A stretch of DNA of 64,000 nucleotides, taken from positions 130,330-194,329 of the forward strand of contig JAGOQU010000001.1 in NCBI GenBank assembly GCA_018063165.1, written 5' to 3'. A program made the position numbers and the translations under genes. The stretch is from Minisyncoccota bacterium (GTDB lineage Bacteria > Patescibacteriota > Minisyncoccia > Phycocordibacterales > UBA5272). Each line of letters starts with the position of its first letter. The stretch's first letter is position 1. The notes below the pieces were generated by a model. The model ran no database searches, was not told the origin of the DNA, and saw only the letters and a list, made by a program, of their open reading frames with translations. Below, one piece after another: positions 1 to 64,000 of the stretch.

Positions 1-538
1 GCATAGAAGCACTACCCGTTAGTGATGCAATACTTCCTCCGAGTACTGGACCAAGAATGAACCCAAGACCAACACCAACACCTATAAGACCAAAGTTTTT
101 TGCTCTATCTTTTGGTGCAGTAATATCGGCAATGGATGCTTGTGCGATACTGATATTTGCTCCAGCTAGTCCTGCTACTGCTCGTGAAATAAAAAGTAAC
201 CAGAGTGATGACATGAGAATACCAAAACCAAAAAAGAATTGAGATATAGCTAATATAGTGATACAAATACTTAGTAATTTTTTGCGACCATAAAGATCAG
301 AAAGTTCACCAAGTATTGGTGCTGCAATAAATGTCATAATACCAGCAAGTGCCGTAATGCCTCCAGCTATCAAAAATTGTTCTTTAACTGAATATCCAAA
401 AAGAAGAAAAGAAGGGGATGATGGATCAGTAAAAATTATTGGTAAAATAGGAATAATCATTCCAAAACCAATCATATCGAGAAGTATTGTAAAGAAAAGA
501 GGAAGAAGTGCTTTTTGTTTTAACATGTGTGTTAGCAT
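1..538 (-). CDS. MFS transporter, N-terminal part (the gene continues beyond the window start)
   Basis: My own minus-strand translation from the ATG at 538 gives MLTHMLKQKALLPLFFTILLDMIGFGMIIP...LGELSDLYGRKKLL...SRAVAGLAGANI...GLIGVGVGLGFILGP. These are MFS signature motifs (GxLxDxxGRKxxL and RAVAG). The ORF track omits it because it runs off the window edge. Confidence 0.6.
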   Translation of the reverse strand, partial: MLTHMLKQKALLPLFFTILLDMIGFGMIIPILPIIFTDPSSPSFLLFGYSVKEQFLIAGGITALAGIMTFIAAPILGELSDLYGRKKLLSICITILAISQFFFGFGILMSSLWLLFISRAVAGLAGANISIAQASIADITAPKDRAKNFGLIGVGVGLGFILGPVLGGSIASLTGSASM

Positions 539-576
539 AGCATATTTTGATATTCCCTAGTACACTTACAAGTATT

Positions 577-1650
577 ATGAAAAAGTTGCTGTCGTTGCAC
601 AGATATACAGCTCACACCACAACGATATTATTTTTTGTCGGTTTTATTTTTGATATTATATTTTTACCTGACATAACACATGCAATAACTAGGTATATAG
701 GTGCTCTGTATCTTATTGTTATTGCTTTCCTTATTATGTTTCGTGAATGGGTGATATCACGAAATACAGCAAGCACGCTTGAACAAAAAATATATTCATA
801 CGCCACATTTGGTGCGGCATATTTTTCTGGATCAGCATTATCGTTTATTTTTGTATATGCTTTACGCAGTTCCTCGTTTGTTGCTTCATGGCCATTATTT
901 GTTTTATTTATAGTATGTATTGCTGCAAATGAACTTGTTTCTACTCATGGTTTTCGTCTTGCTCTTGATGTTGGTGTTTTACTTATTGCTATTGTTTTTT
1001 ATGTTATTTTTAATACACCTTTATTAATGCAAGTTCAAAATGATACTATTTTTTTTATTAGTATTATTATTTCAATAGCAGTATCTCTTATATATCTATA
1101 TTTCCTTCAATTCACTTCTGAGTCAGCAAAACATGAAATAGCAAAATTATATGCTCTTGGTGTAGGTGTACCTATGTTTATTTGTATGCTTTATTTTTTA
1201 AATGTTATACCAGCTGTCCCTTTATCACTCAAAGAAAAAGGTATTTATCATTCTATTGTAAAGGATGTTGATGGAGTTTTTTTAGCATTAGGTGAGAAAG
1301 ATACAAGAATATTAAACACATATAGAACAAAGATACATCATATAAATGACATTAATTCTAAAGTATATTTTTTTTCTAGCATAGATACACCAGCAAAACT
1401 TACCGCACCTGTAAGTCATGTGTGGCAATATTATGATACTGTTACTGATACATGGAAAGATTCAACAGTGATATCTTTTGATATATATGGTGGAAGGGAA
1501 GAAGGGTATAGAGCATTTTCATATAAAGAAAATATAACAGAAGGGGTTTGGAGGGTTGTTGTGAAAATAGGCGAAAATCGTATAGTTGGTATACAAAAAT
1601 TTGAAGTTATTCGAGACAATTCTGTTCTTTTAGAATCATCTACTTTATAA
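577..1650 (+). CDS. Polytopic membrane protein with a C-terminal beta-rich soluble domain (possibly DUF2914-type)
   Basis: 367-aa ORF. About 6 hydrophobic helices are followed by a roughly 110-aa W/Y/G-rich soluble tail (SHVWQYYDTVTDTWKD...GVWRVVVKIGENRIVG). The start could be 547 or 577. It is divergent from the MFS gene. Confidence 0.5.
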   Translation: MKKLLSLHRYTAHTTTILFFVGFIFDIIFLPDITHAITRYIGALYLIVIAFLIMFREWVISRNTASTLEQKIYSYATFGAAYFSGSALSFIFVYALRSSSFVASWPLFVLFIVCIAANELVSTHGFRLALDVGVLLIAIVFYVIFNTPLLMQVQNDTIFFISIIISIAVSLIYLYFLQFTSESAKHEIAKLYALGVGVPMFICMLYFLNVIPAVPLSLKEKGIYHSIVKDVDGVFLALGEKDTRILNTYRTKIHHINDINSKVYFFSSIDTPAKLTAPVSHVWQYYDTVTDTWKDSTVISFDIYGGREEGYRAFSYKENITEGVWRVVVKIGENRIVGIQKFEVIRDNSVLLESSTL

Positions 1651-1656
1651 GTTTTT

Positions 1657-2277
1657 TTATTGAGTAGGTGTTGTCCATTCAGCTATTTTTGCAGCGTCTT
1701 GTTCAAGTTCATGAGCAAGTCTTAATTTTTTTTTATTTTCTTTTGGAACTATCTCTATAACTGGAGTGTCATAAATGTTTTCTGCAATATCCCATAGATT
1801 ATCTTCTCTTTCTATCCATTTGGTACCAAATTTTTTTATGTTAATTGGTTTTGTGTATCCAAGTAGAGTTTTTTCACCTGTATCCACTAAAAAGTATTCA
1901 TGAAAATATGACATTACTAACTCTCGTACATTTTTGTATACAGGATCACGGAAACGAAGAACATTGTGGTTGGTTTTACTTATAGCACCATAGTAGCCAT
2001 TCTCTTTATAGAGAACAATGATGTGGTCATAATCACTTAATTTAACTTTTAAACTTACAATTAGGGGTTGTTTTTTATTGAGCCAAAGACATACGCCAGC
2101 AAGAAGTGCAGCCTCGATGCAATGAGCTTTTTTTTCTTTAAGTACTCTTTTAGGAGACATGCAGGTTTCGCCATTTTCTTCTAAATTAAAAGAAATACTA
2201 TCCAAAAAATCTTGTATTTTGTGAGGCGTATTCAAACTTTTAAGAAACTGCTTTTCTTCTTTATTTAATTCTTTCAT
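1657..2277 (-). CDS. Hypothetical protein with a possible transglutaminase-like Cys/His fold
   Basis: 206-aa ORF with conserved-looking Cys (AHCIEAALLAGVCLW) and His (DHIIVLYKENGYYGAISKTNH) segments. The family was not recognised with certainty. Confidence 0.45.
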   Translation of the reverse strand: MKELNKEEKQFLKSLNTPHKIQDFLDSISFNLEENGETCMSPKRVLKEKKAHCIEAALLAGVCLWLNKKQPLIVSLKVKLSDYDHIIVLYKENGYYGAISKTNHNVLRFRDPVYKNVRELVMSYFHEYFLVDTGEKTLLGYTKPINIKKFGTKWIEREDNLWDIAENIYDTPVIEIVPKENKKKLRLAHELEQDAAKIAEWTTPTQ

Positions 2278-2278
2278 A

Positions 2279-3415
2279 TTATTTTTTTGAACATATTTTT
2301 ATAAGCTCCTCTATATCTTCTTTTTCTAATGAAGTATCTGTACCTTTATTAATCGCGTACATAATCGATGTGTCGCTTGTGGTGTGTCCTATACCAAGAG
2401 CATGACCAAGTTCATGTGTTAGAACACGATTTAGTTTTATTTCATTTGAAAATTGATAAATATATATTTTATTTTCTTGCCCACTATACAATCCTTCTGT
2501 AAACTTTTTGCGAGAAACTGCATTACTTGTTGCTACTTTTTCGTTAGCATATGCAACATATTTATTGTAAGCGTCTATTTTTTTATTGATTATTGATAAT
2601 TCTTGAGTAATAGTATCACGAAGTATTGTAAGCTCATCTGCGTCTTTTTGTAAAGATTCTTTTTCTTTGTTTAATTCATCAAATATATTTTTTGGAGCAC
2701 CTCCTTTTTCATTCCAGGAAGCAACACTGTCGTTATAAGCTTTTTGATGTATGTTATAGCTTTCAACTTTTTGAAGATATGTATTTTTATGTTCAGTGAA
2801 CTCTTTTTCCATAGCTTCATAGTCTCTTTTTAGTACTTCTGCAGCTTCTTTTGTGTTATTTATTTCCACACCATTTAAAACATTATTATCGGTTCTTTGC
2901 TGCCTCTCATCATATATAAGATGTATGCTTAGACTAGAAGATAATTGTTGTGGGTCATATATAAATAATTTTTTACCTACTGCGTTATTCCAGAGAGATG
3001 TAGATTCTTCTATTTTTTTTAAAAAATAATCTTTAGATATGTTGAATCTTGTATCAAAAGATCCAAGTGTATAGTAAATAGGAGTATTACAAGGATTGCT
3101 TCTTCGTGAGTATGTTGCATGATCATAATCTTCTTCAATGGTTTCTTGTTCAGTTTTAGGGGCGATATGTGTTGAAGTTGCCAGTGTAAAAACCTGAGTA
3201 AACGTATCTTTTGTATTATTAATATCATCAGTTAGTTTTTCTTTTTTTGTTATTTCTTCTATCTGACTCACGTCTTTTTTTTGTACACTGTGAGTAACTA
3301 CCTGTGTGTTATTTTTTGATTCATCGTTAGTGAACGTTGAAACAACATTACTGTATAAAGCGAAGATAGAAATAACTATAATACTATATGCCTTTGTTAA
3401 TAGGGAAGATATCAT
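2279..3415 (-). CDS. Membrane-anchored metzincin (matrixin-like) zinc metalloprotease
   Basis: C-terminus carries HELGHALGIGH followed by the Met-turn SIMY. There is an N-terminal hydrophobic anchor and a central coiled-coil-like K/E-rich region. Confidence 0.75.
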   Translation of the reverse strand: MISSLLTKAYSIIVISIFALYSNVVSTFTNDESKNNTQVVTHSVQKKDVSQIEEITKKEKLTDDINNTKDTFTQVFTLATSTHIAPKTEQETIEEDYDHATYSRRSNPCNTPIYYTLGSFDTRFNISKDYFLKKIEESTSLWNNAVGKKLFIYDPQQLSSSLSIHLIYDERQQRTDNNVLNGVEINNTKEAAEVLKRDYEAMEKEFTEHKNTYLQKVESYNIHQKAYNDSVASWNEKGGAPKNIFDELNKEKESLQKDADELTILRDTITQELSIINKKIDAYNKYVAYANEKVATSNAVSRKKFTEGLYSGQENKIYIYQFSNEIKLNRVLTHELGHALGIGHTTSDTSIMYAINKGTDTSLEKEDIEELIKICSKK

Positions 3416-3451
3416 GGTGCATTCTTGGGTGTTTATTTCTTGATTACGTAG

Positions 3452-3679
3452 TTACTCTTCACTAAGCATTGTTGTATAAGAATTAACAACAGCTGGTCCT
3501 AAAAGTGCTATGCCAATCATAGGAAGTACAATAGCAAGTATCGTTACCCACATAGTAACAAGAAAATATTTTCTTGTTTTTTCTATCGAAGAATACATCG
3601 CGTCTAGCTTAGTAGCTTGTTCGTCTAGTTTATTTTTTATTTCTTGGTCCATATAAACAAGTATATAGTACTTTCTCAT
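3452..3679 (-). CDS. Small membrane protein
   Basis: 75-aa ORF with one C-terminal TM helix and no recognisable domain. Confidence 0.35.
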   Translation of the reverse strand: MRKYYILVYMDQEIKNKLDEQATKLDAMYSSIEKTRKYFLVTMWVTILAIVLPMIGIALLGPAVVNSYTTMLSEE

Positions 3680-3760
3680 TAAGAGTAAAGGTTATTTCTT
3701 GCAAGATATTCTATAAAAGAGTATTCTAACATCATTAGATACATATAATATATAACTACT

Positions 3761-4534
3761 ATGGAAACATTACGGGAATTGTTTAAAAATAATATTGTTG
3801 CTTTTGGTGTTGTTATTAGTTTTGCTTGGGTGGTAAGTTCTTTTGTTCTTGCTTCAGGCCTTTCAGGTATTAATAAGAGAGACACAATCAGTGTTACAGG
3901 AACTGCAGAACGTGTTGTAGATAGTGATGCTGCTAAATGGACATTTTCTGTTACTAGAAATGCTACACCAGAAGAGTATCCTGCTATGTCAAAACAAATT
4001 AAGGTTGATCAAGTTGTTGTTGAGAAGTATCTTCTTTCTCAAGGCATAGAAGCTAAAGATATAACGTTACAACCAGTCACTTCTAGTGTTGTATGTCAAT
4101 CACAAAGTCAAGTTATGTATGATGGGCAAGGACGTCAACAGTGTTCTGGTTATTTTACATATAGTATTAAGCAAATAATCACTGTTGATTCTTTAGATGT
4201 AAAAAAAATATATGACCTTTCTCTTAATACAGAAAATATTTTAATGCAAAAAGGTGTTCAAATACAGAATGGTTCAGTTGATTTTTTCTACACAAAATTA
4301 GCTGATCTTCGGGTAGATCTTCTTTCTATGGCATCAAAAAATGCAAAAGAAAGAGCTGTTGCTATAGCAAAAAGTACAGGAGACTCTATTGGAGGTGTTA
4401 AAGATGCTTCTCAGGGAGTCTTTCAGGTTACGCAAAAGAATAGTACTGATGTAAGTGATTACGGTAGTTATGATACATCAACAATAGAGAAAAAAGTAAC
4501 TGCCATTGTACGTGCTAGTTTTGAAGTAAAATAG
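3761..4534 (+). CDS. SIMPL/DUF541-domain protein (YggE-like periplasmic protein)
   Basis: N-terminal TM anchor followed by ISVTGTAERVVDSDAAKWTFSV... and a C-terminal ...VTAIVRASFEVK. This is the typical DUF541 architecture. Confidence 0.55.
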   Translation: METLRELFKNNIVAFGVVISFAWVVSSFVLASGLSGINKRDTISVTGTAERVVDSDAAKWTFSVTRNATPEEYPAMSKQIKVDQVVVEKYLLSQGIEAKDITLQPVTSSVVCQSQSQVMYDGQGRQQCSGYFTYSIKQIITVDSLDVKKIYDLSLNTENILMQKGVQIQNGSVDFFYTKLADLRVDLLSMASKNAKERAVAIAKSTGDSIGGVKDASQGVFQVTQKNSTDVSDYGSYDTSTIEKKVTAIVRASFEVK

Positions 4535-4535
4535 T

Positions 4536-5567
4536 TTATTTTTTGTAGACAGAGAGAACAGCAAACAAAATACTGATAATAAGAGGTCCGATAAAGATCC
4601 CAATTGGTCCAAAAAGTAGCATACCACCAAGAACTGAAAGTAAAATAAACAATGGGTGTAATTTTAGTTTGTTTCCGATTAATTTTGGTCCAAGTATGTT
4701 ATCTACTACACCTACTACACCTATTCCCCAAAGGAAGAGTAATAGTGATTCTGTTATGTTGTTTGTAATAAAAAGATAAGCAACGGCAGGAAGTATGATA
4801 ATAGATGTTCCTATTCTTGGTATAAGAGAAGCAACTATGGTAATAGTACCCCAAAGTATACTATTTGGTACACCAAAAAGAGCAAATCCTATAGTCGTTA
4901 AAACACCTTGAATAAAAGCTATTAAGAGGTTTCCTTTTACTATTGAATTAACTGCACCATGAAAACTCGAAATAAGTGTGTCATCATCTTCTTTATTAAG
5001 TGGACTTAATGATTCTATTTCTTTAATTAATTTTTTACCATCTTTAAGAAAATAATACAGTGAAATTAAAAAAATAAAGAAACTAAGAGCAACTTTTGAA
5101 ATACCTGAAAGAGCTGTACCAAGATGATCAATAATCCAAGAAAGTATTTGTTTTATATAAGCGTCTATATTGGCAGAAAGATTAGTAAAAAAGTCACCAC
5201 TTCCCGGAATGATACCATTTGAAAAAACACTTAAAGTATCAGTTAAAGAATAGATTATAGAGTGACGAGTATTTTCTTCTGTTAATGATGAGTAGAGTGT
5301 TAATGCTTGCTGAAAAAGAGTTTTTCCTATGAAAGAAAGTGGAACAACAATACATAAAATAGTGAAAATGATAGTTATCCAAGCAGAAAGTGAATCTCTG
5401 TTTTTCGTTTTTCTAAGTATGTAAGCATACAAAGGATACAGAACTATAGCACACACACCAGCTAATATTAGCGTTGAAAGAAAAGGTTTAAATATAAAAA
5501 AAGTGAGTATTAGTATACCTAAAAGGGTAAAAGCAAGAAATTGTTTTTGTGTTTTATTTGTTTCCAT
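4536..5567 (-). CDS. AI-2E family transporter (PerM/TqsA-like)
   Basis: 343-aa, about 8-TM protein with the characteristic C-terminal segment FHGAVNSIVKGNLLIAFIQGVLTTIGFALFGVPNSILWGTITIVASLIP. Confidence 0.8.
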   Translation of the reverse strand: METNKTQKQFLAFTLLGILILTFFIFKPFLSTLILAGVCAIVLYPLYAYILRKTKNRDSLSAWITIIFTILCIVVPLSFIGKTLFQQALTLYSSLTEENTRHSIIYSLTDTLSVFSNGIIPGSGDFFTNLSANIDAYIKQILSWIIDHLGTALSGISKVALSFFIFLISLYYFLKDGKKLIKEIESLSPLNKEDDDTLISSFHGAVNSIVKGNLLIAFIQGVLTTIGFALFGVPNSILWGTITIVASLIPRIGTSIIILPAVAYLFITNNITESLLLFLWGIGVVGVVDNILGPKLIGNKLKLHPLFILLSVLGGMLLFGPIGIFIGPLIISILFAVLSVYKK

Positions 5568-5623
5568 AATTACACTATATACTAAATAGAGACTTTATCA
5601 AATATTTTTTTAGAATAAAAATT

Positions 5624-5854
5624 CTAGTATCGTTTTTGTTTTTTAGATGTTGCTATATATAATTCTTCTACTTTTTTTCTAGCCCAAGGGGTTCTTCTCA
5701 AAAATACTAAACTAGACGCTATGCTCGGGTTACTTGTAAAACAGTTAATCTTGATTTCTTCTCCGAGTTCTTCAAAACCATATTCAGTAACAAGTTCTTC
5801 TAGTATTGTTTTAAGTGTTTTTCCATATAGTGGGTCATTTGTATGGGTGTTCAT
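5624..5854 (-). CDS. DUF2132 (VF530-like) small helical protein
   Basis: YGKTLKTILEELVTEYGFEELGEEIKINCFTSNPSIASSLVFLRRTPWARKKVEELYI matches the DUF2132 pattern. The start was moved to the internal Met at 5854 to avoid overlap with the upstream gene. Confidence 0.5.
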   Translation of the reverse strand: MNTHTNDPLYGKTLKTILEELVTEYGFEELGEEIKINCFTSNPSIASSLVFLRRTPWARKKVEELYIATSKKQKRY

Positions 5855-5864
5855 ACTGTTTAAA

Positions 5865-6416
5865 TTATTTAAATGAGTCTTTGATTGTATTAGTCTGTTC
5901 GTTGTAATATATATAAGCACTTTTACCAATAGAAGAATTGACTACCATAGACTCTCCTTCATTTCTGTCTGCGTAATTATATATAGTTACACCTTGTTGT
6001 AAAAGTATGGTCTGTGGTGCTATTCTGTCACCTAAAAAAATTGCATTAGTAGAAATATATGAAGTTCCAGATGCTATAGCAAGTACAGCATAATAAAATG
6101 TGCCACTGCCACCATTATTATTAACAAGTAAAACAGCTGCACCAGGCACACCTTTTTCACCAAAAATACCATATACAGGCTCTCCAAATAGTGAAAGTGT
6201 ATTTTTTGTAGCAGATTCTGGAGTTATTTCTTTAGACGCTTTTCCTTCTTTTAATACAAATAGTTCACTATCTATTATGTATGCTATGTTTTTTGGATCA
6301 TTTTTCATTAATATGTCACCTGCGTCTGTAAAATTAAAACGATATATTCCAGCTATAATAATAGATATTACAGTAACAAGTATACAATAGAATACAATTC
6401 GTATAGTTTTTTTCAT
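5865..6416 (-). CDS. Membrane-anchored hypothetical protein
   Basis: Signal-anchor MKKTIRIVFYCILVTVISIIIAG followed by a G/S/T-rich soluble domain. Start placed at the internal Met. Confidence 0.45.
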   Translation of the reverse strand: MKKTIRIVFYCILVTVISIIIAGIYRFNFTDAGDILMKNDPKNIAYIIDSELFVLKEGKASKEITPESATKNTLSLFGEPVYGIFGEKGVPGAAVLLVNNNGGSGTFYYAVLAIASGTSYISTNAIFLGDRIAPQTILLQQGVTIYNYADRNEGESMVVNSSIGKSAYIYYNEQTNTIKDSFK

Positions 6417-6515
6417 GATTAGTATAGTATACATCAAAATGTCTCTATATTTTTTTGTTTTTCCTTTACTAATTCTTTTACTTTTGAGATACTGTATGTA
6501 TAAATAAATTTTACT

Positions 6516-8219
6516 ATGGTAAAAAATACACAATCACCAAAATATATTTTTGTTGTTGGTGGTGTTATCTCTGGTGTAGGAAAAGGAATTACCGCATCTT
6601 CTATTGCAAAGATTCTTCAAAATAGAGGTCAAATTGTTACTTCGATCAAAATAGATCCATATGTTAATGTTGATGCAGGAACAATGAATCCAACAGAGCA
6701 CGGAGAAGTATTTGTTCTTGATGATGGTTATGAGACAGATCAAGATATGGGTAATTATGAACGTTTTCTTAATATCACATTACCAAGTGATAACTATATG
6801 ACAACAGGTAGGGTATACCAGAGCGTTATAGAAAAAGAACGTAGTATGTTTTATAAGGGTAACTGTGTACAAGTTGTGCCACATGTACCTATGGAAGTGA
6901 TAACACGAATTAAAACAGCACAAAAGAAAACAAACGCAGATGTTGTTGTGATAGAGATCGGGGGTACTGTAGGAGAATATGAAAATATTCTTTTCTTGGA
7001 AGCTGCTCGTATGATGAAAACAGAGAAACCAAATGATGTTGCTTGTGTTGTTGTGTCGTACCTTCCTATTCCTTTTGCTGTAGGAGAGATGAAAACAAAA
7101 CCAACACAGCATGCAGTAAGAACACTTCAGTCTTCAGGTCTTTGGCCGGATATGATTATTGCGAGAAGTGCATTACCACTTGATGATAAACGAAAAGAAA
7201 AGCTAGCTTTTTTTTGTAATGTAAAAAAGGAACATATTATTTCTGCCCCCGATGTTAAAAGTATTTATGATGTACCTGTTAATTTTGAAAAAGAACATGT
7301 AGGAGATATTATTTCTGAAATACTTGGAATAAACACTGGTACTGTATCTGTTGAAAAAAAAGCATTAGGAGAACAATCTAAAAAAGATTGGGAACTTTTT
7401 GTAAAACGTGCAAACACTGTTAAAAATGAAATAAAAATAGCTATTGTAGGAAAGTATTTTGATACAGGAGATTTTGTTTTATCTGATGCATATTTGTCGG
7501 TAATAGAAGCTATAAAACATGCATCATATGCACAAAATAAAAAACCAATTATCACATGGGTAAATTCTGGAGATTTTGAAATAAGTGACACACAAAAGCA
7601 TTCCGATGTTGTAAAAAAATTAAAATCACTTAATGATTATGATGGAGTTCTTGTTCCTGGTGGTTTTGGCTCACGTGGTATACAGGGAAAAATTGAAGCA
7701 ATTAAATATGTTCGCGAACATAAGATTCCTTATCTTGGACTTTGTTATGGTATGCAATTAGCTGTTATTGAATTTGCTCAGCATGTTGTAGGTATAGCGG
7801 GTGCAACATCAAAAGAGTTAGATGAACATGCAAAGGATCAAGTTATTACTATAATGGAATCACAAAAAGAAACAATTAAACATGCAAAATATGGAGGTAG
7901 TATGCGTCTTGGTGCGTATGATGCAAAACTAAAAAAAGGGAGTTTGGTTGCTGGATTGTATAATTCGCTTCATGTAAGCGAAAGGCATCGTCACCGTTAC
8001 GAAGTAAATAATAAGTATGTAAGTGAATTAGAAAAAGCTGGTTTAGTTTTTTCAGGTACATCACCTGATGGTTCTCTTATGGAATACATTGAACTTCCAA
8101 AAAAAGTGCATCCATTTTTTGTGGGTACACAAGCGCATCCAGAATTTAAATCACATCCAACTTCGCCACATCCTCTTTTTATTGGTTTTATACAAGCATC
8201 AAGCAAAAAAAGAAATTAA
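6516..8219 (+). CDS. pyrG: CTP synthase
   Basis: N-terminal synthetase motif FVVGGVISGVGKGITASSIA and a glutamine amidotransferase domain with GLCYGMQ and HPEF. 567 aa. Confidence 0.97.
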   Translation: MVKNTQSPKYIFVVGGVISGVGKGITASSIAKILQNRGQIVTSIKIDPYVNVDAGTMNPTEHGEVFVLDDGYETDQDMGNYERFLNITLPSDNYMTTGRVYQSVIEKERSMFYKGNCVQVVPHVPMEVITRIKTAQKKTNADVVVIEIGGTVGEYENILFLEAARMMKTEKPNDVACVVVSYLPIPFAVGEMKTKPTQHAVRTLQSSGLWPDMIIARSALPLDDKRKEKLAFFCNVKKEHIISAPDVKSIYDVPVNFEKEHVGDIISEILGINTGTVSVEKKALGEQSKKDWELFVKRANTVKNEIKIAIVGKYFDTGDFVLSDAYLSVIEAIKHASYAQNKKPIITWVNSGDFEISDTQKHSDVVKKLKSLNDYDGVLVPGGFGSRGIQGKIEAIKYVREHKIPYLGLCYGMQLAVIEFAQHVVGIAGATSKELDEHAKDQVITIMESQKETIKHAKYGGSMRLGAYDAKLKKGSLVAGLYNSLHVSERHRHRYEVNNKYVSELEKAGLVFSGTSPDGSLMEYIELPKKVHPFFVGTQAHPEFKSHPTSPHPLFIGFIQASSKKRN

Positions 8220-8225
8220 TTTTTT

Positions 8226-9704
8226 CTATTGTGTATTAAGTATATTTCTAGAGTCTTCTTTAAGAATACCTGTAACATGAATACCATTATGTTTTTGCCA
8301 TTTCTTTAAAGCTTCTTGTGTCATAAAACCAAAATAACCTGTTATCTTTGTATTAAGAAAACCAGTATCATTAAGTATTTTTTGTAATGCAATAACTTGT
8401 TCACCTTCATCCCCAATAGAAATATCTTTAGTGAAAATAAGAGTGGTGGCTCCGAGTACCAAACCTTTACCAGCATCTTTTTTGTCTCGCTGTGTTAATA
8501 CTGTTGTTGTGGATATTTCTGTAAAAGAATTATGTGAAAGAATTGTATTGTGTGAATTTCTACTTACAGCAATAGGAGCATTTTTTGAAATAACAGTATT
8601 ATCTGTAAGTATAGTATTGTTAGATCCTTGTGTGTCTCCATCTAGTTCTATTGCAGAAATAGTGTGTAAAGTTTTTGTTGTATAAGAAATAGTGTTCTGG
8701 GAAAATATGTTATTGCTACTTTCCCAAGAATAAAAAGCATTTTCTATAGTATCTACTATTTTATTTTTTATATAGGTATTGTTATTTGTATAACTAGTCC
8801 ATATACCAACAAGTCCACCAGTGATAGTATTTCCTTTAATTATATTTTCTACAGCAGGATATCTTTTGTCATTATAATCACTCACCATGACACCAGCTTT
8901 TGTACTAGTGTTTCCTTCTAAAGTATTATTGGCTACTGTTGTTTTTGATGCTTGTTTTATATTTATACCAGCTTGATTATTAAGTAATGTGTTATTAACA
9001 ATAAACACATTTTTTGTATGATGTATGAGAATGCCCGTTGCCCATATACTAGATGTACCTATAAATAAATGATTTGAAATAGTGTTGTTACTTATGGTGG
9101 CTTGATTGTCTTCCGATATTTGTATTCCATTTTGCGGCATTACATTCTTTTTTCCGTTTCCTACTAGTATATTATTATTAATTGCACCTGATACACCGCC
9201 ATATCCAGGAAAAAGTGTTGGACCATAGGTTATGCCATTTTTTTGATATTCTTGTATTGTATTATTTTCTATACGAACATTTGCATCAGAAAGGACGTTG
9301 ATACCACTTAATCCTTTTGTGATTATAAGATTACGAATAGTGACTGTTGGTTTTGATTCATCTCCTTCTATAGTAATAGTCGCTAATGTACTACTTGCTT
9401 CACCACGTATATCTGGTGATTTTTTTGATGCACCTGTAGAAGGTATGACTCCTTCACCTATTAGAGTTAATGATTTTTTAATAAGAATATTTTCTTTATA
9501 TATTCCTTGTTCAATATAAACTGTTCCACCATTTTCAACATAGTCAATTGCTTCTTGTATAGTGTTAAAAATAGTAGAAGTTGATGTGTGATATGTTTTG
9601 TTTTGTGTGTTTTGTCGTCTTACATATACTGTAGTTGCAGAAAAGGCAAAATCATAACTGATACAAAGAAAAGCAAGGAATAAATAAAAAAGTTTTTTGT
9701 TCAT
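8226..9704 (-). CDS. Secreted right-handed beta-helix repeat protein with a C-terminal peptidoglycan-binding domain
   Basis: Signal peptide MNKKLFYLFLAFLCISYDFAFS. Many NxT/NNT-type parallel beta-helix repeats. The C-terminal PG_binding_1-like segment is GDEGEQVIALQKILNDTGFLNTKITGYFGFMTQEALKKWQ. Confidence 0.7.
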   Translation of the reverse strand: MNKKLFYLFLAFLCISYDFAFSATTVYVRRQNTQNKTYHTSTSTIFNTIQEAIDYVENGGTVYIEQGIYKENILIKKSLTLIGEGVIPSTGASKKSPDIRGEASSTLATITIEGDESKPTVTIRNLIITKGLSGINVLSDANVRIENNTIQEYQKNGITYGPTLFPGYGGVSGAINNNILVGNGKKNVMPQNGIQISEDNQATISNNTISNHLFIGTSSIWATGILIHHTKNVFIVNNTLLNNQAGINIKQASKTTVANNTLEGNTSTKAGVMVSDYNDKRYPAVENIIKGNTITGGLVGIWTSYTNNNTYIKNKIVDTIENAFYSWESSNNIFSQNTISYTTKTLHTISAIELDGDTQGSNNTILTDNTVISKNAPIAVSRNSHNTILSHNSFTEISTTTVLTQRDKKDAGKGLVLGATTLIFTKDISIGDEGEQVIALQKILNDTGFLNTKITGYFGFMTQEALKKWQKHNGIHVTGILKEDSRNILNTQ

Positions 9705-9835
9705 AGAGAAGGGTAATATATTCTTATTCTATATGTATCTATGTTGTTGTCAATAATGTTAATATTTATTGACAAAAGTATAAAAAAATTTTAGTATAAA
9801 AATGCCCATTAAACACGTTCTTAAAAGGAAAAGAA

Positions 9836-10360
9836 ATGAATAAAGATTTTTTATCTTTTATTGGAGAAAAATTATTTGGTTTAAGAGTTATAATGTCGTT
9901 CTTTTTTGTAGGTTTAATCGTTGTTATTTTTGCTATTCTTTGGAAATTTTGTTTAGAAATAGGGCATCTTGTTTATGCTTTATTTGATAAAGAACTTGAG
10001 AAAACTGTTCTTATTATAAAAGTTCTTGAATTGGTTGATATGACAATGGTTGCTCAGCTTGTATGGGTTGTGGCACTTGCCGGTTTTTCTCTTTTTGTTA
10101 CTTCTGAACATTTTGACAAGAATAAAGAAATTTCAAAACCAGACTGGCTTGATCATGTAAATACTTACAACCTCAAACTTAAACTTGCATTTGCAATGAT
10201 AGCGATTTCTGGTGTTCACGCACTTAAAACATATTTGCAAGGAGGGGTTCCGTATGTAGAGATGATTGTTGTTGTGTGTATTCATTTTTTGTTTGTTCTT
10301 TCTGCTGTAGGAATTTCTTTTGCTGAGTATTTAACAAGAAAAGGTGATACCTCTAAGTAA
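9836..10360 (+). CDS. UPF0114 (YqhA) family membrane protein
   Basis: The N-terminus, LFGLRVIMSFFFVGLIVVIFAILWKFCLEIGHLVYALF, matches the YqhA-family consensus (SRWLLAPIYLGLSLAL...KFFQE). About 4 TM helices, 174 aa. Confidence 0.55.
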   Translation: MNKDFLSFIGEKLFGLRVIMSFFFVGLIVVIFAILWKFCLEIGHLVYALFDKELEKTVLIIKVLELVDMTMVAQLVWVVALAGFSLFVTSEHFDKNKEISKPDWLDHVNTYNLKLKLAFAMIAISGVHALKTYLQGGVPYVEMIVVVCIHFLFVLSAVGISFAEYLTRKGDTSK

Positions 10361-10391
10361 TATATAAAAGACACTATTTAATTATTTTTTT

Positions 10392-10425
10392 AAAACAGCA
10401 TCTTATGTAGATGTTGTTTTTTTAT
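10392..10425 (+). terminator. Rho-independent terminator
   Basis: Hairpin AACAGCATCTtatgtAGATGTTGTT followed by a T-run. Confidence 0.5.
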
Positions 10426-10509
10426 TTAAAATTAAAAAAGGAGAGTTATTTACATACTAAACGAAATAATAAGTATAAGATTGTTGGTATTATTGATATA
10501 CTTATATGT

Positions 10510-12066
10510 ATGAAAAAAATAAGCATTATTGTATTATCGTTCTTTTTTATAACTCCTAATCTTTTTGCTTTAGGATGTGTAGATATTAAAAGTAATCTTG
10601 CTCAGACACAAGAAAATGCATCTGTTAAGTTGCTTCAGGATTTTTTATTTGAAAAAGGTTTTTTACAGGCTAAACCAAATGGTTATTTTGGTGTAGGGAC
10701 ACTTGCTTCTGTAAAAAAATATCAAAAGAGTATTAACCTTTCTCAAGTTGGAGTAGCTGGTCCTGCAACTAGAGCTGCTATAAAAAAAGAAACTTGCTCA
10801 TCTTTAGTTACTCCGCATTTACAAGCTACTAGTACAAAAAGTGTAACTATTCAAAAAAAAGATGAAATAAAAGAGAGTATAAAAATACCAGAGACTAAAA
10901 CAAAAACAATTTCTGAAGAAAATAATAATAAAAGAAGTAAAGATGTTGAGACTATTTTACTGGGTCTTTATAATGACTTTTTATACACTGGAGGTGTAAT
11001 TCCTATGCCAGTTTTAGATATTCCGAAAGAGCTCTGTGTAGTACCTCAGTCTGTTATTAATGCAAACGCTACAGCTACGATACCAGTTTTACCATGTAGT
11101 AATTTTGTAGACATAACAAGACTTTCTCCTCATCGTTTAAAGAATATTCCTCGAGATCCTAAAATAGCTACAACGAGTACTCTTACTGGATACTTTGTAA
11201 CAAGAACTAATACTAATGATATTTCTGTTATAGCAAAGAATGCAGAAAATGGTATAACGATTAAAGCAACATGTAATTTTAATAATGCATGCAAAAATAT
11301 AGAGCGTATCTCACATGTTTTTTTCGATGTTCCAAATCTTGCTTCAACTAGCAGAAGTGTTCTTATTAAAGATTCTGCATTAGTTGTACCATTTGTCCTG
11401 TATGGTAAAAATTTCACAGCCTCTAATACTTTAACGTTATCTGCTAAATATTCTAATCAAAAATATATATTAGGCACCTTTCCTTCTTCAGACGGTAAAA
11501 TTATTACATTGCAAGCAAAAGATTTATCACGTAAAGTGTCTTGTGGTAATAGTTGTATACAAGAAATTCCTTTAGGTGATTATGAAATATCATTGAGTAA
11601 CCAAGGAGGTGTAAGTGTCAGTGTGATACCTGTTTCTATAAAAGGTTATTCTATGTCAGTTGTAGATAATAGTTATTCTGTAAAACCTGATACAAAAAAT
11701 ACAAAATTTGCAACAATTACTTTTTCTGTAGATATACCTGTTACTATAAAATCGTTAACGTTGACAGCAACAAATACAGCATCAGCTCTTTCAAGTAAAG
11801 TAAGTCGTTTAGTGGTGGAAGATGTTAATGAAAGTACTATGTCTAGTCCAGCAACCGGTGTCTTAAATTTAGGTTCAAAATCTATTAGCGCTGGTCAAGT
11901 AAAAAAATATAATTTATACACTGATGTTGGCATATTAGCGTATAGTGAAGTTGGAGCTGTCAGGTATTCCGGGTATATTACTGTAACTGATTCTATTACT
12001 GATAAAACACGTTCAGCCGATATTCAGATTCCTATTAAAGACTTATTTATAAATATTTCTTATTGA
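10510..12066 (+). CDS. Secreted protein with an N-terminal peptidoglycan-binding domain and a large beta-rich C-terminal region
   Basis: Signal peptide MKKISIIVLSFFFITPNLFALG, then the PG_binding_1-like segment VKLLQDFLFEKGFLQAKPNGYFGVGTLASVKKYQK. The remainder is S/T/N-rich repeats. Start placed at the internal Met. Confidence 0.65.
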   Translation: MKKISIIVLSFFFITPNLFALGCVDIKSNLAQTQENASVKLLQDFLFEKGFLQAKPNGYFGVGTLASVKKYQKSINLSQVGVAGPATRAAIKKETCSSLVTPHLQATSTKSVTIQKKDEIKESIKIPETKTKTISEENNNKRSKDVETILLGLYNDFLYTGGVIPMPVLDIPKELCVVPQSVINANATATIPVLPCSNFVDITRLSPHRLKNIPRDPKIATTSTLTGYFVTRTNTNDISVIAKNAENGITIKATCNFNNACKNIERISHVFFDVPNLASTSRSVLIKDSALVVPFVLYGKNFTASNTLTLSAKYSNQKYILGTFPSSDGKIITLQAKDLSRKVSCGNSCIQEIPLGDYEISLSNQGGVSVSVIPVSIKGYSMSVVDNSYSVKPDTKNTKFATITFSVDIPVTIKSLTLTATNTASALSSKVSRLVVEDVNESTMSSPATGVLNLGSKSISAGQVKKYNLYTDVGILAYSEVGAVRYSGYITVTDSITDKTRSADIQIPIKDLFINISY

Positions 12067-12131
12067 CTTTAAATGTGTTTAAGGATAGTATTCTCTTTGT
12101 TCTTTAAACAATGTTAGAAAGGGGTTTTTGT

Positions 12132-12383
12132 ATGGTATATAAGACTGAACATAAAGAAATCGGTCTCACAATTAAAATTTCTTCACATAGAAAACATGGT
12201 AATGGTGCAGTTGGTGGTGGTCGTAAGAATACAAGTGGAAAGAAAGCTGTTATCTCAAAAATAGGTAACGAAAATGTTGTTATTACAGCTTGTACCATGT
12301 GTCAGCTTTTAAAGGATATACGATCAAAGTTTAATATACCTCCGTATATTAAAATAAATGAAAAAGGGGAAACTTGTATATGA
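12132..12383 (+). CDS. Hypothetical small protein
   Basis: 83 aa from the internal Met, preceded by AAAGGGG 8 nt upstream. No domain recognised. Confidence 0.3.
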   Translation: MVYKTEHKEIGLTIKISSHRKHGNGAVGGGRKNTSGKKAVISKIGNENVVITACTMCQLLKDIRSKFNIPPYIKINEKGETCI

Positions 12384-12431
12384 TATACAAAAACATCAAC
12401 AATATATTGTTGATGTTTTTTTTATGTATCT

Positions 12432-12716
12432 TTATATAAAAAAAGAAATTAAAAATATCGTTAGTGTTTGTATTAAGATTACTATTAAAAGTTTGGCAAG
12501 ATTAGTACGTATTAGAGTAACATTATTATGTGTTATTTTTTGAATGATATATAGATATATAACAAGAGAGGAGAAATATAATATTGTTGCAAACACAATT
12601 ACAATAAGAAGGTTTGGTCCTTCGGGGTCATTCAAAAACCAAAAAGCTATTTTTGAAGAAAGCAGAGATACTATGTAGAGTGTGATTAAAGAAATAGTTT
12701 TCTGTTTGGTATACAT
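12432..12716 (-). CDS. Hypothetical 3-TM membrane protein
   Basis: 94-aa hydrophobic ORF in a low-coding-density stretch. Confidence 0.3.
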   Translation of the reverse strand: MYTKQKTISLITLYIVSLLSSKIAFWFLNDPEGPNLLIVIVFATILYFSSLVIYLYIIQKITHNNVTLIRTNLAKLLIVILIQTLTIFLISFFI

Positions 12717-12775
12717 ATTTAAAAGTATACAGTAGATTTTTTAATGTGCGTATTTGTATGTATTTATATACTACA

Positions 12776-12808
12776 AAAAAGTAGTCCCAATTGAGACTAC
12801 TTTGTTAG
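12776..12808. terminator. Bidirectional hairpin terminator
   Basis: AGTAGTCccaattgaGACTACT flanked by an A-run and a T-run. It serves the minus-strand gene ending at 12815. Confidence 0.5.
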
Positions 12809-12814
12809 TTGTAT

Positions 12815-13051
12815 TTATTTTGTTGACTTGGTAATTTTTGCTCTACCATAATCAACAATTGGATTCATTTGTATCTGAGCGTTGTAGTTTTCAACATATT
12901 CGATGATGCCTCTCTTACTTAGATACATGGGTGTAATATCCCAGAGAGGGCTATTTTTTGTTTTGTAAAGCCATTGCCACACTTTGTTCTTGTTAACAAC
13001 AGGTGGAATGTTTTGATTTTCTGAATTTACAATAACTAGATCTGCTTCCAT
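12815..13051 (-). CDS. Hypothetical protein
   Basis: 78-aa ORF with a GAAAGG RBS. It could be a fragment of a larger ancestral gene. Confidence 0.4.
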   Translation of the reverse strand: MEADLVIVNSENQNIPPVVNKNKVWQWLYKTKNSPLWDITPMYLSKRGIIEYVENYNAQIQMNPIVDYGRAKITKSTK

Positions 13052-13135
13052 TGGTATACCTTTCGTAACAAAATACCTTTTTTATAATAATATTATTTTA
13101 TATTTATGTCAATTTTTACTTTAAGATTTTTAATG

Positions 13136-13381
13136 TTAGAGTCCGTTAATATCTTCGTTGATATTAGTAATGTCAGCTTCAAAATTTTCTCCATCTATTG
13201 CATTAAGATCAGCATCTATAGAACTAGGTTCAGGTGTTACTACTTCTGGTGTTTTGACCTGCTCAGGTGTTGTTAGTACTGTTTCAGGAGATTTTTGCAT
13301 ATCTTTTTTTGAATAGTAGAAAACAACACTAATAATGATAAGGATTACTGCAACAACTGAGATGATTATTTTTTTGTTCAT
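13136..13381 (-). CDS. Small membrane-anchored acidic protein
   Basis: N-terminal TM (IISVVAVILIIISVVFYY) then an acidic P/E/T-rich tail. Confidence 0.4.
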   Translation of the reverse strand: MNKKIIISVVAVILIIISVVFYYSKKDMQKSPETVLTTPEQVKTPEVVTPEPSSIDADLNAIDGENFEADITNINEDINGL

Positions 13382-13399
13382 AGTATATATACAATAGTA

Positions 13400-14305
13400 T
13401 TATTTAATAGATGATAAATCAGTTGCTATTGATCGCAATGTTTCGTTTACTACCTTTATTGCTGTGTTTACAGATTCGATATCATTTTTGATGGCATCTC
13501 TGGTTTTTTCTGTATTAGTACGAAGAGTTGATTCGGTTGTGACGTCTATTGTATACACTTTTGTTGATTGATTTAAGATGAGAGTTCTTAAATTTGTAAT
13601 GCTTGACTCTACTTGAGAAAGCTTATTGGTTACAACAGAAACATCTTTGCCTTCTTCTGCTAGAGATGCTGATCTATCTTTAATTTTTTGAATAACCTCC
13701 TCTTGACGTGTTACTTTCTTTGAAAGAGTGTCTGTTGCTTTTTTGTTGAGTTCTTGGAATTTATCATTAATCGAAAGAGCTAGATTTTTTTTCTTTTCAT
13801 CTTTTATAACAGTAAGATTTTTCTGCAGTTCTTCTCTCTTGTTTGCTACGTTTTTTCTAGTTTCTTCTCGTCTTGCTTCAATTTTAACTTTAAAATCTGC
13901 TCTAGTTTGTTCTACTTGAAGTCTGTTTTCTTCTCGTTGTTTCTTAATATCTTCTCTTGTGGTAGAAGCATTAAGTTTCGGCTGTCCTACTCGTTCTTTT
14001 AATAATGCTCTTGTATTTGAAGCATTCATTTGTTGTACATTTTTAACAGCTTCTCTTCTTTCTGATTGTAATACATCTACATCTTCTCTTCTGTCTCCTC
14101 GCATAGTAGTGATGGTTTCTTTTGTCTCCATGCGCATAGCTTTTCTCTCTTCAATACGTGCACGTACTGGAGCGGGTGCGGTTTGAGTATTTTCTATTGC
14201 TGCTGTTGGTGATATACCAATTGTTTCTTGCGCGTATGCCAAATAAGATGCAGATAGAACGCAACTAAGTATAGATATTGTTGATACGTGTAGTATTTTT
14301 TTCAT
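13400..14305 (-). CDS. Secreted coiled-coil protein
   Basis: Signal peptide MKKILHVSTISILSCVLSASYLAYA, then K/E/R-rich heptad-like sequence throughout. Confidence 0.55.
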   Translation of the reverse strand: MKKILHVSTISILSCVLSASYLAYAQETIGISPTAAIENTQTAPAPVRARIEERKAMRMETKETITTMRGDRREDVDVLQSERREAVKNVQQMNASNTRALLKERVGQPKLNASTTREDIKKQREENRLQVEQTRADFKVKIEARREETRKNVANKREELQKNLTVIKDEKKKNLALSINDKFQELNKKATDTLSKKVTRQEEVIQKIKDRSASLAEEGKDVSVVTNKLSQVESSITNLRTLILNQSTKVYTIDVTTESTLRTNTEKTRDAIKNDIESVNTAIKVVNETLRSIATDLSSIK

Positions 14306-14395
14306 TATATGAAAGTGTATTATTTTTTTAAGTGAATAAATATAGTGTAACAAGGTTTTTGTTTAATCAAAAATAATAACGTCTTTAAACGTCTA

Positions 14396-15304
14396 TTATT
14401 TTTTTATGTTTGAAGATTGGTTATTTGTGTATTGTTTAAGTATGGCTTGTATTCCAGCTAGATTTTCTTCCCATTCAATTGTTTCATGAGATTGTAATTC
14501 TACCGTAATAGCGGGGATGTTGATTGAAGATAGCCAATCATCTGCAGCTCCTGTTATTTCGTATGCATCAAATGATTGTATTGCTGGATATCCCGATGCT
14601 TGAGAGTAGAGATTCATAAGTGTGAGCGTTTCTTGCATTATTCCATTCTGACATTGTGAAGCAAAGACACTATTAGACTGACTATGCCAAAAAATAACAG
14701 CAGTTGGCTTTTCGGTAAGCATGAAATGTTGTATTGCTTTTGTTTCCGGTTCAGAGAAGGGTGCTGATCCAGCACTTACTATGTTTGATTGCCATGTGCT
14801 TTTTGGTTTCCATTTACAATCAAAATTACGATTTAGGTCTACATTGTTAGCATTAAAACGTCCGGATGTTAAAATTTTTTTATCGTTAGATACATCCTCA
14901 CGAGTAAAACGACCTTCTTTACCTGTAACTTTATACGCACCATCAGGATTAACAGAAGGTACTATACTTATGGTTATGTTTTTTGGAATACTTGTGGGGT
15001 TATTGGTGAGATAATCAATGAAAGTATATGAAAGTAAAATACTATTCCATTCATACCCACCATGAATACCACCAACAAAAACAAGATGAGTAGGTCCATC
15101 ACCGAAAGTATATTTTTCAATAGCGCGTTTTTCTATAGAAGTACCAATAATAGTTTTAATTGGCCAGGTAATTACTTTTTCCTCTTTTTTGTTAGTAATT
15201 TCTATTACTGGTGTTTTTTCGTGAAGTTTTATATATGTTCCTAGACTAAGGATAATAAGAATAAAAACTATTGCAATATTTTTTTTGGATAAAAGTGGTT
15301 GCAT
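14396..15304 (-). CDS. M14-family zinc carboxypeptidase, membrane-anchored, catalytic residues intact
   Basis: GGIHGGYEWN (Zn His/Glu region), VDLNRNF (the Asn-Arg motif), FWHSQSN (second Zn His) and AITVELQ (catalytic Glu). The ATG at 15304-15302 overlaps the upstream paralogue's stop (TAATG). Confidence 0.7.
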   Translation of the reverse strand: MQPLLSKKNIAIVFILIILSLGTYIKLHEKTPVIEITNKKEEKVITWPIKTIIGTSIEKRAIEKYTFGDGPTHLVFVGGIHGGYEWNSILLSYTFIDYLTNNPTSIPKNITISIVPSVNPDGAYKVTGKEGRFTREDVSNDKKILTSGRFNANNVDLNRNFDCKWKPKSTWQSNIVSAGSAPFSEPETKAIQHFMLTEKPTAVIFWHSQSNSVFASQCQNGIMQETLTLMNLYSQASGYPAIQSFDAYEITGAADDWLSSINIPAITVELQSHETIEWEENLAGIQAILKQYTNNQSSNIKK

Positions 15305-16203
15305 TATTTGGTGTAATATGTGAGTAATGCTTTCACTCCTGCTATATTTTTTGCCCAATCTGTGCCGGTATGATTTGTTAATAAAATACTAATAGCTGGA
15401 ATATTATTTTTTGCAAACCAGTTCACCATATCTCCGGTTGTTGCGTAAAAATCAAAACTGTCGTATGCAGGGTATCCGGAGGCTGTAGCAAATACTTTTG
15501 TAATCGCGCTTGTTTCTGTGGATACGCCATTGTTACAACTGGATGCAAAAACACCACCAGCTGCACTGTACCAAACTACTACAGATATAGGTGTATGTGT
15601 TTCTGTATATTCTTTAATAGCTTTACTTTCCGGTTCAGAGAATGTGTTACTTCCAGCGCTTACTGTTTTATTTTGCCATACACCTTCTGATTTCCAGTTA
15701 CAATCAAAATTTCTACTTAGATCAACATTATTTCCATTGAATCTACCAGATGTAACAACACTTTCTAAGGTTGATACATCTGTTTTCAAAAATCTTCCAG
15801 TTGTTCCTACGACTTTATGTAGACCATCAGGATTCATAACAGGGATAATTGTAATCTTTAGAGTGTCTGGAATACTATTTGGGTTTGCTTTAAAATAGTC
15901 CATAAGATCGTATGCAAGTAAAACCGTGTTCCATTCATATCCACCATGAATACCTCCAATCAGTAAAAGTTCATTCGTTCCTTTTCCGTAGTGATATGCA
16001 ACAATCTCATTTCCTTCAACAGATGTACCTATAACTGTTTTGGTTTTATCAATAACAGTTTCTGTGGTAGAAGAGTGATTGTTGGTGTTCTTTATTTCTT
16101 CAGTGTCAGTCGTTAAATCTATTTTCTCTACAGGTCTATCAAGTAACATATATACACCTACACCAATGATCAGTACCAAAATCACAATAAATATATTTTT
16201 CAT
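15304..16203 (-). CDS. M14-like paralogue with substituted catalytic residues (probable pseudo-peptidase)
   Basis: Same fold and the same GGIHGGYEWN segment. However VDLSRNF has Asn replaced by Ser, VWYSAAG has the second Zn His replaced by Tyr, and AISILLT has the catalytic Glu replaced by Leu. Confidence 0.65.
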   Translation of the reverse strand: MKNIFIVILVLIIGVGVYMLLDRPVEKIDLTTDTEEIKNTNNHSSTTETVIDKTKTVIGTSVEGNEIVAYHYGKGTNELLLIGGIHGGYEWNTVLLAYDLMDYFKANPNSIPDTLKITIIPVMNPDGLHKVVGTTGRFLKTDVSTLESVVTSGRFNGNNVDLSRNFDCNWKSEGVWQNKTVSAGSNTFSEPESKAIKEYTETHTPISVVVWYSAAGGVFASSCNNGVSTETSAITKVFATASGYPAYDSFDFYATTGDMVNWFAKNNIPAISILLTNHTGTDWAKNIAGVKALLTYYTK

Positions 16204-16244
16204 ATACGTTAAGTATACACTTCTCACAGCAATTAGATATCTTC

Positions 16245-17177
16245 CTAATCAAATATATGTATGAGATAAGTATCTATTTCTCTTTGGTCAATATCGTAGA
16301 AATTAAGTGTATTCTTGTGAAGATATGTAGCCAATTCTATACCAACAAAACGCCAATGCCACGGTTCATAAACGTAGTATTTATTACCTTTTGGATAAGA
16401 AAGTACAAATCCAAAACGGTAAGCATTATTAAGAAGCCATGTATAAGCGTCTGTTTTATCAAAAGCAGTAGTAAGTTGACCATTAAGTCCTGTTGTTATA
16501 AAGTCCAGTGTTACCCCAAGTTGATGCTCAGAATATCCTTGATCAGCAGAAAAGGTGTTGGAAGTTCCAGCGCCATATTTCACTGTATATGCTGATTTGA
16601 GTGACTTTTGTTCATCAAAGGATCTATATCCAGATTTTACATAAAGAGTAACTCCATCTGCTTTAGCAGAAGTAAATAAATGTAATAAATAAGGCAAAGA
16701 CTTTGTAGAAAAATATTCTTGTCTTGTTGAACTGTAGGTATACTCAGGTGGAATAGTACTTAAATCTAATGGTTTATAGTTTTCGTTTAAAAAGTATACT
16801 TTCGAATATTTTTTTAAAAGCTCAGGGTCTATTTGAGAAAGTTTCTGCAAATCACCGACTGTACCAGATATGGAACCAACTGTTTGTGCTACGCCACCAA
16901 CTTGATTTTTTACTGATTCAATATTTTGTTGTGTGTTGTTAAGAACATCAGAAATTCCTGTTGTCTGTGTATGTAAGTCAGTGATATTTTCTGAGAGTAA
17001 CTTCGTATTTTGCATTAAAGCATGTGAAGTAGAAGACAATTCACTGTTAAGAAAAAGTATATCTTTTTTTAAACTAGATATTTGTATATATCCATACACA
17101 ACAGAACCTCCTAATACAATAAAAATAATTCCAGTTAGAAAAACATATGATGATTTTTTTGGTGTATGTTGTTGCAA
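16245..17177 (-). CDS. M15 (VanY-type) D-alanyl-D-alanine carboxypeptidase family protein
   Basis: SGYRSFDEQ...SEHQLGVTLD (H-x6-D) ...EPWHWRFVG. There is an N-terminal TM plus a coiled-coil linker. Confidence 0.75.
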   Translation of the reverse strand: MQQHTPKKSSYVFLTGIIFIVLGGSVVYGYIQISSLKKDILFLNSELSSTSHALMQNTKLLSENITDLHTQTTGISDVLNNTQQNIESVKNQVGGVAQTVGSISGTVGDLQKLSQIDPELLKKYSKVYFLNENYKPLDLSTIPPEYTYSSTRQEYFSTKSLPYLLHLFTSAKADGVTLYVKSGYRSFDEQKSLKSAYTVKYGAGTSNTFSADQGYSEHQLGVTLDFITTGLNGQLTTAFDKTDAYTWLLNNAYRFGFVLSYPKGNKYYVYEPWHWRFVGIELATYLHKNTLNFYDIDQREIDTYLIHIFD

Positions 17178-17233
17178 GATGTATATAAGTATAGCACTAA
17201 TGAGTTTATGTGTTGTTATCTTGTTGTGTGTTA

Positions 17234-17791
17234 TTAATTTCTTGTTTGCCAGAGTATTAAGTCGAGCATTTTTGTTTTTGATATTTTAGAAGTTGGATAT
17301 TCTTTGGTGAATTGTTCAACCAAATATTTACCAGTTTCTGTTTTAAGAAATAGAGAAAATTCTTTAACCAAGGTTTGATAAATTTTAAGAATTTTTACTT
17401 CTCTCTCTTTGTCATACGAGTAGGGTAGTTTTAATTTAAGATTCTTCAAAACGATACTATCTATAACAGGCATCTTTGGATCTATTGTCGCAACAAGTTT
17501 ACTTGCAAAAGAAGATTCTATTTTTCCTGTCTTCTTAAAAAGTTTCGACAGAGTATTTTTAAAAGTTACAGTATCCTTTTTACTTTTTTGAAGTAGGGAA
17601 TAAAATTCTTTTTGCCACTCTTTGTTTCTGTGGGGTGTAATTTTATAGAAGTAATTAAATTTCTTTTGGAACTCAGCATCTTTGCTTACGTCTTTCTTCA
17701 TTACTTCATTTTGAATCCACAGGTATTGATCAAGACCTTTTTTAACCTTGGGTAGAGCTTCGTGAATTTGTTCCTTTGTAAGCGATATCAT
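17234..17791 (-). CDS. Hypothetical protein
   Basis: 185 aa, K-rich, no recognisable motif. Confidence 0.45.
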   Translation of the reverse strand: MISLTKEQIHEALPKVKKGLDQYLWIQNEVMKKDVSKDAEFQKKFNYFYKITPHRNKEWQKEFYSLLQKSKKDTVTFKNTLSKLFKKTGKIESSFASKLVATIDPKMPVIDSIVLKNLKLKLPYSYDKEREVKILKIYQTLVKEFSLFLKTETGKYLVEQFTKEYPTSKISKTKMLDLILWQTRN

Positions 17792-17884
17792 TGTATATAT
17801 TTTGATTTTAACATTATTTTTTAAATATAGTTATATATTTTCAATGTGTTACTAAATACAATAATCATACTAAACAATAACAAG

Positions 17885-18133
17885 ATGTTATCCATTGAAA
17901 TTGACCTAGACGAGATAGGAATGAAAGAGAAGATAAAAGATGAGGTTAATAGATTCAAACGCTTCCAAATAGGTGTTTTAGGTGTTAAGGATAGTACCAG
18001 TGTAGGTGATGTGGATATACGAAACTATGCGAAGTATATTTTGAGAGATGGGAAAGATATTGAGAAAAGAGAGTTGTTAAGTTGTCTAAGAAGTAGGATT
18101 CTACTAAAGAATAAAGAATTGAGTTTAGTTTAA
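17885..18133 (+). CDS. Hypothetical small protein
   Basis: About 82 aa from the internal Met. No HTH recognised. Confidence 0.3.
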   Translation: MLSIEIDLDEIGMKEKIKDEVNRFKRFQIGVLGVKDSTSVGDVDIRNYAKYILRDGKDIEKRELLSCLRSRILLKNKELSLV

Positions 18134-18155
18134 TTTATTTATCCACAGTTTGTTC

Positions 18156-18187
18156 TATTGTATTAGAACAAATGTTCTAATACAATA
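18156..18187. promoter_or_regulatory. Perfect 15-bp inverted repeat with a 2-bp spacer, upstream of the methyltransferase
   Basis: TATTGTATTAGAACA aa TGTTCTAATACAATA, about 90 bp upstream of the methylase start. No T-run follows it. Confidence 0.5.
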
Positions 18188-18274
18188 ATAATGTAAGCAA
18201 AACAGTGTGTATTTAAGGATAAAACAATACACAATCATTTACTAAAAGAAAATGTTAAACTAAATAGTAATTTT

Positions 18275-19384
18275 ATGACACCTGTTAACAAAAAAACAAA
18301 ACTTCAAACAATAAAAAAGCCACTAGATTTATTTTCTGTACAGAAAAAAGAGGTAAAGAATAAGAATGCACTTAAAATGATTGATCTCTTTGCTGGCATT
18401 GGTGGCATACGACAGGGATTTGAAAGTGTTGGGTGTGAATCTGTTTTTTCATCAGAGTGGGATGCTCCCGCTCAAAAAACTTATGCTGAAAATTTTGGAG
18501 ATATTCCGTATGGTGATATAACTCAAATTGATCCTGAACAAATTCCTTCCTTTGATATTCTGTTGGCTGGATTCCCATGTCAGCCATTTTCTCAGGCAGG
18601 AAAAAAGCTTGGTTTAGCTGATACACGTGGAACACTTTTCTTTGATATAGCTAAGATAGTTAATCATCACAGACCAAGAGTTGTTTTTTTGGAGAATGTG
18701 AAGAGATTTAAAAGTCATGATGGTGGAAAAACATTTGAAACAATTAAATCAATTTTAGAGGATCTTGGTTATCAGATTCATGCTAAAGTTCTGAACGCAA
18801 GGGATTTTGGAGTTCCTCAAAACAGAGAAAGAATTTATATTATTGGATTCCTTGGAGAAGTTGATTTTTCATTTCCAGAACCATTAGGAAAAAAGACTAG
18901 ACTTGGTGATATTTTAGAAAAAAATGTAGATTCTAAGTACACTCTTTCAGACAAGCTTTGGGCAGGACACCAAAGAAGAAAGAAAGAGCACGCCGCTAAG
19001 GGGTATGGTTTTGGGTATTCTATGTTTAACGAGAAGTCAGAATATACTAGTACAATTTCTGCGCGATACTATAAAGATGGTTCGGAAATATTAATTGAGC
19101 AAGAAGGTAAAAACCCAAGAAAGCTCACACCTCGTGAAGCTGCAAGACTGCAAGGTTTTCCTGATACTTATAAACTTCCAGTAAGTGATATGCAAGTATA
19201 TAAACAGTTTGGTAATAGTGTAGCTGTGCCAGTTATTAAAGCACTTGCTAAAGAAATTGATAAAGCTCTTAAAACTTTGAAACAGAAGAAAACTTCAGAT
19301 CTTAGTAATATTGATATTGATAAAATTAAAGCGGACAGTGTTAAAACTGTTATGTTGAATCTTAAAAAAGAAGCTACTGTTTAG
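18275..19384 (+). CDS. DNA (cytosine-5)-methyltransferase
   Basis: Motif I DLFAGIGG, motif IV GFPCQPFSQAG, motif VI FLENVKRF, and the C-terminal QFGNSVAVPV. Confidence 0.95.
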   Translation: MTPVNKKTKLQTIKKPLDLFSVQKKEVKNKNALKMIDLFAGIGGIRQGFESVGCESVFSSEWDAPAQKTYAENFGDIPYGDITQIDPEQIPSFDILLAGFPCQPFSQAGKKLGLADTRGTLFFDIAKIVNHHRPRVVFLENVKRFKSHDGGKTFETIKSILEDLGYQIHAKVLNARDFGVPQNRERIYIIGFLGEVDFSFPEPLGKKTRLGDILEKNVDSKYTLSDKLWAGHQRRKKEHAAKGYGFGYSMFNEKSEYTSTISARYYKDGSEILIEQEGKNPRKLTPREAARLQGFPDTYKLPVSDMQVYKQFGNSVAVPVIKALAKEIDKALKTLKQKKTSDLSNIDIDKIKADSVKTVMLNLKKEATV

Positions 19385-20151
19385 TGGGTATCTGTAATTA
19401 GTGATTCCCAATAGTTATTATTAGCTCTCCATTGTGAATATGGTCTTGGGTTACCTGCATACATTCCACTATCAAAAAAAATTAAACCTTTCTTTACTCC
19501 CGTTATCCAAGTTTTAAAATTTATTGGATCACCAAAGACAATACTTGTGTAAACACCTTCAGAATTTTTGTTGCATTTAAACCAGCCAAGTTTATTAAAC
19601 TTCTTCTCAACTCTTTTCTTCATTAACTCAGCACTCCAGCTTGCAATTATCAATCTATTTTGTTGAAGATCTTTAGGAACTATATTATTTTTATCTAGTC
19701 TTTTGTCTTTTTCAAATGAATATATCGTGAGAATGTTATCGTATTCATCAATTTCAAGTTTCTGTCCAAAATCATTATATGTATTAATCTTAGGACAAGG
19801 TTTTCCAGACCAAGAGTAACGGTTTTCTTTTTCTACGTTAGGTGCTCCAAAAAATTGAAGAAACTGATCTCTCTTTAAAATATTTACTTTCTTTTTGAAC
19901 AATGAGTAGTCAGGCGACCAGTCACCAAAAGTGGTTTTACTTGCTGTGTGGTTTTTCATTTCAAAACCATCTATATCAGGCGCATTATTTCCATTATGTG
20001 CAATTCCCATTTGTGTTTCAAGCCAATGACCATCTTTACCGTCATGTCCAGCATTTGAAGAAGTGGTGTCAGATTTTTTACCTCTAACTTTTTTATCAAA
20101 TAGAGTGATTATCTTTCTTTTTGTTTCCTCACGATTTTGAGTATTTGTCAT
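19381..20151 (-). CDS. Putative type II restriction endonuclease, MutH/Sau3AI-like PD-(D/E)xK fold
   Basis: Convergent with the methylase and overlapping its stop by 4 bp. The segment HWLETQMGIAHNGNNAPDIDGFEMKNHT resembles the MutH catalytic region [26 protein letters not shown] (PD...ExK). Confidence 0.5.
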   Translation of the reverse strand: MTNTQNREETKRKIITLFDKKVRGKKSDTTSSNAGHDGKDGHWLETQMGIAHNGNNAPDIDGFEMKNHTASKTTFGDWSPDYSLFKKKVNILKRDQFLQFFGAPNVEKENRYSWSGKPCPKINTYNDFGQKLEIDEYDNILTIYSFEKDKRLDKNNIVPKDLQQNRLIIASWSAELMKKRVEKKFNKLGWFKCNKNSEGVYTSIVFGDPINFKTWITGVKKGLIFFDSGMYAGNPRPYSQWRANNNYWESLITDTH

Positions 20152-20181
20152 TAAATGAATACTATCAAATAATGAACTTTA

Positions 20182-20685
20182 TTACGAGTTTTCATTATCT
20201 AAAATAGTCTTTGCTTCAGAAACTAGCGACTTAGTCACACTTAAATTCCAAGCTCTCATCGTACTGTGCCATTTTCTAAATTTTAAGAATTGTCCCCAAG
20301 AAAGTTCTAAGATTTTTTTTGGTTTGTAGTTTTTATAGATTTGCACAATAACAACATATTCAAATTTTTTATCAGGGGTAGTATTATCATTTTCTCCACA
20401 TCCATAAAATACACCAGTAGTTGCCCCAGGTTCTGAAATTGTCTTGATACTGTATCTTTCTCCTTTCCTACTTAGTGCGTCCACATTCTGAGTACCTTCT
20501 GGTGCTGCATGTAATTTTGGTAATCCATTTATTGAATTATATGTCTCAACAACGAGAAATTCACCTCGTTCACCAACCATGTTATTAGTTCTAACAAGCT
20601 CACGTTTTTTAAGTTCTTGTTGAATTTCACCATACGCCAACCATAATTCTTCGTTATTTAGTTGATTAAGATCTATTTTGTTCAT
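20182..20685 (-). CDS. Hypothetical protein in the same operon as the nuclease
   Basis: 167 aa, 30 bp upstream of the nuclease gene. It contains ...NVDALSRKGERYSIKT..., which is only weakly nuclease-like. Confidence 0.45.
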   Translation of the reverse strand: MNKIDLNQLNNEELWLAYGEIQQELKKRELVRTNNMVGERGEFLVVETYNSINGLPKLHAAPEGTQNVDALSRKGERYSIKTISEPGATTGVFYGCGENDNTTPDKKFEYVVIVQIYKNYKPKKILELSWGQFLKFRKWHSTMRAWNLSVTKSLVSEAKTILDNENS

Positions 20686-20705
20686 AAATAGCTTTAGTAA
20701 GTTTC

Positions 20706-21596
20706 TTAGATTTTAAATTTTTTAAATGCACACTTAAAGTAGAGGGTTTGTAGAAATGAAAGAATAGGGTAAAAGATCTTATTTGCTTTTAAAATTTTAG
20801 GTAGTATTGTGTTTGCTAAACCTAAAGAAACTATTCCATACATAGTTGTTAGAAAATTATTTGTAAAAATATTAGTTAACCAAGCTGGTTTATAATTAAA
20901 AAAATAAAATAATCCATAAATAAAAAGGTGAAAAGAACAATATAATGCAGCAACCCATGCTTCAACCTCGTATTCAAAGATTTTAATACCTCTACCATTT
21001 GTACTAACAATATCTTTTTTTAATGATTGGTTTAGGTAATATTTTGACTCAGTTAAATTCTCAAAAATATGTATTTTTTTACCGGATATGAAATACTGTA
21101 AACCTGAAAATATATTGAATACGAAAATAATAATTGAAGCAAGAATTCCATGAAACAAAAATAGTTTCGTTCTTATTGATATGCCAGCAATAGGTCTCGT
21201 TGGTTTTAAATGCTGAATATCTACTTGCTTTAGTATGTCTATGCCGGAAATTATTTTATTATTTTTATCAAAAAAATTGTTTATTTTTATATTATAAAAA
21301 TAATCTTTTTCAGAAATTAACTCTATAGGCCAATCTCTTCCTCTTTTAAAATTTGAAGATGAAATTGTTATACCATTTTCAGTTTCTTTACCATAACTAA
21401 CTGATACAACAACAGGTTTCAGTATATACTCTTTCTCTATGTCTTCATTTCTAATGTACACCCTAAAAAGAGATTTAAACCCCTTAGTTTCTCTTTCTTT
21501 ATAAACAGAAAAGCCAACTTGAGTATCCTGTAAATCAACCGGTTCTAAAAAACCATTTTGAGGTAAATTAAATTTTAATTTAAATTCATTTTTCAC
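20706..21596 (-). CDS. Membrane protein with an N-terminal cytoplasmic domain of about 150 aa followed by 4 TM helices
   Basis: 296-aa ORF, first gene after tRNA-Gln and 20 bp upstream of the 167-aa gene. No domain recognised. Confidence 0.5.
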   Translation of the reverse strand: MKNEFKLKFNLPQNGFLEPVDLQDTQVGFSVYKERETKGFKSLFRVYIRNEDIEKEYILKPVVVSVSYGKETENGITISSSNFKRGRDWPIELISEKDYFYNIKINNFFDKNNKIISGIDILKQVDIQHLKPTRPIAGISIRTKLFLFHGILASIIIFVFNIFSGLQYFISGKKIHIFENLTESKYYLNQSLKKDIVSTNGRGIKIFEYEVEAWVAALYCSFHLFIYGLFYFFNYKPAWLTNIFTNNFLTTMYGIVSLGLANTILPKILKANKIFYPILSFLQTLYFKCAFKKFKI

Positions 21597-21640
21597 TTTT
21601 TAAGTTTTAAGCTCTTCGGGCACTTGAATCTGATTCAACT

Positions 21641-21714
21641 TGGCTGGGGTACAAGGACTCGAACCTCGATACTCAGGACCAAAACCTGATGTCCTACCAT
21701 TAGACGATACCCCA
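21641..21714 (-). tRNA. tRNA-Gln (anticodon UUG)
   Basis: My own fold. Acceptor TGGGGTA/TACCCCA with U1-A72 (typical of bacterial tRNA-Gln). D-stem GTCT/GGAC. Anticodon stem TCAGG/CCTGA with loop TTTTGGT. T-arm CGAGG-TTCGAGT-CCTTG, discriminator G, then CCA. Confidence 0.85.
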
Positions 21715-21875
21715 ATGTAATATGTAGCACGTACTTACTCTTTATTGTCCTTCATATCAAGGACAGTAATCTCTTAGATAACCGAGAGACTACACTTAGA
21801 AGATACTATCATATTTAAAGTTTTTTTTCCATTAAAGTATGTGTGTAAAATAGATAATAAAGAAATGATACTTCT

Positions 21876-22310
21876 TTATATTTCTTTTGATAAAGAAAGA
21901 ATAGCTTCTGTTTCTTTTTGATTAAAAATACCTGTATCTAAAAAAAGATTTTTTGCTCGTGTAAGACGAGGGCCTTTATATGTTTTTAGTATTGTTTTTG
22001 CGTAGGGTTGTATATCTTGTATAGAACCTTTTCGAATATCTTCTTTTGAAAGTAACTGTTCTTCAAACATATAGTCAAGTGCAAATGGTGTACCTAAACG
22101 TATTTCTTCAAAAGCTTTATCTAATAATTCTTTTTTTACCCATTCATATGTAAGTGATGTTTCGCTAGTTACTTCTATGTTAAAAAGAAAAAGTAAATCT
22201 TCTTGAATGTGTCTAAATTTTGGAACAAATTCAATAATTGTTTCATTAGAAGGTGATATGGGTGATCTTTTTTCTAAAGAAATAGTAGAATTATTTTGAA
22301 GTGACTCCAT
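21876..22310 (-). CDS. Hypothetical protein
   Basis: 144-aa ORF, no motif recognised. Confidence 0.45.
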   Translation of the reverse strand: MESLQNNSTISLEKRSPISPSNETIIEFVPKFRHIQEDLLFLFNIEVTSETSLTYEWVKKELLDKAFEEIRLGTPFALDYMFEEQLLSKEDIRKGSIQDIQPYAKTILKTYKGPRLTRAKNLFLDTGIFNQKETEAILSLSKEI

Positions 22311-22519
22311 ATATATAAAGTATAATCATCTTTATATAAATAAACAAACAAAGAAAAATATTTTTTGTCAATTATTACTATGTTTTTTGTCTTGTTTTTG
22401 AACAGATATGTTGATGTATATTTTTTTACACAACAACACAAAAAAATCGCTTGCGCGAGAATAGAAAGAGAGAGTATACTCATTTCTATTACTACGTTAT
22501 TTTTTATATTCCTCTTTGT

Positions 22520-22771
22520 ATGTCGCAAGAATTTTCACCAACACAAATAGCTACCGAGAACGTTGATGCAAATACAGTACGATCATTGTTTAAATTAGAA
22601 GGACAGTTTTTACACAAACATACATTAGCTACACAAGAATATAATAAAGCACTTTCAATTGCAGAAAATATAGATGACAGAGAGGAGACATCTGTTCCAT
22701 ATAGAAGAAATGCAGTATACGCAGCGTCACTTCTTACTATTGCAAGTTTGCGAGGTGCTCAAATTGCATAA
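22520..22771 (+). CDS. Hypothetical small protein
   Basis: 83 aa from the internal Met. Confidence 0.3.
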   Translation: MSQEFSPTQIATENVDANTVRSLFKLEGQFLHKHTLATQEYNKALSIAENIDDREETSVPYRRNAVYAASLLTIASLRGAQIA

Positions 22772-22884
22772 CATACTATTCTTTTTTAAAAAAAGGTATA
22801 CACAGATATATCTTGACGTTTTCTTCTTTTTATGAGAGAGTAAAAGTATATTTGACCTTATAAATTAAAGGTAAAATTAAAAAC

Positions 22885-23178
22885 ATGGCACTTAGTAAAG
22901 ACTTATCAAAGATCCTTGAGGAATCCGCACTTACTTTTGAAGAGGTGAGGGCTTTTGAAACAGGCTTACTTTTGCTTACTCCAGAAGAACAAGATGAGTT
23001 CATGGAGATTATTAAGCAAGATCCAGAATTAATTTATCCTTTGTATATTAATTTTAAAGTGAAGTTGCGCGCAGTACATGGCACAGAAGAAGAATGGTCT
23101 GAAGCAATAGAAACAGAAATAGTTCAGCTTGAAGAATATATAGCAAAAAGAAAAAAAGTTGGCAGTGAGATACGTTAA
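22885..23178 (+). CDS. Hypothetical acidic protein
   Basis: 97-aa E-rich ORF followed by a strong terminator. Confidence 0.45.
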   Translation: MALSKDLSKILEESALTFEEVRAFETGLLLLTPEEQDEFMEIIKQDPELIYPLYINFKVKLRAVHGTEEEWSEAIETEIVQLEEYIAKRKKVGSEIR

Positions 23179-23195
23179 GATACATATATAAAAAA

Positions 23196-23226
23196 GTGGA
23201 AACCGAAGGTTTCCACTTTTTTTGTT
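23196..23226 (+). terminator. Rho-independent terminator
   Basis: GTGGAAACCgaaGGTTTCCAC followed by TTTTTTTGTT. Confidence 0.75.
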
Positions 23227-23280
23227 GTGGGTACTATGATATTTTTCTTGATATATACATGTGATACACTTGTATATACT

Positions 23281-23820
23281 ATGAAACATTTAGTTACGAG
23301 TCTCACGCTTATCATGCACAGAAAAGATAGTAGATGGGTTATTATCATTGCAACACTTGTTTGTATGCTGTTGTTACTCCTTTTGCAAAATGGTAAAGCT
23401 GCTAATGAGATACTTAACCTTGAAATACTTTCATTTGGTAAACGTATATCTCTTGCAACAAGAACGTTATTTGATATACAAAATACTTTTACAGCGGGTG
23501 CTCTCATTCTTGCTGTACTTGGTTCTTTTTTGGGAGGTATTAATTTATCACTAGCATATACATATATGAGGTTGAGGGGGGAAGTGCTTTTACATAGTGG
23601 ACTATATAGTGGCATCGGACTTCTTTTTGCTTTTTTTGGTATCGGGTGTGCTGCGTGTGGTACTGCACTTCTTAGTATTATTCTTAGTTTTTTTGGTTTT
23701 TCAGCAATGCTGGATGTATTGCCGTATCAAGGTCAGGAAATTGGTTATATAGGGTTACTTCTTTTGTGTATAGCGACCTATACACTAGCTCATAAAGTGG
23801 CAGTACCTAATGTGTGTTAA
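23281..23820 (+). CDS. Polytopic membrane protein
   Basis: About 5 TM helices and a GIGCAACGT segment. No family recognised. Confidence 0.45.
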   Translation: MKHLVTSLTLIMHRKDSRWVIIIATLVCMLLLLLLQNGKAANEILNLEILSFGKRISLATRTLFDIQNTFTAGALILAVLGSFLGGINLSLAYTYMRLRGEVLLHSGLYSGIGLLFAFFGIGCAACGTALLSIILSFFGFSAMLDVLPYQGQEIGYIGLLLLCIATYTLAHKVAVPNVC

Positions 23821-23829
23821 ACTCTATAT

Positions 23830-24414
23830 ATGTCAGCACATGGAGCAGGTATTCCGAAAACAGCGAATAAGTTTTTGATTTTTTTGGCGGGTATTATTAT
23901 CTCTGCATTTGTGTATCATGTTCAAAATTCTGGGCTTGTTGAACTTGGATTACCAAACACAGTACCAAATATGGTTGGGGTGTATTATAAGGTTACAAAA
24001 GTTACAGATGGGGACACTATACATATAGAAATGGATGGTCGTGACGAGGTGGTAAGATTTATTGGTATCAATACACCAGAAACAGTTGACCCACGACGTG
24101 AAGTAGAGTGTTTTGGTAAAGAGGCTAGTTCTCGTATGAAAGAGCTCGCTAGTGGCAAAATTGTACGTCTAGAGTATGACGAATCTCAGAGTACAAGAGA
24201 TACATATAATAGAATACTCGCATATGTATATCTTGAAGATAATCAAATGCTTAATCGTAAAATGATAGCAGAAGGATACGCTTATGAGTATACGTATTTA
24301 ACACCATATAAATATCAAAAAGAATTTAGAGATTTGCAGGCGTTTGCAAGAAATAGTGAAAGAGGTTTGTGGTCACCAGAGAGTTGTAATGGTAGTAAAA
24401 AAATAAAACGATAA
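23830..24414 (+). CDS. Thermonuclease (staphylococcal nuclease-like), membrane-anchored
   Basis: TM anchor, then the SNase core VTDGDTIHIEMDGRDEVVRFIGINTPETVDPRREVECFGKEAS...YNRILAYVYLEDNQMLNRKMIAEGYA. Confidence 0.85.
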   Translation: MSAHGAGIPKTANKFLIFLAGIIISAFVYHVQNSGLVELGLPNTVPNMVGVYYKVTKVTDGDTIHIEMDGRDEVVRFIGINTPETVDPRREVECFGKEASSRMKELASGKIVRLEYDESQSTRDTYNRILAYVYLEDNQMLNRKMIAEGYAYEYTYLTPYKYQKEFRDLQAFARNSERGLWSPESCNGSKKIKR

Positions 24415-24423
24415 TTTATATTT

Positions 24424-25140
24424 ATGGAATCAATAAAATTTCTTATTACTTTTTTGTTTAGAATATCAATAGTTATATTTTTAGTTGCATTTGTGTGGTG
24501 GCTTGTGTCTGTCCTTGCACCATCTTTTAGTCCAAAAGCTTTGATATTAGGAAGACCAGCTACAGCACTTGATAAAGAAGGGTGGCTTCCTTCACCTCGA
24601 AATTTTAATGGATTATTTGGAAAAGTAAAAGCGCCAAGTAGTCAAGATAATGTATATGACGGAACATTGTATATATATAAGAGTGACACACAATATGAGC
24701 ATAACAATACTGTAGAATATATTTCTTATTCGTATCCATCATATGCAAATCAGGGGATAAAAAAAGCCACAAGTACGAATGTTTCATCTGTTCAAAATAC
24801 AAATAATGCACCTAAGAGTCTCTACATACGAAATCTTTCATTATATCAAAATGGTCGTATATATCAGGGTATTTCTTTTACAGGCGAAGCTAAAAACATT
24901 ATGTTTTTGCAAGGAAAATTTCCTGTTGTAATTGTCGATCAGGCTACAGGAAGAGTAATATCTGTTTCTTTTGCTGAAGCGACAACCGATTGGGCTATTC
25001 CTGGTTGGGTACGTTTTAAAGTTACAATTAATAATGTTGGAGCAAATAAAATACCTTGTACTATGGTTTTTGAACAGGCACGGGTTCAAAATTCTCAAGC
25101 TGTACCATCTCGTGTAGCTGTACCATTTATTTGTAATTAA
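24424..25140 (+). CDS. Secreted or membrane-anchored hypothetical protein
   Basis: N-terminal TM followed by a beta-rich domain. Confidence 0.5.
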   Translation: MESIKFLITFLFRISIVIFLVAFVWWLVSVLAPSFSPKALILGRPATALDKEGWLPSPRNFNGLFGKVKAPSSQDNVYDGTLYIYKSDTQYEHNNTVEYISYSYPSYANQGIKKATSTNVSSVQNTNNAPKSLYIRNLSLYQNGRIYQGISFTGEAKNIMFLQGKFPVVIVDQATGRVISVSFAEATTDWAIPGWVRFKVTINNVGANKIPCTMVFEQARVQNSQAVPSRVAVPFICN

Positions 25141-25154
25141 TTTTTTTAGAGAAT

Positions 25155-25188
25155 AAAAAAACGCTCACACTGTGTGAGCGATTTTTGT
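25155..25188. terminator. Bidirectional terminator
   Basis: CGCTCACACtgtGTGTGAGCG flanked by an A-run and a T-run, between convergent genes. Confidence 0.7.
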
Positions 25189-25210
25189 GTAACCTGGTTG
25201 TTATATGATC

Positions 25211-25453
25211 TTACAGATCACCCGCGGCTGCACGTTTGTAGTCTTTTCTTTTTTGACTAACTCTTGGCATTCTTGCTTTTTCTTTTTTAATATATTTTGC
25301 CCTTATTTCCTCCACTATTACATCCCTAAATGGAGTTTCTTTCATGATTTTATCAAAAGAATCTTTCCCCATGATTCTTTCTGCTTCTGCAACAAAGTCA
25401 CTCGTAGACATTTTTTCAAGAAGCAAAACATCTTCCTCAGTAAACATAGCCAT
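25211..25453 (-). CDS. Hypothetical small protein
   Basis: 80 aa from the internal Met, with a basic C-terminus. Confidence 0.4.
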   Translation of the reverse strand: MAMFTEEDVLLLEKMSTSDFVAEAERIMGKDSFDKIMKETPFRDVIVEEIRAKYIKKEKARMPRVSQKRKDYKRAAAGDL

Positions 25454-25593
25454 AAAGGTACCTTTCTTTAGTGATGGTGTATATTTATTATACAATATTT
25501 ATGATAAAAAGTCAAATTTATAATAATTGATTATAATATTTTTTTTAAACAAAAAGCATTCCAAATAGGAATGCTTTTTAAGGTCTGGGTACA

Positions 25594-25848
25594 TTATTTT
25601 TTTGGTACCACTTTTATTTTTGCTGACCTTCTTTTTGATATACCACTTCTTTTACCACCAAGAGAGCTAATACACTGTTTAACCCTTAAAGGAACATCAC
25701 GGTAGCTATTATAGCCAAAGTATTTTGCTGCTTCCCAGATGTTGTAAATATGTATCGGGTAGTTGTACATTTTTGCACGCTCTCTGATCTTTGCTGCAAG
25801 CTCTTGCTCTTCTTCAGTGAAAACAAGGGTCTCTTTTTTTGTGGCCAT
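25594..25848 (-). CDS. Hypothetical small basic protein
   Basis: 84 aa with a K/R-rich C-terminal tail. Followed by a hairpin terminator at about 25553-25583. Confidence 0.45.
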   Translation of the reverse strand: MATKKETLVFTEEEQELAAKIRERAKMYNYPIHIYNIWEAAKYFGYNSYRDVPLRVKQCISSLGGKRSGISKRRSAKIKVVPKK

Positions 25849-25938
25849 GTAAAGCCTCCTTTCATAAAAAACAACAAAAACACTTTATCATAAAAATGAT
25901 AAAGTGTCAATGTTTTGGTTACTGCGGTATGAGTTGTT

Positions 25939-26385
25939 TTACGCTGTAAGTCTATCTATAACAGCTTTTACAATAGCACCATCTGCTGTGTCTCCAAGTT
26001 CTTTCATCATGAGTCCTACGAATTGTCCTTTCTTAGTAGGGTCAAGTGGTGATTCTGCTAGTTTTGCAGATACTTTACTTTCTATTTCAGCTTCTGTCAT
26101 TTGAGCTGGAAGAAATTCTTCAATGATAGCAAGTTCTGCTTTTTCATCTTCTGCGAGTTCTGGACGACCACCAGAAATATATTGTTCAATAGAGTCTTTT
26201 CTTTGTTTTGATAGACGTTTAATAACTTTCATGCAGTCTGCATCTGACAATGGATCAGTTGGAGGGTGGCCTTGAGTAACGAGTTCATTAGTAAATGCAG
26301 CCATGATCATACGAATAGTACCTACACGCACACTATCCTTAGCTATCATAGCTGGTTTAAGTGCTGATTTAATTTGTTCTTGCAT
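25939..26385 (-). CDS. GatB/YqeY domain protein
   Basis: MQEQIKSALKPAMIAKDSVRVGTIRMIMAAF...AEIESKV matches the YqeY/GatB C-terminal domain family. Confidence 0.85.
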   Translation of the reverse strand: MQEQIKSALKPAMIAKDSVRVGTIRMIMAAFTNELVTQGHPPTDPLSDADCMKVIKRLSKQRKDSIEQYISGGRPELAEDEKAELAIIEEFLPAQMTEAEIESKVSAKLAESPLDPTKKGQFVGLMMKELGDTADGAIVKAVIDRLTA

Positions 26386-26478
26386 AATGTATGTATTCTA
26401 TCATGAGCTTGATAATTATAAAAAGAAAATACCCCAATAATGAATTATGTGGGGTCTTCTTATATAAGAAGTGGTGTA

Positions 26479-26805
26479 TTAGACTTCTTCTAATTTTGTA
26501 ACATAGAAAGCATTAGGTAATTCTGAAATACCTCCAACATAACAACGTGAACCATTGTCCATGTTTGCCATTACCTGAGGAACAGATACTACATTTGGAT
26601 GGAGTAAAAGAAATTCGCTCCACCTGCCGAGATCTTTGCTGTTGTTGTCTATTGAATATTCAACAACTTCAACACTTGGTAAATTAGTACGTATCCAGTC
26701 TTTTGCTTCTTCGCAAAAATGACATTTAGGTGTTTTTCTTACAAAAATTTCAAGAAAAAGTATTCTTTCTTTTTTAAGAAGTTGTCTAAGCATAACCATT
26801 ATCAT
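26479..26805 (-). CDS. Glutaredoxin-like (NrdH-type) thioredoxin-fold protein
   Basis: 108 aa from the internal Met, with a CHFC active-site motif near the N-terminus and a GAGAGGAA RBS. The ORF-track N-terminal extension is probably spurious. Confidence 0.55.
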   Translation of the reverse strand: MIMVMLRQLLKKERILFLEIFVRKTPKCHFCEEAKDWIRTNLPSVEVVEYSIDNNSKDLGRWSEFLLLHPNVVSVPQVMANMDNGSRCYVGGISELPNAFYVTKLEEV

Positions 26806-26934
26806 TTCCTCTCGATGTAAAAAAGAACAAATATCAAAGTAACATAATGTCACTGAGTATTTATTAATAACATATTTATATACTTCTTTGCAAATTTTAT
26901 GTTTGAGAAGTTTGTCATGATACACTAAAAATAT

Positions 26935-27996
26935 ATGACTTCGACAACAATCGCTATTATTATTTTCGGTGTTCTTATCGTTGTACTCCTTGTTATTATT
27001 CTTATTCGTACATATTCTTCCAAAAAAGACGACATAGACGATCAATCTTTTCTTATTCTTCAAGATCAACTTGAGCGCTTACGCAATACTGTAGAAAATA
27101 AATTAGAAAGATCGTCTTCTGATCTTCATCAGGTGCTTCATCGTCAGAATACAGAAGCAACAAGACTTATTACAGAAATTACACGTGAGCTTACTGAAGT
27201 AAAAGAAGGTAATAAACAAGTTTTTTCTATGACTGAGCAACTTCAGAATCTTGAAAAAGTGCTTACTCATCAAAAGCAGCGCGGAAATCTAGGAGAAGCA
27301 TCTCTTGAACTTATTCTTTCTAATATGCTTGCACCAGGTCAATATGAAATGCAGTATTATTTTAAAAATGGAGAAGTTGTAGACGCTGTTATACATACAA
27401 AAGAAGGAATAATACCAATAGACGCAAAGTATTCACTTGATAATTATCAGCGTCTTATGAACGCAACAGATGAAGAAGATACAGCATATTATCAAAATGA
27501 ATTTAAAAAAGATATACAGAAGCGTATCGACGAAACTTCAAAATACATACGACCAGAAGAAGGAACGCTCCCATTTGCATTTATGTTTATACCAGCTGAG
27601 GGTATCTATTATGACCTTCTTGTTAATCAAGTGTCACGTGGTGCTGTTAATACTCAAAATTTAATTGAATATGCATATAACAAACGTAAAGTAATTATTG
27701 TTTCTCCTACTACATTTTATGCATACTTACAGTCAGTATTGTATGGTTTTAAAGCATTTAAAATAGAAGAAAGTGCAAAACATATTGAAAAGCGTGTGGA
27801 AGAACTTGGTAAACATCTTGAAGCATTTGAAGAATATATGAAAAAACTAGGTGTTACTTTAGGTACAAGTGTTAATCATTATAATACTGCATATAAAGAG
27901 TTAAAAAAGGTAGATAAAGATGTTCTTCGTATTACAGGAGATACTATTGGTATAGAGCCAACACTTCTTGATAAGCCTAGTTTTGAAGAAGAATAA
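26935..27996 (+). CDS. rmuC: DNA recombination protein RmuC
   Basis: N-terminal TM and coiled coil, then the RmuC nuclease-like core (GNLGEASLELIL...PIDAKYSLDNYQRL...PFAFMFIPAEGIYYDLL). Confidence 0.85.
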   Translation: MTSTTIAIIIFGVLIVVLLVIILIRTYSSKKDDIDDQSFLILQDQLERLRNTVENKLERSSSDLHQVLHRQNTEATRLITEITRELTEVKEGNKQVFSMTEQLQNLEKVLTHQKQRGNLGEASLELILSNMLAPGQYEMQYYFKNGEVVDAVIHTKEGIIPIDAKYSLDNYQRLMNATDEEDTAYYQNEFKKDIQKRIDETSKYIRPEEGTLPFAFMFIPAEGIYYDLLVNQVSRGAVNTQNLIEYAYNKRKVIIVSPTTFYAYLQSVLYGFKAFKIEESAKHIEKRVEELGKHLEAFEEYMKKLGVTLGTSVNHYNTAYKELKKVDKDVLRITGDTIGIEPTLLDKPSFEEE

Positions 27997-28046
27997 CAAA
28001 AAACTGCTCTTACAAGAGCAGTTTTTATATAATGAAATTTACGTAA

Positions 28047-28235
28047 TTAGTATTTTTTTTGCAAAAATCTTCGTACCGAATTAACAATGTCTTCTTTTTT
28101 TAAAAAGATATAAATAATACAACAAAAGATTGCTAAACCTATTAAAAAAGATAATAACCAAAGAGGCCAATTGACCTCATCGACACTTTCTAAGTACGAA
28201 TACCCAGGGTACGCTTTTACTAAATATGTTTCCAT
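28047..28235 (-). CDS. Small membrane protein
   Basis: 62 aa with one TM helix. Confidence 0.3.
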   Translation of the reverse strand: METYLVKAYPGYSYLESVDEVNWPLWLLSFLIGLAIFCCIIYIFLKKEDIVNSVRRFLQKKY

Positions 28236-28335
28236 TAAAACCTTTCACTGTATAAAGATCAAGTATACTTTAACACACACACTAAAATAGTCTACAACTA
28301 TAAAATAATATGTCAAGACATCTTATGATTTTCCC

Positions 28336-28364
28336 TTGCAGAGTTTTACTAAATAGTGTATAAT
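28336..28364 (+). promoter_or_regulatory. Sigma70-like promoter for rplU (TTGCAG, 17-nt spacer, TATAAT)
   Basis: The -10 box ends 9 nt before the rplU ATG, which implies a leaderless or near-leaderless transcript. Confidence 0.45.
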
Positions 28365-28373
28365 TTCAAAACT

Positions 28374-28691
28374 ATGTCATTCGCAGTTATACAAACAGGG
28401 GGAAAACAATATAAAGTTGCCGTTGGTGATGAAATCGCAGTTGAGAAAATCAAAGGTGATTACAACGTTGGTGACAAAATTACTATAGAATCAGTTGTTC
28501 TTAAAGATGATGGAAAGGTTACAGAACTTGGTGCTCCGTATATCGCAGGATCTACTGTTTCTGCTACTATTACAGAATCAGGTAAATTAGACAAGGTTAT
28601 GGTGGTTCGATATCGTCAGAAATCACGTTATCATAAACGTAATGGTCATCGTCAGCCGTACATGACTCTTAAAATAGACGCAATTAAGTAA
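28374..28691 (+). CDS. rplU: 50S ribosomal protein bL21
   Basis: MSFAVIQTGGKQYKVAVGDEIAVEKIKG..., 105 aa. Start placed at the internal Met that matches bL21 N-termini. Confidence 0.9.
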   Translation: MSFAVIQTGGKQYKVAVGDEIAVEKIKGDYNVGDKITIESVVLKDDGKVTELGAPYIAGSTVSATITESGKLDKVMVVRYRQKSRYHKRNGHRQPYMTLKIDAIK

Positions 28692-28695
28692 CAAT

Positions 28696-28721
28696 AAAAA
28701 CCGCTCATATGAGCGGTTTTT
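28696..28721 (+). terminator. Rho-independent terminator
   Basis: CCGCTCATATGAGCGG followed by TTTTT. Confidence 0.75.
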
Positions 28722-28813
28722 AGTTTCTTTATATATAACACTTTTTGCATTTTTGTCAATAAAATGATAGTCTAGTATCATTCGTTAGTTCTTTTATTAT
28801 GTGAAAGGGTATT

Positions 28814-29299
28814 ATGATAAGAAAAGAAATTCTTAAAAGGGTAAAACCTGTGTTACCTGCTATGTATATATTTGGTGTAACCGTAGTATCATTTTTCTAC
28901 ATCCTTCAAGGATTTGGATATATGTTATTATTTGGAGATTATTTTAATATCTTTCAATCAGAAGATAAAGAATTTTCTGAAACACAAAGATCAATTATAG
29001 GTTTTTTCTTAGTTTTTGGTTCTTTGTCCATGTCCACATTTTTGAATACAATTATGTATATGGCAATTAATCCATACACATTTTTTGAACGTAATACCGA
29101 AAAAAATAATTATTTAGATAGAAATAGAATAAGAATGTATTGTATATATATAGGTCTGACATATCTTTTATTAACAAAGATTGAAGAATATTATTACAGT
29201 ACTTTTTCTTTTATTTTTAATCTTTTTTTAGCTGTCTGTTTATTTTGTTTTATATTTCTTGAACGTTATAAACAAGAATACATACAAAAAAAGATGTAA
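28814..29299 (+). CDS. Polytopic membrane protein
   Basis: 161 aa, about 4 TM helices. No family recognised. Confidence 0.45.
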   Translation: MIRKEILKRVKPVLPAMYIFGVTVVSFFYILQGFGYMLLFGDYFNIFQSEDKEFSETQRSIIGFFLVFGSLSMSTFLNTIMYMAINPYTFFERNTEKNNYLDRNRIRMYCIYIGLTYLLLTKIEEYYYSTFSFIFNLFLAVCLFCFIFLERYKQEYIQKKM

Positions 29300-29334
29300 T
29301 AGTTAAAACACCTTCACTTATGTGGAGGTGTTTT

Positions 29335-29961
29335 TTAATGTCTTCTTTCAAGTGCGCTTTTAAAGGTTTCTCTATCAACGTATTCGAGTTCAAGACCAGA
29401 AGAAAGCCCTCGTGCCAAATGTGACAGGGTAACGGTCTCTATACCTACTATTTGTTTGATGGTTTTTTCTACGTATTCTGTAGTAACATCCCCATAGTCT
29501 GTTACAGGAAGAGCAAAAATGACTTCTGTTATCGTTTTATTTGTTATGTCTGTATGTATGCGTGATGTCAGTTCTCGTATGCGTATAATTTCAGAAGGTT
29601 TTTCTGTAAGAGGTGGAACAAGACCTCCTAAAATAAAATATAGACCATTGTATGAGCCAGCTTTTTCTATGGCATCTAAGTCAAGTTCTTTTTCTAGTAT
29701 CATTAATTGTGTAATATCACGAGATTCTGATGAACATATTGAACATAAAGGTTTTGGAAGTTCTGTATTTTTATCACCAAAAAAGCGATAACACTTTTCA
29801 CATTGTCTTCCGGTAAACTTTAATTCTTCAAGAGTTTTAATAAGTTGCTCTTTATAGTGTGAGTGTTCACGTAGAAGAAAGTATACAAAACGTTTAGCTT
29901 GCTTTGGTCCTATTCCAGGGAAACGCATAAAAAGCTCAGTGAGACGATCTGTAGGATTCAT
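29335..29961 (-). CDS. recR: Recombination protein RecR
   Basis: HhH motif RFPGIGPKQAKRF, zinc finger CEKCYRFFGD...CSICS, and a Toprim domain. Confidence 0.92.
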   Translation of the reverse strand: MNPTDRLTELFMRFPGIGPKQAKRFVYFLLREHSHYKEQLIKTLEELKFTGRQCEKCYRFFGDKNTELPKPLCSICSSESRDITQLMILEKELDLDAIEKAGSYNGLYFILGGLVPPLTEKPSEIIRIRELTSRIHTDITNKTITEVIFALPVTDYGDVTTEYVEKTIKQIVGIETVTLSHLARGLSSGLELEYVDRETFKSALERRH

Positions 29962-30105
29962 AGAGTTAATTTGTTAAGTATAACAAATTAACAGTTCTTA
30001 GCTATTAGCTGATAGTTTTTAGCTAAATACATACTGACGACATAGAAATAAGTAAAAAAAACAGAAAAACAAAAACCGCAACGCAGTTTTTGCGTGGCGG
30101 TTGGT

Positions 30106-30726
30106 TTAGTGAACGCAATACTCACGAATGAGTTCCTTACGTGTAGATGTTTTAAGACCACGAAGAGGAATCTTGCGAATCAGTTCTTGTTCTTCGCAAA
30201 ACTTTCTTTTATTCTTTGCTTGTTCTTCAGCAAGATCTGTAAGATAGGATTCTCGCCAGTAATCGAAATCAGTATACCCTTGAAGTTGACAGTCATCATC
30301 TAAAGGTATAAAAGTATCAAATTCATATGAATATTGACCAGGGAACAATCTGTCATCTGAGTCATATCTGTACAAATCCCAGTTTGGGTCTCCTGCTTCA
30401 AACCATAGATCCTCCATTCTTTCGAGTTTGTGGAACAGCTTTGCTTCGTTATTGTTAAGCTCACGCCATCCGCGTTCCATAGCAAGACAAAGGTAATCGT
30501 CGGTCATCCGATCGAATTTACTATCTCTTATCTCCATCATCCAGTCAAGGAAACGGTCATCTTCACCGAAATCTTCAAAGTCAAAGATGTGAAAGTGCGA
30601 TTCAAGTTCTTGACTTAAATGGTAATTAAATTCCATCCGGTCGATTTCTTCATTGCTTGGTGCCGTAAGGTACGGCAGGGTTGCGACGAATTTTTTCGAA
30701 CCAGAAACTTTACGATTTTTAGCCAT
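30106..30726 (-). CDS. Highly acidic Trp/Asp/Glu-rich hypothetical protein (cassette 1)
   Basis: 206 aa from the internal Met MAKNRKVSG, with a GGAGA RBS. Composition and local GC content are atypical for the window. Confidence 0.55.
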   Translation of the reverse strand: MAKNRKVSGSKKFVATLPYLTAPSNEEIDRMEFNYHLSQELESHFHIFDFEDFGEDDRFLDWMMEIRDSKFDRMTDDYLCLAMERGWRELNNNEAKLFHKLERMEDLWFEAGDPNWDLYRYDSDDRLFPGQYSYEFDTFIPLDDDCQLQGYTDFDYWRESYLTDLAEEQAKNKRKFCEEQELIRKIPLRGLKTSTRKELIREYCVH

Positions 30727-30839
30727 TTTTATCTCCAAAAGTTGTTGAAAAGTACAGAAATCTTTAGTGAAATGAACAATATTCAATTCAAAAAGCAGAA
30801 TTATAGTATACACTAAATATAGAAAAAGTCAAGTAAAAT
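30727..30839 (-). repeat. Copy 1 of a 113-bp promoter-plus-5'-leader module
   Basis: Near-identical to 31387-31498 (3-4 mismatches). On the minus strand it reads TTGACT, 16 nt, TATACT, then about 75 nt of leader, GGAGATAAAA and the ATG. Confidence 0.7.
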
Positions 30840-30906
30840 TGAATTGAAAAGTATTATTAAATATGAAAAACAAAAACCGCTAATGCAGTTTTTGTCTAGC
30901 GGTCTA

Positions 30907-31386
30907 TCAGTATGCAGTTTGTAGCGGTCCATCTTGCCAACATGTTTCCTCGAGATATTCTTTCTCAGGTGCAGATATTGGATCAGGATTCAGCCATGAA
31001 TAGCGAGCGGGTATCACAGCCCAGGTTAATCTTGGTCGTGAGTCCCACCAGTCTACAGCAAAACGAAGATCAGTCTTTTCCTGTAAAACTTGACGTAGTT
31101 TAGCACCAAGATATAACTCAGGGGATTCAGTCTGGTCTTTTAGGTGTAGTGCAACAAGCAGTGATCCGCTTGTCTTACATGTTTTGCATTCACGGTAGTT
31201 TTCAAGGTATCCATTACCGTTACAGTCAATACATCTATCGTAATATAGTTCCCATGCAACCTCATCATCATGATCATCAAAATAATCATCATACAGACCA
31301 TCGATACCCCAAGGGCCCATTACAACAAGTGCGGTCAAGGTCTCAGAAACTTCACGTGAACTTGGTTTAAAGCGGTTTGCTTTCAT
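30907..31386 (-). CDS. Hypothetical acidic protein with a CxxC...CxxC zinc ribbon (cassette 2)
   Basis: 159 aa containing CIDCNGNGYLENYRECKTCKTSG. It is W/D-rich. Confidence 0.55.
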   Translation of the reverse strand: MKANRFKPSSREVSETLTALVVMGPWGIDGLYDDYFDDHDDEVAWELYYDRCIDCNGNGYLENYRECKTCKTSGSLLVALHLKDQTESPELYLGAKLRQVLQEKTDLRFAVDWWDSRPRLTWAVIPARYSWLNPDPISAPEKEYLEETCWQDGPLQTAY

Positions 31387-31498
31387 TTTATCTCCAAAAG
31401 TTGTTTAAAAGTACAGAAATCTTTAGTGAAATGAACAAAATTCAATTCAAAAAGCAGAATTATATTATACACTAAATATAGAAAAAGTCAAGTAAAAT
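31387..31498 (-). repeat. Copy 2 of the 113-bp promoter-plus-leader module
   Basis: See copy 1. The 3' flanks of the two ORFs (30066-30102 and 30866-30903) are also related hairpin terminators. Confidence 0.7.
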
Positions 31499-31816
31499 AG
31501 TAAAAAAGTCTTTTAAAATAATGAAAACAAAGCAATAAAGAAGATTTTGCTTGAGTTGCTTTATATTGTATTTCACAGACTCAAGTTTTTCATTTTAAAA
31601 GTTTCTCGGAGACTGACGAGTCGAGAGGGAGCGAATTGCGAAGCCGAGCAATTACGCGACTTTTAAAATGGAAAACTAAAAAGAAAACAAGAATTGATGT
31701 AAGGAAGAGTTTGATATTTAAACAGAGAAAATTTCTATATTTCAAAAAATAAGAATATAAAATATTTTATACAGAATACGGACCTGGATTCCATATCAAG
31801 CCTGGAATGATAAATA

Positions 31817-31856
31817 CAAAGAGCGAAACCGAAGGTTTCGCTCTTTGTATTTTTAG
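31817..31856 (-). terminator. Terminator downstream of dnaB
   Basis: CAAAGAGCGAAACCgaaGGTTTCGCTCTTTG with T-rich flanks. Confidence 0.6.
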
Positions 31857-31913
31857 TTACAGTCTACCCAGTAGATAATTCTACTGAATCACATGCTAAT
31901 CACTAAAAGCTCT

Positions 31914-33401
31914 TTAGAAGTCCTGTATATTTACACTAACATTCGGCATAGAAAAATCTCCAAACTCTGATTTCTCAACAGAAACGAACGAGGTCTTCTT
32001 GTCATCAAAGTATAGTTCTACCATACCAGTTGGTCCATTACGGTGTTTTTCAATTAAAATTTCTACAATGTTTTTACGTTCAGTTCCTTCAGTTCCATAT
32101 TTGTCTTCACGATGTATGAACATAACCACGTCCGCATCTTGCTCGATAGATCCAGAGTCACGAAGGTCAGAGAGTCTTGGTTTTCCTCCACGAGATTCAA
32201 CGGCACGAGATAACTGTGACAGTGCTATAACCGGAGCGTTAAATTCCTTTGCGAGCGCTTTAAGAGAGCGAGAAATTTCTGTTACTTGATTCACCATGTT
32301 GTCATAGCTTTTAGACGTTCCCATAAGCTGGAGGTAGTCCACGATAATAAGTCCAATAGGTTTATCTGTATTGAGTCGACGAAGTGTACTACGCATGTTA
32401 AGAATAGTATTAGCAGCTTTGTCATCTACAAAGATTGGTGCACGCATGAGTTCGTGCATACCTTGTTGAAGACGTTCGAACTCTTCATCGAGTGAAAGTT
32501 TTGCTGTACGAAGTTTCCAGCTATCAACTTGTGATTGAGCTGAGAGCATACGATCAACAAGTTGTTCTTTACTCATTTCCAGAGAAAAAATTGCAACAGG
32601 TATACCATGTTTTACTGCAGCATTACGAGCAAAATCTAGTGCTAACGATGTCTTTCCAACAGAAGGTCGTGCAGCTAGAATAATAAGATCTGATGGTTGA
32701 AAACCAGATAGTTTGTGGTCAAGGTCTTTGAAACCAGAAGGTGTTCCACGCATACCACCTTCTTTTTCTGACATTTTTTCAATACGGGACCATGTTTCAT
32801 CAATAAGTTCATTAAAGCCTATTAGTCTATCAGATGTACCTCCTTTTGTTGTAATCTCGTATATACTTTTTTCTGATTCTTCTAAAATTGATTCAAGAGA
32901 GTCTGTTTCTTCATAAGCAATTTCACCTATGTGTGTTGTTGCTTCTATGAGTTTACGAAGTAGCTCTTTTTTTCTAACTATCTGTGCATAGTATTTTACA
33001 TTAGATGCAGACCCAACAAGACCAAGAAGATCTGAAAGGTATGAAGCACCACCTATTTGATCAAATTCTTTTCGTTCACGAAGCGCAGCACTTACTGTAA
33101 GTATATCTACAGGTTCTTTTCTGTTTACAAGGTCTTCTATAACTTCGTAAATGATTTGATGCTTTGCTGCATAGAAACTTTGAGAATTAACAACATCTGC
33201 TATGTCAAACATAGCATCAGAAGAAAGAAGAAGTGAGCCTAGTAACGCTTTTTCTGATTCTAAATCTTGTGGAGGTATACGTGGACCACGGAGAGGGTCT
33301 TCTGTAGGTTTACGATCGTAACTTTCATAGTTTCCACCATATTTACTTCTTCCTTTATATTTTTGTTTTGAAGATGATGATAATTGGTCAAGTGGAATCA
33401 T
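31914..33401 (-). CDS. dnaB: Replicative DNA helicase DnaB
   Basis: N-terminal DnaB domain (ALLGSLLLSSDAM), Walker A ARPSVGKTSLAL, and the C-terminal RecA-like fold. Confidence 0.95.
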   Translation of the reverse strand: MIPLDQLSSSSKQKYKGRSKYGGNYESYDRKPTEDPLRGPRIPPQDLESEKALLGSLLLSSDAMFDIADVVNSQSFYAAKHQIIYEVIEDLVNRKEPVDILTVSAALRERKEFDQIGGASYLSDLLGLVGSASNVKYYAQIVRKKELLRKLIEATTHIGEIAYEETDSLESILEESEKSIYEITTKGGTSDRLIGFNELIDETWSRIEKMSEKEGGMRGTPSGFKDLDHKLSGFQPSDLIILAARPSVGKTSLALDFARNAAVKHGIPVAIFSLEMSKEQLVDRMLSAQSQVDSWKLRTAKLSLDEEFERLQQGMHELMRAPIFVDDKAANTILNMRSTLRRLNTDKPIGLIIVDYLQLMGTSKSYDNMVNQVTEISRSLKALAKEFNAPVIALSQLSRAVESRGGKPRLSDLRDSGSIEQDADVVMFIHREDKYGTEGTERKNIVEILIEKHRNGPTGMVELYFDDKKTSFVSVEKSEFGDFSMPNVSVNIQDF

Positions 33402-33494
33402 AATAGAATTAAGTGTACACGAGTAGGTACCACTTGCACAAAAGAAATATATATTGTGTTACTTATAAAATCTGTGGATACTGTGGATAACGAA

Positions 33495-34889
33495 TTAAAT
33501 ACGTTCTAATTCTTGCTCGTTACCATTGTCTTGTATAGAAAAACCTAAACTAGCTATTTCATCACGTAATCTATCTGACTCAGTATAGTTTTTTGCATTT
33601 CTAGCGAGGGTTCTCATTTCGAGTAGTTTCTTCACTTCTTCTGGTATTTCTATTATTTCTTTTTTTGCTTCTTGTATACCAAGACCAAGCACTGAATCAA
33701 AAGAAAGTAATGTCGTATATATATCAGCAGATGACGCTGTATCATCTTTAAGCATTGTCCAAATAAGAGCAATTGCTTTTGGTGTATTAAGATCATCTGC
33801 TAGAACTTCATTAAATTTTTCTTTATATGTTTCTAAGATTGTTCCTGTTTCTTTGTTGTGTTCTATTGACCATGCAATTAGCTTGTTGTACGCATTGCTA
33901 GATGCTTCGAGACTTTCGAAAGAAAAATCTATTTCTGATCTATAGTGAGCTGTAAGAACGTAATATCTAAATAGAAGAGGAGAGTATCCTTTAGCTGATA
34001 ACGTATCTAATCGTAAAAAGTCTTCATTAGATTTTGACATTTTACCTTGTTTATCGTTCAAAAAATTAACATGCATCCAATAGTTTACGTATGTTTCTCC
34101 TGTAACAGATTCGCTTTGAGCTATTTCATTTGTATGGTGTACTGGTATGTGATCTATTCCTCCTGTATGTATATCAAAATGATTACCAAGATATTTCATT
34201 GACATTGCTGAACATTCAATATGCCATCCTGGAAACCCTTTTCCCCAAGGGCTTTCCCATTCCATATGTCTTGTTTCATTATGTGGTGAAAATTTCCAAA
34301 GAGCAAAGTCTGTTATATTTCTTTTTTCTGTGTTTTCTTCTACACGTGCACCACTTTTTAAACCTTCTATATCAAGATGTGCAAAATCTGCATACGCTTT
34401 GAATGTTGATGTATCAAAATAGACACCATCAGAGATAGTGTATGTATGTCCAGATATTTCAAGCGCTGAAATAAGAGCTATTTGTTCTCGTATATGATCT
34501 GTTGCACGAGGAAATGTATATGCGTTAGTTGGTATAGAAAGACTTTCCAGATCTTTCAAAAAAGCATCTGTATACATTTTTGCAATTTCCCAAGCATTTT
34601 TACCTTCACGTATAGCACCTTTTTCTAATTTATCTTGGCCATCATCACCGTCACCAACCATATGACCAACATCTGTTATGTTAATGATGTGTGTTACGTT
34701 GTATCTATTGTAGATAAACATTCTGCGAAGTGTATCTGCAATAATATATGCACGTAAATTGCCTATATGAGCATAGTGGTATACAGTTGGTCCGCAAGAG
34801 TATATACCAACAGAATTTGGTATAATAGGAATGAATTCCTCAACTGATTTTGATTTTGTGTTATAAAGTTTTATTGCTGTAGAGCTCAT
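33495..34889 (-). CDS. cysS: Cysteine--tRNA ligase
   Basis: HIGN (the HIGH motif) and KMSKSNEDF (the KMSKS motif). Confidence 0.95.
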   Translation of the reverse strand: MSSTAIKLYNTKSKSVEEFIPIIPNSVGIYSCGPTVYHYAHIGNLRAYIIADTLRRMFIYNRYNVTHIINITDVGHMVGDGDDGQDKLEKGAIREGKNAWEIAKMYTDAFLKDLESLSIPTNAYTFPRATDHIREQIALISALEISGHTYTISDGVYFDTSTFKAYADFAHLDIEGLKSGARVEENTEKRNITDFALWKFSPHNETRHMEWESPWGKGFPGWHIECSAMSMKYLGNHFDIHTGGIDHIPVHHTNEIAQSESVTGETYVNYWMHVNFLNDKQGKMSKSNEDFLRLDTLSAKGYSPLLFRYYVLTAHYRSEIDFSFESLEASSNAYNKLIAWSIEHNKETGTILETYKEKFNEVLADDLNTPKAIALIWTMLKDDTASSADIYTTLLSFDSVLGLGIQEAKKEIIEIPEEVKKLLEMRTLARNAKNYTESDRLRDEIASLGFSIQDNGNEQELERI

Positions 34890-34934
34890 AGGTATCTATA
34901 TATTACTTATTCCTTTCATTCTAGCACATATACG

Positions 34935-36212
34935 ATGTATACTAAGAAACATATGTCTACAATGAACAATTTTTCAGATGGTGTACTGCCTCATCATTTT
35001 TCTAAGAAAATGGCTATTAAGAGTATTGCAATAGGTTCTTTTATTTTTGCATTATTTGCGCTTGGTTTTTTGATTGGAAATGCTACAGCTAATAAAACCT
35101 ATGCTTCAAATATTACTGTAACAGCGCTTGATGGCGGTGACCTTTTTTCTAAAGTTAAGAGTACTGTTTCAGATAAATTTATTTTTTGGAAATCTTCCTC
35201 AACTCTTCCTACTGCAAAAGAACTTGAATATGGCATGATATCAGGATACGTTGCTAGTTATAAAGATCCATACACTGTCTTCTTTCCACCAAAAGAAGCT
35301 AAAAGTTTTGCTGAAAATGTTAAGGGTTCATTCGGAGGTGTTGGTATGAATGTTGGAATGAAAGATGGAAACATTGTTGTTATTGCTCCTCTAAAAGATA
35401 GTCCTGCCATGAAAGCTGGTATTAAAGCGGGTGATATTATTACAGCTGTAGATGGAAAAAACATGCTAGGTATGCAGTCAGATGAAGCTGTCTCTCTTAT
35501 ACGTGGTGAATTAAATACTTCAGTAAAAATAACAGTACTTCATGTTGGTGATAAAGAAGTTACAGATATTACTATTGTCCGTAAAGAAATAAAAATACCA
35601 ACACTCGATACTGAAAAGAAAAACGGAGTATTCGTTATTCATTTGTATAATTTTTCTGCAGAGTCACCAGAATTATTTAAGAATGCTCTTATTGAATTTG
35701 TTAATTCAAAATTGCGCTACCTTGTGGTAGATCTTCGTGGTAATCCAGGTGGATATCTAGAAGCTGCTGTTAATATGTCTAGTTATTTCTTAAAAGATGG
35801 ACAGGTTGTAGTTAGTGAAAGACAGGGTAAAAATGAAACAGTTGTCAATCATAGAAGTTCGGGTATTACTGGTCTTCCTTCTGGTATTAAAATGGTGGTA
35901 ATGGTAGATGGAGGTTCTGCATCTGCATCAGAAATTTTGGCTGGAGCATTGAAAGATCATGGTATAGCAAAAGTTGTTGGAATAAAATCTTTTGGTAAGG
36001 GGTCTGTTCAAGAACTTATTAATTTTGATGATGGCTCATCTCTTAAAGTAACTATTGCTAAATGGTATACACCAAACGGTGTTAATATTTCTGAAAGTGG
36101 TATTAAGCCAGACATAGAAGTTGCTGTGGCTACAACAACACCAAAAGGATTTAAAGGGGTATATGATGCACAGCTTGAAAAAGCTATTGCTGTAGTAAAA
36201 AGTATCAAATAA
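34935..36212 (+). CDS. Carboxyl-terminal processing protease (S41 family) with a PDZ domain
   Basis: PDZ segment GIKAGDIITAVDG, and the S41 core LRGNPGGYLEAAV...GGSASASEILAGALKDHG...KSFGKGSVQ. Confidence 0.9.
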   Translation: MYTKKHMSTMNNFSDGVLPHHFSKKMAIKSIAIGSFIFALFALGFLIGNATANKTYASNITVTALDGGDLFSKVKSTVSDKFIFWKSSSTLPTAKELEYGMISGYVASYKDPYTVFFPPKEAKSFAENVKGSFGGVGMNVGMKDGNIVVIAPLKDSPAMKAGIKAGDIITAVDGKNMLGMQSDEAVSLIRGELNTSVKITVLHVGDKEVTDITIVRKEIKIPTLDTEKKNGVFVIHLYNFSAESPELFKNALIEFVNSKLRYLVVDLRGNPGGYLEAAVNMSSYFLKDGQVVVSERQGKNETVVNHRSSGITGLPSGIKMVVMVDGGSASASEILAGALKDHGIAKVVGIKSFGKGSVQELINFDDGSSLKVTIAKWYTPNGVNISESGIKPDIEVAVATTTPKGFKGVYDAQLEKAIAVVKSIK

Positions 36213-36236
36213 TAACTTTTAAACAATAAGAAAAAA

Positions 36237-36267
36237 GAGTGAACGCGAAGCGTCCACTCTTTTTGTA
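36237..36267 (+). terminator. Rho-independent terminator
   Basis: GAGTGAACGCgaaGCGTCCACTC followed by TTTTT. Confidence 0.65.
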
Positions 36268-36439
36268 TTAGTTAGAAAAAGACAAGACCGCTGATGAGGC
36301 GGTCTTTAAGAAACGATCTGGTGCTTGTTCTTGCTTGGGTTGTTACAGGGAGTTGAACAAGTCTTCAACCATCGTTTAACTCATGTATAAGTTTAAACAT
36401 ACTTTTAAATAGTGTTCAAGGGTTTCTGTATAGTAGAGA

Positions 36440-36468
36440 AAAGGGCGACATGCTTCGCATGTCGCCCT
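36440..36468 (-). terminator. Terminator for the lipoprotein gene
   Basis: AAGGGCGACATGcttcGCATGTCGCCCTT with a T-rich tail on the minus strand. Confidence 0.65.
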
Positions 36469-36485
36469 TTAGCATCAATCTTCAT

Positions 36486-37643
36486 TTACGTATTTTGATA
36501 CACAGCTAAAAGATTGGATTTTGTTTTAAGTGCATAAGGAGCTATTCTATGCTTGCCATAGGCAGCAAAGATAGACTTTGACATGTTTTTTTGTATCCAT
36601 GCTTTTGTCATATTTTTTGCTGGCTCTGGCGCATGATGTGCTGCTGCTATATACATCACTATCTCGTCTTGGTAGTTACCGTGCTTCTCTTTTAAGATTG
36701 TTACACCTTTAGGAGAAAGCGAGGCGACAAGGCGGGAGAGATTATGTACCGCAAAATAAAATGCGGCGGTATGATGCTCGTGTCCCTTTAATTTCACGAC
36801 TGAATCAGCTATCTTGTCACCACCTTCTTTTACAAAAGCGTTGACAATAGATGCTCCATCAGTAGATTGATTATCTTTTCTAACAGCATACATAGTAAAC
36901 TGATAGAATCCGATCGAAGTGAGGCCATCACCGAGTGCTGGAATGTTATAAACAAATTCAGCGCCTGCGTTCTGCAGAAGCACATCCATATACTCGACGT
37001 TCAGTCTTCCTTCGGAAGAAGGGAGGAGTTCTGTCATGCCATAGGCAATCAAATCTTTTCCTTGTAGATTAGAAATGACTGCTTTGTTGACCTGACATTT
37101 TTCTTGTGTAAGTTTGTAATGCTTACACAATTTATTCCAATCAAGAGATTTTTTTCCAGAAGCAACTTTTTGGTTTGCGACTGAAACAAAATTCTTGAAG
37201 CTCATCTTTTTTCTATCCGAGATGAGGTAGTTCTCGTAAAGTTCTGGTACCTTACTTAGTACTGTTTCTGTACTCTCCTTACACACTCCTTTTTTGTTAC
37301 ACTTTTCAAAGTTTATTTTTTGTTCAAATAACTTTGAAAGATTTTCATCGAAAGAAATATCTGTATGAGGTGGTACAGACCCATTAGGAAGACCAAGGTA
37401 TTTTGCATACAGGTCTCCTAGTTTTCTGCCAGCAAGTGGACCAAGGTTGATAGTTTTTTTATCACCAGCCTTTTCCTCTTTTGCAGTCTTCAGAGCTTCC
37501 AGAGAGGCATTTTTACGATCCTCACGGGTTGTAGGTATTACTGCAATAGATTTCTCAATTACTTTCTTTTCGTATGCTTGTTGTTCTTTTTCAGAACAGC
37601 CAAACATTCCAATAATAGAAAGCAACATAATGAAAAAATTCAT
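36486..37643 (-). CDS. Hypothetical lipoprotein
   Basis: Lipobox LLSIIGMFGCS. 385 aa. No catalytic motif recognised with confidence. Confidence 0.5.
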   Translation of the reverse strand: MNFFIMLLSIIGMFGCSEKEQQAYEKKVIEKSIAVIPTTREDRKNASLEALKTAKEEKAGDKKTINLGPLAGRKLGDLYAKYLGLPNGSVPPHTDISFDENLSKLFEQKINFEKCNKKGVCKESTETVLSKVPELYENYLISDRKKMSFKNFVSVANQKVASGKKSLDWNKLCKHYKLTQEKCQVNKAVISNLQGKDLIAYGMTELLPSSEGRLNVEYMDVLLQNAGAEFVYNIPALGDGLTSIGFYQFTMYAVRKDNQSTDGASIVNAFVKEGGDKIADSVVKLKGHEHHTAAFYFAVHNLSRLVASLSPKGVTILKEKHGNYQDEIVMYIAAAHHAPEPAKNMTKAWIQKNMSKSIFAAYGKHRIAPYALKTKSNLLAVYQNT

Positions 37644-37780
37644 CTTATCTCCAGTTTTAAATTAAAAAGAACAGGGTAGTTTTTATATAAAAACTAGTAT
37701 TACATTATAGCACATTTTAGTATAAAAGTCAAGTAAATTATCATTTGTTTATAAGGCTTTTTTGCTGTATTATAGAATAT

Positions 37781-38221
37781 ATGAAAGTAATACTCTTAAA
37801 AGATATATCAAAAATTGGCAAACGTGGTGATGTAAAAGAAGTGGCAGATGGATATGCTATTAATGTTCTTATTAAAAAAGAGATGGCACTTCGTGCTACA
37901 CCTCAGGAACTGATGAAGTGGAAACAAAAAGCCGATTCTCAAGATCATAAAAAAGCACTTGCGACAAATACATTTGTACAACTCATAGACGCTATTCGTA
38001 ATGAAAAAGTTGTGATAACTGGAAAAAAAGCAGATCAAAAAGGACAGCTTTTTGCTGCTGTGCATGAAAATGATATAGTAGATGCTATTTTTGCCGTAAC
38101 TAAATTATCTGTTGACCCGAAGCAGATACTTATAACTGGTCATATTAAATCTATTGGTGTACATACTCTAGAAATAAAACAAGGAGACAAAAAAGAAAAA
38201 ATTACTATTGAGATAAAATAA
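37781..38221 (+). CDS. rplI: 50S ribosomal protein bL9
   Basis: MKVILLKDISKIGKRGDVKEVADGYAINVLI... Confidence 0.9.
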   Translation: MKVILLKDISKIGKRGDVKEVADGYAINVLIKKEMALRATPQELMKWKQKADSQDHKKALATNTFVQLIDAIRNEKVVITGKKADQKGQLFAAVHENDIVDAIFAVTKLSVDPKQILITGHIKSIGVHTLEIKQGDKKEKITIEIK

Positions 38222-38223
38222 GT

Positions 38224-38826
38224 ATGTTTTCCAAAAAACTTTCTGAGTTGCTTAGTTTTTCGAAGGTTGTTAATGCTTTACAGGGTGTAGAAAGAGTTGT
38301 TCGAATTCCAGAAACCGAAAGAAGAGAAAATGATGTAGAACATAGTTATCATTTAGCTATGCTTGCATGGTATGTTGCTGATTCAAATGGACTTTCGTTT
38401 GATAGAAATCTTCTTCTTAGATATGCACTTATTCATGATTTTGTTGAAGTATATGCTGGTGACACATATATTTATTCCACAAATAAAGAGCATCACGATA
38501 CGAAGAAGGAAAGAGAAGAGCTTGCTCGTATTCGTTTAGAAAATGAATTTCCTGAATTTAGCGAATTACACAGCACTATTTTAGAATATGAAATGCAGGA
38601 AAATAATGAGAGTAAATTTATTTATGTTCTAGATAAACTTCATCCAGTATTTCAAATATATTTGGATGGAGGCAGAGACTGGAAGAAACATCAAGTAACA
38701 TTAGAAATGCTTATCGGTAAAAAAGAAAATAAAGCAAAAATGTCACCAGAGCTTCTTCCTTATTGGAATGAACTACTTAGTATTCTTCGTGCTAAGGAGA
38801 AAGATCTTTTTCCAGAAGAAAAATAG
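38224..38826 (+). CDS. HD-domain phosphohydrolase (YfbR-like)
   Basis: HSYHLAMLAWYVA...LIHDFVEVYAGDT (an H...HD...D motif). Confidence 0.8.
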   Translation: MFSKKLSELLSFSKVVNALQGVERVVRIPETERRENDVEHSYHLAMLAWYVADSNGLSFDRNLLLRYALIHDFVEVYAGDTYIYSTNKEHHDTKKEREELARIRLENEFPEFSELHSTILEYEMQENNESKFIYVLDKLHPVFQIYLDGGRDWKKHQVTLEMLIGKKENKAKMSPELLPYWNELLSILRAKEKDLFPEEK

Positions 38827-38853
38827 GGTAGTGAGATTATTCAGTTCCAATGA

Positions 38854-39174
38854 TTATTCGTAATTGATAATAAACCCTCGTAACTTTTTATTTGCTTCTA
38901 AACTATTTGCTATCTCTTTTGCATCTAATGTACCATACAACATAAATACTTGTTTTGTTGCTTTTGTAATAACTGTCATCTGTACCATAGAAGAGGTAGA
39001 GACAATTTTGATGGACTGATTTCGTGCACCGATTCCTGCTTCAATAAAACCATTTTGTATACGTATATTTGGAAAAGATGTGGTAAGTGTATCAAGAATA
39101 ATTCTAGCACCTGTAATAATTGTTGTGTGTGTGCCAGCCTTGCTTTTACCATCAAAATGTTTTTGTCTAGCCAT
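38854..39174 (-). CDS. SpoVS-like protein
   Basis: FIEAGIGARNQSIKIV resembles the SpoVS segment EIQAIGAGALNQAVKAV. 106 aa. Confidence 0.45.
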   Translation of the reverse strand: MARQKHFDGKSKAGTHTTIITGARIILDTLTTSFPNIRIQNGFIEAGIGARNQSIKIVSTSSMVQMTVITKATKQVFMLYGTLDAKEIANSLEANKKLRGFIINYE

Positions 39175-39224
39175 GAGTAAATGAGATAGTTAAAAGCGAC
39201 ACCGTAAGGTGTCGCTTGTAACTG

Positions 39225-39506
39225 TTATGCCTTTGGTTCGACATTAGCTAGCTTCTTTCTTTTTATTGTTCCGTCTAAATGTTTCATACGACGTTCAGAA
39301 AAAGATACTTTTCCTTCTACAAGAGCGAATAGTGTATGATCACGTCCAAGTCCAACATTTTTTCCTGGCATGATTTTTGTACCACGCTGACGAACAATAA
39401 TTGCTCCAGCTGATGCTGTTTCTCCGGCGTAAAGCTTGGTACCTAGGTACTTTGGCTTACTGTCTGTTAGGTTTTTTGCCGAACCTGCGGCTTTTCTTGT
39501 TGCCAT
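39225..39506 (-). CDS. rpmA: 50S ribosomal protein bL27
   Basis: [16 protein letters not shown]...[32 protein letters not shown]. Confidence 0.92.
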
Positions 39507-39529
39507 AGCGTATACTTAATAAATATTAT

Positions 39530-39880
39530 ATGGGTAGCAGTATACAAGATTATTTAAAAAAAATCAATAGCAAGCTAACTTGGCTTGATTGTGTAAGTCT
39601 TTTAGTTACAATGCTTTTTATTATGATTTGTGTGGTATTTTTAATCATAAAGAAAAAAAGTTCAAATATTCCCGTTTCGTATATAGTAGGTAAACCACTT
39701 GTTTCAACTGTTGTTGACGCGCAAGATATTCGTCCTTTTGGAAGTAAACATGGTACAACATATACTTTTTACTGGTGTAAAAAACAAGAAATGATACGTG
39801 AATATAATAAAATTTATTTTAATAACGAAGAAGAAGCAAAGAAAACAGGTAGAACACTTTCAAAATTTTGTCAAAAATAA
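39530..39880 (+). CDS. Membrane-anchored protein with a C-terminal Ada-like zinc-binding motif
   Basis: TM anchor, then TYTFYWCKKQEMIREYNKIYFNNEEEAKKTGRTLSKFC. This resembles the Ada N-terminal segment YHRPSC...ENVRFFHSAEEAEAAGYRPCKRC. Confidence 0.4.
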   Translation: MGSSIQDYLKKINSKLTWLDCVSLLVTMLFIMICVVFLIIKKKSSNIPVSYIVGKPLVSTVVDAQDIRPFGSKHGTTYTFYWCKKQEMIREYNKIYFNNEEEAKKTGRTLSKFCQK

Positions 39881-39890
39881 TCAAAAAAAA

Positions 39891-39918
39891 GACCCCAGCA
39901 CACATTAATGCTGGGGTT
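39891..39918 (+). terminator. Rho-independent terminator
   Basis: GACCCCAGCAcacattaaTGCTGGGGTT. Confidence 0.7.
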
Positions 39919-40114
39919 TAGAGTATTTGGTGAATCGGACACCCGACACTTTTCATACTCTACGTAAAGAAATTATTCAGAGGGTGGGAGGTGAAAATCT
40001 CTGAAACGTCTACGCACGTAATATTGTAACACATTTATTTAAGTTGTCTATTCCATACAAAATAATGTGTATTTATCCACACTATTTTTTTGTAAAAGTC
40101 TATATACTGTATAT

Positions 40115-40180
40115 ATGGCAAAAGAAGAAAAATATCATAAAAAAGAACAAAAGAAACCAAAGAAAGTTGTTACTAAATAA
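40115..40180 (+). CDS. Candidate 21-aa lysine-rich micro-protein (MAKEEKYHKKEQKKPKKVVTK)
   Basis: The ATG lies 8 nt after a TATACT -10 box, which implies a leaderless transcript. The stop is followed immediately by a strong terminator (40191-40221, AAAACCCCATCGACgtaGTCGATGGGGTTTT). Confidence 0.3.
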   Translation: MAKEEKYHKKEQKKPKKVVTK

Positions 40181-40242
40181 TGTGTAGTAGAAAACCCCAT
40201 CGACGTAGTCGATGGGGTTTTGTTTTGAAGGTATACCTCCTG

Positions 40243-40650
40243 CTAATTATTGTGTTTTAATCCTATGTATCCTGTATATATTACAAGTGCTGATATGGGT
40301 ATCATCGGAATAACCAGCATTGAAGCTAAGATATTTGTAGTGACGCCATCTTCTGAATATATACGTAGCAGAATTATGCTTGCGTATAATGATGTGCATA
40401 TATTTGTTAGTCCATAACAAGTGGTTATCCAAGTTATTTGAGCTGGGTATTTTGTTATCCAGCGTAGCGTTGTCAGTATGACAATGCAAGGTGAGACAAA
40501 CAAAATCAAAACAAATGAATGTATTACAAACCAAGATGCAGGGATGATTCCCCACCTAAAGAATAGTATAGGTATAATACCTATACTAAATAAACAAGTA
40601 AGAAGAGATGATACGGGGTGTATATACTCTTTTTTTAAAATATTTTTCAA
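40243..40650 (-). CDS. 4-TM membrane protein
   Basis: 135-aa hydrophobic ORF. Confidence 0.45.
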   Translation of the reverse strand: MKNILKKEYIHPVSSLLTCLFSIGIIPILFFRWGIIPASWFVIHSFVLILFVSPCIVILTTLRWITKYPAQITWITTCYGLTNICTSLYASIILLRIYSEDGVTTNILASMLVIPMIPISALVIYTGYIGLKHNN

Positions 40651-40808
40651 TGAAATCTCCTAATAGAATATATAAAAACAAAGATCCTATATTTATATTA
40701 TACACTATTTATGTGTAATTGTCAATATTTACATATTTTAAATAATATTTTATTTAAATATACGATTATTCGCTTAGTACCTCTGTAATTTGCTATACTT
40801 ATAAGTAT

Positions 40809-41402
40809 ATGATGTTTACTCCACGTATTAATGAGGCTATTAAGCTTTCGTGCCATCTTCACCGAAACCAGACAAGAAAAGATTTTTATAATACACCATA
40901 TGTGAGTCATCTTTTTTCTGTTGGTATGATTTTGTCTTCTGTGACCAATGATGAAGAAATTATGATAGCAGGTCTTATGCATGATTCCTTGGAAGATGTA
41001 CCAGACTACTCATATGACATGCTTGTAAAAGATTGTGGTAAAAGAGTTGCAGATATCGTAACACACGTAACAGAGCCACTTGATGCTAACAAAAGAGAAG
41101 ATGAACAGCTTCCGTGGCTTGAAAGAAAAGAAGCATATTTACATGTGCTTAGAAATGGAGAAAAAGAAAGCGCAATGGTAAGTGCGGCAGATAAAATACA
41201 TAATACTGAAAGTTTTCTTTTTGATGTAGCAAAAGAAGGTGATGTTTTTCTTTCTCGTTTTCATTCAAGTCTTCGTAATAAGCTTTGGTTTCATGAAGAA
41301 GTTCTTGCTATTGTGAGTCAAAAATTAGGCAATGATAATCCTCTTGTTACAAGACTTGTGTTATGCACAGAAGAATTTAGAAAATTGTGCGAAAATAGAT
41401 AG
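40809..41402 (+). CDS. HD-domain protein of the RelA/SpoT (p)ppGpp-hydrolase type
   Basis: PYVSHLFSVGMILS...IAGLMHDSLEDV...ADKIHN. Confidence 0.75.
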   Translation: MMFTPRINEAIKLSCHLHRNQTRKDFYNTPYVSHLFSVGMILSSVTNDEEIMIAGLMHDSLEDVPDYSYDMLVKDCGKRVADIVTHVTEPLDANKREDEQLPWLERKEAYLHVLRNGEKESAMVSAADKIHNTESFLFDVAKEGDVFLSRFHSSLRNKLWFHEEVLAIVSQKLGNDNPLVTRLVLCTEEFRKLCENR

Positions 41403-41418
41403 CTAGTCTAGATATTGT

Positions 41419-42171
41419 ATGATTCAAACTTATATTTCTATTATTTTTTCTCTGTTTATTATTGAAGTTCTTCTTTCGGTAGATAACGCACTTGTGAATG
41501 CAACACTCGCTGAGTCACTTCCAGAAGAAAAGAGAAAGAAGGCACTTCGTATTGGTATTCTTTTGGGTGCATTCTTTCGAGTTGTTGCACTTTTCCTTGC
41601 AGCACTTATTATTCAAAACATTTGGCTTAAGATAGCGGGAGGTCTCTATCTCGTCTATTTGGCAATTAACCATCTTGGGCGAGTTGTTTCTGAAGACGGT
41701 AAAGAAATTAAAGCAAAGACGACATATAGGGGAGTTATCTTGCAAATCGCTCTAGCGGATATTGTGTTTAGTCTCGATAATGTAATCTCTGCTGTAAGCT
41801 TTTCAGAAAATATTTATATTGTGATGCTTGGAGTTGGTATAGGTGTTATCTCAATGCTCTTTATCACACCAATACTTTCGAGGCTTATACATAAGTATAA
41901 TGGGATGCCTCAAGCTGCGTATACAATAGTGGGTGTTGTTGGTGTAACTCTTCTTATAGAAACGTTTATGCATATTCATATTTCTGAATTTAGTAAATTT
42001 GTAACTGTTTTTTCTATAGCGTTGTTTACCGTATGGTATGAACACAGTTTTATTGTTAGACGTATTTCTAATCCTGTTCTTAAAAGTTTGCAGTATATTA
42101 TCGCAATTCCTGTTGATATTGTATATGCTATTAAAAGTGTATTGGTTAGAGTATTTGAAAAGGTTAGATAA
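41419..42171 (+). CDS. TerC-family integral membrane protein
   Basis: LSVDNALVNATLAESLPEEKRKKALRIGILLGAFFRVVALF and a second DN-containing half-repeat. Confidence 0.85.
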   Translation: MIQTYISIIFSLFIIEVLLSVDNALVNATLAESLPEEKRKKALRIGILLGAFFRVVALFLAALIIQNIWLKIAGGLYLVYLAINHLGRVVSEDGKEIKAKTTYRGVILQIALADIVFSLDNVISAVSFSENIYIVMLGVGIGVISMLFITPILSRLIHKYNGMPQAAYTIVGVVGVTLLIETFMHIHISEFSKFVTVFSIALFTVWYEHSFIVRRISNPVLKSLQYIIAIPVDIVYAIKSVLVRVFEKVR

Positions 42172-42173
42172 AA

Positions 42174-42284
42174 AAAGAAAAGTGCGAAACCGAAAGGTTT
42201 CGCACTTTTTACATTCTTTGAAGTGTCATATATTTCATTTCTTTTTCTTGTACCTTTTTTTCTTTTTCGTGTGGAGGGAGAGAT
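42174..42284. repeat. 111-bp direct repeat, copy A (3' coding end plus terminator)
   Basis: Identical apart from 1 mismatch to 42866-42976. Confidence 0.8.
42177..42210. terminator. Bidirectional terminator (copy A of the shared 3' module)
   Basis: AAAAGTGCGAAACCgaaaGGTTTCGCACTTTTT between convergent genes. Confidence 0.75.
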
Positions 42285-42766
42285 GTTGTGCAAAGAAGAT
42301 ATTCAATTAGAACTGACAAAAATATCAACATTGAAAAACAAAGAAAATTAAACAAAAAAATTAACTCAATAAGATTTGTTTCATTTTTACTGCCAAGAAA
42401 TATAAAGAAAGGAAGAGAAAGTATACAAAGAAAACTAACTAAAATTAGTATAATTCTAGGCTCTTTCCTATTTTTTATTTCAGCTGGAAGTATTCCGAGC
42501 GGCTGGTTTCTTTTCGAAATCATTTCCCATATCATGAGGTTTAAGGTGCATGTAGTCATAAAAACTAAATTTATGATTGCACTTATAAAATTACTTTCAA
42601 GTATAAATCTTGTTGTTCCTACGAGAAAGAAAACAAGTAATCCTACCCTTATAAGTGATAAGCAAAAGTTAGTCAAGTCTTTCCTAGTTATTTTTGTATA
42701 GAGTTCAAATTGCCTTACAGACCATTGTGTCATGTTAATAAGTCCTGTATCGATTGTAGAGAACAT
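42209..42766 (-). CDS. 4-TM membrane protein, paralogue A
   Basis: 185 aa. The N-terminus MFSTIDTGLI and the C-terminal 25 aa SLPPHEKEKKVQEKEMKYMTLQRM are shared with paralogue B. Confidence 0.5.
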   Translation of the reverse strand: MFSTIDTGLINMTQWSVRQFELYTKITRKDLTNFCLSLIRVGLLVFFLVGTTRFILESNFISAIINLVFMTTCTLNLMIWEMISKRNQPLGILPAEIKNRKEPRIILILVSFLCILSLPFFIFLGSKNETNLIELIFLFNFLCFSMLIFLSVLIEYLLCTTSLPPHEKEKKVQEKEMKYMTLQRM

Positions 42767-42865
42767 GCTAATTCCTTTATATTTGAATAAATATTGTTGA
42801 AAATCTAAGAGTAGACTACATTAACATCCGTCTTTCGTCAACAAGGTGTAAGATATTTTTTGATA

Positions 42866-42976
42866 AAAGAAAAGTGCGAAACCGAAAGGTTTCGCACTTT
42901 TTACATTCTTTGAAGTGTCATATATTTTATTTCTTTTTCTTGTACCTTTTTTTCTTTTTCGTGTGGAGGTAGAGAT
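42866..42976. repeat. 111-bp direct repeat, copy B
   Basis: See copy A. Confidence 0.8.
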
Positions 42977-43437
42977 CTGGCACACAAAAAATATTCAACC
43001 ATTATGGTAAGAAATAATTGAAAAACAATACATACGCTATTTTTATATATATCATGTTCAACAAGAAAAAGGAGATACAAAAAGAAAATATTAATAGGAA
43101 AGGAAAAGAGCCAAATAAGTCTGATATCTTTTCTTGAAATAATTACCTTCGGTAAAGTACTTTCTTGTTTTTGTTTTTTTATTATCTTGTATTGTTGATT
43201 ACTAAGTATAAAAGTAAGCACACAATACATAATAAGATTAAAGAAAGCCGCTAAGCGTTGTAAAATAATATCTTGATTGTTGTAGACTAAAAATACAATA
43301 GAAATAATACTAACTATTTTTAGAAAAGTGGTACAAATATAAATAAGTTTTTTCTTAGTTATTGATGTATGTATTTCTAGTGTATGTAGTATTTTTTCAC
43401 TAATTTCTATTAATGCAGGATCAATTACAGAGAACAT
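42901..43437 (-). CDS. 4-TM membrane protein, paralogue B
   Basis: 178 aa. N-terminus MFSVIDPALI, the same C-terminal tail and the same terminator as paralogue A. The central region is divergent. Confidence 0.5.
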   Translation of the reverse strand: MFSVIDPALIEISEKILHTLEIHTSITKKKLIYICTTFLKIVSIISIVFLVYNNQDIILQRLAAFFNLIMYCVLTFILSNQQYKIIKKQKQESTLPKVIISRKDIRLIWLFSFPINIFFLYLLFLVEHDIYKNSVCIVFQLFLTIMVEYFLCARSLPPHEKEKKVQEKEIKYMTLQRM

Positions 43438-43539
43438 AAAAACCTTTCTATGAAATTATTTCACACAAAATCTATATCTAACTTACAGTAACATGTATAT
43501 TTAGTCAATATAACGTATACTTAGATGTATATTACTTGT

Positions 43540-46500
43540 ATGAATAAAAATAGCAAAGCACACAATATATTATTTGAAGATCGTTATAAAGCCTTAAATA
43601 AAGCTCAAAAGAAAGCAGTTGATACTATAGATGGACCGGTTATGGTGATAGCAGGTCCTGGGTCAGGTAAAACGGAACTTCTTTCTCTCCGTATTGGAAA
43701 TATTTTAAAAGCTGGCACTGCACGAGCGTCATCGATTCTCTGTCTTACATTTACAGAAACTGCCGCACGTAACATGAGAGAGCGACTTGAGAAACTTATA
43801 GGAGCAGATGCATACCGTGTTGCTATTTATACATTTCATGGTTTCTGTACAGATATCATTGGTAGATATCCAGAATATTTTTTTAATGCGACACATTTTA
43901 GGCCGGCAAGTGATCTGGCACAGAGTGAAATTTTGGAAAAGATATTTGAGAGACTTCCATATAAACATGTGCTTGGAGGTTTTCATCCTGAGCGGGGGTA
44001 TTCATATCTGAAAGAGTGTCAATCAAAAATAAAAGATATAAAAAAAGGAGGGCTAACACCAAGTAGGTTTAAGGAAATAATACAAGAAAACGCACTTGTA
44101 TATCCAATGCTTAATAAAATTCTTGCAGATAATTTACCTGATCGTGTCGGGAAGGATTCATACAATTCTTTTGTAACAATGAGAGACCTTTTCATACAGT
44201 CGGAAACATCACTCGGTGCGAGGTATGCTATTTCGATAGGTAGAGCGCTCGAGGCAGTAGACCAGACCGAAAAGAATACTCCGCTGTCTGCATGGAAAAG
44301 TGAGAACACAACAAAAGATGAAGCAGGTAACAGAGTGCTCAAAGATTTTTTACTTACAGAAAAATTACTTGCTCTTGGTGATGTATATGAGATGTATCAG
44401 GTTGCTCTCCATCAGAATGGGTATTTTGATTATGAAGATATGATACTTCAAGTGGTTGAAGCACTCACTAAACATATTTCTCTTCGTACTGAGTTAGAAG
44501 AAATGTATCAGTATATTATGGTTGATGAATTTCAAGATACGAACAACGCTCAGCTTTCACTTGTAAAAGCAATATCAAGTAATCCAGTTCATGAAGGAAA
44601 ACCTAATGTATGTGTGGTGGGTGATGACGATCAAGCAATTTATAAATTTCAAGGTGCAGAAATTTCTAATATTCTTTCTTTTAAAAAATTATATGATGAT
44701 GTAGAAGTTATTGTTCTTACTGAGAATTATCGTTCCACACAAAAGATTCTTGATTTTGCTCGAGCTATTGTTGTCCAGGGTTTTGAGCGTTTAGAGACAC
44801 GTGAAAAGATTAGTAAAAATCTTACAGCAAAAAATAATACATTACATGATGGTGATATTTATACGCTTTCATTTCCATCTCCTGAAGAAGAGTATGCGTA
44901 TATAGCAGGAGAAGTGGCTACGTTGCTTAAAAATAAAGTAGAAGCAAAAGAGATAGCATTAATAGCACGTGAACATAAACAACTTATTTTACTTCTTCCG
45001 TATCTTGATAAATTAGATATTCCGTATATATATACTCGTAAAGAAAACGTGTTTGATGAACAACATGTAAAAGAACTTATAACTCTTTGTCGTTTCCTTG
45101 CTACTATCGGTGACACAAAATATGAACGTGATGATTTGTTACCAAGTATTCTTGCGTTTCCATTTTGGGGACTTGATCGTATTTCTATTTGGAGAATTGC
45201 CGAGCAAGCTAAACGAGAAAATGTTTCTTGGCTTTCAGCTATGGAACAATCAAGCGATAAAAATATTGCTGAACTCGCAAAGTTTTTAATCGAACTGGGG
45301 ATAGCATCTCAAACAACACCACTTGAAATTATTTTAGACACTCTTATTGGAAGTAAAGATATTCCTCTTACTAGTGAATCACCTGATGACGACGCTTCTT
45401 TTTTGCGTGAAAATATTACCCTTACAACAGAGTTCACATCACCATACAAAGCTTTTTATTTTGGTAAAAGTGCGCTTAAAGAAAATGCGAGTTCGTATAT
45501 ACATTTTCTTTCGTCACTTAGAGTTTTTATGCGAGCACTTCGTGAGTATAAAGAAGGGGAGTCTCTTAGGGCACATGATGTAGGAGATTTTGTTGATATG
45601 CATGTATCATATTCAATACCGCTTATTAACGAAACTTCATTTGCACATAATGAAAATTCTATTCAATTACTTACTTCACATGGTGCAAAAGGTCTTGAGT
45701 TTGAATATGTTTTTGTGGTGGCTGTAAATGATGCTGTTTGGGCTGGAAGTAAAAAAGGTAGTAAGCTTTCATTTCCTGAGAATTTACCGTTAACCGGAGC
45801 GGGTGACAATGAAGATGATTTCATTAGACTCTTTTATGTAGCGCTCACACGTGCACGACATACTATATATATTACACATCATAAAAGTCCTCTTAGATTT
45901 TTACAAACAAGTGAATTACCAGAAACAAAAAATGAATACGCTGAAGTAGCTTCTTCGGAACTTTTGGCTCATGGACTTTCTGTATATCAAGCTCCACCAT
46001 TTGCAAAAGATGAAAGAGCTCTTCTTGAAAAAGTTGTAGAAGGATATATGCTTTCACCAACACATTTAAATAATTTTTTAAATATTATAGATGGTGGACC
46101 AATGATGTTTCTTGAACAAAATCTTCTTCGTTTTCCTCAAGCAAAAACAGCAAGTAGTGTTTATGGAACTGCTATACATAAAGCACTTGAGGATGCACAT
46201 GTTATGGTGCGTAAAGATGGAAAGCTTCCAAAAGTAGAAGCGCTTATAGGTATATTTGCTAAAGAATTAAAGTATGGAAGATTACAAGATTTTGAAGAAG
46301 ATAAATTACGTAATCGTGGTGAAAAAGTTCTCAGAACATATTATGAATTAAAAAAAGATGAAATCAAAAAAGGGTCTTTAGTAGAAATTAATTTTTCAAA
46401 ACAATCTGTTATGGTAGATGGTGCGTTGCTCACTGGTAAAATAGATAAAGTTATAGAAGATGAGGATAAAAATTGGATTGTGGTTGATTTAAAAACTGGT

Positions 46501-46863
46501 AAAGGGTTCAGTGAGTGGAATGAGAAGGGGCAGAGTGCTTATGATGAAATTAAATTACATCATTATAAATATCAACTTATGATGTATAAAATACTTGTTG
46601 ATAACTCACGTGATTATAGTGTACACACAGTAACTTCTGGTGTACTTGAATTTGTTGAAGAAGAAGTTGAACAGAAGATACAAGAACTCTCTCTTATTTT
46701 TTCTGGTCATGATATAGATCATGAACTTCCTCGTTTTAAAAAACTTATCGTATCTGTATATAAAAAAATTGCTACACTTGATTTTCCAGATACAGAAAAA
46801 TATGAAAAAACGTTAGAAGGTATTAAAGAGTTTGAAGAAGATTTGATTGCTGGTGTTGTGTAA
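43540..46863 (+). CDS. UvrD/PcrA-type helicase fused to a C-terminal PD-(D/E)xK (RecB-like) nuclease domain (AddA-like)
   Basis: Walker A AGPGSGKTELL. The UvrD motifs DEFQDTN and VGDDDQAIY, then YRST. The C-terminal ...VVDLKTGK...YKYQLMMYKIL (DxK plus QxxxY) is a RecB-family nuclease signature. Confidence 0.85.
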   Translation: MNKNSKAHNILFEDRYKALNKAQKKAVDTIDGPVMVIAGPGSGKTELLSLRIGNILKAGTARASSILCLTFTETAARNMRERLEKLIGADAYRVAIYTFHGFCTDIIGRYPEYFFNATHFRPASDLAQSEILEKIFERLPYKHVLGGFHPERGYSYLKECQSKIKDIKKGGLTPSRFKEIIQENALVYPMLNKILADNLPDRVGKDSYNSFVTMRDLFIQSETSLGARYAISIGRALEAVDQTEKNTPLSAWKSENTTKDEAGNRVLKDFLLTEKLLALGDVYEMYQVALHQNGYFDYEDMILQVVEALTKHISLRTELEEMYQYIMVDEFQDTNNAQLSLVKAISSNPVHEGKPNVCVVGDDDQAIYKFQGAEISNILSFKKLYDDVEVIVLTENYRSTQKILDFARAIVVQGFERLETREKISKNLTAKNNTLHDGDIYTLSFPSPEEEYAYIAGEVATLLKNKVEAKEIALIAREHKQLILLLPYLDKLDIPYIYTRKENVFDEQHVKELITLCRFLATIGDTKYERDDLLPSILAFPFWGLDRISIWRIAEQAKRENVSWLSAMEQSSDKNIAELAKFLIELGIASQTTPLEIILDTLIGSKDIPLTSESPDDDASFLRENITLTTEFTSPYKAFYFGKSALKENASSYIHFLSSLRVFMRALREYKEGESLRAHDVGDFVDMHVSYSIPLINETSFAHNENSIQLLTSHGAKGLEFEYVFVVAVNDAVWAGSKKGSKLSFPENLPLTGAGDNEDDFIRLFYVALTRARHTIYITHHKSPLRFLQTSELPETKNEYAEVASSELLAHGLSVYQAPPFAKDERALLEKVVEGYMLSPTHLNNFLNIIDGGPMMFLEQNLLRFPQAKTASSVYGTAIHKALEDAHVMVRKDGKLPKVEALIGIFAKELKYGRLQDFEEDKLRNRGEKVLRTYYELKKDEIKKGSLVEINFSKQSVMVDGALLTGKIDKVIEDEDKNWIVVDLKTGKGFSEWNEKGQSAYDEIKLHHYKYQLMMYKILVDNSRDYSVHTVTSGVLEFVEEEVEQKIQELSLIFSGHDIDHELPRFKKLIVSVYKKIATLDFPDTEKYEKTLEGIKEFEEDLIAGVV

Positions 46864-46949
46864 AGTAGATAATATTGACTTTATTGATTTTTCTTGTAGT
46901 ATTGTGTGTGGAGTATATTGTTAACATTAATTAATGTAAGGAGACACTA

Positions 46950-47408
46950 ATGAATGATTCTTTAAAGAATAATGCTTGTTTCCCGGTTTTTTTTGACCGT
47001 GCACAATTGGTTAAACAAAATCAACTTGGTGAGAAATACAATGCTGCTTTTATGTATGCAAAAAGTATTTTTTTAAAAGCGGGTGCTATTTGTGATTATG
47101 AAAAATATTTTTTATCTCCACAAATTGTTGAAAGGTTTTTTATTAATGATAAAAAAGTGTTAGGGTATCAATGTGTTTTTTTTGATAAATACACAGAACT
47201 CAGTTCTTTGGAAAGAGAAACATTGCAAGGATTAACTTTTAAGGAGCTTGTTGATTCTTTAGATAGACAAGTTCTTGTAAAAATTGGTCTTGTTTGGGAA
47301 AAAGGTCCAGATAAAGCTCCCACATTGACACTTTGTTCTAACACTATGGAAATCAAAGATTTAGATTTTATGAAATTTATGCTTAAACCTTTTGATTTTT
47401 ATATGTAA
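46950..47408 (+). CDS. Hypothetical protein
   Basis: 152 aa with a strong AAGGAGA RBS. Aromatic-rich. No motif recognised. Confidence 0.5.
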   Translation: MNDSLKNNACFPVFFDRAQLVKQNQLGEKYNAAFMYAKSIFLKAGAICDYEKYFLSPQIVERFFINDKKVLGYQCVFFDKYTELSSLERETLQGLTFKELVDSLDRQVLVKIGLVWEKGPDKAPTLTLCSNTMEIKDLDFMKFMLKPFDFYM

Positions 47409-47423
47409 TAAAAGGAGATAAGA

Positions 47424-47891
47424 ATGTGTATGTTCTATGGAAGAAATTTTTGGAGCGATGCTGTTGTGCAAGATGAATGTGATTTTAAAATTCACTTTCC
47501 TTTTGCTTATGAACATAAAGAGTATCTTGAACGACAAATGAAGAGTCTTTGTGATAAAAGAACTTACGATAGTATTATTCTGTCTAAAATTTTTCTTTAC
47601 AAGAATTATACAGATTGTATTGTGAGGTGCTATCATCATAGTACTTTTCTGCAAAGAAAAAAGTTTGCTGAAAAACATCCAACATTTCATTTATTTTTTG
47701 GAACTTTTTTACCATCGATAGAACTTGCGTCAGTTACTATCCGGTGGGAATATGGGGTTAATCAGATTCCTGTGCTTCATACGTATGAGTTTTATTTTGA
47801 TATAGAACTACAAGATTCAGTTTTAAAAGAATTGTTATCTCCAAGTGCAGCAAATGACCCTCGTTTTTCAAAAAAAATAACATGGGAATAA
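47424..47891 (+). CDS. Hypothetical protein
   Basis: 155 aa with a strong AAGGAGA RBS, starting 16 nt after the previous stop. Confidence 0.5.
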   Translation: MCMFYGRNFWSDAVVQDECDFKIHFPFAYEHKEYLERQMKSLCDKRTYDSIILSKIFLYKNYTDCIVRCYHHSTFLQRKKFAEKHPTFHLFFGTFLPSIELASVTIRWEYGVNQIPVLHTYEFYFDIELQDSVLKELLSPSAANDPRFSKKITWE

Positions 47892-47963
47892 CGTATAAAC
47901 ACATCATATATAACATATGATGTGTTTTTAATTTGTGTATCACCTGATATACTAAAATTTATT

Positions 47964-48851
47964 ATGGCTGATAAATATTCTGCGGTGTGGGTATCGCATT
48001 CTTCTATGGGGGATTTTATTAAATGTCCACGTTTGTATTATTTACATAATATGTATAAAAGTGGAAAGACAGGCAGAAAAATGTCTATTGTAAGTCCTTA
48101 CATGTCTTTAGGTATTGCTGTTCATGAGGTGTTAGAAGGTCTAGCAGAATATCCTGCACACGAAAGGCTTGATCGTGATTTATTTGCTTTGTATGAAGAA
48201 GCGTGGAGTAAAGTAAGTGGTAAAAAGGGTGGTTTCACTTCAACCGAAGAAGAAGAAATGTTTAAAAGCAGAGGAAAAGAAATGATTTCTAATGTTATTA
48301 ATGATCCAAAATTTTTATCTAACAAATGTATAAAACTTAAACGTGACACTATGCCATGTAATTTTTATATTAGTGAAGATCATAATATTATTTTAAATGG
48401 TCTTGTGGATTGGATAGAATATTTACCAGAAACTGACTCTCTTCATATAGTTGATTTTAAAACTGGGAAACATGAAGAAAAAGAAGGGTCTCTCCAACTT
48501 CCTATTTATCTTCTTCTTTGTGACGCTCTTCAAAAAAGAAAAGTAACTAAAGCAAGTTATTGGTATTTAGATAGTGGAAAAATGGTAGAAAAAGAATTAC
48601 CAGATATCGAAGTTGCTAAACGAGATGTGCTTGATACAGCAATGAAAGTAAAAGAAGCTAGACGTATTGCAAAGAAAGAAGGCGAAGAACAAGTATTTGT
48701 ATGTCCTTCTGGAAAGTATGATAAGGATACTAAAGAGGGTGGTTGTGTACACTGTCGTCCATATGAGTGGATATTAACTGGAGATTCTCGTGTCGAGCCA
48801 GTTGGTATTGGTGGATTTAATCAAGATATATTTATTCTTAATAAAGAATAA
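47964..48851 (+). CDS. Cas4/AddB-like PD-(D/E)xK nuclease with Cys residues placed for a 4Fe-4S cluster
   Basis: An N-terminal Cys (FIKCPRLYY). The nuclease core IVDFKTGKHEEKEGSLQLPIYLLL (DxK, QxxxY). A C-terminal Cys triad CPSGKYDKDTKEGGCVHC. Confidence 0.65.
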   Translation: MADKYSAVWVSHSSMGDFIKCPRLYYLHNMYKSGKTGRKMSIVSPYMSLGIAVHEVLEGLAEYPAHERLDRDLFALYEEAWSKVSGKKGGFTSTEEEEMFKSRGKEMISNVINDPKFLSNKCIKLKRDTMPCNFYISEDHNIILNGLVDWIEYLPETDSLHIVDFKTGKHEEKEGSLQLPIYLLLCDALQKRKVTKASYWYLDSGKMVEKELPDIEVAKRDVLDTAMKVKEARRIAKKEGEEQVFVCPSGKYDKDTKEGGCVHCRPYEWILTGDSRVEPVGIGGFNQDIFILNKE

Positions 48852-48852
48852 A

Positions 48853-49478
48853 TTAGTATTCTAAACGATACGTTTTATAATTTCTTTTTGTTGGTGTTAT
48901 AACTTCCATGAAAGAAAATTTTTCTTGTATATCAATATTTTCTTTTACTGCTTCTGTCACAAAAATTTCTCCTGTTTTTGCAATATCTTCTCCTAGTTTA
49001 CTTGCTGCATTTACTTCTTCACCGAAAACATCAGTGTCTCCTATCTTTAGTACTTTTCCGTAGCCAAGGCCTACACATAAAAGTACTTGTTCTTCTTTAC
49101 TTTTCTTTTTGTTGTATATTTTGAGTGATTTTTGCATCTTGACCGAAGCATGAAGTGCTTTAGAAATATTTCTAAAAATAACTAAATAGCTATCGCCTTC
49201 AATTTTTAAAAGTATACCGTCATGATCTTCTAATATAGGAATAAGCAATCTTTGAGATTCTTGTATTGTTTGCAAAAAATGTATAATACCAAACTTTTCT
49301 ACATGTCTAGAAAACCAGATAGATCTGTAAACATGACACACCATTCTTCTCCAAACAAATCCCATATTCTTTTGTCTATTTCTTTTTTATTGGTACCTTT
49401 TTGTAATCGTTCTGTAATAAGATTTTCCAATCTATCTTCCGAAGCTGAAGTGAGTATAAGTTTTTGTAAGTCATAAGG
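48853..49478 (-). pseudogene. Stand-alone class III nucleotidyl cyclase catalytic domain, split by a frameshift at an A4 run (plus-strand 49311-49314)
   Basis: The downstream frame gives ...KIEGDSYLVIF...GLGYGKVLKIGD...FGEEVNAASKLGE (cyclase motifs). The upstream frame, my own translation, gives ...RIWDLFGEEWCVMFTDLSGFLDM*, which carries the first metal-binding Asp in F(T)DLSGF. One extra T on the minus strand would fuse them as ...TDLSGFSRHVEKFG... Confidence 0.55.
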
Positions 49479-49544
49479 TGTGCAAGTGATATATAATATC
49501 TATATTCTAGTATTATTTTATGAAATAGTAAAAGTGTATAAAAT

Positions 49545-49585
49545 AAAAAGGGTGATTCGCGTAGCGAATCACCATTTTGTTTATG
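49545..49585 (-). terminator. Terminator downstream of the PhoH2 gene
   Basis: GGTGATTCGCgtaGCGAATCACC with a T-run on the minus strand. Confidence 0.65.
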
Positions 49586-49593
49586 TTTATATA

Positions 49594-51158
49594 TTACAAT
49601 ACATCATTTGCATAACTTGCAAGTCTGGAACGTTCACCTGTTGGAAGTATGAGATGTCCACCATATTTCCATCCTTTGAAGCGTTCTACAACATATGTAA
49701 GACCAGAAGATCCTTCTGTCATATATGGTGCGTCAATTTGCGTTAAATTTCCAAGGAGAACCATTTTTGTACCAGGACCTGCACGCGTTACAAGTAATTT
49801 TGTTTGCTTTTGTGTCAGGTTTTGAGCTTCGTCTACTATTACAAATTTATTGAGAAATGTTCTTCCTCTCATGAAGCCTAAGGTTTTTACTGAAATCATT
49901 TCAGTGATTTCTTTTGCTTTTTCTCGTTTTTCCATTTCCCTTATTGTGTGAGAATGGTTAGATGTACTAGGTCGTTCAATTTTTTTTGTTTCACTGGTTT
50001 GGGTGTATTCAGCAAGAAACTCTAAATTGTCGTGTAATGCACCCATCCATGGATCCATCTTTTCTTTTTCTGTTCCAGGTAGGAATCCGATATCTTCACT
50101 TGTAGAAATTAATGCTCTTGTTATGATAATTTCTGAGTATATCCCTTTTCTTACTTGATCAATGCCCGCAGCTAATGCAAGGAGTGTTTTTCCTGTACCT
50201 GCAACACCAAGTAAAGTAACAATGTCAATATTTTGATCCATAAGCAGATTTGCAGCATAATTCTGCTCTCTGTTACGAGTCATAATACCAAGAATATTAT
50301 TTTTAGGTATCGAATAATCAGTAATTGTTTCAAGAATTGTTACTGCGTCATCTTTATCAACAATTCGAAGATCTTTTTTAAAAGATGACTCTCTTAAATC
50401 GTAAATAAATTCATTAGGAAGTAGTGGCTTTGCAAGTTCGTGAGGTGTTTTATACTGAGTCTGTACTCCATTTTTAGAAGAGGCAAAATTATCAAGCTTG
50501 TCCCAAAATCTCTGATGAAGTGCAGTTGATCCTGGGTATAGTAAATCTATATCTTGAATTACCACGTCATTAAAATAATCCTGAACCAGAATGCCTTGAG
50601 TTTTTGCTTCAATAAACATATTGTTATCTTTGGTTACAAGAATAACTTGATATTTACCTTCAAATTTTTCAGTAAGCTTTTTGGCAACAGAAAGAATTTT
50701 TGTATCTGCTTTTGTTGTACTCTCGTCAATTTCAATATCGTTTGTCTGAAGATACAGTCTACCAGTTGCAATTTTTTGGACGCTTCCTTAAGTGGGATAC
50801 CGTCTCTAATGTTCTGAGAATGTTTAGATAATTCACTTTTTAGAGTTCGAGAAAACTCTCTACTATTTCTTGCTGTATCGTCGGTACCTTTTTTGTGATT
50901 ATCAAGCTCAGCGCGTACAACTGTTGGTATGTAGACATCATTATCTTCAAATTTAAAGATACAATTAGGGTCACTAAGAATAACATTTGTATCCAAGATA
51001 AACAATTTCCGAAGGGGAATGATTTTTACTTTTTTTCTTTCAACTTGAGAAAGATTTCCTTTTTTTTGAGATGACAAGTTTACTGCTTGTTGTTGTAGAC
51101 GTGAACGAGTTTGCTTTCCTTCAAATACATTCCGAGTGGAATTATTTTTTGGTAACAT
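49594..51158 (-). pseudogene. PhoH2 (PIN domain fused to PhoH-like ATPase), interrupted by a frameshift at a T6/A6 homopolymer (50773-50778)
   Basis: The upstream ORF (50634-51158) holds the N-terminal half of the PIN domain (FILDTNVILSDPN...VVRAEL). The alternative frame continues IATGRLYLQTNDIEIDESTTKADTKILSVAKKL...VILVTKDNNMFIEAK straight into the PhoH ORF (Walker A GVAGTGKT, then FVIVDEAQN). A7 instead of A6 on the minus strand would restore ...ASKKIATG... Confidence 0.7.
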
Positions 51159-51271
51159 ACTTTTCTCCTTGAAGTTTGTTAAAGAACTTTAAAACCATAT
51201 ACAATACTGGACTTTTTTAAATATAATGCAAGTTATTTTTTTTGAATGGTAGAATGTAGTTATAATATAGT

Positions 51272-51850
51272 ATGGGTAAAATAAAATTAGAATTTCAAAA
51301 AGAAATACTTCTTTTAAATAAAAATATAGTGTATACACATAAAAAGAGTAAAACTAGTTCTAGTATTAAACTTGCTGTGTATAAAAATGGAGATTTTATT
51401 GTTACATCGCCATTTTTTGTAACTGAATCGTCTGTCTATAATTTTATTATTGCTAAAGCATCTTGGATATTAAAAAAAATTGAGTATTTTAAAAATAAAC
51501 CACAACAAGAAAGAATTATACATTCAGCTGGTGAAATTATTGCATACAAAAAACAGGCAGAAGATATTCTTTCAAAAAGATTGCTACACTTTAATGCACA
51601 TTATAATTTTTCATATAATAGAGTGACTATTAAAAATGTAACTACACGATGGGGGAGTTGTTCAAGTAAAAGTAATCTTAATTTTAATTACAAGATGGCA
51701 CTTTTACCAGAAGAATTAGTGGATTATATTGTTGTACATGAACTTTGTCATTTACGAGAGATGAATCATTCAAAAAAGTTTTGGCAATTGGTTGAAGAAA
51801 AAATTCCTAATCATAAAGAATTGCGAAAGCAATTAAAATTCTACCAATAG
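51272..51850 (+). CDS. YgjP-like (DUF45) metal-dependent hydrolase with an HExxH motif
   Basis: TTRWGSCSSKSNLNFNYKMALLPEELVDYIVVHELCHLREMNHSKKFW. Confidence 0.8.
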   Translation: MGKIKLEFQKEILLLNKNIVYTHKKSKTSSSIKLAVYKNGDFIVTSPFFVTESSVYNFIIAKASWILKKIEYFKNKPQQERIIHSAGEIIAYKKQAEDILSKRLLHFNAHYNFSYNRVTIKNVTTRWGSCSSKSNLNFNYKMALLPEELVDYIVVHELCHLREMNHSKKFWQLVEEKIPNHKELRKQLKFYQ

Positions 51851-51905
51851 ATGTAAAACATAAAAGTATCTAAATTACAATAAATATGCTATACTGTCTA
51901 GTATT

Positions 51906-52655
51906 ATGACAGAAAAAATCTATCTATATGGTCGAAACCCTTTAAAAGAGGCACTTCTTGCAATTAAACGCGGAAAGACATCTCTTATTGAAAAACTTTT
52001 TATTACAAAACAAGCAGAAGAAGATCCTAAAATAATGAGTCTTATTCAAGCTAATAAACTTACGTATGATGTTGTAACGTATCAAGAAATTGAAAGTATG
52101 GTTGGTAAAGGAGTTGTTCATCAGGGTGTATGTGCTCTCCTTAAAGAAAGTGAGTTATATACTTCATTTGAAAAAGTTTTAGCTACAGCTAAAGCTAAAG
52201 AAGGTAATTCAGTTTTTGTGCTTCTTGATAAACTTCAGGACCCTCACAATGTTGGAGCAATTATTCGTTCATCTGTAGCTTTTGGCGCAGATGCTATCCT
52301 TCTGCCAGAGCATGATCAAGCCCTTCTTTCTGGTACAGTTATAAAAACTTCTTCTGGCATGTCTTTCGCTATTCCTGTAGTAAAAATTGGTAACACTAAT
52401 ACACTATTAACTAAATTAAAAGATAATGGTTTTTGGACATATGGCTTAACCGGTGAAGGTGAAACAAAATTGCAATCAGTAACATTTGATACAAATACAG
52501 TAATCGTAGTGGGAGGTGAAGGAGATGGTGTACGTACAAAGACTCTAGAATTGTGTGATTTTAGATTATCTATTGAAACAAGTGATTTGTGTGAATCACT
52601 TAATGCATCAAACGCAAGTGCTGTTGTGCTTTATGAATGGAAAAAGCAAAATTAG
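51906..52655 (+). CDS. rlmB: SpoU-family 23S rRNA 2'-O-methyltransferase (RlmB-like)
   Basis: N-terminal LYGRNPLKEAL, then LDKLQDPHNVGAIIRS and VVGGEGDGV. Confidence 0.85.
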   Translation: MTEKIYLYGRNPLKEALLAIKRGKTSLIEKLFITKQAEEDPKIMSLIQANKLTYDVVTYQEIESMVGKGVVHQGVCALLKESELYTSFEKVLATAKAKEGNSVFVLLDKLQDPHNVGAIIRSSVAFGADAILLPEHDQALLSGTVIKTSSGMSFAIPVVKIGNTNTLLTKLKDNGFWTYGLTGEGETKLQSVTFDTNTVIVVGGEGDGVRTKTLELCDFRLSIETSDLCESLNASNASAVVLYEWKKQN

Positions 52656-52687
52656 TTAGAGTAAAATTGGAATTATAATAAAAATAC

Positions 52688-53956
52688 ATGTCAGTACCAG
52701 AACAACAGAATAAGATATGGGATGTCGTAGTTATTGGTGGTGGTCCTGCGGGTATGATGGCTGCTGGACGTGCAGGGGAGCTCGGTAAAAAGGTTCTTCT
52801 TCTTGAAAAAAATACAGTACTTGGTAAAAAACTTTTAATTACTGGTGGTGGTAGATGTAATGTAACAAATAATAAAACAAACACACGAGAGATGCTTTCG
52901 AAGTACAAAGGAAATGATCAATTTCTTTTTTCTGCTTTTTCACAATTTGATGTTACGTCAACACTTTCTTTTTTTAATGAAAAAGGTATGCCTACAAAAG
53001 AAGAAAATGAAGGAAGAATTTTTCCTGTTTCTAATTCTTCCCAATCTGTGTACGATGTACTTTACGCTTACATGAAAAAAGGTAATGTTGAAATCAGAAA
53101 AAGTAGTATTGTTGGAGGCATAGAAAAATCAAAAGATGGTGACTCTCTTGTTATACGTACTAAGAGTGGTAATGATATACATACAAAAAAGTGTATCCTT
53201 GCAACAGGTGGAACATCTCGTCCTGAAACTGGATCAACTGGAGAAGGGTTTATGTGGCTTAAAAAATTAGGACATACTGTTACTGAAAGTAGTGCATCTT
53301 TAGTGCCAGTTGCTCTCTCTGATACATGGGTTAAAAAGATAAGTGGTCTCACATTAGATGATGTACGTCTTACTACGTATCAAAATGGGCAAAAGCAAGA
53401 AGCTTATAAAGGAAAATTATTATTTACTCATTTTGGTATAAGTGGTCCAATGGTTCTTAATATGAGTAAAGATATAGGTGAACTTTTGAAATATGGAGAG
53501 GTTACACTAAAGCTTGATCTTTTTCCTGGAAAAGATGGAAGTAAAATTAAAAATGAGTTACAAAATATTCTTGTAACAGAAAGCAATAAAAAATTAAAAA
53601 ATGTTCTTGGTGTGATGATACCTTCAGCGCTAGTGACACCACTTCTTGATATAACAACTATAGATGGACAAACACCTAACCACAGTGTAAGTAGTGAAGA
53701 TAGAGTAAAACTTGTTAAGTATATGAAGGAGATACCTCTTTCTGTAAAAGAATTGTTAGGAAAAGATAAAGCTATTGTTTCTTCTGGAGGAGTTGCTCTT
53801 ACTGAAGTTGATTTTAAAACTATGGAATCACGTATAGTAAAAAATGTATATATAGTTGGAGATGTTCTTAATATAGATAGACCTTCTGGAGGATATAGTT
53901 TACAACTATGTTGGACGACAGGATATGTTGCAGGTACAGCAATAGGTAAAGAATAG
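52688..53956 (+). CDS. HI0933/BaiN-family NAD(P)/FAD-dependent oxidoreductase
   Basis: WDVVVIGGGPAGMMAAGRAGELGKKVLLLEKN...LITGGGRCNVTN. Confidence 0.85.
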   Translation: MSVPEQQNKIWDVVVIGGGPAGMMAAGRAGELGKKVLLLEKNTVLGKKLLITGGGRCNVTNNKTNTREMLSKYKGNDQFLFSAFSQFDVTSTLSFFNEKGMPTKEENEGRIFPVSNSSQSVYDVLYAYMKKGNVEIRKSSIVGGIEKSKDGDSLVIRTKSGNDIHTKKCILATGGTSRPETGSTGEGFMWLKKLGHTVTESSASLVPVALSDTWVKKISGLTLDDVRLTTYQNGQKQEAYKGKLLFTHFGISGPMVLNMSKDIGELLKYGEVTLKLDLFPGKDGSKIKNELQNILVTESNKKLKNVLGVMIPSALVTPLLDITTIDGQTPNHSVSSEDRVKLVKYMKEIPLSVKELLGKDKAIVSSGGVALTEVDFKTMESRIVKNVYIVGDVLNIDRPSGGYSLQLCWTTGYVAGTAIGKE

Positions 53957-53981
53957 AATTGTCGTATTAAAAATATAAAAA

Positions 53982-54010
53982 GTGTAGCTTATTATAGCTA
54001 CACTTTCGTT
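53982..54010. terminator. Bidirectional terminator
   Basis: AAAGTGTAGCTtattatAGCTACACTTT between convergent genes. Confidence 0.6.
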
Positions 54011-54031
54011 AATTATTTAAAAGATATTTTC

Positions 54032-54364
54032 TTATCCGGCATCTATTTTTGCAATAGTTTTATCATCTTTATCCCGTATAAATGATAATGTTCCATTATC
54101 AATTTCTTTTGCACTTACTATCGCTTCTTGCAATGTGATAAAAACTTTCTTCTTCCGTATATGTTGATATATGCCTTGAACTATAAAAGGTCCTTTTTCA
54201 TTAAGTTTGTCGGGTATTTCTTGTAATTGTTTACTAATATACAAGCCTTCTTTGTATGGTTTTAAAGCTAATGCATACTCTGCAATAAAATACACAAGAA
54301 TAGACGAACGAAATCCATTAAATGTAAAAGGCATTTTATAAAAATGCTCATCGTTGTATTTCAT
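54032..54364 (-). CDS. Hypothetical protein
   Basis: 110-aa ORF, no motif recognised. Confidence 0.4.
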   Translation of the reverse strand: MKYNDEHFYKMPFTFNGFRSSILVYFIAEYALALKPYKEGLYISKQLQEIPDKLNEKGPFIVQGIYQHIRKKKVFITLQEAIVSAKEIDNGTLSFIRDKDDKTIAKIDAG

Positions 54365-54472
54365 AGAAGTGTCCTTATTTGAATATGATGAGTAAAGAGC
54401 TGGTATTATATTACTATTATTTTATATTTTGTCAAAGAAGATTAGACTATATAAATATGTTAGAATGATTAC

Positions 54473-55522
54473 ATGTTTAATCGTTTGTACCAAAATTTTT
54501 CTAATGATATCGGAATAGACCTGGGAACGGCGAACACCCTTGTGTATCTTCGTGGTAGAGGTATCGTCATTAATGAGCCTTCAGTTGTTGCACTTAATAC
54601 AAAAACTAATCGTGTTGTGGCTGTAGGTCTTGAAGCAAAAAATATGATGGGTCGTACACCTCATCATATACGTATAGTAAGACCTCTTGTTGATGGAGTT
54701 ATTTCTGACTATGAAGTAACTGAAGAAATGCTTTCTTATCTTATTAATAAAGCTAATGATTCTGTAAAAAAACTTTTTAGACCACGTGTTGTTATCGGTA
54801 TTCCTGTTGGAATAACAAACGTAGAAATGCGTGCTGTGTATGATGCTGCAAAATCAGCTGGTGCACGTGAGGTATATATTGTAGAAGAACCTATGGCTGC
54901 AGCTATAGGTGTCCACATGCCTATACATGATCCTGTTGGAAGTATGATGGTGGACATTGGTGGTGGAACTACAGATATTGCTGTTATAGCTCTTTCTGGT
55001 GTTGTAAGAGCAAAGAGTTTAAAGATTGCTGGAGATAAGTTAACAGAAGATATTATTGCGTATATGCGTGATGAGTTTAAAATGCTGATTGGTGAAAAAA
55101 CTGGTGAACATATAAAAATAACAATAGGTTCAGCGCTTCCTGATGAAAATGGAGAAGAATTAAGTATAAAAGGAAGAGATCTTGTTACAGGTCTTCCTCG
55201 CGAAGCTGTTATAACAGATGTTGATATTCGTGAAGCGATGTATGGTTCTATTTCTCAATTAGTTGATGCAATAAGAGAAGTTCTTGAGACTACTCCGCCA
55301 GAAGTACTTTCGGATATTATGCAAAAAGGTATGACACTTTCTGGTGGTGGAGCACTTATTAAAAATTTACCACAACTTCTCGAAATGCAGTTGAAAGTTC
55401 CTGTAACAGTAGCTGATGACCCACTTACTGCTGTTGCTCGAGGTGCTGGTATTATTTTAGAAAATGTTGGTCTTTATAAAGATGTTTTAATTCAAGATAC
55501 CAATGACATATCTTTCAGGTAG
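54473..55522 (+). CDS. mreB: Rod shape-determining protein MreB
   Basis: IGIDLGTANTLVY...DIGGGTTDIAVI (the actin-fold phosphate loops). Confidence 0.95.
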   Translation: MFNRLYQNFSNDIGIDLGTANTLVYLRGRGIVINEPSVVALNTKTNRVVAVGLEAKNMMGRTPHHIRIVRPLVDGVISDYEVTEEMLSYLINKANDSVKKLFRPRVVIGIPVGITNVEMRAVYDAAKSAGAREVYIVEEPMAAAIGVHMPIHDPVGSMMVDIGGGTTDIAVIALSGVVRAKSLKIAGDKLTEDIIAYMRDEFKMLIGEKTGEHIKITIGSALPDENGEELSIKGRDLVTGLPREAVITDVDIREAMYGSISQLVDAIREVLETTPPEVLSDIMQKGMTLSGGGALIKNLPQLLEMQLKVPVTVADDPLTAVARGAGIILENVGLYKDVLIQDTNDISFR

Positions 55523-55544
55523 AGATCAAAAAAAGAAAAAAATA

Positions 55545-56306
55545 ATGTATATTTTTTTTCCGATAGTTTTTTTCTTTTTCTGTATTATGTATTGGGTGTA
55601 TGCACGAGGTTTTTTGTACCCTTTTTTTGTCACTGTAGTTACAAAATATAGTTCAGTTAAATATTCTATTATGCATGTGCCAGATTTTTTTTCTACATAC
55701 ACCACCTCACGCGCATTACTCACAGAAAAAAATAAAACATATGAAATTACTATTGAAAGGCTTGAAAATGAGTTGGCAGAAAAAAATGCAAAATTAAAAG
55801 AGTTTGGTGTTATATCTGTTGATTTAGGTGATTCTTATGTATCATCTACTATAGTGATGTATCCACTTGTGGAAGATATTACTAAAATATATTCCACTAT
55901 TCTTCTTTCAAAAGGTTTCAAAGACGGTGTAGAAAAAGATGCAAATGTGTATGTTCGAGGATTACAACCTGTATGTAGTATAAAAGAAGTATTTACTTCT
56001 ACATCTCTTTGTGAACTTTTATCTGCTTCAGGACGAGAAGTAGAAGCTGTTATTGGAAACGAAACCTCATCATCGACAATAGCTGTTACTTTGATTGGTC
56101 GAGGAGGGGGAGCGTTTTTGGCTGATGTAGCAAGGGATACGCCGATAGTTGTAGGAGATGCAGTTTTTTTAAAAAGTGATCAATCTATGCGTATAGGTCA
56201 TGTTGTAGATGTTATACATAATAATCAAGATACTTCGTGGAGGGTGTTTGTTAGAGGGGCTTATAACCCTGTTACTTCTTCTACATTTTACATAAGAAGA
56301 AAATAA
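55545..56306 (+). CDS. mreC: Rod shape-determining protein MreC
   Basis: TM anchor, a coiled coil (LENELAEKNAKLKEF) and beta-rich C-terminal domains. Sits immediately after mreB. Confidence 0.75.
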   Translation: MYIFFPIVFFFFCIMYWVYARGFLYPFFVTVVTKYSSVKYSIMHVPDFFSTYTTSRALLTEKNKTYEITIERLENELAEKNAKLKEFGVISVDLGDSYVSSTIVMYPLVEDITKIYSTILLSKGFKDGVEKDANVYVRGLQPVCSIKEVFTSTSLCELLSASGREVEAVIGNETSSSTIAVTLIGRGGGAFLADVARDTPIVVGDAVFLKSDQSMRIGHVVDVIHNNQDTSWRVFVRGAYNPVTSSTFYIRRK

Positions 56307-56308
56307 AA

Positions 56309-56470
56309 TATGTCGTACAAAACTTTGATTATTTTTTTAGCTATTTTTTTTACACTTATGTTTGATACTGTTTTAGGTACATCAAGATATCCAATTCTTA
56401 CTATTATTCTTTGTGGTATAGTAAGTATATACATATATGTTTCACCTTTTATCTACACATCGCGCTAGAA
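56309..56470 (+). CDS. Candidate MreD-like micro-membrane protein (53 aa)
   Basis: My own translation gives MSYKTLIIFLAIFFTLMFDTVLGTSRYPILTIILCGIVSIYIYVSPFIYTSR*. It lies between mreC and PBP2 and is below the ORF-track length cutoff. Confidence 0.35.
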
Positions 56471-58176
56471 AAGCAGCGTCTCATGAAATAGATCCTGAGG
56501 ATGTTTTTTTAGATTCACAAAATCTTTCTTCTTTGAACATAGACCAGATGGAAGGACAATTAGAAAAACCTCTCGGTAAAAAAGTTTTTTATTTTTTTGG
56601 TATAGGTGTTTTTATTTTTTTAAGTCTATACACATATAGACTATTTAGTATGCAGATACTTAATGGAGAAGTGTATGCTGTAAAAGCAAATAATAATCAT
56701 TTAAAAAAATTACCACTGTTTGCTCTTCGTGGAACTATTTCAGACAGAAATGGTGAGTTACTTGCTTGGAATACGCTTGGAAATTATATTTATAAAAATA
56801 CACAGGCATCATCTTCAGAAAAAGTGTCTGTTGATGATATTCCTATGCGTGTTTATACAGAATCTGCAGGTTTTTCACATTTGTTAGGATATGTAAGTTA
56901 TCCAAAGCGTGATACTAGTGGAGTTTTTTGGCAAGATGAATATATAGGTAAAGATGGTGTTGAAAAGCAGTATCAAGACGCTCTTCAAGGTGAAAAAGGA
57001 GAAAGAATTATAGCAATTAGTGCACTCCGTCAAATAGAAGCACAAAATGTTGTCGTATATCCGAAACATGGTGCCAATCTTCAGTTAAGTGTAGACAAGG
57101 AAGTTCAGGCGAAATTATATGAAAGTATTGAAAATCTTGCAAAAAAAGCACCTTTTGTGGCTGGTGCCGGTATTATTATGGATATTACCAATGGTGAAAT
57201 TTTGGCTATAACAAGTTATCCAGAATACAGTAACAACATGATGACTAATGCAAAATCAAAAGAAGAGAATAAACAACTAGGTGAAGATCTTCTTGATAAG
57301 AGACGTAAATTTTTAAATAGGGCAGTGAGTGGTCTTTTTACTCCAGGGTCTACGGTTAAAACATTTGTGGCTTTAGCTGCTCTTATGGAAGGTGTGATTA
57401 CCCCTGAACAAAATATTTATAGTTCTGGTAAATTGGTTATCAAAAATAAATATGGAGGACCAGATACTGTTTTTAAAGATTGGAAAGCTCATGGATATGT
57501 TGACATGAGAAAAGCGATAGAGCAATCTTCTGATGAATATTTTTATCAAGTAGGTGGTGGTTATAAAGATCAGAAAGGTATTGGTATTGAAAAAATAAAT
57601 AAATACGGAAAGATGTTTGGTTTTGGTACAACTACGGGTATTGATTTACCTGGAGAGGAATATGGTGTTATACCTTCTCCAGAATGGAAGAAGAAAGTTT
57701 TTAATGAAGATTGGTTAGTTGGTAACACGTATCACACTGCTATTGGTCAGTATGGTTTTCAACTAACACCACTTGAACTCATTCGAGGTGTGGCAGCGTT
57801 AGCAAATGGCGGTTATTTGGTTACACCACACGTTCTTTTGGGGTTACCTACCTCAAGTACATCACTTGATTTACCTCAAAAAGATTTAAAAGTAATTCAT
57901 GAAGGAATGCATTTAGTTGTGCATGGAGAAGGTGGCACAGGAAAAGCTTTAGACATCCTTGGTGTTGATGTAGCGGCAAAATCAGGAACAGCAGAACTCG
58001 GTGTTAGTAAGCAACAGGTTAATTCACTTATTACAGGTTATTTCCCTTATGAAAAGCCACGGTATGCTTTTGTTGTAGTAATGGAAAAAGGTGATAGACA
58101 TAACCCTTATGGAGCTATATTTGCTATGAGGGAAACTCTTGAATGGATGAGGGATAATACTGAATACACAAAGTAA
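56437..58176 (+). CDS. mrdA: Penicillin-binding protein 2 (elongation transpeptidase)
   Basis: TM anchor, a dimerisation domain, and the transpeptidase motifs STVK, SSD and KSGT. It follows mreBCD. Confidence 0.85.
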   Translation: MFHLLSTHRARKAASHEIDPEDVFLDSQNLSSLNIDQMEGQLEKPLGKKVFYFFGIGVFIFLSLYTYRLFSMQILNGEVYAVKANNNHLKKLPLFALRGTISDRNGELLAWNTLGNYIYKNTQASSSEKVSVDDIPMRVYTESAGFSHLLGYVSYPKRDTSGVFWQDEYIGKDGVEKQYQDALQGEKGERIIAISALRQIEAQNVVVYPKHGANLQLSVDKEVQAKLYESIENLAKKAPFVAGAGIIMDITNGEILAITSYPEYSNNMMTNAKSKEENKQLGEDLLDKRRKFLNRAVSGLFTPGSTVKTFVALAALMEGVITPEQNIYSSGKLVIKNKYGGPDTVFKDWKAHGYVDMRKAIEQSSDEYFYQVGGGYKDQKGIGIEKINKYGKMFGFGTTTGIDLPGEEYGVIPSPEWKKKVFNEDWLVGNTYHTAIGQYGFQLTPLELIRGVAALANGGYLVTPHVLLGLPTSSTSLDLPQKDLKVIHEGMHLVVHGEGGTGKALDILGVDVAAKSGTAELGVSKQQVNSLITGYFPYEKPRYAFVVVMEKGDRHNPYGAIFAMRETLEWMRDNTEYTK

Positions 58177-58229
58177 CTATTCAGTAGTATTCTTGGACTA
58201 AAATGACTTTTTATGTTAGTATATGATGT

Positions 58230-58688
58230 ATGGAATATTTAACATTAGAAAAGAAAAATGAATTAGAAGCAGAGCTTGCACAGCTCAAAACAGTTCGACG
58301 TAAAGAAATTGCAGACTCTCTCGAGTATGCTAAATCTCTTGGTGATCTTTCTGAAAATGCAGAATATCATCAGGCTCGTGAAGATCAGGCTAATTGTGAA
58401 GATCGTATAAATCACATTGAACAAATACTCAAAAATGCTGTCATAATGGAAGGTAGTGTTGTTGCTGGTGTTGTACATGTTGGATCTACTGTTACTGTTC
58501 TTAAAAAAGGAAGTAAAGAAGAAAAGACATTTGCACTTGTTGGAAGTGAAGAAGCTGATTCTGTTTCAGGAAAGATTTCAAATGAATCGCCCCTTGGTGA
58601 AGCGCTTTTAGGAAAGAAAAAAGGAGATAAAATTATTGTACACGCACCTAAAGGTGATATCGAGTATTCTGTTGTTGAAGTAAACTAA
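58230..58688 (+). CDS. greA: Transcription elongation factor GreA
   Basis: LSENAEYHQAREDQ and the C-terminal FKBP-like SPLGEALLGKKKGD. Confidence 0.9.
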   Translation: MEYLTLEKKNELEAELAQLKTVRRKEIADSLEYAKSLGDLSENAEYHQAREDQANCEDRINHIEQILKNAVIMEGSVVAGVVHVGSTVTVLKKGSKEEKTFALVGSEEADSVSGKISNESPLGEALLGKKKGDKIIVHAPKGDIEYSVVEVN

Positions 58689-58704
58689 AATACGTTTTTT
58701 AGAT

Positions 58705-58738
58705 AAAAAAGCGCGAGCCTTCGGCTCGCGCTTTTTTT
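58705..58738 (+). terminator. Rho-independent terminator
   Basis: GCGCGAGCCttcGGCTCGCGC followed by TTTTTTT. Confidence 0.8.
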
Positions 58739-58831
58739 ATCGACTTAATCATTAGTTTTTGTTATGATGAAAATATATCTAATCATTATTGGTTAAGCAT
58801 ATACCTACTAATTAATATTTTTTTATATTAT

Positions 58832-60283
58832 ATGGCGTCACTTGAAGAACTTCGTGCTGAGCGAATAAAAAAATTAGAAATGCTACAAGCAAAAGGTATT
58901 TCTTCATACCCAAGTAAATCTTCTAGAACTCATGAGCTTAAAGATGTTATCGCTACTTTTGCAGCACTTGAATCAACACAGGAGGTTATATGTATAAATG
59001 GTCGTGTAATGACATCTCGTGGTCAGGGAGCTATTTCTTTTATTGATTTATATGATGGATCAGCTCGTATGCAAGTGGTTATCAAACTTCCTGAATCGAC
59101 AGAAGAGGTTATGAGTTTTTATCGAGAGTATGTAGATAGTGGTGATTTTGTTGAAGTTACAGGCACAGTATTTATAACCAAATCTGGACAACAGAGTATT
59201 TTAGTATCTAAGATATCAATGTTATCAAAAGCACTTCTTCCTTTACCTGATAAATTTCATGGTATTCAAGATGAAGAGCTTCGTATGCGTGAAAGATATC
59301 TTGATATTCTTACAAATGAAGAGCTTCGTGATATGTTCGAAAAGAAGGCAAAATTTTGGCAGGTTGTACGCACATTTCTTAACGGTAAAGGATATCTTGA
59401 AGTGGAGACACCAACACTTGAAGTAACAACAGGAGGTGCAGAGGCGAGACCATTTGCTACACATCATAATGATTTTGATCTTGATGTATATATGCGTATT
59501 TGTATTGGCGAACTTTGGCAAAAACGTCTCATGGCAGCTGGTTTTCCTAGAACATATGAAATAGGAAGAGCGTATCGTAACGAAGGGTCATCACCGGACC
59601 ATCTTCAAGAATTTACTAATTGTGAATTCTATACTGCGTATTCTAATTATGAAGATGGAATGAATCTTGTACAAGAATTATATAGAACTATTGCCCATGA
59701 AGTGTTCGGAACAAGTACATTCACAACACGTGGACACACATTTAATCTAGAAGATGAATGGAAACACATTTCGTATAGAGGTGAAATACTTTCTCAGACA
59801 GGAATTGATATAGACATAGCAACAGATGAAGAGATTGTTCAAAAATTAAATAAACTTCAAGTGAAGTATGATGGAACGAATCGTGAACGTTTGACTGATA
59901 CTATTTGGAAGTATTGTCGAAAAAATATTTCTGGTCCAGCGTTTCTTATTGACCATCCAGTGCTCGTTGCACCGCTTGCAAAGAAAAATGAAAATAGTCT
60001 CACTGTACAACAATTCCAGCCAATACTTGGTGGAAGTGAGCTTGGTCGTGGATATAGTGAGCTTAACGATCCTCTTGATCAGCGTGCACGATTCGAAAAA
60101 CAACAAGAATTACTTGCAAGTGGTGATGAAGAGGCGATGATGGCTGACTGGGAATTCGTAGAAATGCTTGAGCATGGCATGCCACCAACGTGTGGTTTTG
60201 GTTTTGGAGAAAGACTCTTTGCTTTCTTTATGGATAAACCTGTACGAGAAACACAAATGTTTCCACTTATAAAACCAAAATAA
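58832..60283 (+). CDS. lysS: Lysine--tRNA ligase (class II)
   Basis: OB-fold N-domain. Class II motifs YLEVETP, FPRTYEIGRAYRNEG and GFGFGERL. Confidence 0.95.
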   Translation: MASLEELRAERIKKLEMLQAKGISSYPSKSSRTHELKDVIATFAALESTQEVICINGRVMTSRGQGAISFIDLYDGSARMQVVIKLPESTEEVMSFYREYVDSGDFVEVTGTVFITKSGQQSILVSKISMLSKALLPLPDKFHGIQDEELRMRERYLDILTNEELRDMFEKKAKFWQVVRTFLNGKGYLEVETPTLEVTTGGAEARPFATHHNDFDLDVYMRICIGELWQKRLMAAGFPRTYEIGRAYRNEGSSPDHLQEFTNCEFYTAYSNYEDGMNLVQELYRTIAHEVFGTSTFTTRGHTFNLEDEWKHISYRGEILSQTGIDIDIATDEEIVQKLNKLQVKYDGTNRERLTDTIWKYCRKNISGPAFLIDHPVLVAPLAKKNENSLTVQQFQPILGGSELGRGYSELNDPLDQRARFEKQQELLASGDEEAMMADWEFVEMLEHGMPPTCGFGFGERLFAFFMDKPVRETQMFPLIKPK

Positions 60284-60299
60284 TAATTAAATTGAATTT

Positions 60300-61040
60300 A
60301 TGGAAAATGAAACTAAAAAATCATATAATCCTTTTAAAATGTATGGAAGTTGGATTGGTTTTATTATTGGAATAACAGGAATTTTAACTGGGCATATTTT
60401 CTTACAACCCGTTGCCATATCTACAAATCATTTTGGTGATTTAGTCCTAGTATATAATCCATTTTTCTGGATTGCTTTTCATTCTTTATCTAGAGTTGGT
60501 TTTCTTGTTGTTACTATTATTACCACACCAGTAATATTTTTTATTTATGGTTGGATAATTAATTCTATTTTTAGAAAATCAAATAAATTAAGTAGAATTA
60601 TTTTTGCTAGTATATTTATTCTGTATATTATGGGTTCATTTATTTTCTCTTATTTAGGTAACTTAGAGAATGGCTCAAAGTCGTTTAATTACATAGATGG
60701 TTATATTTACTCTAAAATAATAAAAAGAAACTTTGAAAAATTAAAAGCAGAAACAAATAATTTGTCGTTAATTAATGAGGTTCTTAAAGTTGCCTCTAAT
60801 CAATCAATTTCAATTGATGTAAGAATTGAAGTGCTTGAATTATTGGAATCAAGAATAAGTCTTCTAAGCTCAGAAGAGAAAATTCTTTTAGTAAAATATT
60901 TAGATATGTTAGATGATTATATTAATAAACAAAATCAATTATTAGATCTAAATATTAAATCTGACTTAGTTATCAAGGAAGAAAATCAAAAAATAATTTC
61001 TGAAATCAAGAATTTAAAAGATTTATTAAATAAATATTAA
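60300..61040 (+). CDS. Membrane protein with a C-terminal coiled-coil domain
   Basis: 4 TM helices followed by a K/E/L-rich helical tail. Confidence 0.5.
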   Translation: MENETKKSYNPFKMYGSWIGFIIGITGILTGHIFLQPVAISTNHFGDLVLVYNPFFWIAFHSLSRVGFLVVTIITTPVIFFIYGWIINSIFRKSNKLSRIIFASIFILYIMGSFIFSYLGNLENGSKSFNYIDGYIYSKIIKRNFEKLKAETNNLSLINEVLKVASNQSISIDVRIEVLELLESRISLLSSEEKILLVKYLDMLDDYINKQNQLLDLNIKSDLVIKEENQKIISEIKNLKDLLNKY

Positions 61041-61078
61041 TTAGTTGAACACAGGGTAACTTTAGAAAGAAATACAAA

Positions 61079-61115
61079 ATGCGCGAGCCGAAGGCTCGCG
61101 CTTTTTGTTTTTTCA
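61079..61115 (+). terminator. Rho-independent terminator
   Basis: GCGCGAGCCgaaGGCTCGCGC followed by TTTTTGTTTTTT. The same stem family occurs at 58705. Confidence 0.8.
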
Positions 61116-61204
61116 GCAGTGATATTCAAAAATAACTCTAAAGAGCGACTAAAAATGCTTCTTTTTAGTTATCCACAAGATTTTTCTAGTCTTTTTGTAC
61201 TAAA

Positions 61205-61240
61205 GTGGAGTATAATGGGTCCTAGTGGGGGAAAGTGGGA
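61205..61240 (+). promoter_or_regulatory. Candidate MraZ operator: three GTGG(G/A) direct repeats spanning a TATAAT box
   Basis: GTGGAG (61205), TATAAT (61211-61216), GTGGGG (61225), GTGGGA (61235). Spacings are 20 and 10 bp, upstream of mraZ. Confidence 0.5.
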
Positions 61241-61304
61241 GCTTTTTAAAAAGTTCTTAATTTGTGTTTATTTCAAATTAACTCTTTTTACCTCATATAT
61301 TTGT

Positions 61305-61739
61305 ATGCTAATCGGAAAATACACGCACGACCTAGATCCAAAAAAACGACTAACGCTTCCTTCAAAGTGGCGTACTGATCTTGGTAAAAAAGTTGTGGTT
61401 ACAAGTGGGCTAGATAATTCATTATTTGTTTTTGCAATGAGTGAATGGGAAGTAGTCGCACAAAAATTAGCACAATCAAGTTTTGGTAATCATGACTCTC
61501 GTAGTTTCAATAGATTTATTTTAGGAAATGCTTTTGAAACTGACGTAGATGCTGCAGGACGTATTGTTATTCCTGATACCTTAAAAGCTTTTGCTAATCT
61601 TTCCGATAAAGTTGTGCTCGCGGGTATGTATTCACGAATAGAAATTTGGGACGAGAAATCATGGGAGTCTAATATCGCAAAAGTTAATGGAGAAGCAGAC
61701 GCTCTCGCAGGAAAACTAAGCGACTTAGGTATTTTGTAA
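61305..61739 (+). CDS. mraZ: Transcriptional regulator MraZ
   Basis: MLIGKYTHDLDPKKRLTLPSKWR...RIVIPDTL (two DXXXR half-domains). Start placed at the internal Met. Confidence 0.9.
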   Translation: MLIGKYTHDLDPKKRLTLPSKWRTDLGKKVVVTSGLDNSLFVFAMSEWEVVAQKLAQSSFGNHDSRSFNRFILGNAFETDVDAAGRIVIPDTLKAFANLSDKVVLAGMYSRIEIWDEKSWESNIAKVNGEADALAGKLSDLGIL

Positions 61740-61740
61740 T

Positions 61741-62697
61741 ATGGAAACACTTCTGTCTCAATTTTCATTTTTAAATAATTCAACATCAAACACCACTATT
61801 AAATCTATGCATATTCCTGTACTTCTAGATGAAACAATAGAAGGACTCGCCATAAAGGAGGGTGGTATTTATGTTGACTGTACTACTAATCGTGGAGGGC
61901 ATAGTATAAAAATCGCAAAAGCACTTAAAGGAAACGGTACACTTATTTGTATAGATTTGGATAAAGACGCTCTTAAAGAAGCGGAAAAAGAAATTTCAAG
62001 TATAAAAAATCCACCAACACTTCATTTTGTTCATTCAAATTTTAGATACATACAATCAATTCTTAAAGAATTAGGTATTAGTCATGTGGATGGTATATTA
62101 GCTGACTTAGGTCTTTCCTCACAAGAACTCGATGAATCAAAGAGAGGTTTTTCATTTAGATTTGATGAGCCACTCCTTATGACATATGACGCTCACCCTA
62201 CAGAAGACATGACCACCGCTTTTGATATTGTTAATTATTGGAGTGAGTCTACTATTGCTGATATTCTATTTGGTTTCTCTGACGAAACATACAGAGGAAG
62301 AATTGCTAGAGCTATTGTTGAAAGTAGAGAAAAGAAGCAAATAAAAACAACATTTGAGTTGGTAGATATTATAGCTAGTGCTGTTCCTGTTATGTATAGA
62401 CATAGAAAGACACATTTTGCTACGAAAACGTTTCAAGCACTACGTATGGCTGCAAATGACGAGCTTGGTAGTATTAATGATTTGATAGAAGCTCTTCCAC
62501 ATGTACTTGCTTCAAACGGTCGTGCGTGTATTATCACATTTCATAGCACAGAGGACAGGATAGTAAAGCAGGGGTTACGAACAAGAATAGAAATGCTTAA
62601 ACCAATTACCAAGAAAGCAATTATTCCAAATAATGAAGAATTAGAAAAAAATCCCCGTGCAAGAAGTGCTCAGCTTAGAATAGTAGAAAGAATATAA
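61741..62697 (+). CDS. rsmH: 16S rRNA (cytosine1402-N4)-methyltransferase RsmH
   Basis: HIPVLLDETIEGLAIKEGGIYVDCTTNRGGHS...DLGLSSQELD. Confidence 0.92.
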   Translation: METLLSQFSFLNNSTSNTTIKSMHIPVLLDETIEGLAIKEGGIYVDCTTNRGGHSIKIAKALKGNGTLICIDLDKDALKEAEKEISSIKNPPTLHFVHSNFRYIQSILKELGISHVDGILADLGLSSQELDESKRGFSFRFDEPLLMTYDAHPTEDMTTAFDIVNYWSESTIADILFGFSDETYRGRIARAIVESREKKQIKTTFELVDIIASAVPVMYRHRKTHFATKTFQALRMAANDELGSINDLIEALPHVLASNGRACIITFHSTEDRIVKQGLRTRIEMLKPITKKAIIPNNEELEKNPRARSAQLRIVERI

Positions 62698-62701
62698 ACA
62701 T

Positions 62702-63019
62702 ATGCCATTACAATATAAATCATCAACTCTATATGAAAAAACAGTACATGCTATGTTTGGTACTCTTTCGGTGTTAGCTCTTGTGTATTGTTTTGTTCTT
62801 CTTTCTCTTGTTTTTTCTGTGATTGATCGTAAGCAAAATACATTAGCTAATAGAGATCTTGTATCACAATTAAGTGCGCTTGAAGCTAATTATGCAAATC
62901 AGCTTAGTTCTATTAACGAAACAGTGTTAGAAGCGAATGAATATACACGTATAGATAGTACAACATTTGCTGTGAGAAAAGATGCAATAGCTAGTTATAC
63001 TGTGCTATATGAGCGCTAA
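62702..63019 (+). CDS. FtsL-like small bitopic membrane protein
   Basis: 105 aa with a single TM. Sits between rsmH and ftsI. Called from context and topology only. Confidence 0.45.
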   Translation: MPLQYKSSTLYEKTVHAMFGTLSVLALVYCFVLLSLVFSVIDRKQNTLANRDLVSQLSALEANYANQLSSINETVLEANEYTRIDSTTFAVRKDAIASYTVLYER

Positions 63020-64000
63020 CAAGCAGATACCTCTAACAAACGATCAGGTTTTACGTTCTAACGATAGGGCATATATTATTTTATTTGTTTGGATGATTGT
63101 AGCTCTTTTTATTATAGGAAGAGCTTTTTATGTACAGGTAATTAAACATACATATTATGTTTCTCTTGGTAGTAAACAATATGTATCTTCTGTTCCTATT
63201 AATTTTGACAGAGGTACTATTTTTTTTTCTAATTACAAAAAAACACCAGTACCAGTTGCACAGCTTCGTACAACGTATCGTATAGCTATTGATCCTACAC
63301 AAATAGAAAACCCACTTACAACATACACTACTCTTTCGAAATATATATCGCTAGATAAGGATACTTTTATTGAAAGAGCTTCTAAGAAAAATGATCCTTA
63401 TGAAGAAATAGCTAAAGGTGTAGATACTGACGTAGTTACATTATTAAAATCAAAAAAAATAAAAGGAGTTTCTTTTTATCGTGACAATGAAAGGTCGTAT
63501 CCTCAAGAAAATGTTGGTGCAAAAGTTATTGGTTTTGTGGGTAATAATGGTGACAGGGTTAAAGGGCAATATGGTTTAGAAAGATATTATGAAGATATAC
63601 TTACTCGTAGCAGTGACGACAAGACTGTTAACTTTTTTGCAGAGTTATTTACTGATATAGAAAAAACAATTGTTTCAAATGTTGATAAAGAAGAAGGGGA
63701 TATTATTTTAACTATTGACGCAGAAGCTCAGCGTGTACTTCATGCGACACTTATTGATACACAAAAGACATGGAAGTCAGATATTATAGGTGGTATTATC
63801 ATGGACCCAAAAACAGGTGCAATTATTGCAATGGACTCACTCCCATCTTTTAATCCAAATAAGTTTCAACATGTTAAAGATGCTAGTTTTTTTGTTAACC
63901 AAAACGTGTCCGGTGTATATGAGATGGGAAGTATCATAAAACCTATAACCATGGCTTCGGCTATAGACGCTGGTGCTGTTGATGAAACAAAGACAACATA
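63009..64000 (+). CDS. ftsI: Penicillin-binding protein FtsI/PBP3-like, N-terminal 330 aa (continues beyond the window)
   Basis: My own translation from the ATG at 63009: MSANKQIPLTNDQVLRS..., a TM, a dimerisation domain, and ...MDPKTGAIIAM...GSIIKPITMASAIDAG (SxxK). No stop before the window end. Confidence 0.85.
   Translation, partial: MSANKQIPLTNDQVLRSNDRAYIILFVWMIVALFIIGRAFYVQVIKHTYYVSLGSKQYVSSVPINFDRGTIFFSNYKKTPVPVAQLRTTYRIAIDPTQIENPLTTYTTLSKYISLDKDTFIERASKKNDPYEEIAKGVDTDVVTLLKSKKIKGVSFYRDNERSYPQENVGAKVIGFVGNNGDRVKGQYGLERYYEDILTRSSDDKTVNFFAELFTDIEKTIVSNVDKEEGDIILTIDAEAQRVLHATLIDTQKTWKSDIIGGIIMDPKTGAIIAMDSLPSFNPNKFQHVKDASFFVNQNVSGVYEMGSIIKPITMASAIDAGAVDETKTT

Follow-up and report, generated by a model that had tools for sequence, protein, structure and literature searches.

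Why would a bacterium keep, directly in front of the gene for a metallocarboxypeptidase, a paralogue that has lost catalytic residues? The question is raised by two neighboring genes on the minus strand of the window, by which we mean the whole 64,000-nucleotide stretch of Minisyncoccota DNA analyzed here. UP (15304-16203) encodes a membrane-anchored M14 pseudo-carboxypeptidase of 299 aa and DN (14396-15304) a membrane-anchored M14 carboxypeptidase of 302 aa with a full catalytic set, assigned from its open reading frame, PF00246, an AF2 model and Foldseek. Both open reading frames stand as originally predicted, but the starts then given, 16227 for UP and 15358 for DN, are those of the longest frames, and we revise them to the likely ATG starts at 16203 and 15304. 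Read from 16203, UP is identical to the 299-residue protein that NCBI lists for a MAG of Candidatus Pacebacteria. The two products are indeed aligning paralogues, with 46% identity over 297 aa (E 2e-103) and a single gap, an 11-residue deletion in the linker that follows the membrane helix.

Both proteins belong to the M14 family. With 66.3 bits for UP and 91.8 bits for DN, they lie well above the PF00246 gathering score (21.6 bits), and the AF2 models of the two are confident M14 folds of the carboxypeptidase A-like alpha/beta type. The DN model (pLDDT 92.7) matches CPB, CPA, CPT, TAFI and MpaA in Foldseek at E ~1e-16. Each protein has an N-terminal hydrophobic helix, and in UP this signal anchor (residues ~1-21) leads through a low-confidence linker (22-51) to the M14 domain (~52-299); the ectodomain of DN covers residues ~48-302. 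Two cysteines are invariant across both the UP and the DN clades and, judging from sequence, may form a disulfide, which together with the helices fits a location outside the cytoplasm.

Catalytic positions were mapped by HMMER alignment of DN, together with a 121-sequence DN-clade profile, to the solved carboxypeptidase B, carboxypeptidase T and MpaA, and are named here by carboxypeptidase A (CPA) numbering. VDLNRNF of DN falls on Asn144/Arg145, FWHSQ on His196, AYEITG on Tyr248 and ITVEL on Glu270, the last anchored via the CPB motif ITMEL and the CPT motif FTFEM. The motifs proposed to be catalytic are thus correctly placed, and DN is intact. His69 and Glu72 lie in IHGGYEW, with one additional residue between them, which is unusual for M14. 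DN therefore has His81 (H69), Glu85 (E72), Asn158 (N144), Arg159 (R145), His207 (H196), Tyr248 and Glu269 (E270), and it carries Asp255 at the specificity position, an acidic residue as in carboxypeptidase B. The three zinc ligands are retained in DN and its clade, with HGGYE spacing instead of HxxE.

The corresponding residues of UP are His86 (H69), Glu90 (E72), Ser163 (N144), Arg164 (R145), Tyr212 (H196), Tyr253 (Y248) and Leu274 (E270). As predicted, UP is substituted at all three of the positions first singled out: Ser replaces Asn144 (codon 15715-15717), Tyr replaces His196 (15568-15570) and Leu replaces Glu270 (15382-15384), all on the minus strand and with codons checked by hand. UP consequently lacks a zinc ligand at position 196 and has Leu274 where DN has its general base, Glu269. 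The carboxylate clamp formed by Asn144, Arg145 and Tyr248 is present in both, as N, R and Y in DN and as S, R and Y in UP, the one exception being the N144S change of the window's own lineage.

UP and DN meet at TAATG (15302-15306, minus strand), an overlap that can be read directly from the sequence as the original prediction had it: the UP stop TAA (15306-15304) and the DN ATG (15304-15302) have one base in common. One-base and four-base gene overlaps are common in compact genomes. Among 78 orthologous loci the junction is TAATG in 45 and TAAATG in five; there is an overlap or zero gap in 50 and a gap of no more than 22 nt in 75. Of the coupled 1:1 expression originally proposed, co-translation is supported by the overlap but a 1:1 stoichiometry is not proven by it. 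The lack of a Shine-Dalgarno motif before DN (76/78 loci) was considered as further evidence of coupling and rejected; such motifs are also absent from ~83-92% of long ORFs in the same genomes and, being rare genome-wide, their absence before DN is uninformative.

At the other end of UP, a -10-like hexamer, TATACT (16212-16217, minus strand), ends 8 nt before the start codon and is directly preceded by TG. Of the 78 orthologous loci, 54 have an extended -10 (TGnTAnnnT) whose end lies 6-9 nt ahead of the UP ATG, against a background in this window of 28% of long ORFs with any such motif within 45 nt upstream. TATACT is, by consensus match only, a putative promoter of a leaderless or near-leaderless bicistronic UP-DN mRNA. 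A consensus scan for terminators and promoters over 13300-17900 gave counts at shuffle level. All that was taken from it is a 10/12 promoter match (14331-14304) before the next gene downstream of DN.

Sequence searches hit 3428 clusters with UP and 6724 with DN. Conservation was assessed in the 80 best-matching Patescibacteria species genomes, 78 of which have an informative junction. In those 78 a UP-type gene is followed directly by a DN-type gene on the same strand, and in the remaining two the contig ends at the locus; inactive and active paralogues are thus encoded together and co-conserved in 78/78 informative loci. Contig ends excepted, no frameshifted or truncated UP copy was seen among the 80 loci. 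UP is also the slower to evolve, with a mean pairwise identity over the domain of 68.7% vs 65.0% for DN, and in 81.5% of genome pairs its sequence is better conserved than that of DN. The inactive member is under purifying selection, and the claim that this is a maintained pair of enzyme and pseudo-enzyme rather than a decaying duplicate is borne out. Neighbor joining of 156 family members recovers two monophyletic groups, one the dead clade of UP type (29 tips) and the other the clade of DN (16 tips); the deep branches are very short. A mirror-tree correlation of UP and DN identities (r = 0.46), made without phylogenetic control, is uninterpretable and was set aside.

The residues that differ between the clades are themselves conserved to differing degrees. 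Across the 80 UP orthologues, position 196 is Tyr in 76, Phe in three and Asp in one, while position 270 is Leu in 78 and Leu, Ile or Phe in all. It had been anticipated that related genomes would carry the same substitutions, and this holds for His196 and Glu270 but not for Asn144Ser, a minority state found in 10/80 genomes, with Asn kept in 69/80. Glu72 is kept in 62 and lost in 18. Arg145 (80/80), Tyr248 (79/80) and His69 (80/80) are retained, which indicates that the UP pocket has been remodelled and not destroyed. More divergent dead members have Y, F, D, E, G, L or V at position 196, and in many of them Glu72 has become S, A, G, T or D. The DN clade keeps its catalytic residues in 76-78 of 79 sequences, with Glu270 in 76/76 aligned, and both clades have an invariant His four residues past position 270. 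At position 255, 76 of 77 DN orthologues carry E or D, UP is never acidic there, and the UP specificity loop differs from that of DN yet is highly conserved, so UP may not bind the ligand of DN.

A second dead M14 clade, found in Chloroflexota-like genomes, carries E270L, E72A and H196E/Q, with N144 and R145 in 117/117 sequences. It adjoins an intact M14 gene in 7/8 loci sampled. In some second-clade proteins, namely Ser/Thr kinases, an nSTAND1 NTPase and a TIR protein, the dead M14 domain forms the outer part, past a single membrane helix. Among active relatives, one is fused to M23 and LysM and another to LysM. The pairing in all 78 informative Patescibacteria genomes, together with its recurrence in a second phylum, argues that UP is a non-enzymatic partner or sensor and not a product of decay.

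What pathway might such a pair serve? The original prediction noted a VanY-type M15 peptidase gene and placed it after the pair. The gene (16245-17177) shares the minus strand with them and so lies upstream in transcription, 41 nt before the UP start. Its product, a membrane-anchored, VanY/LdcB-like M15 protein and putative D-Ala carboxypeptidase with a hydrophobic segment at residues 9-27, scores 116.8 bits against Pfam VanY (cut-off 25), which makes the domain family clear; against NCBIfam its best match is LdcB, at 74.8 vs a cut-off of 275, and the VanY types reach 61-68 vs 400-425. A VanY-type gene is a possible pathway partner of UP and DN, but it flanks only about 23-25 of the 80 loci, mostly directly upstream, which counts against the model proposed below. 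In 20/80 loci, though not in the window, a membrane protein with a motif that is MliC-like by eye directly follows DN. Clustering of the neighborhoods of all 80 loci returned nothing conserved besides these two, and none of the 80 loci has a counterpart of the secreted coiled-coil protein that the window encodes downstream (13400-14353). A link to peptidoglycan is most likely, as suggested by the place of MpaA among the closest solved structures, by the VanY/LdcB neighbor, by the M23 and LysM fusions of active relatives and by the acidic 255 of DN.

We propose a model where UP and DN form a two-gene extracytoplasmic module for peptide processing, with peptidoglycan stem peptides as the most likely target, and where UP positions, regulates or reports on DN; we favor it with somewhat better than even confidence. 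Both genes would be carried on one transcript, whose promoter probably lies near enough to the UP start to give a leaderless mRNA, and ribosomes ending UP at TAATG would go on to translate DN. An uncleaved N-terminal helix would hold both proteins at the outer face of the cell membrane. There DN may free the last residue of a trimmed stem peptide where this is diamino or basic, such as Lys, Orn or meso-DAP, which its zinc ligands, general base, clamp and acidic 255 all fit, in a step that would logically come after D-Ala removal by the adjoining VanY/LdcB-type enzyme. We know of no characterized member of the HGGYEW subfamily, and so it is from these features that we infer the activity and substrate of DN. 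UP most likely binds a peptide ligand or DN itself without cutting, and would thereby position, regulate or report on its partner. The regulatory or scaffolding role foreseen for UP is in keeping with this model, in which UP and DN would form a physical complex and the direction of regulation is left free.

Other explanations of the same locus deserve weight. That UP is merely a decaying duplicate, or that its substitutions are errors of assembly or sequencing, has nothing in its favor beyond the missing catalytic residues of this one window; with the frame intact, the same substitutions in 80 species-level genomes from independent assemblies and better conservation than in the active paralogue, we give it practically no credence. 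A catalytic UP is also highly improbable. Tyr212 or another residue might stand in for the lost ligand and base in a non-canonical mechanism, and the invariance of His69, the frequent retention of Glu72 and the invariant His just past position 270 could be read in this way. However, the hydrophobic Leu at 270 leaves the UP clade with no general base, the wide variation of position 196 and Glu72 among dead members gives no sign of selection for metal binding, and the invariant His is found in the active clade too and so is not compensatory.

A non-enzymatic UP could nevertheless act otherwise than as we propose. It might be a free-standing binder of peptides or muropeptides, such as a receptor, a substrate shield or a wall anchor, that belongs to the pathway of DN but forms no complex with it, the pairing of the genes securing co-expression only. 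The clamp that the UP clade retains, its remodelled but highly conserved specificity loop and the placement of related dead domains where a ligand sensor usually sits, on the outer side of kinases, a STAND NTPase and a TIR protein, all suit this reading. The strict dead-then-active order in two phyla and the conserved overlap, though, exceed what co-expression within a pathway usually needs, and the cytoplasmic tail of UP is two residues long, which leaves no obvious signal output. On balance we hold a free-standing binder to be unlikely. Less likely still is a dedicated inhibitor or chaperone that, like a pro-domain acting in trans, keeps DN folded or inactive until it has reached its proper place. 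A wall peptidase out of control is a hazard, UP would be made first in co-translation from one mRNA, and the C-terminal tail of Csd2 fills the substrate groove of Csd1 in the crystal (PMC5053510). Against this, UP has no sequence feature specific to inhibition, and the fusion of dead domains to signaling proteins suits sensing better.

How does the proposed UP-DN module compare with known systems? MpaA is a murein tripeptide amidase and Csd4/Pgp1 are DL-carboxypeptidases, all of them M14 peptidoglycan peptidases. UP and DN differ from these in having only ~20-23% identity to them, in being membrane-anchored, in the extra residue of HGGYEW and in forming a dead/active pair. Against NCBIfam MpaA (NF007897, equivalog cut-off 157 bits), UP scores 33.2 and DN 41.4, in the C-terminal half only, and scores so far below the cut-off indicate that neither is an MpaA orthologue. 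A functional parallel is offered by Helicobacter pylori Csd1-Csd2, an M23/LytM peptidoglycan endopeptidase and its inactive paralogue, whose crystallized heterodimer shows joint working (PMC5053510). Like UP and DN, these are paralogous wall-acting proteins of metallopeptidase fold; they are M23 and not M14, however, and for UP and DN the complex is only inferred. The UP-DN pair, for its part, is present in hundreds of Patescibacteria genomes and turns up again in Chloroflexota-like ones.

Pseudopeptidases of the M14 fold itself are known from eukaryotes: AEBP1/ACLP, CPXM1, CPXM2, domain III of carboxypeptidase D and yeast Ecm14 (PMC11266112). They are substituted at the same positions as UP, with N196 and Y270 in AEBP1, A72, D196 and Y270 in CPD-III and K270 in Ecm14, and have non-catalytic, extracellular functions, Ecm14 being tied to the cell wall (PMC11266112). 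Unlike UP, none is an obligate neighbor of an active paralogue, and most have lost the Arg145 that UP keeps. A 2024 review of inactive metallopeptidases lists M14 pseudopeptidases from eukaryotes only and names no bacterial one (PMC11266112). Degenerate partners occur elsewhere as well. The catalytically inactive LytM factors EnvC, NlpD and DipM activate amidases of unrelated fold, and a degenerate partner is also found in the mitochondrial processing peptidase alpha/beta pair (M16; PMC11266112). The likeness to UP-DN is conceptual, in that an active hydrolase has a degenerate metallopeptidase domain to regulate or complete it; the families are different, and LytM factors do not act on their own paralogue.

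It is tempting to speculate that in the dead M14 domain we see an ancient receptor of wall peptides outside the cytoplasm, common to Patescibacteria and Chloroflexota, that never works without an active M14 paralogue and might, for instance, bind the substrate or product of the enzyme. In Chloroflexota-like genomes a single membrane helix would connect it to Ser/Thr kinases, STAND NTPases, TIR domains or zinc ribbons. In Patescibacteria, stripped of any cytoplasmic domain, it would serve a heterodimeric carboxypeptidase of stem peptides as the subunit for targeting or regulation. We regard this wider reading as tentative and rather doubtful as it stands. The second-clade relatives, though not UP, which has no kinase, resemble the PASTA kinases PknB, PrkC and StkP in joining a cytoplasmic Hanks-type kinase through one membrane helix to an outer wall-related domain; the difference is that this outer domain is a dead M14, a putative ligand binder. 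PASTA domains bind muropeptides.

Safe remodelling of the bacterial wall relies centrally on pseudoenzymes that control its hydrolases, the LytM factors and Csd2 among them. We came across neither a bacterial M14 pseudopeptidase nor the UP-DN pair in the literature searched, whose coverage left out most subscription journals; the pair would add a bacterial example to the M14 pseudopeptidases. To our knowledge, the wall biology of Patescibacteria is almost unstudied and most are uncultured, and the pair is widespread among them. A non-enzyme conserved above its enzyme partner in reduced genomes points to a function worth finding. Further, that dead domains occur fused to kinases, to a STAND NTPase and to a TIR protein suggests an unrecognized extracellular sensor domain; if the receptor reading is true, sensors of wall status would gain a new class, one to set beside the PASTA domains.

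Two adjacent M14 carboxypeptidase-type genes on the minus strand most likely form a co-expressed, membrane-anchored pseudoenzyme-enzyme module with peptidoglycan stem peptides as its target. The upstream pseudo-carboxypeptidase (UP; ATG 16203 to TAA 15306-15304, 299 aa) and the downstream carboxypeptidase (DN; ATG 15304-15302 to 14396, 302 aa) overlap as TAATG with one base in common, as originally predicted. The start of UP is most likely ATG 16203 and not the longest-ORF GTG 16227; read from that ATG, the protein is identical over its 299 aa to an NCBI entry from a Candidatus Pacebacteria MAG (P0001). The paralogues share 46% identity across 297 residues (E 2e-103), with a single gap: 11 residues are deleted from the linker that follows the N-terminal hydrophobic helix. 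Because that helix, present in both AF2 models, is the only N-terminal hydrophobic segment in each protein and no obvious signal-peptidase site was seen in either, we read UP and DN as signal-anchored, with the domain extracellular. Two cysteines are invariant in the UP and DN clades alike, which fits an extracytoplasmic location, and they may be joined by a disulfide.

Both proteins clear the Pfam cut-off for M14, 21.6 bits (UP 66.3, DN 91.8), and their AF2 models are confident (pLDDT 85.7 and 92.7, respectively), low confidence in UP being confined to the linker (22-51) and the surroundings of residues 251-260. DN and a 121-sequence DN-clade profile were aligned by HMMER to solved carboxypeptidase B, carboxypeptidase T and MpaA. 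IHGGYEW of DN aligns with GIHA-REW (His69/Glu72, CPA numbering throughout), with one extra residue in DN; VDLNRNF aligns with TDGNRNF (Asn144/Arg145), FWHSQ with LHSYG and FHTYS (His196), AYEITGAADDW with LYAAAGGSDDW (Tyr248 to Trp257) and ITVEL with ITMEL and FTFEM (Glu270). UP instead carries Ser163 at 144, Tyr212 at 196 and Leu274 at 270, three codons that were checked by hand against the DNA. The substituted positions are therefore the catalytic ones, as had been proposed from the sequence. Throughout the subfamily, active and dead (lacking the catalytic residues), HGGYEW replaces the canonical HxxEW, so that the zinc Glu lies one residue further from the first zinc His, and a His four residues past position 270 is invariant.

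A GTDB scan with one genome per species returned more than 539 confirmed relatives; since the search patterns can pick up either paralogue, this is not a genome count. The loci of the best 80, all from Patescibacteria MAGs (labelled Paceibacteria, Zambryskibacteria, Yonathbacteria, Kaiserbacteria, Taylorbacteria, Nomurabacteria and Jorgensenbacteria, among others), were compared in detail. In 78 of the 80 a UP-type gene has a DN-type gene directly behind it on its own strand, and the remaining two contigs stop there. Substitution recurs in all 80 at position 196 (Tyr 76, Phe 3, Asp 1) and at position 270 (Leu 78, Ile 1, Phe 1), and Glu72 is absent from 18; His69, Arg145 and the SGRF-motif Arg are retained in every UP orthologue and Tyr248 in 79. 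Across the DN clade all catalytic residues are kept in 76-78 of 79 sequences. The Asn144 substitution, real in the window, is no hallmark of the clade, where Asn stands in 69 of 80 and Ser in just 10. Mean identity over the domain is 68.7% among UP orthologues and 65.0% among DN orthologues, UP being the more conserved in 81.5% of genome pairs. The pseudoenzyme is therefore under constraint at least as strong as that on the enzyme. Such conservation and synteny refute a decaying duplicate, in line with the original prediction, and sequencing error as the source of the substitutions is ruled out by their recurrence in the 80 best loci.

Several clues suggest peptidoglycan stem peptides as the most likely target. 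We know of no characterised member of the HGGYEW subfamily, and the best solved relatives of UP and DN are just 20-24% identical. The closest solved structures include MpaA, a murein tripeptide amidase; on the MpaA equivalog model the two score far under the cut-off of 157 bits (UP 33, DN 41). A membrane-anchored VanY/LdcB-type M15 D-Ala carboxypeptidase gene, assigned by profile matches (16245-17177, minus strand), was originally said to follow the pair but in the direction of transcription lies upstream, 41 nt before UP; such a gene adjoins the pair in about 25 of the 80 best loci. Active relatives are fused to M23 and LysM, or to LysM alone. In carboxypeptidase B, position 255 determines the preference for basic residues. 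Glu or Asp occupies this position in 76 of 77 DN orthologues, which fits an enzyme that frees a C-terminal residue of diamino or basic type (such as Lys, Orn or meso-DAP), a step that may come after D-Ala removal by the VanY/LdcB-type enzyme. In UP orthologues position 255 is V, T, P or A, never acidic, and the loop F-Y-x-x-T-G-D-M-x-N-W is better conserved than its DN counterpart; the UP pocket is thus both remodelled and constrained.

The pair is flanked by genes for a 551-aa protein (10411-12066, plus strand), whose N-terminal residues 65-136 give a weak match, far under the cut-off, to the model for the spore cortex-lytic enzyme SleB, and for a 317-aa secreted coiled-coil protein (13400-14353, minus strand) that matches no family and lacks a counterpart among the 80 best loci. 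In 20 of those 80, though not in the window, the gene directly downstream of the DN-type gene (for example, L006 3438-4355) encodes a membrane-anchored protein some 305 aa long; by eye, from a motif, its N-terminal part looked like the lysozyme inhibitor MliC. Elsewhere in the window, a gene judged cytosine-5 DNA methyltransferase-like from the appearance of its translation (18275-19384, plus strand) converges with a 256-aa gene (19381-20151, minus strand) across a 4-nt overlap, and the two are probably a restriction-modification pair.

Among 78 junctions in the best loci, 45 read TAATG and 5 TAAATG, and in 75 any gap between the two genes is no longer than 22 nt. This overlap backs the coupled translation originally predicted but does not establish a 1:1 ratio. 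Of the 78 loci, 54 have an extended -10 element (TGnTAnnnT) whose end falls 6-9 nt 5' of the UP start, and in the window a -10-like TATACT ends 8 nt before ATG 16203. This consensus match suggests that the pair may be transcribed from its own promoter as a leaderless bicistronic mRNA, even where a VanY-type gene lies immediately upstream. Shine-Dalgarno-like motifs are scarce in general, preceding 3 of the window's 36 long ORFs and 17% of those in the related loci; that DN lacks one is therefore uninformative. Many genes carry a -10-like element roughly 10 nt or less from the start codon, suggesting that leaderless mRNAs may be frequent in these Patescibacteria.

We propose a model where UP binds ligand, or DN itself, without cleavage, and may thereby position, regulate or report on DN. 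Two other accounts of UP remain, as a free-standing binding protein or as an inhibitor or chaperone dedicated to DN. That it is an enzyme with a non-canonical mechanism is unlikely, since a hydrophobic Leu stands at position 270 and the metal ligands vary. In more divergent UP-type representatives the residue at 196 is Y, F, E, G, D, L or V, and Glu72 gives way to S, A, G, T or D; Leu270, Asn144 and Arg145 persist. Such a pattern is expected if metal binding is dispensable and the part of the pocket that binds the carboxylate is not. The maintained enzyme/pseudo-enzyme pair of the original prediction is thus supported by conservation and synteny, corrected as to Asn144, the side of the VanY-type gene and the expression ratio.

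Dead M14 domains extend beyond this pair. Searching 1.84 billion cluster representatives yielded 276 relatives at E < 1e-30 and a second dead clade beside the UP-type clade, the tree being compatible with one or two origins. Among 117 homologues of one ectodomain of this second clade, Leu occupies position 270 in 103, Ala replaces Glu72 in 92 and Glu or Gln replaces His196 in 93, and Asn144 and Arg145 are retained in all 117. Named sources are Chloroflexi, Anaerolineae, Promineifilaceae or Ardenticatenaceae. A dead-domain gene adjoins an M14 gene with all catalytic residues in 7 of 8 sampled loci, lying upstream on the same strand in 6 of the 7, so the dead-then-active order recurs outside Patescibacteria.

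In several of these proteins the dead domain occupies the usual place of a sensor domain in signalling proteins. It is C-terminal, past one membrane helix, in Ser/Thr kinases P0384, P0390 and P0387, from GC-rich, Chloroflexota-like metagenome contigs (L081 4001-6439 and 6447-7628; L086 4001-6586 and 6588-7691; L088 2039-3982). All three carry E72A/V and E270L and keep Asn144 and Arg145; two have H196E/L, P0387 retaining His196, and an intact M14 gene adjoins two. The domain looks like an undescribed extracellular sensor for bacterial receptor kinases. It is also C-terminal, past a membrane helix, in the nSTAND1 NTPase P0362 (L084 1850-7968), between a CHAT-SIR2_2 gene and an intact LysM-M14 gene, a set resembling conflict or defence systems with a putative wall-peptide sensor. 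In the TIR protein P0376 (L089 306-2790, on a contig of 39% GC), again with the dead domain C-terminal and past one membrane helix, the gene shares 11 nt with the start of a membrane-anchored M14 gene that is intact. Many other second-clade proteins have an N-terminal zinc ribbon; zinc ribbon, helix and dead M14, followed by an intact M14 gene, is the common architecture in Chloroflexota MAGs (L090 3501-5739; L091 2036-5589, where two successive dead copies precede the active one; L092 3501-5754), with N-terminal zinc ribbons on neighbouring genes as well.

The closest analogue in logic is Helicobacter pylori Csd1-Csd2, an M23 endopeptidase and its metal-free paralogue, described as heterodimer partners (PMC5053510), whereas for UP and DN we infer a complex. 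More distantly comparable are the LytM factors and the alpha/beta pair of MPP. M14 pseudopeptidases in a 2024 review are all eukaryotic (AEBP1, CPXM1, CPXM2, CPD domain III and Ecm14; PMC11266112), and neither a bacterial one nor an account of the UP-DN pair was found in the full-text literature, whose coverage is incomplete. Pairing of a pseudoenzyme with an enzyme is already familiar as such; what is new, as far as we have checked, is the family, the breadth of its conservation and its link to sensor architectures.

What the first reader, a model, noticed from the sequence alone, without database searches (positions are those of the whole stretch)
17234..21714. tRNA-Gln-adjacent restriction-modification island: m5C methylase convergent with a MutH/Sau3AI-like endonuclease
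Seen directly: a complete cytosine-5 methyltransferase (18275-19384) whose stop overlaps by 4 bp the stop of a convergent 256-aa ORF. That ORF carries HNGNNAPDIDGFEMK, which closely resembles the MutH catalytic segment (SKPEQDFAALGVELK; D...ExK). Sau3AI-type systems, which recognise GATC, are the known pairing of a MutH-fold nuclease with an m5C methylase. GATC specificity here is an inference only.

The island abuts a tRNA-Gln gene, a classic integration hotspot, yet no integrase or transposase is present.
Basis: partly seen in the sequence, partly recalled or inferred. Interest (0 to 1): 0.55.

Follow-up and report, generated by a model that had tools for sequence, protein, structure and literature searches.

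The report
CCNGG restriction-modification islet beside tRNA-Gln
This is an ordinary small bacterial defence island: a ScrFI/LlaMI-type restriction enzyme with its cytosine methylase (predicted target CCNGG, not GATC), an overlooked BisI-like nuclease gene, and the stump of the recombinase that probably once moved it.

Summary
A complete m5C methyltransferase (18275-19384, +) converges on a 256-aa nuclease gene (19381-20151, -) with a 4-nt overlap, next to tRNA-Gln (21641-21714, -).

- The 167-aa gene just upstream of the nuclease (20182-20685, -) is a divergent BisI-family nuclease. Characterised members of that family cut only m5C-modified DNA.
- The 95-aa ORF upstream of the methylase is the C-terminal stump of a large serine recombinase. 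That recombinase is intact in a related cassette that also sits beside tRNA-Gln.

Verdict: new members of known kinds, with low-to-moderate interest. The most interesting lead is that in Patescibacteria this BisI-like clade sits within about 3 kb of m5C methylases of different specificities in 19 of 35 loci.

The parts
21641..21714 (-). tRNA-Gln (anticodon UUG). Its 3' end faces the island, and it marks a recurrent insertion hotspot.
   Evidence: ARAGORN. The same tRNA precedes the related cassette in L042 (96% nt identity). It also lies upstream of the BisI-like gene in 8 of 35 related genome loci. No repeat of its 3' end is found in the window.
20706..21596 (-). 296-aa ORF of unknown function with two strongly hydrophobic stretches. 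It is the first gene after the tRNA.
   Evidence: ORF list. No significant match in Pfam, NCBIfam, PADLOC or PHROGs. Kyte-Doolittle peaks at residues 139-171 and 215-233. This segment is absent from L042 and L038.
20182..20685 (-). 167-aa divergent BisI-family nuclease (PD-(Q)xK / Mrr-like). Predicted to be m5C-dependent, with unknown specificity. It ends 30 nt upstream of the restriction gene on the same strand.
   Evidence: PADLOC 'Type II methyl-directed restriction enzyme' PDLC03205, E 2.6e-56. A 64-sequence profile hits Eco15I (E 1.5e-14) and NhoI (E 7.4e-9) full-length. E42, D69, K81 and E109 are conserved. S79 replaces the family's Q, and T142-M143 replace the (H/R)(V/I/T/M) methyl-pocket motif (PMC11347163).
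19381..20151 (-). 256-aa LlaMI/ScrFI-family Type II restriction endonuclease. Predicted to cut CC^NGG, probably as a monomer with a single active site (E45, D59, E64, K66).
18275..19384 (+). 369-aa C5 cytosine DNA methyltransferase with a Dcm/CCNGG-type target-recognition domain. It is the cognate partner of the restriction enzyme.
   Evidence: PF00145 E 3.5e-108. The target-recognition domain alone hits only Dcm-like 3lx6/3me5, E 2e-13. It is 52% identical to the pP62BP1 CCNGG methylase, with a near-identical target-recognition domain. Motif: GYGF-x13-TI-x3-YYK against the published G(K/N)GFx13T(I/L)x3YYK (PMC3346939).
18156..18187 (.). Perfect 14-bp inverted repeat (TATTGTATTAGAAC aaat GTTCTAATACAATA) between the recombinase stump and the methylase start. 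Its role is unknown; it could be an operator, a terminator or a recombination site.
   Evidence: Sequence. Fold dG -16.6 kcal/mol, z -5.6, and none of 200 shuffles folds as well. Conserved at 100% in L038 and 94% in L042.
17846..18133 (+). Stump of a large serine recombinase gene. Only the last ~80 codons remain (homology runs over 17900-18130).
   Evidence: tblastn against the L022 recombinase: residues 365-444 of 449, 45% identity, E 8e-16. The full gene (Resolvase + Recombinase + Zn_ribbon_recom) sits at the same position and orientation in L042, L047 and L051. Nucleotide homology with L042 stops at window position 17864.
17234..17791 (-). 185-aa ORF of unknown function, the last gene of the variable segment before the conserved VanY gene (16245-17177).
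   Evidence: No family match. The only weak PADLOC hit is probably spurious. All 46 homologues are 'hypothetical'. One homologue lies in the L014 island and one on a Pseudomonas putida plasmid.

Best explanation
This is a ~4.5-kb defence islet (about 17178-21640) inserted between tRNA-Gln and a conserved VanY/M14-peptidase cluster in a Patescibacteria (Paceibacteria) genome.

Its core is a ScrFI/LlaMI-type Type II restriction-modification pair.
- The methylase is predicted to put 5-methyl on a cytosine of CCNGG in host DNA.
- The nuclease has a BcnI/MvaI-like two-lobed fold with one active site (E45, D59, E64, K66). It is predicted to cut unmethylated CCNGG in incoming DNA, one strand at a time.
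- The genes lie tail to tail and share 4 nt, exactly as in the experimentally characterised CCNGG systems of plasmid pP62BP1.

Immediately upstream of the nuclease gene, and probably co-transcribed, is a divergent BisI-family nuclease. By family precedent it would cut DNA carrying foreign patterns of 5-methylcytosine, such as fully m5C-substituted phage DNA. That would add a second defence layer that spares the host's own CCNGG methylation.

The restriction-modification cassette was brought in by a large serine recombinase encoded directly upstream of the methylase. In this genome that gene has been deleted down to its last ~80 codons, so the islet is now fixed.

Shown: gene identities, folds, conserved catalytic residues, homology to characterised enzymes, comparative gene order, and the recombinase stump.

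Inferred: the exact recognition sequence, monomeric cleavage, methyl-dependence of the BisI-like protein, co-transcription, and the mobility mechanism.
For: Nuclease:
- RE_LlaMI E 4.8e-63. NCBI itself names the identical protein 'LlaMI family restriction endonuclease'.
- E45-X13-D59-X4-E64-X-K66 has the same spacing as MvaI E36, D50, E55, K57 (PMC1874612). These residues are invariant in 44 homologues.
- It is 55% identical over 100% of its length to the pP62BP1 REase. Six of the seven residues that paper highlights are kept: D59, E64, K66, K184, D227, R242.
- The pP62BP1 REases cut CCNGG and their methylases protect CCNGG (PMC10779009).

Methylase:
- The motifs are intact.
- The target-recognition domain alone hits only a Dcm-like methylase.
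- It is 52% identical to the pP62BP1 methylase, with a near-identical target-recognition domain.
- The spacing GF-x13-TI-x3-YYK is as in CCNGG methylases, whereas the Dcm-like chain has two extra residues (PMC3346939).
- The same 4-nt tail-to-tail overlap occurs in pP62BP1.

BisI-like gene:
- BisI coexists with a C(m5C)WGG methylase and does not cut Dcm-methylated DNA (PMC4926085, PMC8281217).

Mobility:
- Window 18044-20190 is 91.7% nt identical to L038, while the flanking VanY and M14 genes are only 67-70% identical.
- L042 has tRNA-Gln, RE, MT and an intact serine recombinase, and is 85% nt identical to window 17864-20192.
- The recombinase stump is shown.
Against: - No enzyme here has been assayed. 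At 52-55% identity to characterised enzymes, the central base (N, W or S) could differ.
- The methylase motif has Y where CCNGG methylases have K or N. One backbone-contact lysine of the pP62BP1 REase (K101) is A103 here.
- CCNGG is only mildly depleted in the window (30 sites against 39.4 +/- 6.3), so genome composition gives no independent support.
- The BisI-like clade lacks the family's Q in QxK and the H/R of the methyl pocket. It matches characterised members only at profile level, and its AF2 model was too poor to use (pLDDT 52). Methyl-dependence is therefore an extrapolation.
- No att-type repeat, no deviation in composition (island GC 0.304, window 0.325) and no significant promoter or terminator signal were found.
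Confidence: 0.8

Rival explanations
1. One reading: a Sau3AI-type system in which a MutH-fold nuclease cuts GATC and the m5C methylase protects GATC.
Against: - The sequence family is RE_LlaMI, and no MutH family was reported down to E = 1.
- The closest characterised homologue cuts CCNGG (PMC10779009).
- The methylase's target-recognition domain is Dcm/CCNGG-type.
- GATC observed/expected is 0.86, within the range of unrelated tetramers.
Confidence: 0.02
2. Same family and mechanism, but with a narrower central base: CCWGG (as for MvaI, EcoRII and Dcm) or CCSGG (as for BcnI) instead of CCNGG.
For: - MvaI_BcnI is the second Pfam hit.
- The target-recognition domain also resembles the CCWGG methylase Dcm.
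- The motif deviates at one position (Y for K/N).
- CCSGG is the rarer subset in the window (3 sites against 5-9 expected).
Against: - The RE_LlaMI score (214 bits) far exceeds MvaI_BcnI (64 bits).
- Identity is 55% to an enzyme shown to cut CCNGG, against about 15% to MvaI and BcnI.
- The x13 spacing in the target-recognition domain matches CCNGG methylases, not the Dcm-like chain (PMC3346939).
Confidence: 0.12
3. The 167-aa BisI-like protein is not a methyl-dependent defence nuclease. It is instead a functional partner of m5C methylases, for example a conventional nuclease blocked by methylation or a Vsr-like nickase acting on T:G deamination products.
For: - In 19 of 35 genome loci, an m5C methylase lies within about 3 kb of this gene.
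- The gene is usually co-directional with the methylase, and the methylases have different specificities (HinP1I-, HpaII-, Eco47II-, LlaMI-type partners).
- In L027 and L033 the order is methylase, BisI-like, Vsr, with no recognised restriction gene between them.
- The clade lacks the Q and the H/R that are typical of characterised BisI enzymes.
- BisI-family enzymes tolerate T in place of 5mC, including T:G (PMC11347163), and two homologues cut unmodified DNA (PMC4926085).
Against: - A genuine Vsr gene sits beside it in 7 loci, so it is not a simple Vsr substitute.
- Here and in at least 8 other loci, a complete restriction-modification pair with its own nuclease is already present.
- The protein is 60-90% identical across loci whose methylases differ. 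It therefore cannot be matched to each methylase's site.
- 14 of the 35 loci have no trace of an m5C system nearby, and L004 keeps only a restriction-gene remnant.
Confidence: 0.2
4. The islet is a decaying, non-functional remnant.
For: The recombinase is reduced to a stump. L004 shows a related locus in which only 65 codons of the restriction gene remain next to the BisI-like gene.
Against: The methylase, nuclease and BisI-like ORFs are all full length, with every catalytic residue intact. The identical proteins occur in independent assemblies.
Confidence: 0.07

Closest known systems
R-M1/R-M2 of Psychrobacter plasmid pP62BP1 (NC_019274), and through them ScrFI/LlaMI of Lactococcus lactis
   Same: - LlaMI-family nuclease (55% identity) paired with a C5 methylase (52% identity).
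- Convergent genes sharing 4 nt at their stops.
- PD-X4-ExK active site with the unusually short spacer.
- CCNGG specificity was shown experimentally for the pP62BP1 enzymes (PMC3346939, PMC10779009).
   Different: - The methylase here is 369 aa and lacks the ~55-aa N-terminal HTH_XRE regulatory domain of the pP62BP1 and ScrFI methylases.
- There is no second methylase as in ScrFI.
- There are no CCNGG sites inside the cassette, whereas pP62BP1 has three with a proposed regulatory role.
- The system is chromosomal, in a Patescibacteria genome, and is flanked by a serine-recombinase stump and a BisI-like gene.
MvaI / BcnI (and, more distantly, MutH and Sau3AI)
   Same: Two-lobed fold with a single active site. 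The E-X13-D-X4-E-X-K spacing is identical to MvaI. The targets are related (CCWGG and CCSGG) (PMC1874612).
BisI family of m5C-dependent Type IIM endonucleases (BisI, NhoI, Eco15I)
   Same: Small size (167 aa, within the family's 150-190 aa). Full-length profile match to Eco15I and NhoI. The core glutamate, PD-aspartate, catalytic lysine and Asn42 equivalent (N35) are conserved. BisI itself also sits next to a C5 methylase gene (PMC4926085, PMC11347163).
   Different: S-I-K in place of Q-x-K. T-M in place of the (H/R)(V/I/T/M) methyl pocket. The DNA-contact loop is not alignable. The published view is that most BisI homologues have no companion C5 methylase, yet this clade has one within about 3 kb in 19 of 35 loci.
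Mixed defence islands that combine a methylating system with a modification-dependent nuclease, such as BREX plus the Type IV enzyme BrxU on pEFER (own knowledge)
   Same: The same logic of two complementary layers: one attacks unmodified DNA and the other attacks modified DNA.
   Different: The components are different, and nothing here has been tested functionally.

Membership tests
LlaMI/ScrFI family Type II restriction endonuclease | Sequence match to the family profile above the curated threshold | tested here: met
   PF09562 at 213.6 bits against a cut-off of 25, covering profile positions 2-265 of 266.
LlaMI/ScrFI family Type II restriction endonuclease | PD-X4-(D/E)XK catalytic motif with the short 4-residue spacer, plus an upstream glutamate | tested here: met
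   P58-D59-IDGF-E64-M65-K66 and E45. D59, E64, K66 and E45 are invariant and P58 nearly invariant in 44 homologues. The spacing equals that of MvaI and pP62BP1 (PMC1874612, PMC3346939).
LlaMI/ScrFI family Type II restriction endonuclease | Residues proposed to read C and G of the site (pP62BP1 D226, R241) | tested here: met
   They align with D227 and R242, both invariant. The backbone lysine K101 is A103 here.
LlaMI/ScrFI family Type II restriction endonuclease | Adjacent cognate C5 methylase with a CCNGG-type target-recognition domain | tested here: met
   The methylase is convergent with a 4-nt overlap. Its target-recognition domain is of the Dcm/CCNGG type. The RE-MT pairing is conserved in most of the 80 related loci whose contigs extend far enough.
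LlaMI/ScrFI family Type II restriction endonuclease | Cleavage at CC^NGG, blocked by cognate methylation | not testable with these tools
   Needs enzyme assays. Site depletion in 64 kb is weak (30 against 39.4 +/- 6.3).
C5 cytosine DNA methyltransferase, CCNGG subgroup | Conserved catalytic motifs (FxGxG, PCQ, ENV, QxRxR, GN) | tested here: met
   DLFAGIGG, GFPCQPFS, ENV, QNRER and GNSV are visible in the translation. The match to PF00145 is full length.
C5 cytosine DNA methyltransferase, CCNGG subgroup | Target-recognition-domain string G(K/N)GFx13T(I/L)x3YYK (PMC3346939) | tested here: inconclusive
   The window has G-Y-G-F-x13-T-I-x3-Y-Y-K. The spacing and all other positions fit, but Y replaces K/N. 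The 72%-identical methylase in L014 has GNGF.
   [not shown]
   The target-recognition domain matches Dcm-like and CCNGG methylases.
BisI family (Type IIM, m5C-dependent) | Homology to characterised members over the whole nuclease domain | tested here: met
   Profile A4 against the PDB gives Eco15I E 1.5e-14 and NhoI E 7.4e-9, both near full length. All 64 clade members hit two or more PADLOC mREase_II models.
BisI family (Type IIM, m5C-dependent) | PD...QxK (Mrr-like) catalytic site with a helix glutamate | tested here: inconclusive
   E42, D69 and K81 are conserved, but the Q position is S79 (S, A or T in 59 of 64 clade members, Q in 1). The Q72A mutant of Pam7902I keeps partial activity (PMC8281217).
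BisI family (Type IIM, m5C-dependent) | (H/R)(V/I/T/M) di-residue pocket for the internal methyl group | tested here: not met
   The aligned residues are T142-M143. Across the clade the first position is T in 26, R in 17 and H in 2 of 64 sequences (PMC11347163).
BisI family (Type IIM, m5C-dependent) | Cleavage only of m5C- or hm5C-containing sites | not testable with these tools
   Needs assays on modified substrates.
tRNA-associated genomic island | Lies at the 3' side of a tRNA gene, and its content varies among relatives | tested here: met
   L042 has tRNA-Gln plus the cassette but lacks the 296-aa and BisI-like genes. L038 has the cassette with other neighbours.
tRNA-associated genomic island | Functional integrase and flanking direct repeats (att sites) | tested here: not met
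   Only an 80-codon recombinase stump is present. No repeat of the tRNA 3' end or its trailer is found.
tRNA-associated genomic island | Base composition deviates from the host | tested here: not met
   Island GC is 0.304, the cassette 0.323 and the window 0.325.

The most novel reading that the evidence does not exclude
The 167-aa protein may represent a distinct Patescibacteria-centred clade of BisI-like nucleases (SxK instead of QxK, with an altered methyl pocket). On this reading the clade is a regular third or fourth component of m5C restriction-modification operons (methylase, nuclease, BisI-like, sometimes Vsr), whatever the methylase's target. These operons would often be parked at tRNA-Gln and moved by large serine recombinases. 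Its role would then be tied to cytosine methylation itself, rather than being an orphan anti-phage enzyme as currently described. Possible roles include policing foreign m5C patterns or rival methylases, or acting on hemimethylated or deaminated sites.
Probability: 0.25. Interest if true: 0.55.

Novelty: new member of a known kind. Interest (0 to 1): 0.3.

Why it matters
For annotation, the pair should be labelled as a ScrFI/LlaMI-type system with predicted CCNGG specificity. The neighbouring 'hypothetical protein' should be labelled as a BisI-like nuclease.

For anyone trying to manipulate or assemble Patescibacteria DNA, a CCNGG barrier together with a possible m5C-dependent barrier is practical information.

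The wider point is modest but testable. In these tiny genomes, a conserved BisI-like gene travels with m5C systems of many specificities. This differs from the published picture of BisI enzymes as orphans, and it could show how methylating and methyl-dependent defences are kept compatible.

Tried and rejected
- Single-sequence PDB searches. The nuclease found nothing and the BisI-like protein only a marginal hit (E 0.005). Profiles and a structure model were needed.
- AF2 model of the BisI-like protein from 27 close homologues. It was too poor (pLDDT 52), so no fold search was run on it.
- Oligonucleotide statistics. CCNGG, CCWGG, CCSGG and GATC all lie within about 0.6-0.9 of expectation in 64 kb. 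They discriminate nothing.
- Search for att-like repeats of the tRNA 3' end or its trailer, and a general repeat scan. Nothing beyond chance was found.
- Promoter and terminator scan. Counts equal those of shuffled sequence.
- The short palindromes just after tRNA-Gln in several loci looked like a covarying hairpin. Their folding energies are not better than shuffles, so the idea was dropped.
- The idea that the BisI-like gene always accompanies LlaMI-type systems (suggested by matching contig lengths). Only 1 of 80 metagenome loci shows it, so it was rejected.
- The L014 nuclease as an Ecl18kI/EcoRII-type CCNGG enzyme. It has only a sub-threshold EcoRII-C hit (E 3.4e-4) and no PDB hit, so it was not used as evidence.
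- The 185-aa ORF. No family, and all homologues are 'hypothetical'.

Full report
**What is there.** Region 17234-21714 contains six ORFs and one tRNA.
- A 185-aa ORF at 17234-17791 (-).
- A 95-aa ORF at 17846-18133 (+).
- A 369-aa C5 cytosine methyltransferase at 18275-19384 (+).
- A 256-aa ORF at 19381-20151 (-).
- A 167-aa ORF at 20182-20685 (-).
- A 296-aa ORF at 20706-21596 (-).
- tRNA-Gln(UUG) at 21641-21714 (-).

The methylase stop (TAG, 19382-19384) and the nuclease stop (TAA, complement of 19381-19383) interlock, so the ORFs share 4 nt. The identical proteins occur in two other assemblies, and NCBI attributes them to a 'Candidatus Pacebacteria' metagenome-assembled genome.

**The nuclease.**
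- It matches Pfam RE_LlaMI (E 4.8e-63, nearly the whole profile) and, more weakly, MvaI_BcnI (E 3.7e-17). PADLOC calls it a Type II restriction enzyme.
- A confident AlphaFold model (pLDDT 90.5) finds only MvaI and BcnI among solved structures by Foldseek (E 1e-8 to 2e-6).
The active site is E45, D59, E64 and K66. This is the same E-X13-D-X4-E-X-K spacing as MvaI's Glu36, Asp50, Glu55 and Lys57 (PMC1874612), and it is invariant in 44 homologues.
- The enzyme's own family, however, is LlaMI/ScrFI. Its closest annotated relative in the plasmid collection is the LlaMI-family nuclease of Psychrobacter plasmid pP62BP1 (55% identity over the full length). That enzyme was shown to cut CCNGG (PMC10779009).
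- Six of the seven residues highlighted for the pP62BP1 enzyme are conserved here: D59, E64, K66, K184, D227 and R242. K101 is A103 (PMC3346939).

**The methylase.**
- It has all the catalytic motifs. Over its whole length it resembles M.HhaI most, through the conserved core.
- Its target-recognition domain (residues 194-282), searched alone, matches only the Dcm-like methylase 3lx6/3me5 (E 2e-13), through '...GFGY...SARYYKDGxEILI'.
- It is 52% identical to the pP62BP1 methylase, with an almost identical target-recognition domain. That methylase was shown to protect CCNGG (PMC10779009).
- The published CCNGG signature G(K/N)GFx13T(I/L)x3YYK (PMC3346939) reads GYGF-x13-TI-SAR-YYK here, with one deviation. 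The x13 spacing distinguishes it from the Dcm-like chain, which has two more residues.
- The 4-nt tail-to-tail overlap is also identical to pP62BP1.
- Unlike the ScrFI and pP62BP1 methylases, this one has only a 32-residue N-terminal extension and no HTH domain.

GATC is thus unsupported, and CCNGG is the best prediction. Oligonucleotide counts in 64 kb are uninformative (CCNGG 30 against 39.4 +/- 6.3; GATC 137 against about 160).

**The overlooked 167-aa gene.**
- It ends 30 nt upstream of the nuclease start, on the same strand. PADLOC assigns it to 'Type II methyl-directed restriction enzyme' models (best E 2.6e-56).
- A profile of 27 close homologues hits Eco15I weakly.
- A profile of 64 diverse relatives, collected from the exhaustive HMMER search (443 clusters), hits Eco15I (E 1.5e-14) and NhoI (E 7.4e-9) over the whole domain. 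These are the two structurally solved BisI-family enzymes (PMC11347163).
- The helix glutamate (E42), the PD-aspartate (D69), the catalytic lysine (K81), the acidic residue after the fourth strand (E109) and the Asn42 equivalent (N35) are conserved.
- The clade has S, A or T where the family has the Q of QxK. It has T-M where NhoI and Eco15I have the His-Val methyl pocket.
- It is therefore a divergent BisI-like nuclease. Methyl-dependence is a family-level inference. BisI itself coexists with a C(m5C)WGG methylase and does not cut Dcm-methylated DNA (PMC4926085, PMC8281217), so it is compatible with a CCNGG methylase.

**Gene neighbourhoods.** A scan of species-representative genomes found 35 loci with this BisI-like gene, nearly all in Patescibacteria.
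- An m5C methylase lies within about 3 kb in 19 of them.
- The protein is 60-90% identical across loci whose methylases differ. Its function therefore cannot depend on each methylase's site.
- The presence of true Vsr in 7 loci argues against a simple Vsr-substitute role.
- Conversely, only 1 of 80 LlaMI-type loci from metagenomes has the BisI-like gene beside the nuclease. The combination seen in this window is therefore occasional.
- The published statement is that most BisI homologues lack a nearby C5 methylase (PMC4926085). This clade behaves differently.

**Mobility.**
- The 95-aa ORF upstream of the methylase is the tail of a large serine recombinase (45% identity to residues 365-444 of a 449-aa Resolvase/Recombinase/Zn-ribbon protein in L022, E 8e-16).
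- In L042 the order is tRNA-Gln (96% nt identical to the window's), nuclease, methylase, then an intact 426-aa serine recombinase in exactly the position and orientation of the stump. Nucleotide identity to window 17864-20192 is 85% and stops inside the recombinase gene.
- L047 and L051 carry the same three-gene unit. L014 and L006 have serine recombinases next to their BisI-like genes.
- In L038, a relative with the same VanY/M14 flank, window 18044-20190 is 91.7% nt identical while the flanking core genes are only 67-70% identical. The neighbouring genes also differ.
- tRNA-Gln lies upstream of the BisI-like gene, on the same strand, in 8 of 35 loci.

Together these results show that the restriction-modification cassette has moved or been exchanged recently. 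The tRNA-Gln flank appears to be a recurrent insertion point for variable genes. The recombinase here is dead. No att-type repeat and no compositional signal remain.

**Unexplained element.** A perfect 14-bp inverted repeat with a 4-nt loop (18156-18187) lies between the recombinase stump and the methylase. It folds far better than shuffles (z -5.6) and is conserved in L038 and L042. It could be an operator, a terminator or a recombination site.

**Verdict.** This is a new instance of known kinds: a ScrFI/LlaMI-type system with predicted CCNGG specificity, together with a BisI-like nuclease, in a fixed serine-recombinase islet at tRNA-Gln. The GATC/Sau3AI assignment and 'no integrase' are wrong or incomplete. 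Interest is low to moderate. The lead worth following is the clade-wide linkage of the BisI-like gene to m5C systems.

Noticed in passing
window 18156-18187: Perfect 14-bp inverted repeat with a 4-nt loop, 88 nt upstream of the methylase start. Fold dG -16.6 kcal/mol, z -5.6. Conserved in L038 (100%) and L042 (94%). Function unknown.
   Followed up: partly
[not shown]
   Followed up: partly
L003, L004, L005, L006, L010, L013, L015, L026; L042: tRNA-Gln sits upstream of the BisI-like gene on the same strand in 8 of 35 loci; in L004 the gap is only 26 nt. In L042 it precedes the restriction-modification cassette. This points to a lineage-wide hotspot or conserved gene order.
   Followed up: partly
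L005 5174-5268: A ~35-nt stretch starting at the tRNA-Gln 3' end (CAAGTTGAGCGCGCTCA.G.CGCGTCAAAA) is repeated 60 nt downstream. It may be an att-like scar.
   Followed up: no
L042 4147-6309: An OLD-family nuclease gene (AAA_15 + OLD-like TOPRIM) lies next to the intact recombinase, so that islet carries a further defence-type gene.
   Followed up: no
L038 3009-9201: The relative with the 92%-identical cassette has a Type III-like system (N6_N4 methylase, DUF3800, ResIII helicase) upstream of it in place of the BisI-like gene. It also has seven extra small genes between the methylase and VanY.
   Followed up: no
L004 6543-6737: Only the first 65 codons of a LlaMI-type restriction gene remain next to the BisI-like gene, and no methylase is present. 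This looks like a decayed version of the arrangement in the window.
   Followed up: no
window 14396-17177: Two tandem M14 carboxypeptidase-like genes (identified as Peptidase_M14 from the gene calls of the identical locus L001) and a VanY-type D-Ala-D-Ala carboxypeptidase form the conserved flank. They are 67-70% nt identical to L038.
   Followed up: no
window 23830-24414: 194-aa staphylococcal-nuclease (SNase) homologue with an N-terminal hydrophobic segment, about 2 kb beyond the tRNA (Pfam E 2.7e-24).
   Followed up: no
L030, L035: These two loci (Absconditabacterales and Peribacteria bins) give continuous genes only if TGA is read as a sense codon (code 25). There the BisI-like gene sits among housekeeping genes (LeuRS, malic enzyme, GlmS) with no methylase nearby.
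   Followed up: partly

Follow-up and report, generated by a model that had tools for sequence, protein, structure and literature searches.

BisI is a small homodimeric PD-(D/E)XK enzyme that cleaves within GCNGC and requires 5-methylation of two to four of its cytosines, and a dipeptide in its C-terminal part, (H/R)(V/I/T/M), contacts the internal 5-methyl groups. The prototype, a type IIM enzyme from Bacillus subtilis T30 (G5mC^NGC), belongs to Group I together with BceYI and Bce95I; the NhoI/Eco15I subgroup needs 3-4 m5C. The BisI gene adjoins a C5 methylase gene, while most BisI homologues were published as having no companion methylase, and two of them cut unmodified DNA (PMC4926085). Among methyl-dependent enzymes of the MspJI family, about half adjoin 5mC methylases and vsr genes (PMC2938202).

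The locus described here lies in a 64-kb stretch of Patescibacteria DNA, below called the window; its features are listed in Table 1. We read it, with a probability of about three in four, as a decayed mobile cassette of ~3.5 kb that comprises a CCNGG restriction-modification (R-M) pair, a BisI-type nuclease, a recombinase remnant and possibly a 185-aa ORF, and that sits beside a backbone gene. As the sequence-only reading had it, ORF1 and ORF2 precede a nuclease gene on the minus strand, with gaps of 20 nt (ORF1 to ORF2) and 30 nt (ORF2 to the LlaMI-like nuclease gene). Both ORFs are genuine genes, with numerous conserved homologues. The methylase that it had placed next to them is an m5C methylase, whose gene converges on the nuclease gene with a 4-nt overlap. 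The gene for tRNA-Gln is 44 nt upstream of ORF1. The 20- and 30-nt gaps are too short to house a terminator, and a scan for promoter and terminator consensus sequences gave counts no higher than in shuffled sequence. Given the 20-nt gap, ORF1 and ORF2 could be co-transcribed here.

Table 1. Features of the BisI-like locus (window coordinates).
Feature	Position	Strand	Assignment or evidence
ORF1, 296 aa, GTG start	20706-21596	minus	membrane protein of an unannotated Patescibacteria family; backbone, outside the cassette
ORF2, 167 aa, ATG start	20182-20685	minus	BisI-family (type IIM, m5C-dependent) restriction endonuclease homologue
LlaMI-like type IIP restriction endonuclease, 256 aa	19381-20151	minus	Pfam RE_LlaMI, 4.8e-63
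C5-cytosine DNA methyltransferase, full length	18275-19384	plus	Pfam DNA_methylase, 3.5e-108
Remnant of putative serine recombinase (~last 80 aa)	17846-18133	plus	tblastn
185-aa ORF, probably cassette-associated	17234-17791	minus	54%-identical homologue in Saccharibacteria loci L021/L059
tRNA-Gln(UUG)	21641-21714	minus	ARAGORN; conserved upstream neighbour of ORF1

Judged by its sequence, ORF2 is an orthologue of BisI, in the same family of small PD-(D/E)XK nucleases. BLASTP aligned 164 aa of it to the prototype at 50% identity (E 4e-52; BisI sequence taken from PMC11347163, Fig S6), and the PADLOC profile mREase_II (PDLC03205; type II methyl-directed restriction enzymes) matched residues 5-165 with 2.6e-56. 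A profile search found 584 clusters of homologues, and the profile of the family matched Eco15I (8q5m) over residues 5-158 (E 1.3e-4). The AlphaFold2 model of ORF2 is moderately confident (pLDDT 70.5) and contains helices at 11-27 and 42-51 followed by three strands and then by more strands and helices. In a Foldseek search of the PDB with this model, the top 11 hits were Eco15I and NhoI (E 2.7e-7 to 4e-5, TM-scores ~0.45-0.5), with PvuII and DpnI next. The sequence-only reading had recognised no described family for either product; this holds for the 296-aa protein, which has no Pfam family, and fails for the 167-aa one. ORF2 had no match in NCBIfam and only a sub-threshold one to DUF6998 in Pfam, the PHROGs matches of both ORFs were weak and to families of unknown function, and we found no literature on DUF6998 or PF22522. 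A "hypothetical protein" of Patescibacteria gains a specific identity as a predicted BisI-type 5mC-dependent endonuclease. Methyl dependence and GCNGC specificity are predicted by extrapolation from BisI, with which ORF2 shares just 50% identity.

The candidate catalytic residues of ORF2 are E42, D69 and S79-I-K81. The stretch NVDALSRKGERYSIKT, noticed earlier as weakly nuclease-like, is the true PD-(D/E)XK catalytic motif (D69...S79-x-K81); it is shared with BisI and aligns to AD...QIK of Eco15I. In the profile alignment, E42, D69 and K81 coincide with residues of Eco15I whose mutation abolished activity (PMC11347163). These three residues and S79 are invariant in 27 genome-derived homologues, and S79 is kept in at least 90% of a second alignment. 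Across the 27 homologues, which come from several phyla, every catalytic position and 40 others are unchanged; this argues for purifying selection. We had considered the serine in place of glutamine in the catalytic motif as an oddity of the clade and dropped the idea, as BisI itself has SIK (D...YSIK in the Fig S6 sequence). At the methyl-sensor site, the Fig S6 alignment shows S141-T142 in ORF2; most of the clade has K-T, BisI has R-M, and NhoI and Eco15I have H-V. Of the ORF2 dipeptide, the second position agrees with (H/R)(V/I/T/M) and the first deviates from it. By the HMMER alignment, H-V of Eco15I would instead lie opposite T142-M143.

The likeness to BisI is one of full length (167 vs 168 aa). 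In particular, the two proteins share the N-terminal helix, the GE(x)GE(F/Y)L helix, the catalytic block LQAAP.GTQN(V/I)DALS...RYSIKT and the C-terminal block RWH..MRAWN. Both genes have a C5 methylase gene as a neighbour, but that of BisI is an inactive pseudogene, whereas that of ORF2 is complete and has a type IIP nuclease as its partner. ORF2 further differs from BisI in its host, a genome of the candidate phyla radiation, and in S rather than R at the first sensor position. The structures closest to the model are those of the NhoI/Eco15I N-terminal domain (PDB 8RPX, 8Q5N, 8Q5M, 8Q5O), and the catalytic Glu, Asp and Lys of these enzymes align with those of ORF2 in the profile match. Still, identity is ~20%, the motif is QxK against SxK, and the sensor is HV against S-T.

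The nuclease encoded downstream of ORF2 also matches Pfam MvaI_BcnI (3.7e-17) and PADLOC REase_II (1.4e-72), and its predicted specificity, taken from the family name only, is CC^NGG. The methylase covers positions 1-323 of 324 of the Pfam profile, and matches TIGR00675 dcm (1.3e-105); no other C5 methylase is encoded in the window. CCNGG is depleted in the window (observed/Markov-expected 0.56), which fits a LlaMI-like R-M pair there. By contrast, GCNGC is not depleted (observed/expected 0.95), consistent with no cleavage of unmodified GCNGC sites. The locus thus resembles R-M systems of the LlaMI/ScrFI type in the family of its nuclease, in the pairing with a C5 methylase and in CCNGG depletion. 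It differs from them in having a BisI-like gene immediately ahead of the nuclease gene, an order also seen in locus L079; to our knowledge, a BisI-type third gene has not been described for such systems.

The cassette seems to have decayed. Residues 358-437 of a 443-aa ORF from locus L048 match positions 17888-18127 of the window at 62.5% identity (tblastn), and loci L028 and L076 match it in like fashion. The parent of the remnant is a protein of 443-449 aa, which clusters with a 496-aa ORF of L021 whose N-terminus looks resolvase-like on reading; the remnant is, as read from sequence, that of a putative serine recombinase. Elsewhere, ORFs of this cluster border BisI/methylase modules, and the remnant suggests that the cassette was formerly mobile. 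The 185-aa ORF has no significant family match in Pfam, PADLOC or NCBIfam; its homologue in L021/L059 shares those loci with a BisI-like gene, a serine-recombinase-like ORF and a methylase of 72% identity. The locus had also been described as a tRNA hotspot, which we could not uphold. It does not look like a tRNA-integrated genomic island, as a search of 16000-22500 for a direct repeat derived from the tRNA found none and, in place of an intact integrase, only the 80-aa recombinase remnant is present. Moreover, the tRNA-adjacent gene, ORF1, is conserved backbone.

BisI-like genes recur in operons of m5C methylases. We analyzed 88 non-redundant related loci, found by peptide-pattern scans for close relatives and biased towards the ORF2 clade; in 49 of them, the flanking DNA on each side was 1.5 kb or longer. 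A C5 methylase was encoded in the same tight co-directional block in 29 of the 49 and within 3 kb in 33, while about a third of the loci had no methylase nearby. Vsr was present in 17/49. The partner nucleases fall into six or more type II restriction families, and the partner R-M specificities are CCGG, GCGC, RGCGCY, GGNCC and CCNGG; the BisI-like sequences are 54-84% identical while the partner specificity varies. The order of a BisI-like gene followed by a LlaMI-like one is repeated in L079, and L013 has a decayed version of it. Often, the BisI-like gene occupies the usual operon position of vsr. The clade is found in candidate-phyla-radiation bacteria, metagenome-assembled Proteobacteria genomes and one DPANN archaeon. 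Methylase linkage is therefore common in the surveyed BisI clade, unlike in the published picture, which is a modest new point. The same genomic logic is seen in MspJI/LpnPI-type loci, where a modification-dependent nuclease resides in an ordinary-looking m5C R-M operon, often with vsr and in some cases with a complete R-M system; however, the MspJI family is unrelated to ORF2, combining an SRA-like and an Mrr-like domain in more than 400 aa and cutting away from its site. We rejected ORF2 as the methylase's cognate type IIP nuclease, since the partners are diverse while the BisI-like gene is constant, and GCNGC is not avoided.

The cassette was probably inserted immediately 3' of ORF1, which makes the two chance neighbours and not partners. 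A likely way for it to work can be proposed. The type IIP enzyme would cut incoming DNA without C5mCNGG methylation, and the BisI-type enzyme incoming DNA with dense or foreign m5C, for example that of phages with m5C-substituted genomes or promiscuous C5 methylases, or of rival GCNGC methylase systems. The C5mCNGG sites of the host should not be substrates of the latter, because BisI does not cut Dcm-methylated C5mCWGG (PMC8281217). A further and only tentative step is to regard the BisI-proper clade as a selected, functionally coupled arm of m5C R-M operons (e.g. M-R-BisI-Vsr) rather than as a free-standing type IIM enzyme. Such an arm might close the escape of phages that hypermethylate cytosines to defeat type IIP restriction, or police the linked methylase or excess methylation; its own specificity would stay fixed as that of the R-M partner varies. 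If so, "restriction + modification + anti-hypermethylation nuclease" would be a recurrent three-part architecture, undescribed for BisI, and a functional linkage would inform how conventional and modification-dependent restriction combine against methylation-escaping phages. The clade is also a source of further BisI-type enzymes for tools that map 5mC.

A nuclease that keeps its own sequence in m5C operons of at least six specificities, and often sits where vsr does, might alternatively be a housekeeping accessory of C5 methylases, which would nick T:G or 5mC-derived lesions in a Vsr-like or Vsr-assisting way, or police off-target methylation. The tolerance of the BisI family to 5mC-to-T changes in its site, including T:G mispairs, agrees with such a role (PMC11347163). 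We nevertheless consider it unlikely. Vsr itself is alongside in the 17 loci mentioned above, hence the BisI-like protein is no simple substitute for it; the prototype, which shares 50% identity with ORF2, has been proven to be a restriction enzyme that makes m5C-dependent double-strand cuts (PMC4926085); the affinity of Eco15I is much higher for 5mC:G than for T:A (PMC11347163); and in about a third of the loci no methylase is close by. ORF2 does resemble Vsr in being a small nuclease that accompanies C5 methylases in similar operon positions, but it has no Pfam Vsr match at E<=1, and the Vsr HMM finds none in the window. The identification of ORF2 as a Vsr was rejected, as it lacks the Vsr domain (PF03852) and a true Vsr (PF03852, 3.4e-20) is encoded by a separate gene in many of these operons.

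It is very improbable that ORF2 derives from BisI and has lost methyl dependence or activity, or that it is a decaying passenger. BisI homologues of the former kind do exist, with Bce1273I and Bth171I cleaving degenerate sites in unmodified DNA (PMC4926085), BisI pseudogenes occur in relatives (an in-frame stop in L024, truncated ORFs in L063 and L120), and the recombinase here has decayed. However, ORF2 is full length and belongs to the group of 27 homologues with invariant catalytic and 40 other positions, while the window contains no second protective methylase and shows no avoidance of GCNGC.

ORF1 is a lineage-specific backbone gene linked to tRNA-Gln and is not part of the cassette. No homologue of it was found in any of 108 BisI-like loci. 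Exact-protein look-ups placed ORF1 homologues in 12 other contexts, mostly housekeeping ones (ribosomal protein, tRNA-synthetase, dCMP deaminase, NUDIX), with no C5 methylase, no BisI-like gene and no conserved partner. In L040, the closest relative, tRNA-Gln (anticodon CTG, 88% nt identity) and then ORF1 are conserved, and the similarity to the window ends at the ORF1 stop codon. These three results together separate ORF1 from the system, and for the membrane gene they give the outcome that the sequence-only reading had named as refuting its proposal. Of the ORF1 homologues, one (L004) has HigB and an N6/N4 methylase in its surroundings, and another (L042) adjoins an nSTAND NTPase.

The sequence-only reading had compared the locus to composite defence or abortive-infection loci with a membrane effector, a small partner and a nuclease. 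Its composite aspect survives to the extent that a second nuclease travels with the methylase and the restriction enzyme; the membrane gene does not accompany them, and the suggested pair of ORF1 and ORF2 did not recur in the 108 loci. That ORF1, ORF2 and the LlaMI-like nuclease form one operon-expressed system of this kind is scarcely credible: the tight same-strand spacing with no room for a terminator and the neighbourhoods in L004 and L042 speak for it, but ORF1 has no PADLOC match and its 12 other contexts have neither a BisI-like gene nor a C5 methylase, the similarity to L040 breaks off exactly behind it, and ORF2 recurs with restriction and methylase genes without a membrane gene. A local, lineage-specific interaction of ORF1 with the cassette is conceivable but improbable. 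A false lead is removed, and the locus holds no new membrane-effector defence system.

The AlphaFold2 model of ORF1 has a pLDDT of 89.5 and shows a beta-rich N-terminal domain of ~135 aa followed by helices at 139-171, 213-232, 247-269 and 276-290. A soluble head of 150 aa with four transmembrane helices had been proposed; this was borne out approximately, but only the first two helices are strongly hydrophobic. ORF1 had no significant match in Pfam, NCBIfam or PHROGs, ten distant relatives also lacked a Pfam family, and a Pfam match to Relaxase_M was judged spurious. The alignment of the family contains no conserved stretch of 7-10 residues. With no structural analogue among solved structures, ORF1 marks an unannotated but confidently foldable membrane family, for which a word search returned 32 homologues and a profile search 484 clusters (~480 at 50% identity).

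A sequence-only reading of this locus had placed two genes of no described family, encoding a membrane protein (ORF1) and a small protein (ORF2), in an operon with a nuclease, and had likened the whole to a composite defense locus at a tRNA hotspot. The observation is real, and its coordinates and intergenic gaps agree with the ORF positions (see table), but only half of the interpretation holds: this is a composite defense locus, yet a membrane effector is not part of it, and ORF2 does have a family.

Features of the locus and of related loci (L-numbers: homologue loci in other genomes or metagenome contigs)
Feature	Position	Strand	Remarks
tRNA-Gln(UUG)	21714-21641	minus	
ORF1, membrane protein, 296 aa	21596-20706	minus	GTG start; 20-nt gap before ORF2
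ORF2, BisI-like, 167 aa	20685-20182	minus	30-nt gap before 256-aa ORF
LlaMI-type restriction endonuclease, 256 aa	20151-19381	minus	Pfam RE_LlaMI 4.8e-63
C5-cytosine methyltransferase, full length, 369 aa	18275-19384	plus	Pfam 3.5e-108
Putative recombinase remnant, 95 aa	17846-18133	plus	
185-aa ORF	17234-17791	minus	homologues in L021 (245-793) and L059
VanY-like ORF (by appearance)	16245-17177		
Tandem paralogue	15304-16227	minus	
Tandem paralogue	14396-15358	minus	
Three-gene module	L033 3424-6158; L034 7248-10639; L037 7193-10699; L096; L099; L057	plus (L033)	partial in L057
MazG-like/~680-aa pair	L012 9353-11722; L023 3624-5997; L050; L051; L054		
BisI-like pseudogenes	L024 3079-3570, L062, L064; L063, L120		in-frame stop or truncated/split ORF

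The window belongs to a Candidatus Pacebacteria metagenome-assembled genome (locus tags KBC41_00830 and KBC41_00835). The nuclease and methylase genes overlap tail-to-tail by 4 nt. The LlaMI site CCNGG is under-represented in the window (observed/Markov-expected ratio 0.56; 0.34 for CCSGG), which fits an active LlaMI-type system in the lineage. GGCC is strongly depleted relative to base composition (0.32), more mildly so relative to the Markov expectation (0.76), while CCGG exceeds the latter (1.44); the window contains no GGCC restriction-modification system.

ORF2 has been annotated as hypothetical because Pfam yields only a sub-threshold match to DUF6998 and NCBIfam yields none. By homology it is a BisI orthologue, a new uncharacterised member of a known family. 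Residues 5-165 match the PADLOC model PDLC03205, "type II methyl-directed restriction enzyme" (2.6e-56), and four sister models. Eco15I, a weak match in a single-sequence PDB search, aligns with a profile of 27 ORF2 homologues over residues 5-158 (E 1.3e-4). In this alignment, E42 corresponds to the helix-alpha-1 glutamate, D69 to the "AD" aspartate, and S79-I-K81 to Q-I-K; mutation of any of these residues abolishes Eco15I activity (PMC11347163). The best 11 Foldseek PDB matches of the AlphaFold2 model (pLDDT 70.5) are Eco15I and NhoI, followed by PvuII and DpnI. The comparison with BisI itself is decisive: 50% identity over 164 residues (E 4e-52), with BisI machine-read from Fig S6 of PMC11347163 and a few letters dropped. 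BisI reads DALS..RYSIKT, like ORF2, and hence the SxK variant is native to the BisI/BceYI/Bce95I subgroup, which cleaves GCNGC with 2-4 m5C (PMC4926085). What had been described as a weak nuclease-like stretch is thus the true catalytic motif.

The internal methyl-sensor dipeptide (H/R)(V/I/T/M) fits partially: ORF2 has S-T, whereas most clade members have K-T and BisI has R-M. Methyl dependence of ORF2 is predicted from homology. ORF2 may have lost this dependence or its activity, but the invariance of the catalytic residues among homologues across phyla argues against such a loss.

Scanning species-representative genomes and metagenome contigs yielded 108 BisI-like loci with encoded proteins 52-84% identical, or 88 after merging near-identical copies; for 49 of the 88, each flank extended for 1.5 kb or more. 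Patescibacteria of many lineages are represented, as are metagenome-assembled genomes of Gammaproteobacteria and Devosiaceae and a single-cell genome of Aenigmatarchaeota. Within L012-L039, covering many Patescibacteria classes, Gammaproteobacteria, Pseudomonadales, Devosiaceae, and Aenigmatarchaeota, the proteins are 54-81% identical, and this spread implies wide horizontal transfer across domains. A C5 methylase lies in the same tight co-directional block in 29/49 loci and within 3 kb in 33/49, and a genuine Vsr gene (PF03852, 3.4e-20) is present in 17. Hence, while the BisI-like gene stays constant and highly conserved, the m5C systems that it accompanies have six or more different specificities. 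By contrast, most BisI homologues were stated in 2016 to lack a companion methylase, although BisI itself lies next to an inactive one. A parallel is the MspJI family, about half of whose members adjoin 5mC methylases and vsr, which its authors found intriguing (PMC2938202). We regard the recurrent embedding of the BisI-like clade in m5C restriction-modification/Vsr operons as a modestly new comparative observation.

Alternatively, the clade may serve a Vsr-like or methylation-policing role: enzymes of the family accept T:G in their site, and the linkage of the clade to methylases is tight. Against this, a third of the loci also carry Vsr proper, and BisI, the prototype, is a proven restriction enzyme.

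Some BisI-like copies are pseudogenes, and their loci have no adjacent C5 methylase. At least five loci share a conserved three-gene module (~630, 283, and 251 aa) located after the methylase-BisI-Vsr block. Pfam gave no match to its two larger proteins, the largest of which shows by eye a GHKL-ATPase-like N-terminal motif; such a module might be a companion of m5C methylase systems that has so far gone undescribed. Another recurrent defense-island neighbor is a MazG-like small protein paired with a ~680-aa protein (weak GIY-YIG, Schlafen-type helicase, Peptidase_S24), repeatedly directly upstream of the BisI-like gene and downstream in L012 and L043.

The analysis shows to which family ORF2 belongs, that its catalytic residues are conserved, and how the cassette is built; the two-arm defense outlined here is inferred. 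The LlaMI-like enzyme would cleave DNA without C5mCNGG, the methylase shielding the host, and the BisI-type dimer would cleave GCNGC sites with several 5mC, such as occur in phage DNA that is m5C-substituted or promiscuously methylated, or arise once a GCNGC methylase has invaded. The arms should be compatible in one host, since BisI does not cleave Dcm-methylated C5mCWGG (PMC8281217), GCNGC is not avoided in the window (observed/expected 0.95), and the window contains no second C5 methylase. C5mCNGG and the BisI site have the inner methylated CNG in common; the outer base pairs, which NhoI reads only via water molecules, are the sole difference.

The 95-aa ORF corresponds to the last ~80 residues of a longer protein (443-449 aa). 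This protein clusters with an ORF that reads as serine-recombinase-like at its N-terminus, and cluster members lie beside BisI/methylase modules in L021, L028, L048, and L076. The 95-aa ORF is a decayed mobility gene, a putative recombinase. The 185-aa ORF is probably cassette cargo: Saccharibacteria loci encode a 54%-identical homologue together with a BisI-like gene, a serine-recombinase-like ORF, and a 72%-identical methylase. The sole family match of the 185-aa ORF, PADLOC type IV Cas11 (6.6e-5), is weak and likely spurious. The remnant and the shared ORF thus define a cassette of ~17.2-20.7 kb, inserted just 3' of ORF1. No tRNA-derived repeat bounding it was found, and so the hotspot is unsupported. 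Beyond it, next to the VanY-like ORF, lie the tandem paralogues (~310-320 aa), which share motifs such as GGIHGGYEWN and NVDLNRNFDC and by eye resemble membrane-anchored zinc carboxypeptidases.

A three-gene membrane-effector system of ORF1, ORF2, and the nuclease fails the recurrence test, as none of the 108 BisI-like loci has an ORF1 homologue. ORF1 is instead an orphan backbone gene outside the cassette. Its unannotated family (32 clusters in a word-indexed search, ~484 at 50% identity in a profile search) is uniform in architecture and length (~290-320 aa); the AlphaFold2 model is confident (pLDDT 89.5), but it has no analogue among solved structures, and Pfam has no family for the protein. 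None of 12 contexts besides the window (from L001-L011, L040-L042, L123-L125) contains a C5 methylase, a BisI-like gene, or a conserved partner. The neighbors are of housekeeping type (LeuRS/Sua5/dCMP deaminase; GreA/aaRS/SerRS; ribosomal S12-S7 and NUDIX) or include radical-SAM, acetyltransferase, sigma factor, polysaccharide, and nSTAND NTPase genes and a HigB/methylase region; some family genes lie directly 3' of tRNA-His or near tRNA-Ser. In the closest relative with context (L040, 71% amino-acid identity), the backbone order orf97, orf144, tRNA-Gln, membrane gene is preserved with an inserted IS110 transposase, and nucleotide similarity to the window stops exactly at the stop codon of the membrane gene, followed by unrelated genes. 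In 4/13 contexts, the family gene closely follows a tRNA gene (Gln, Gln, His, Ser) that runs in the same direction, and in two to three it adjoins a NUDIX gene.
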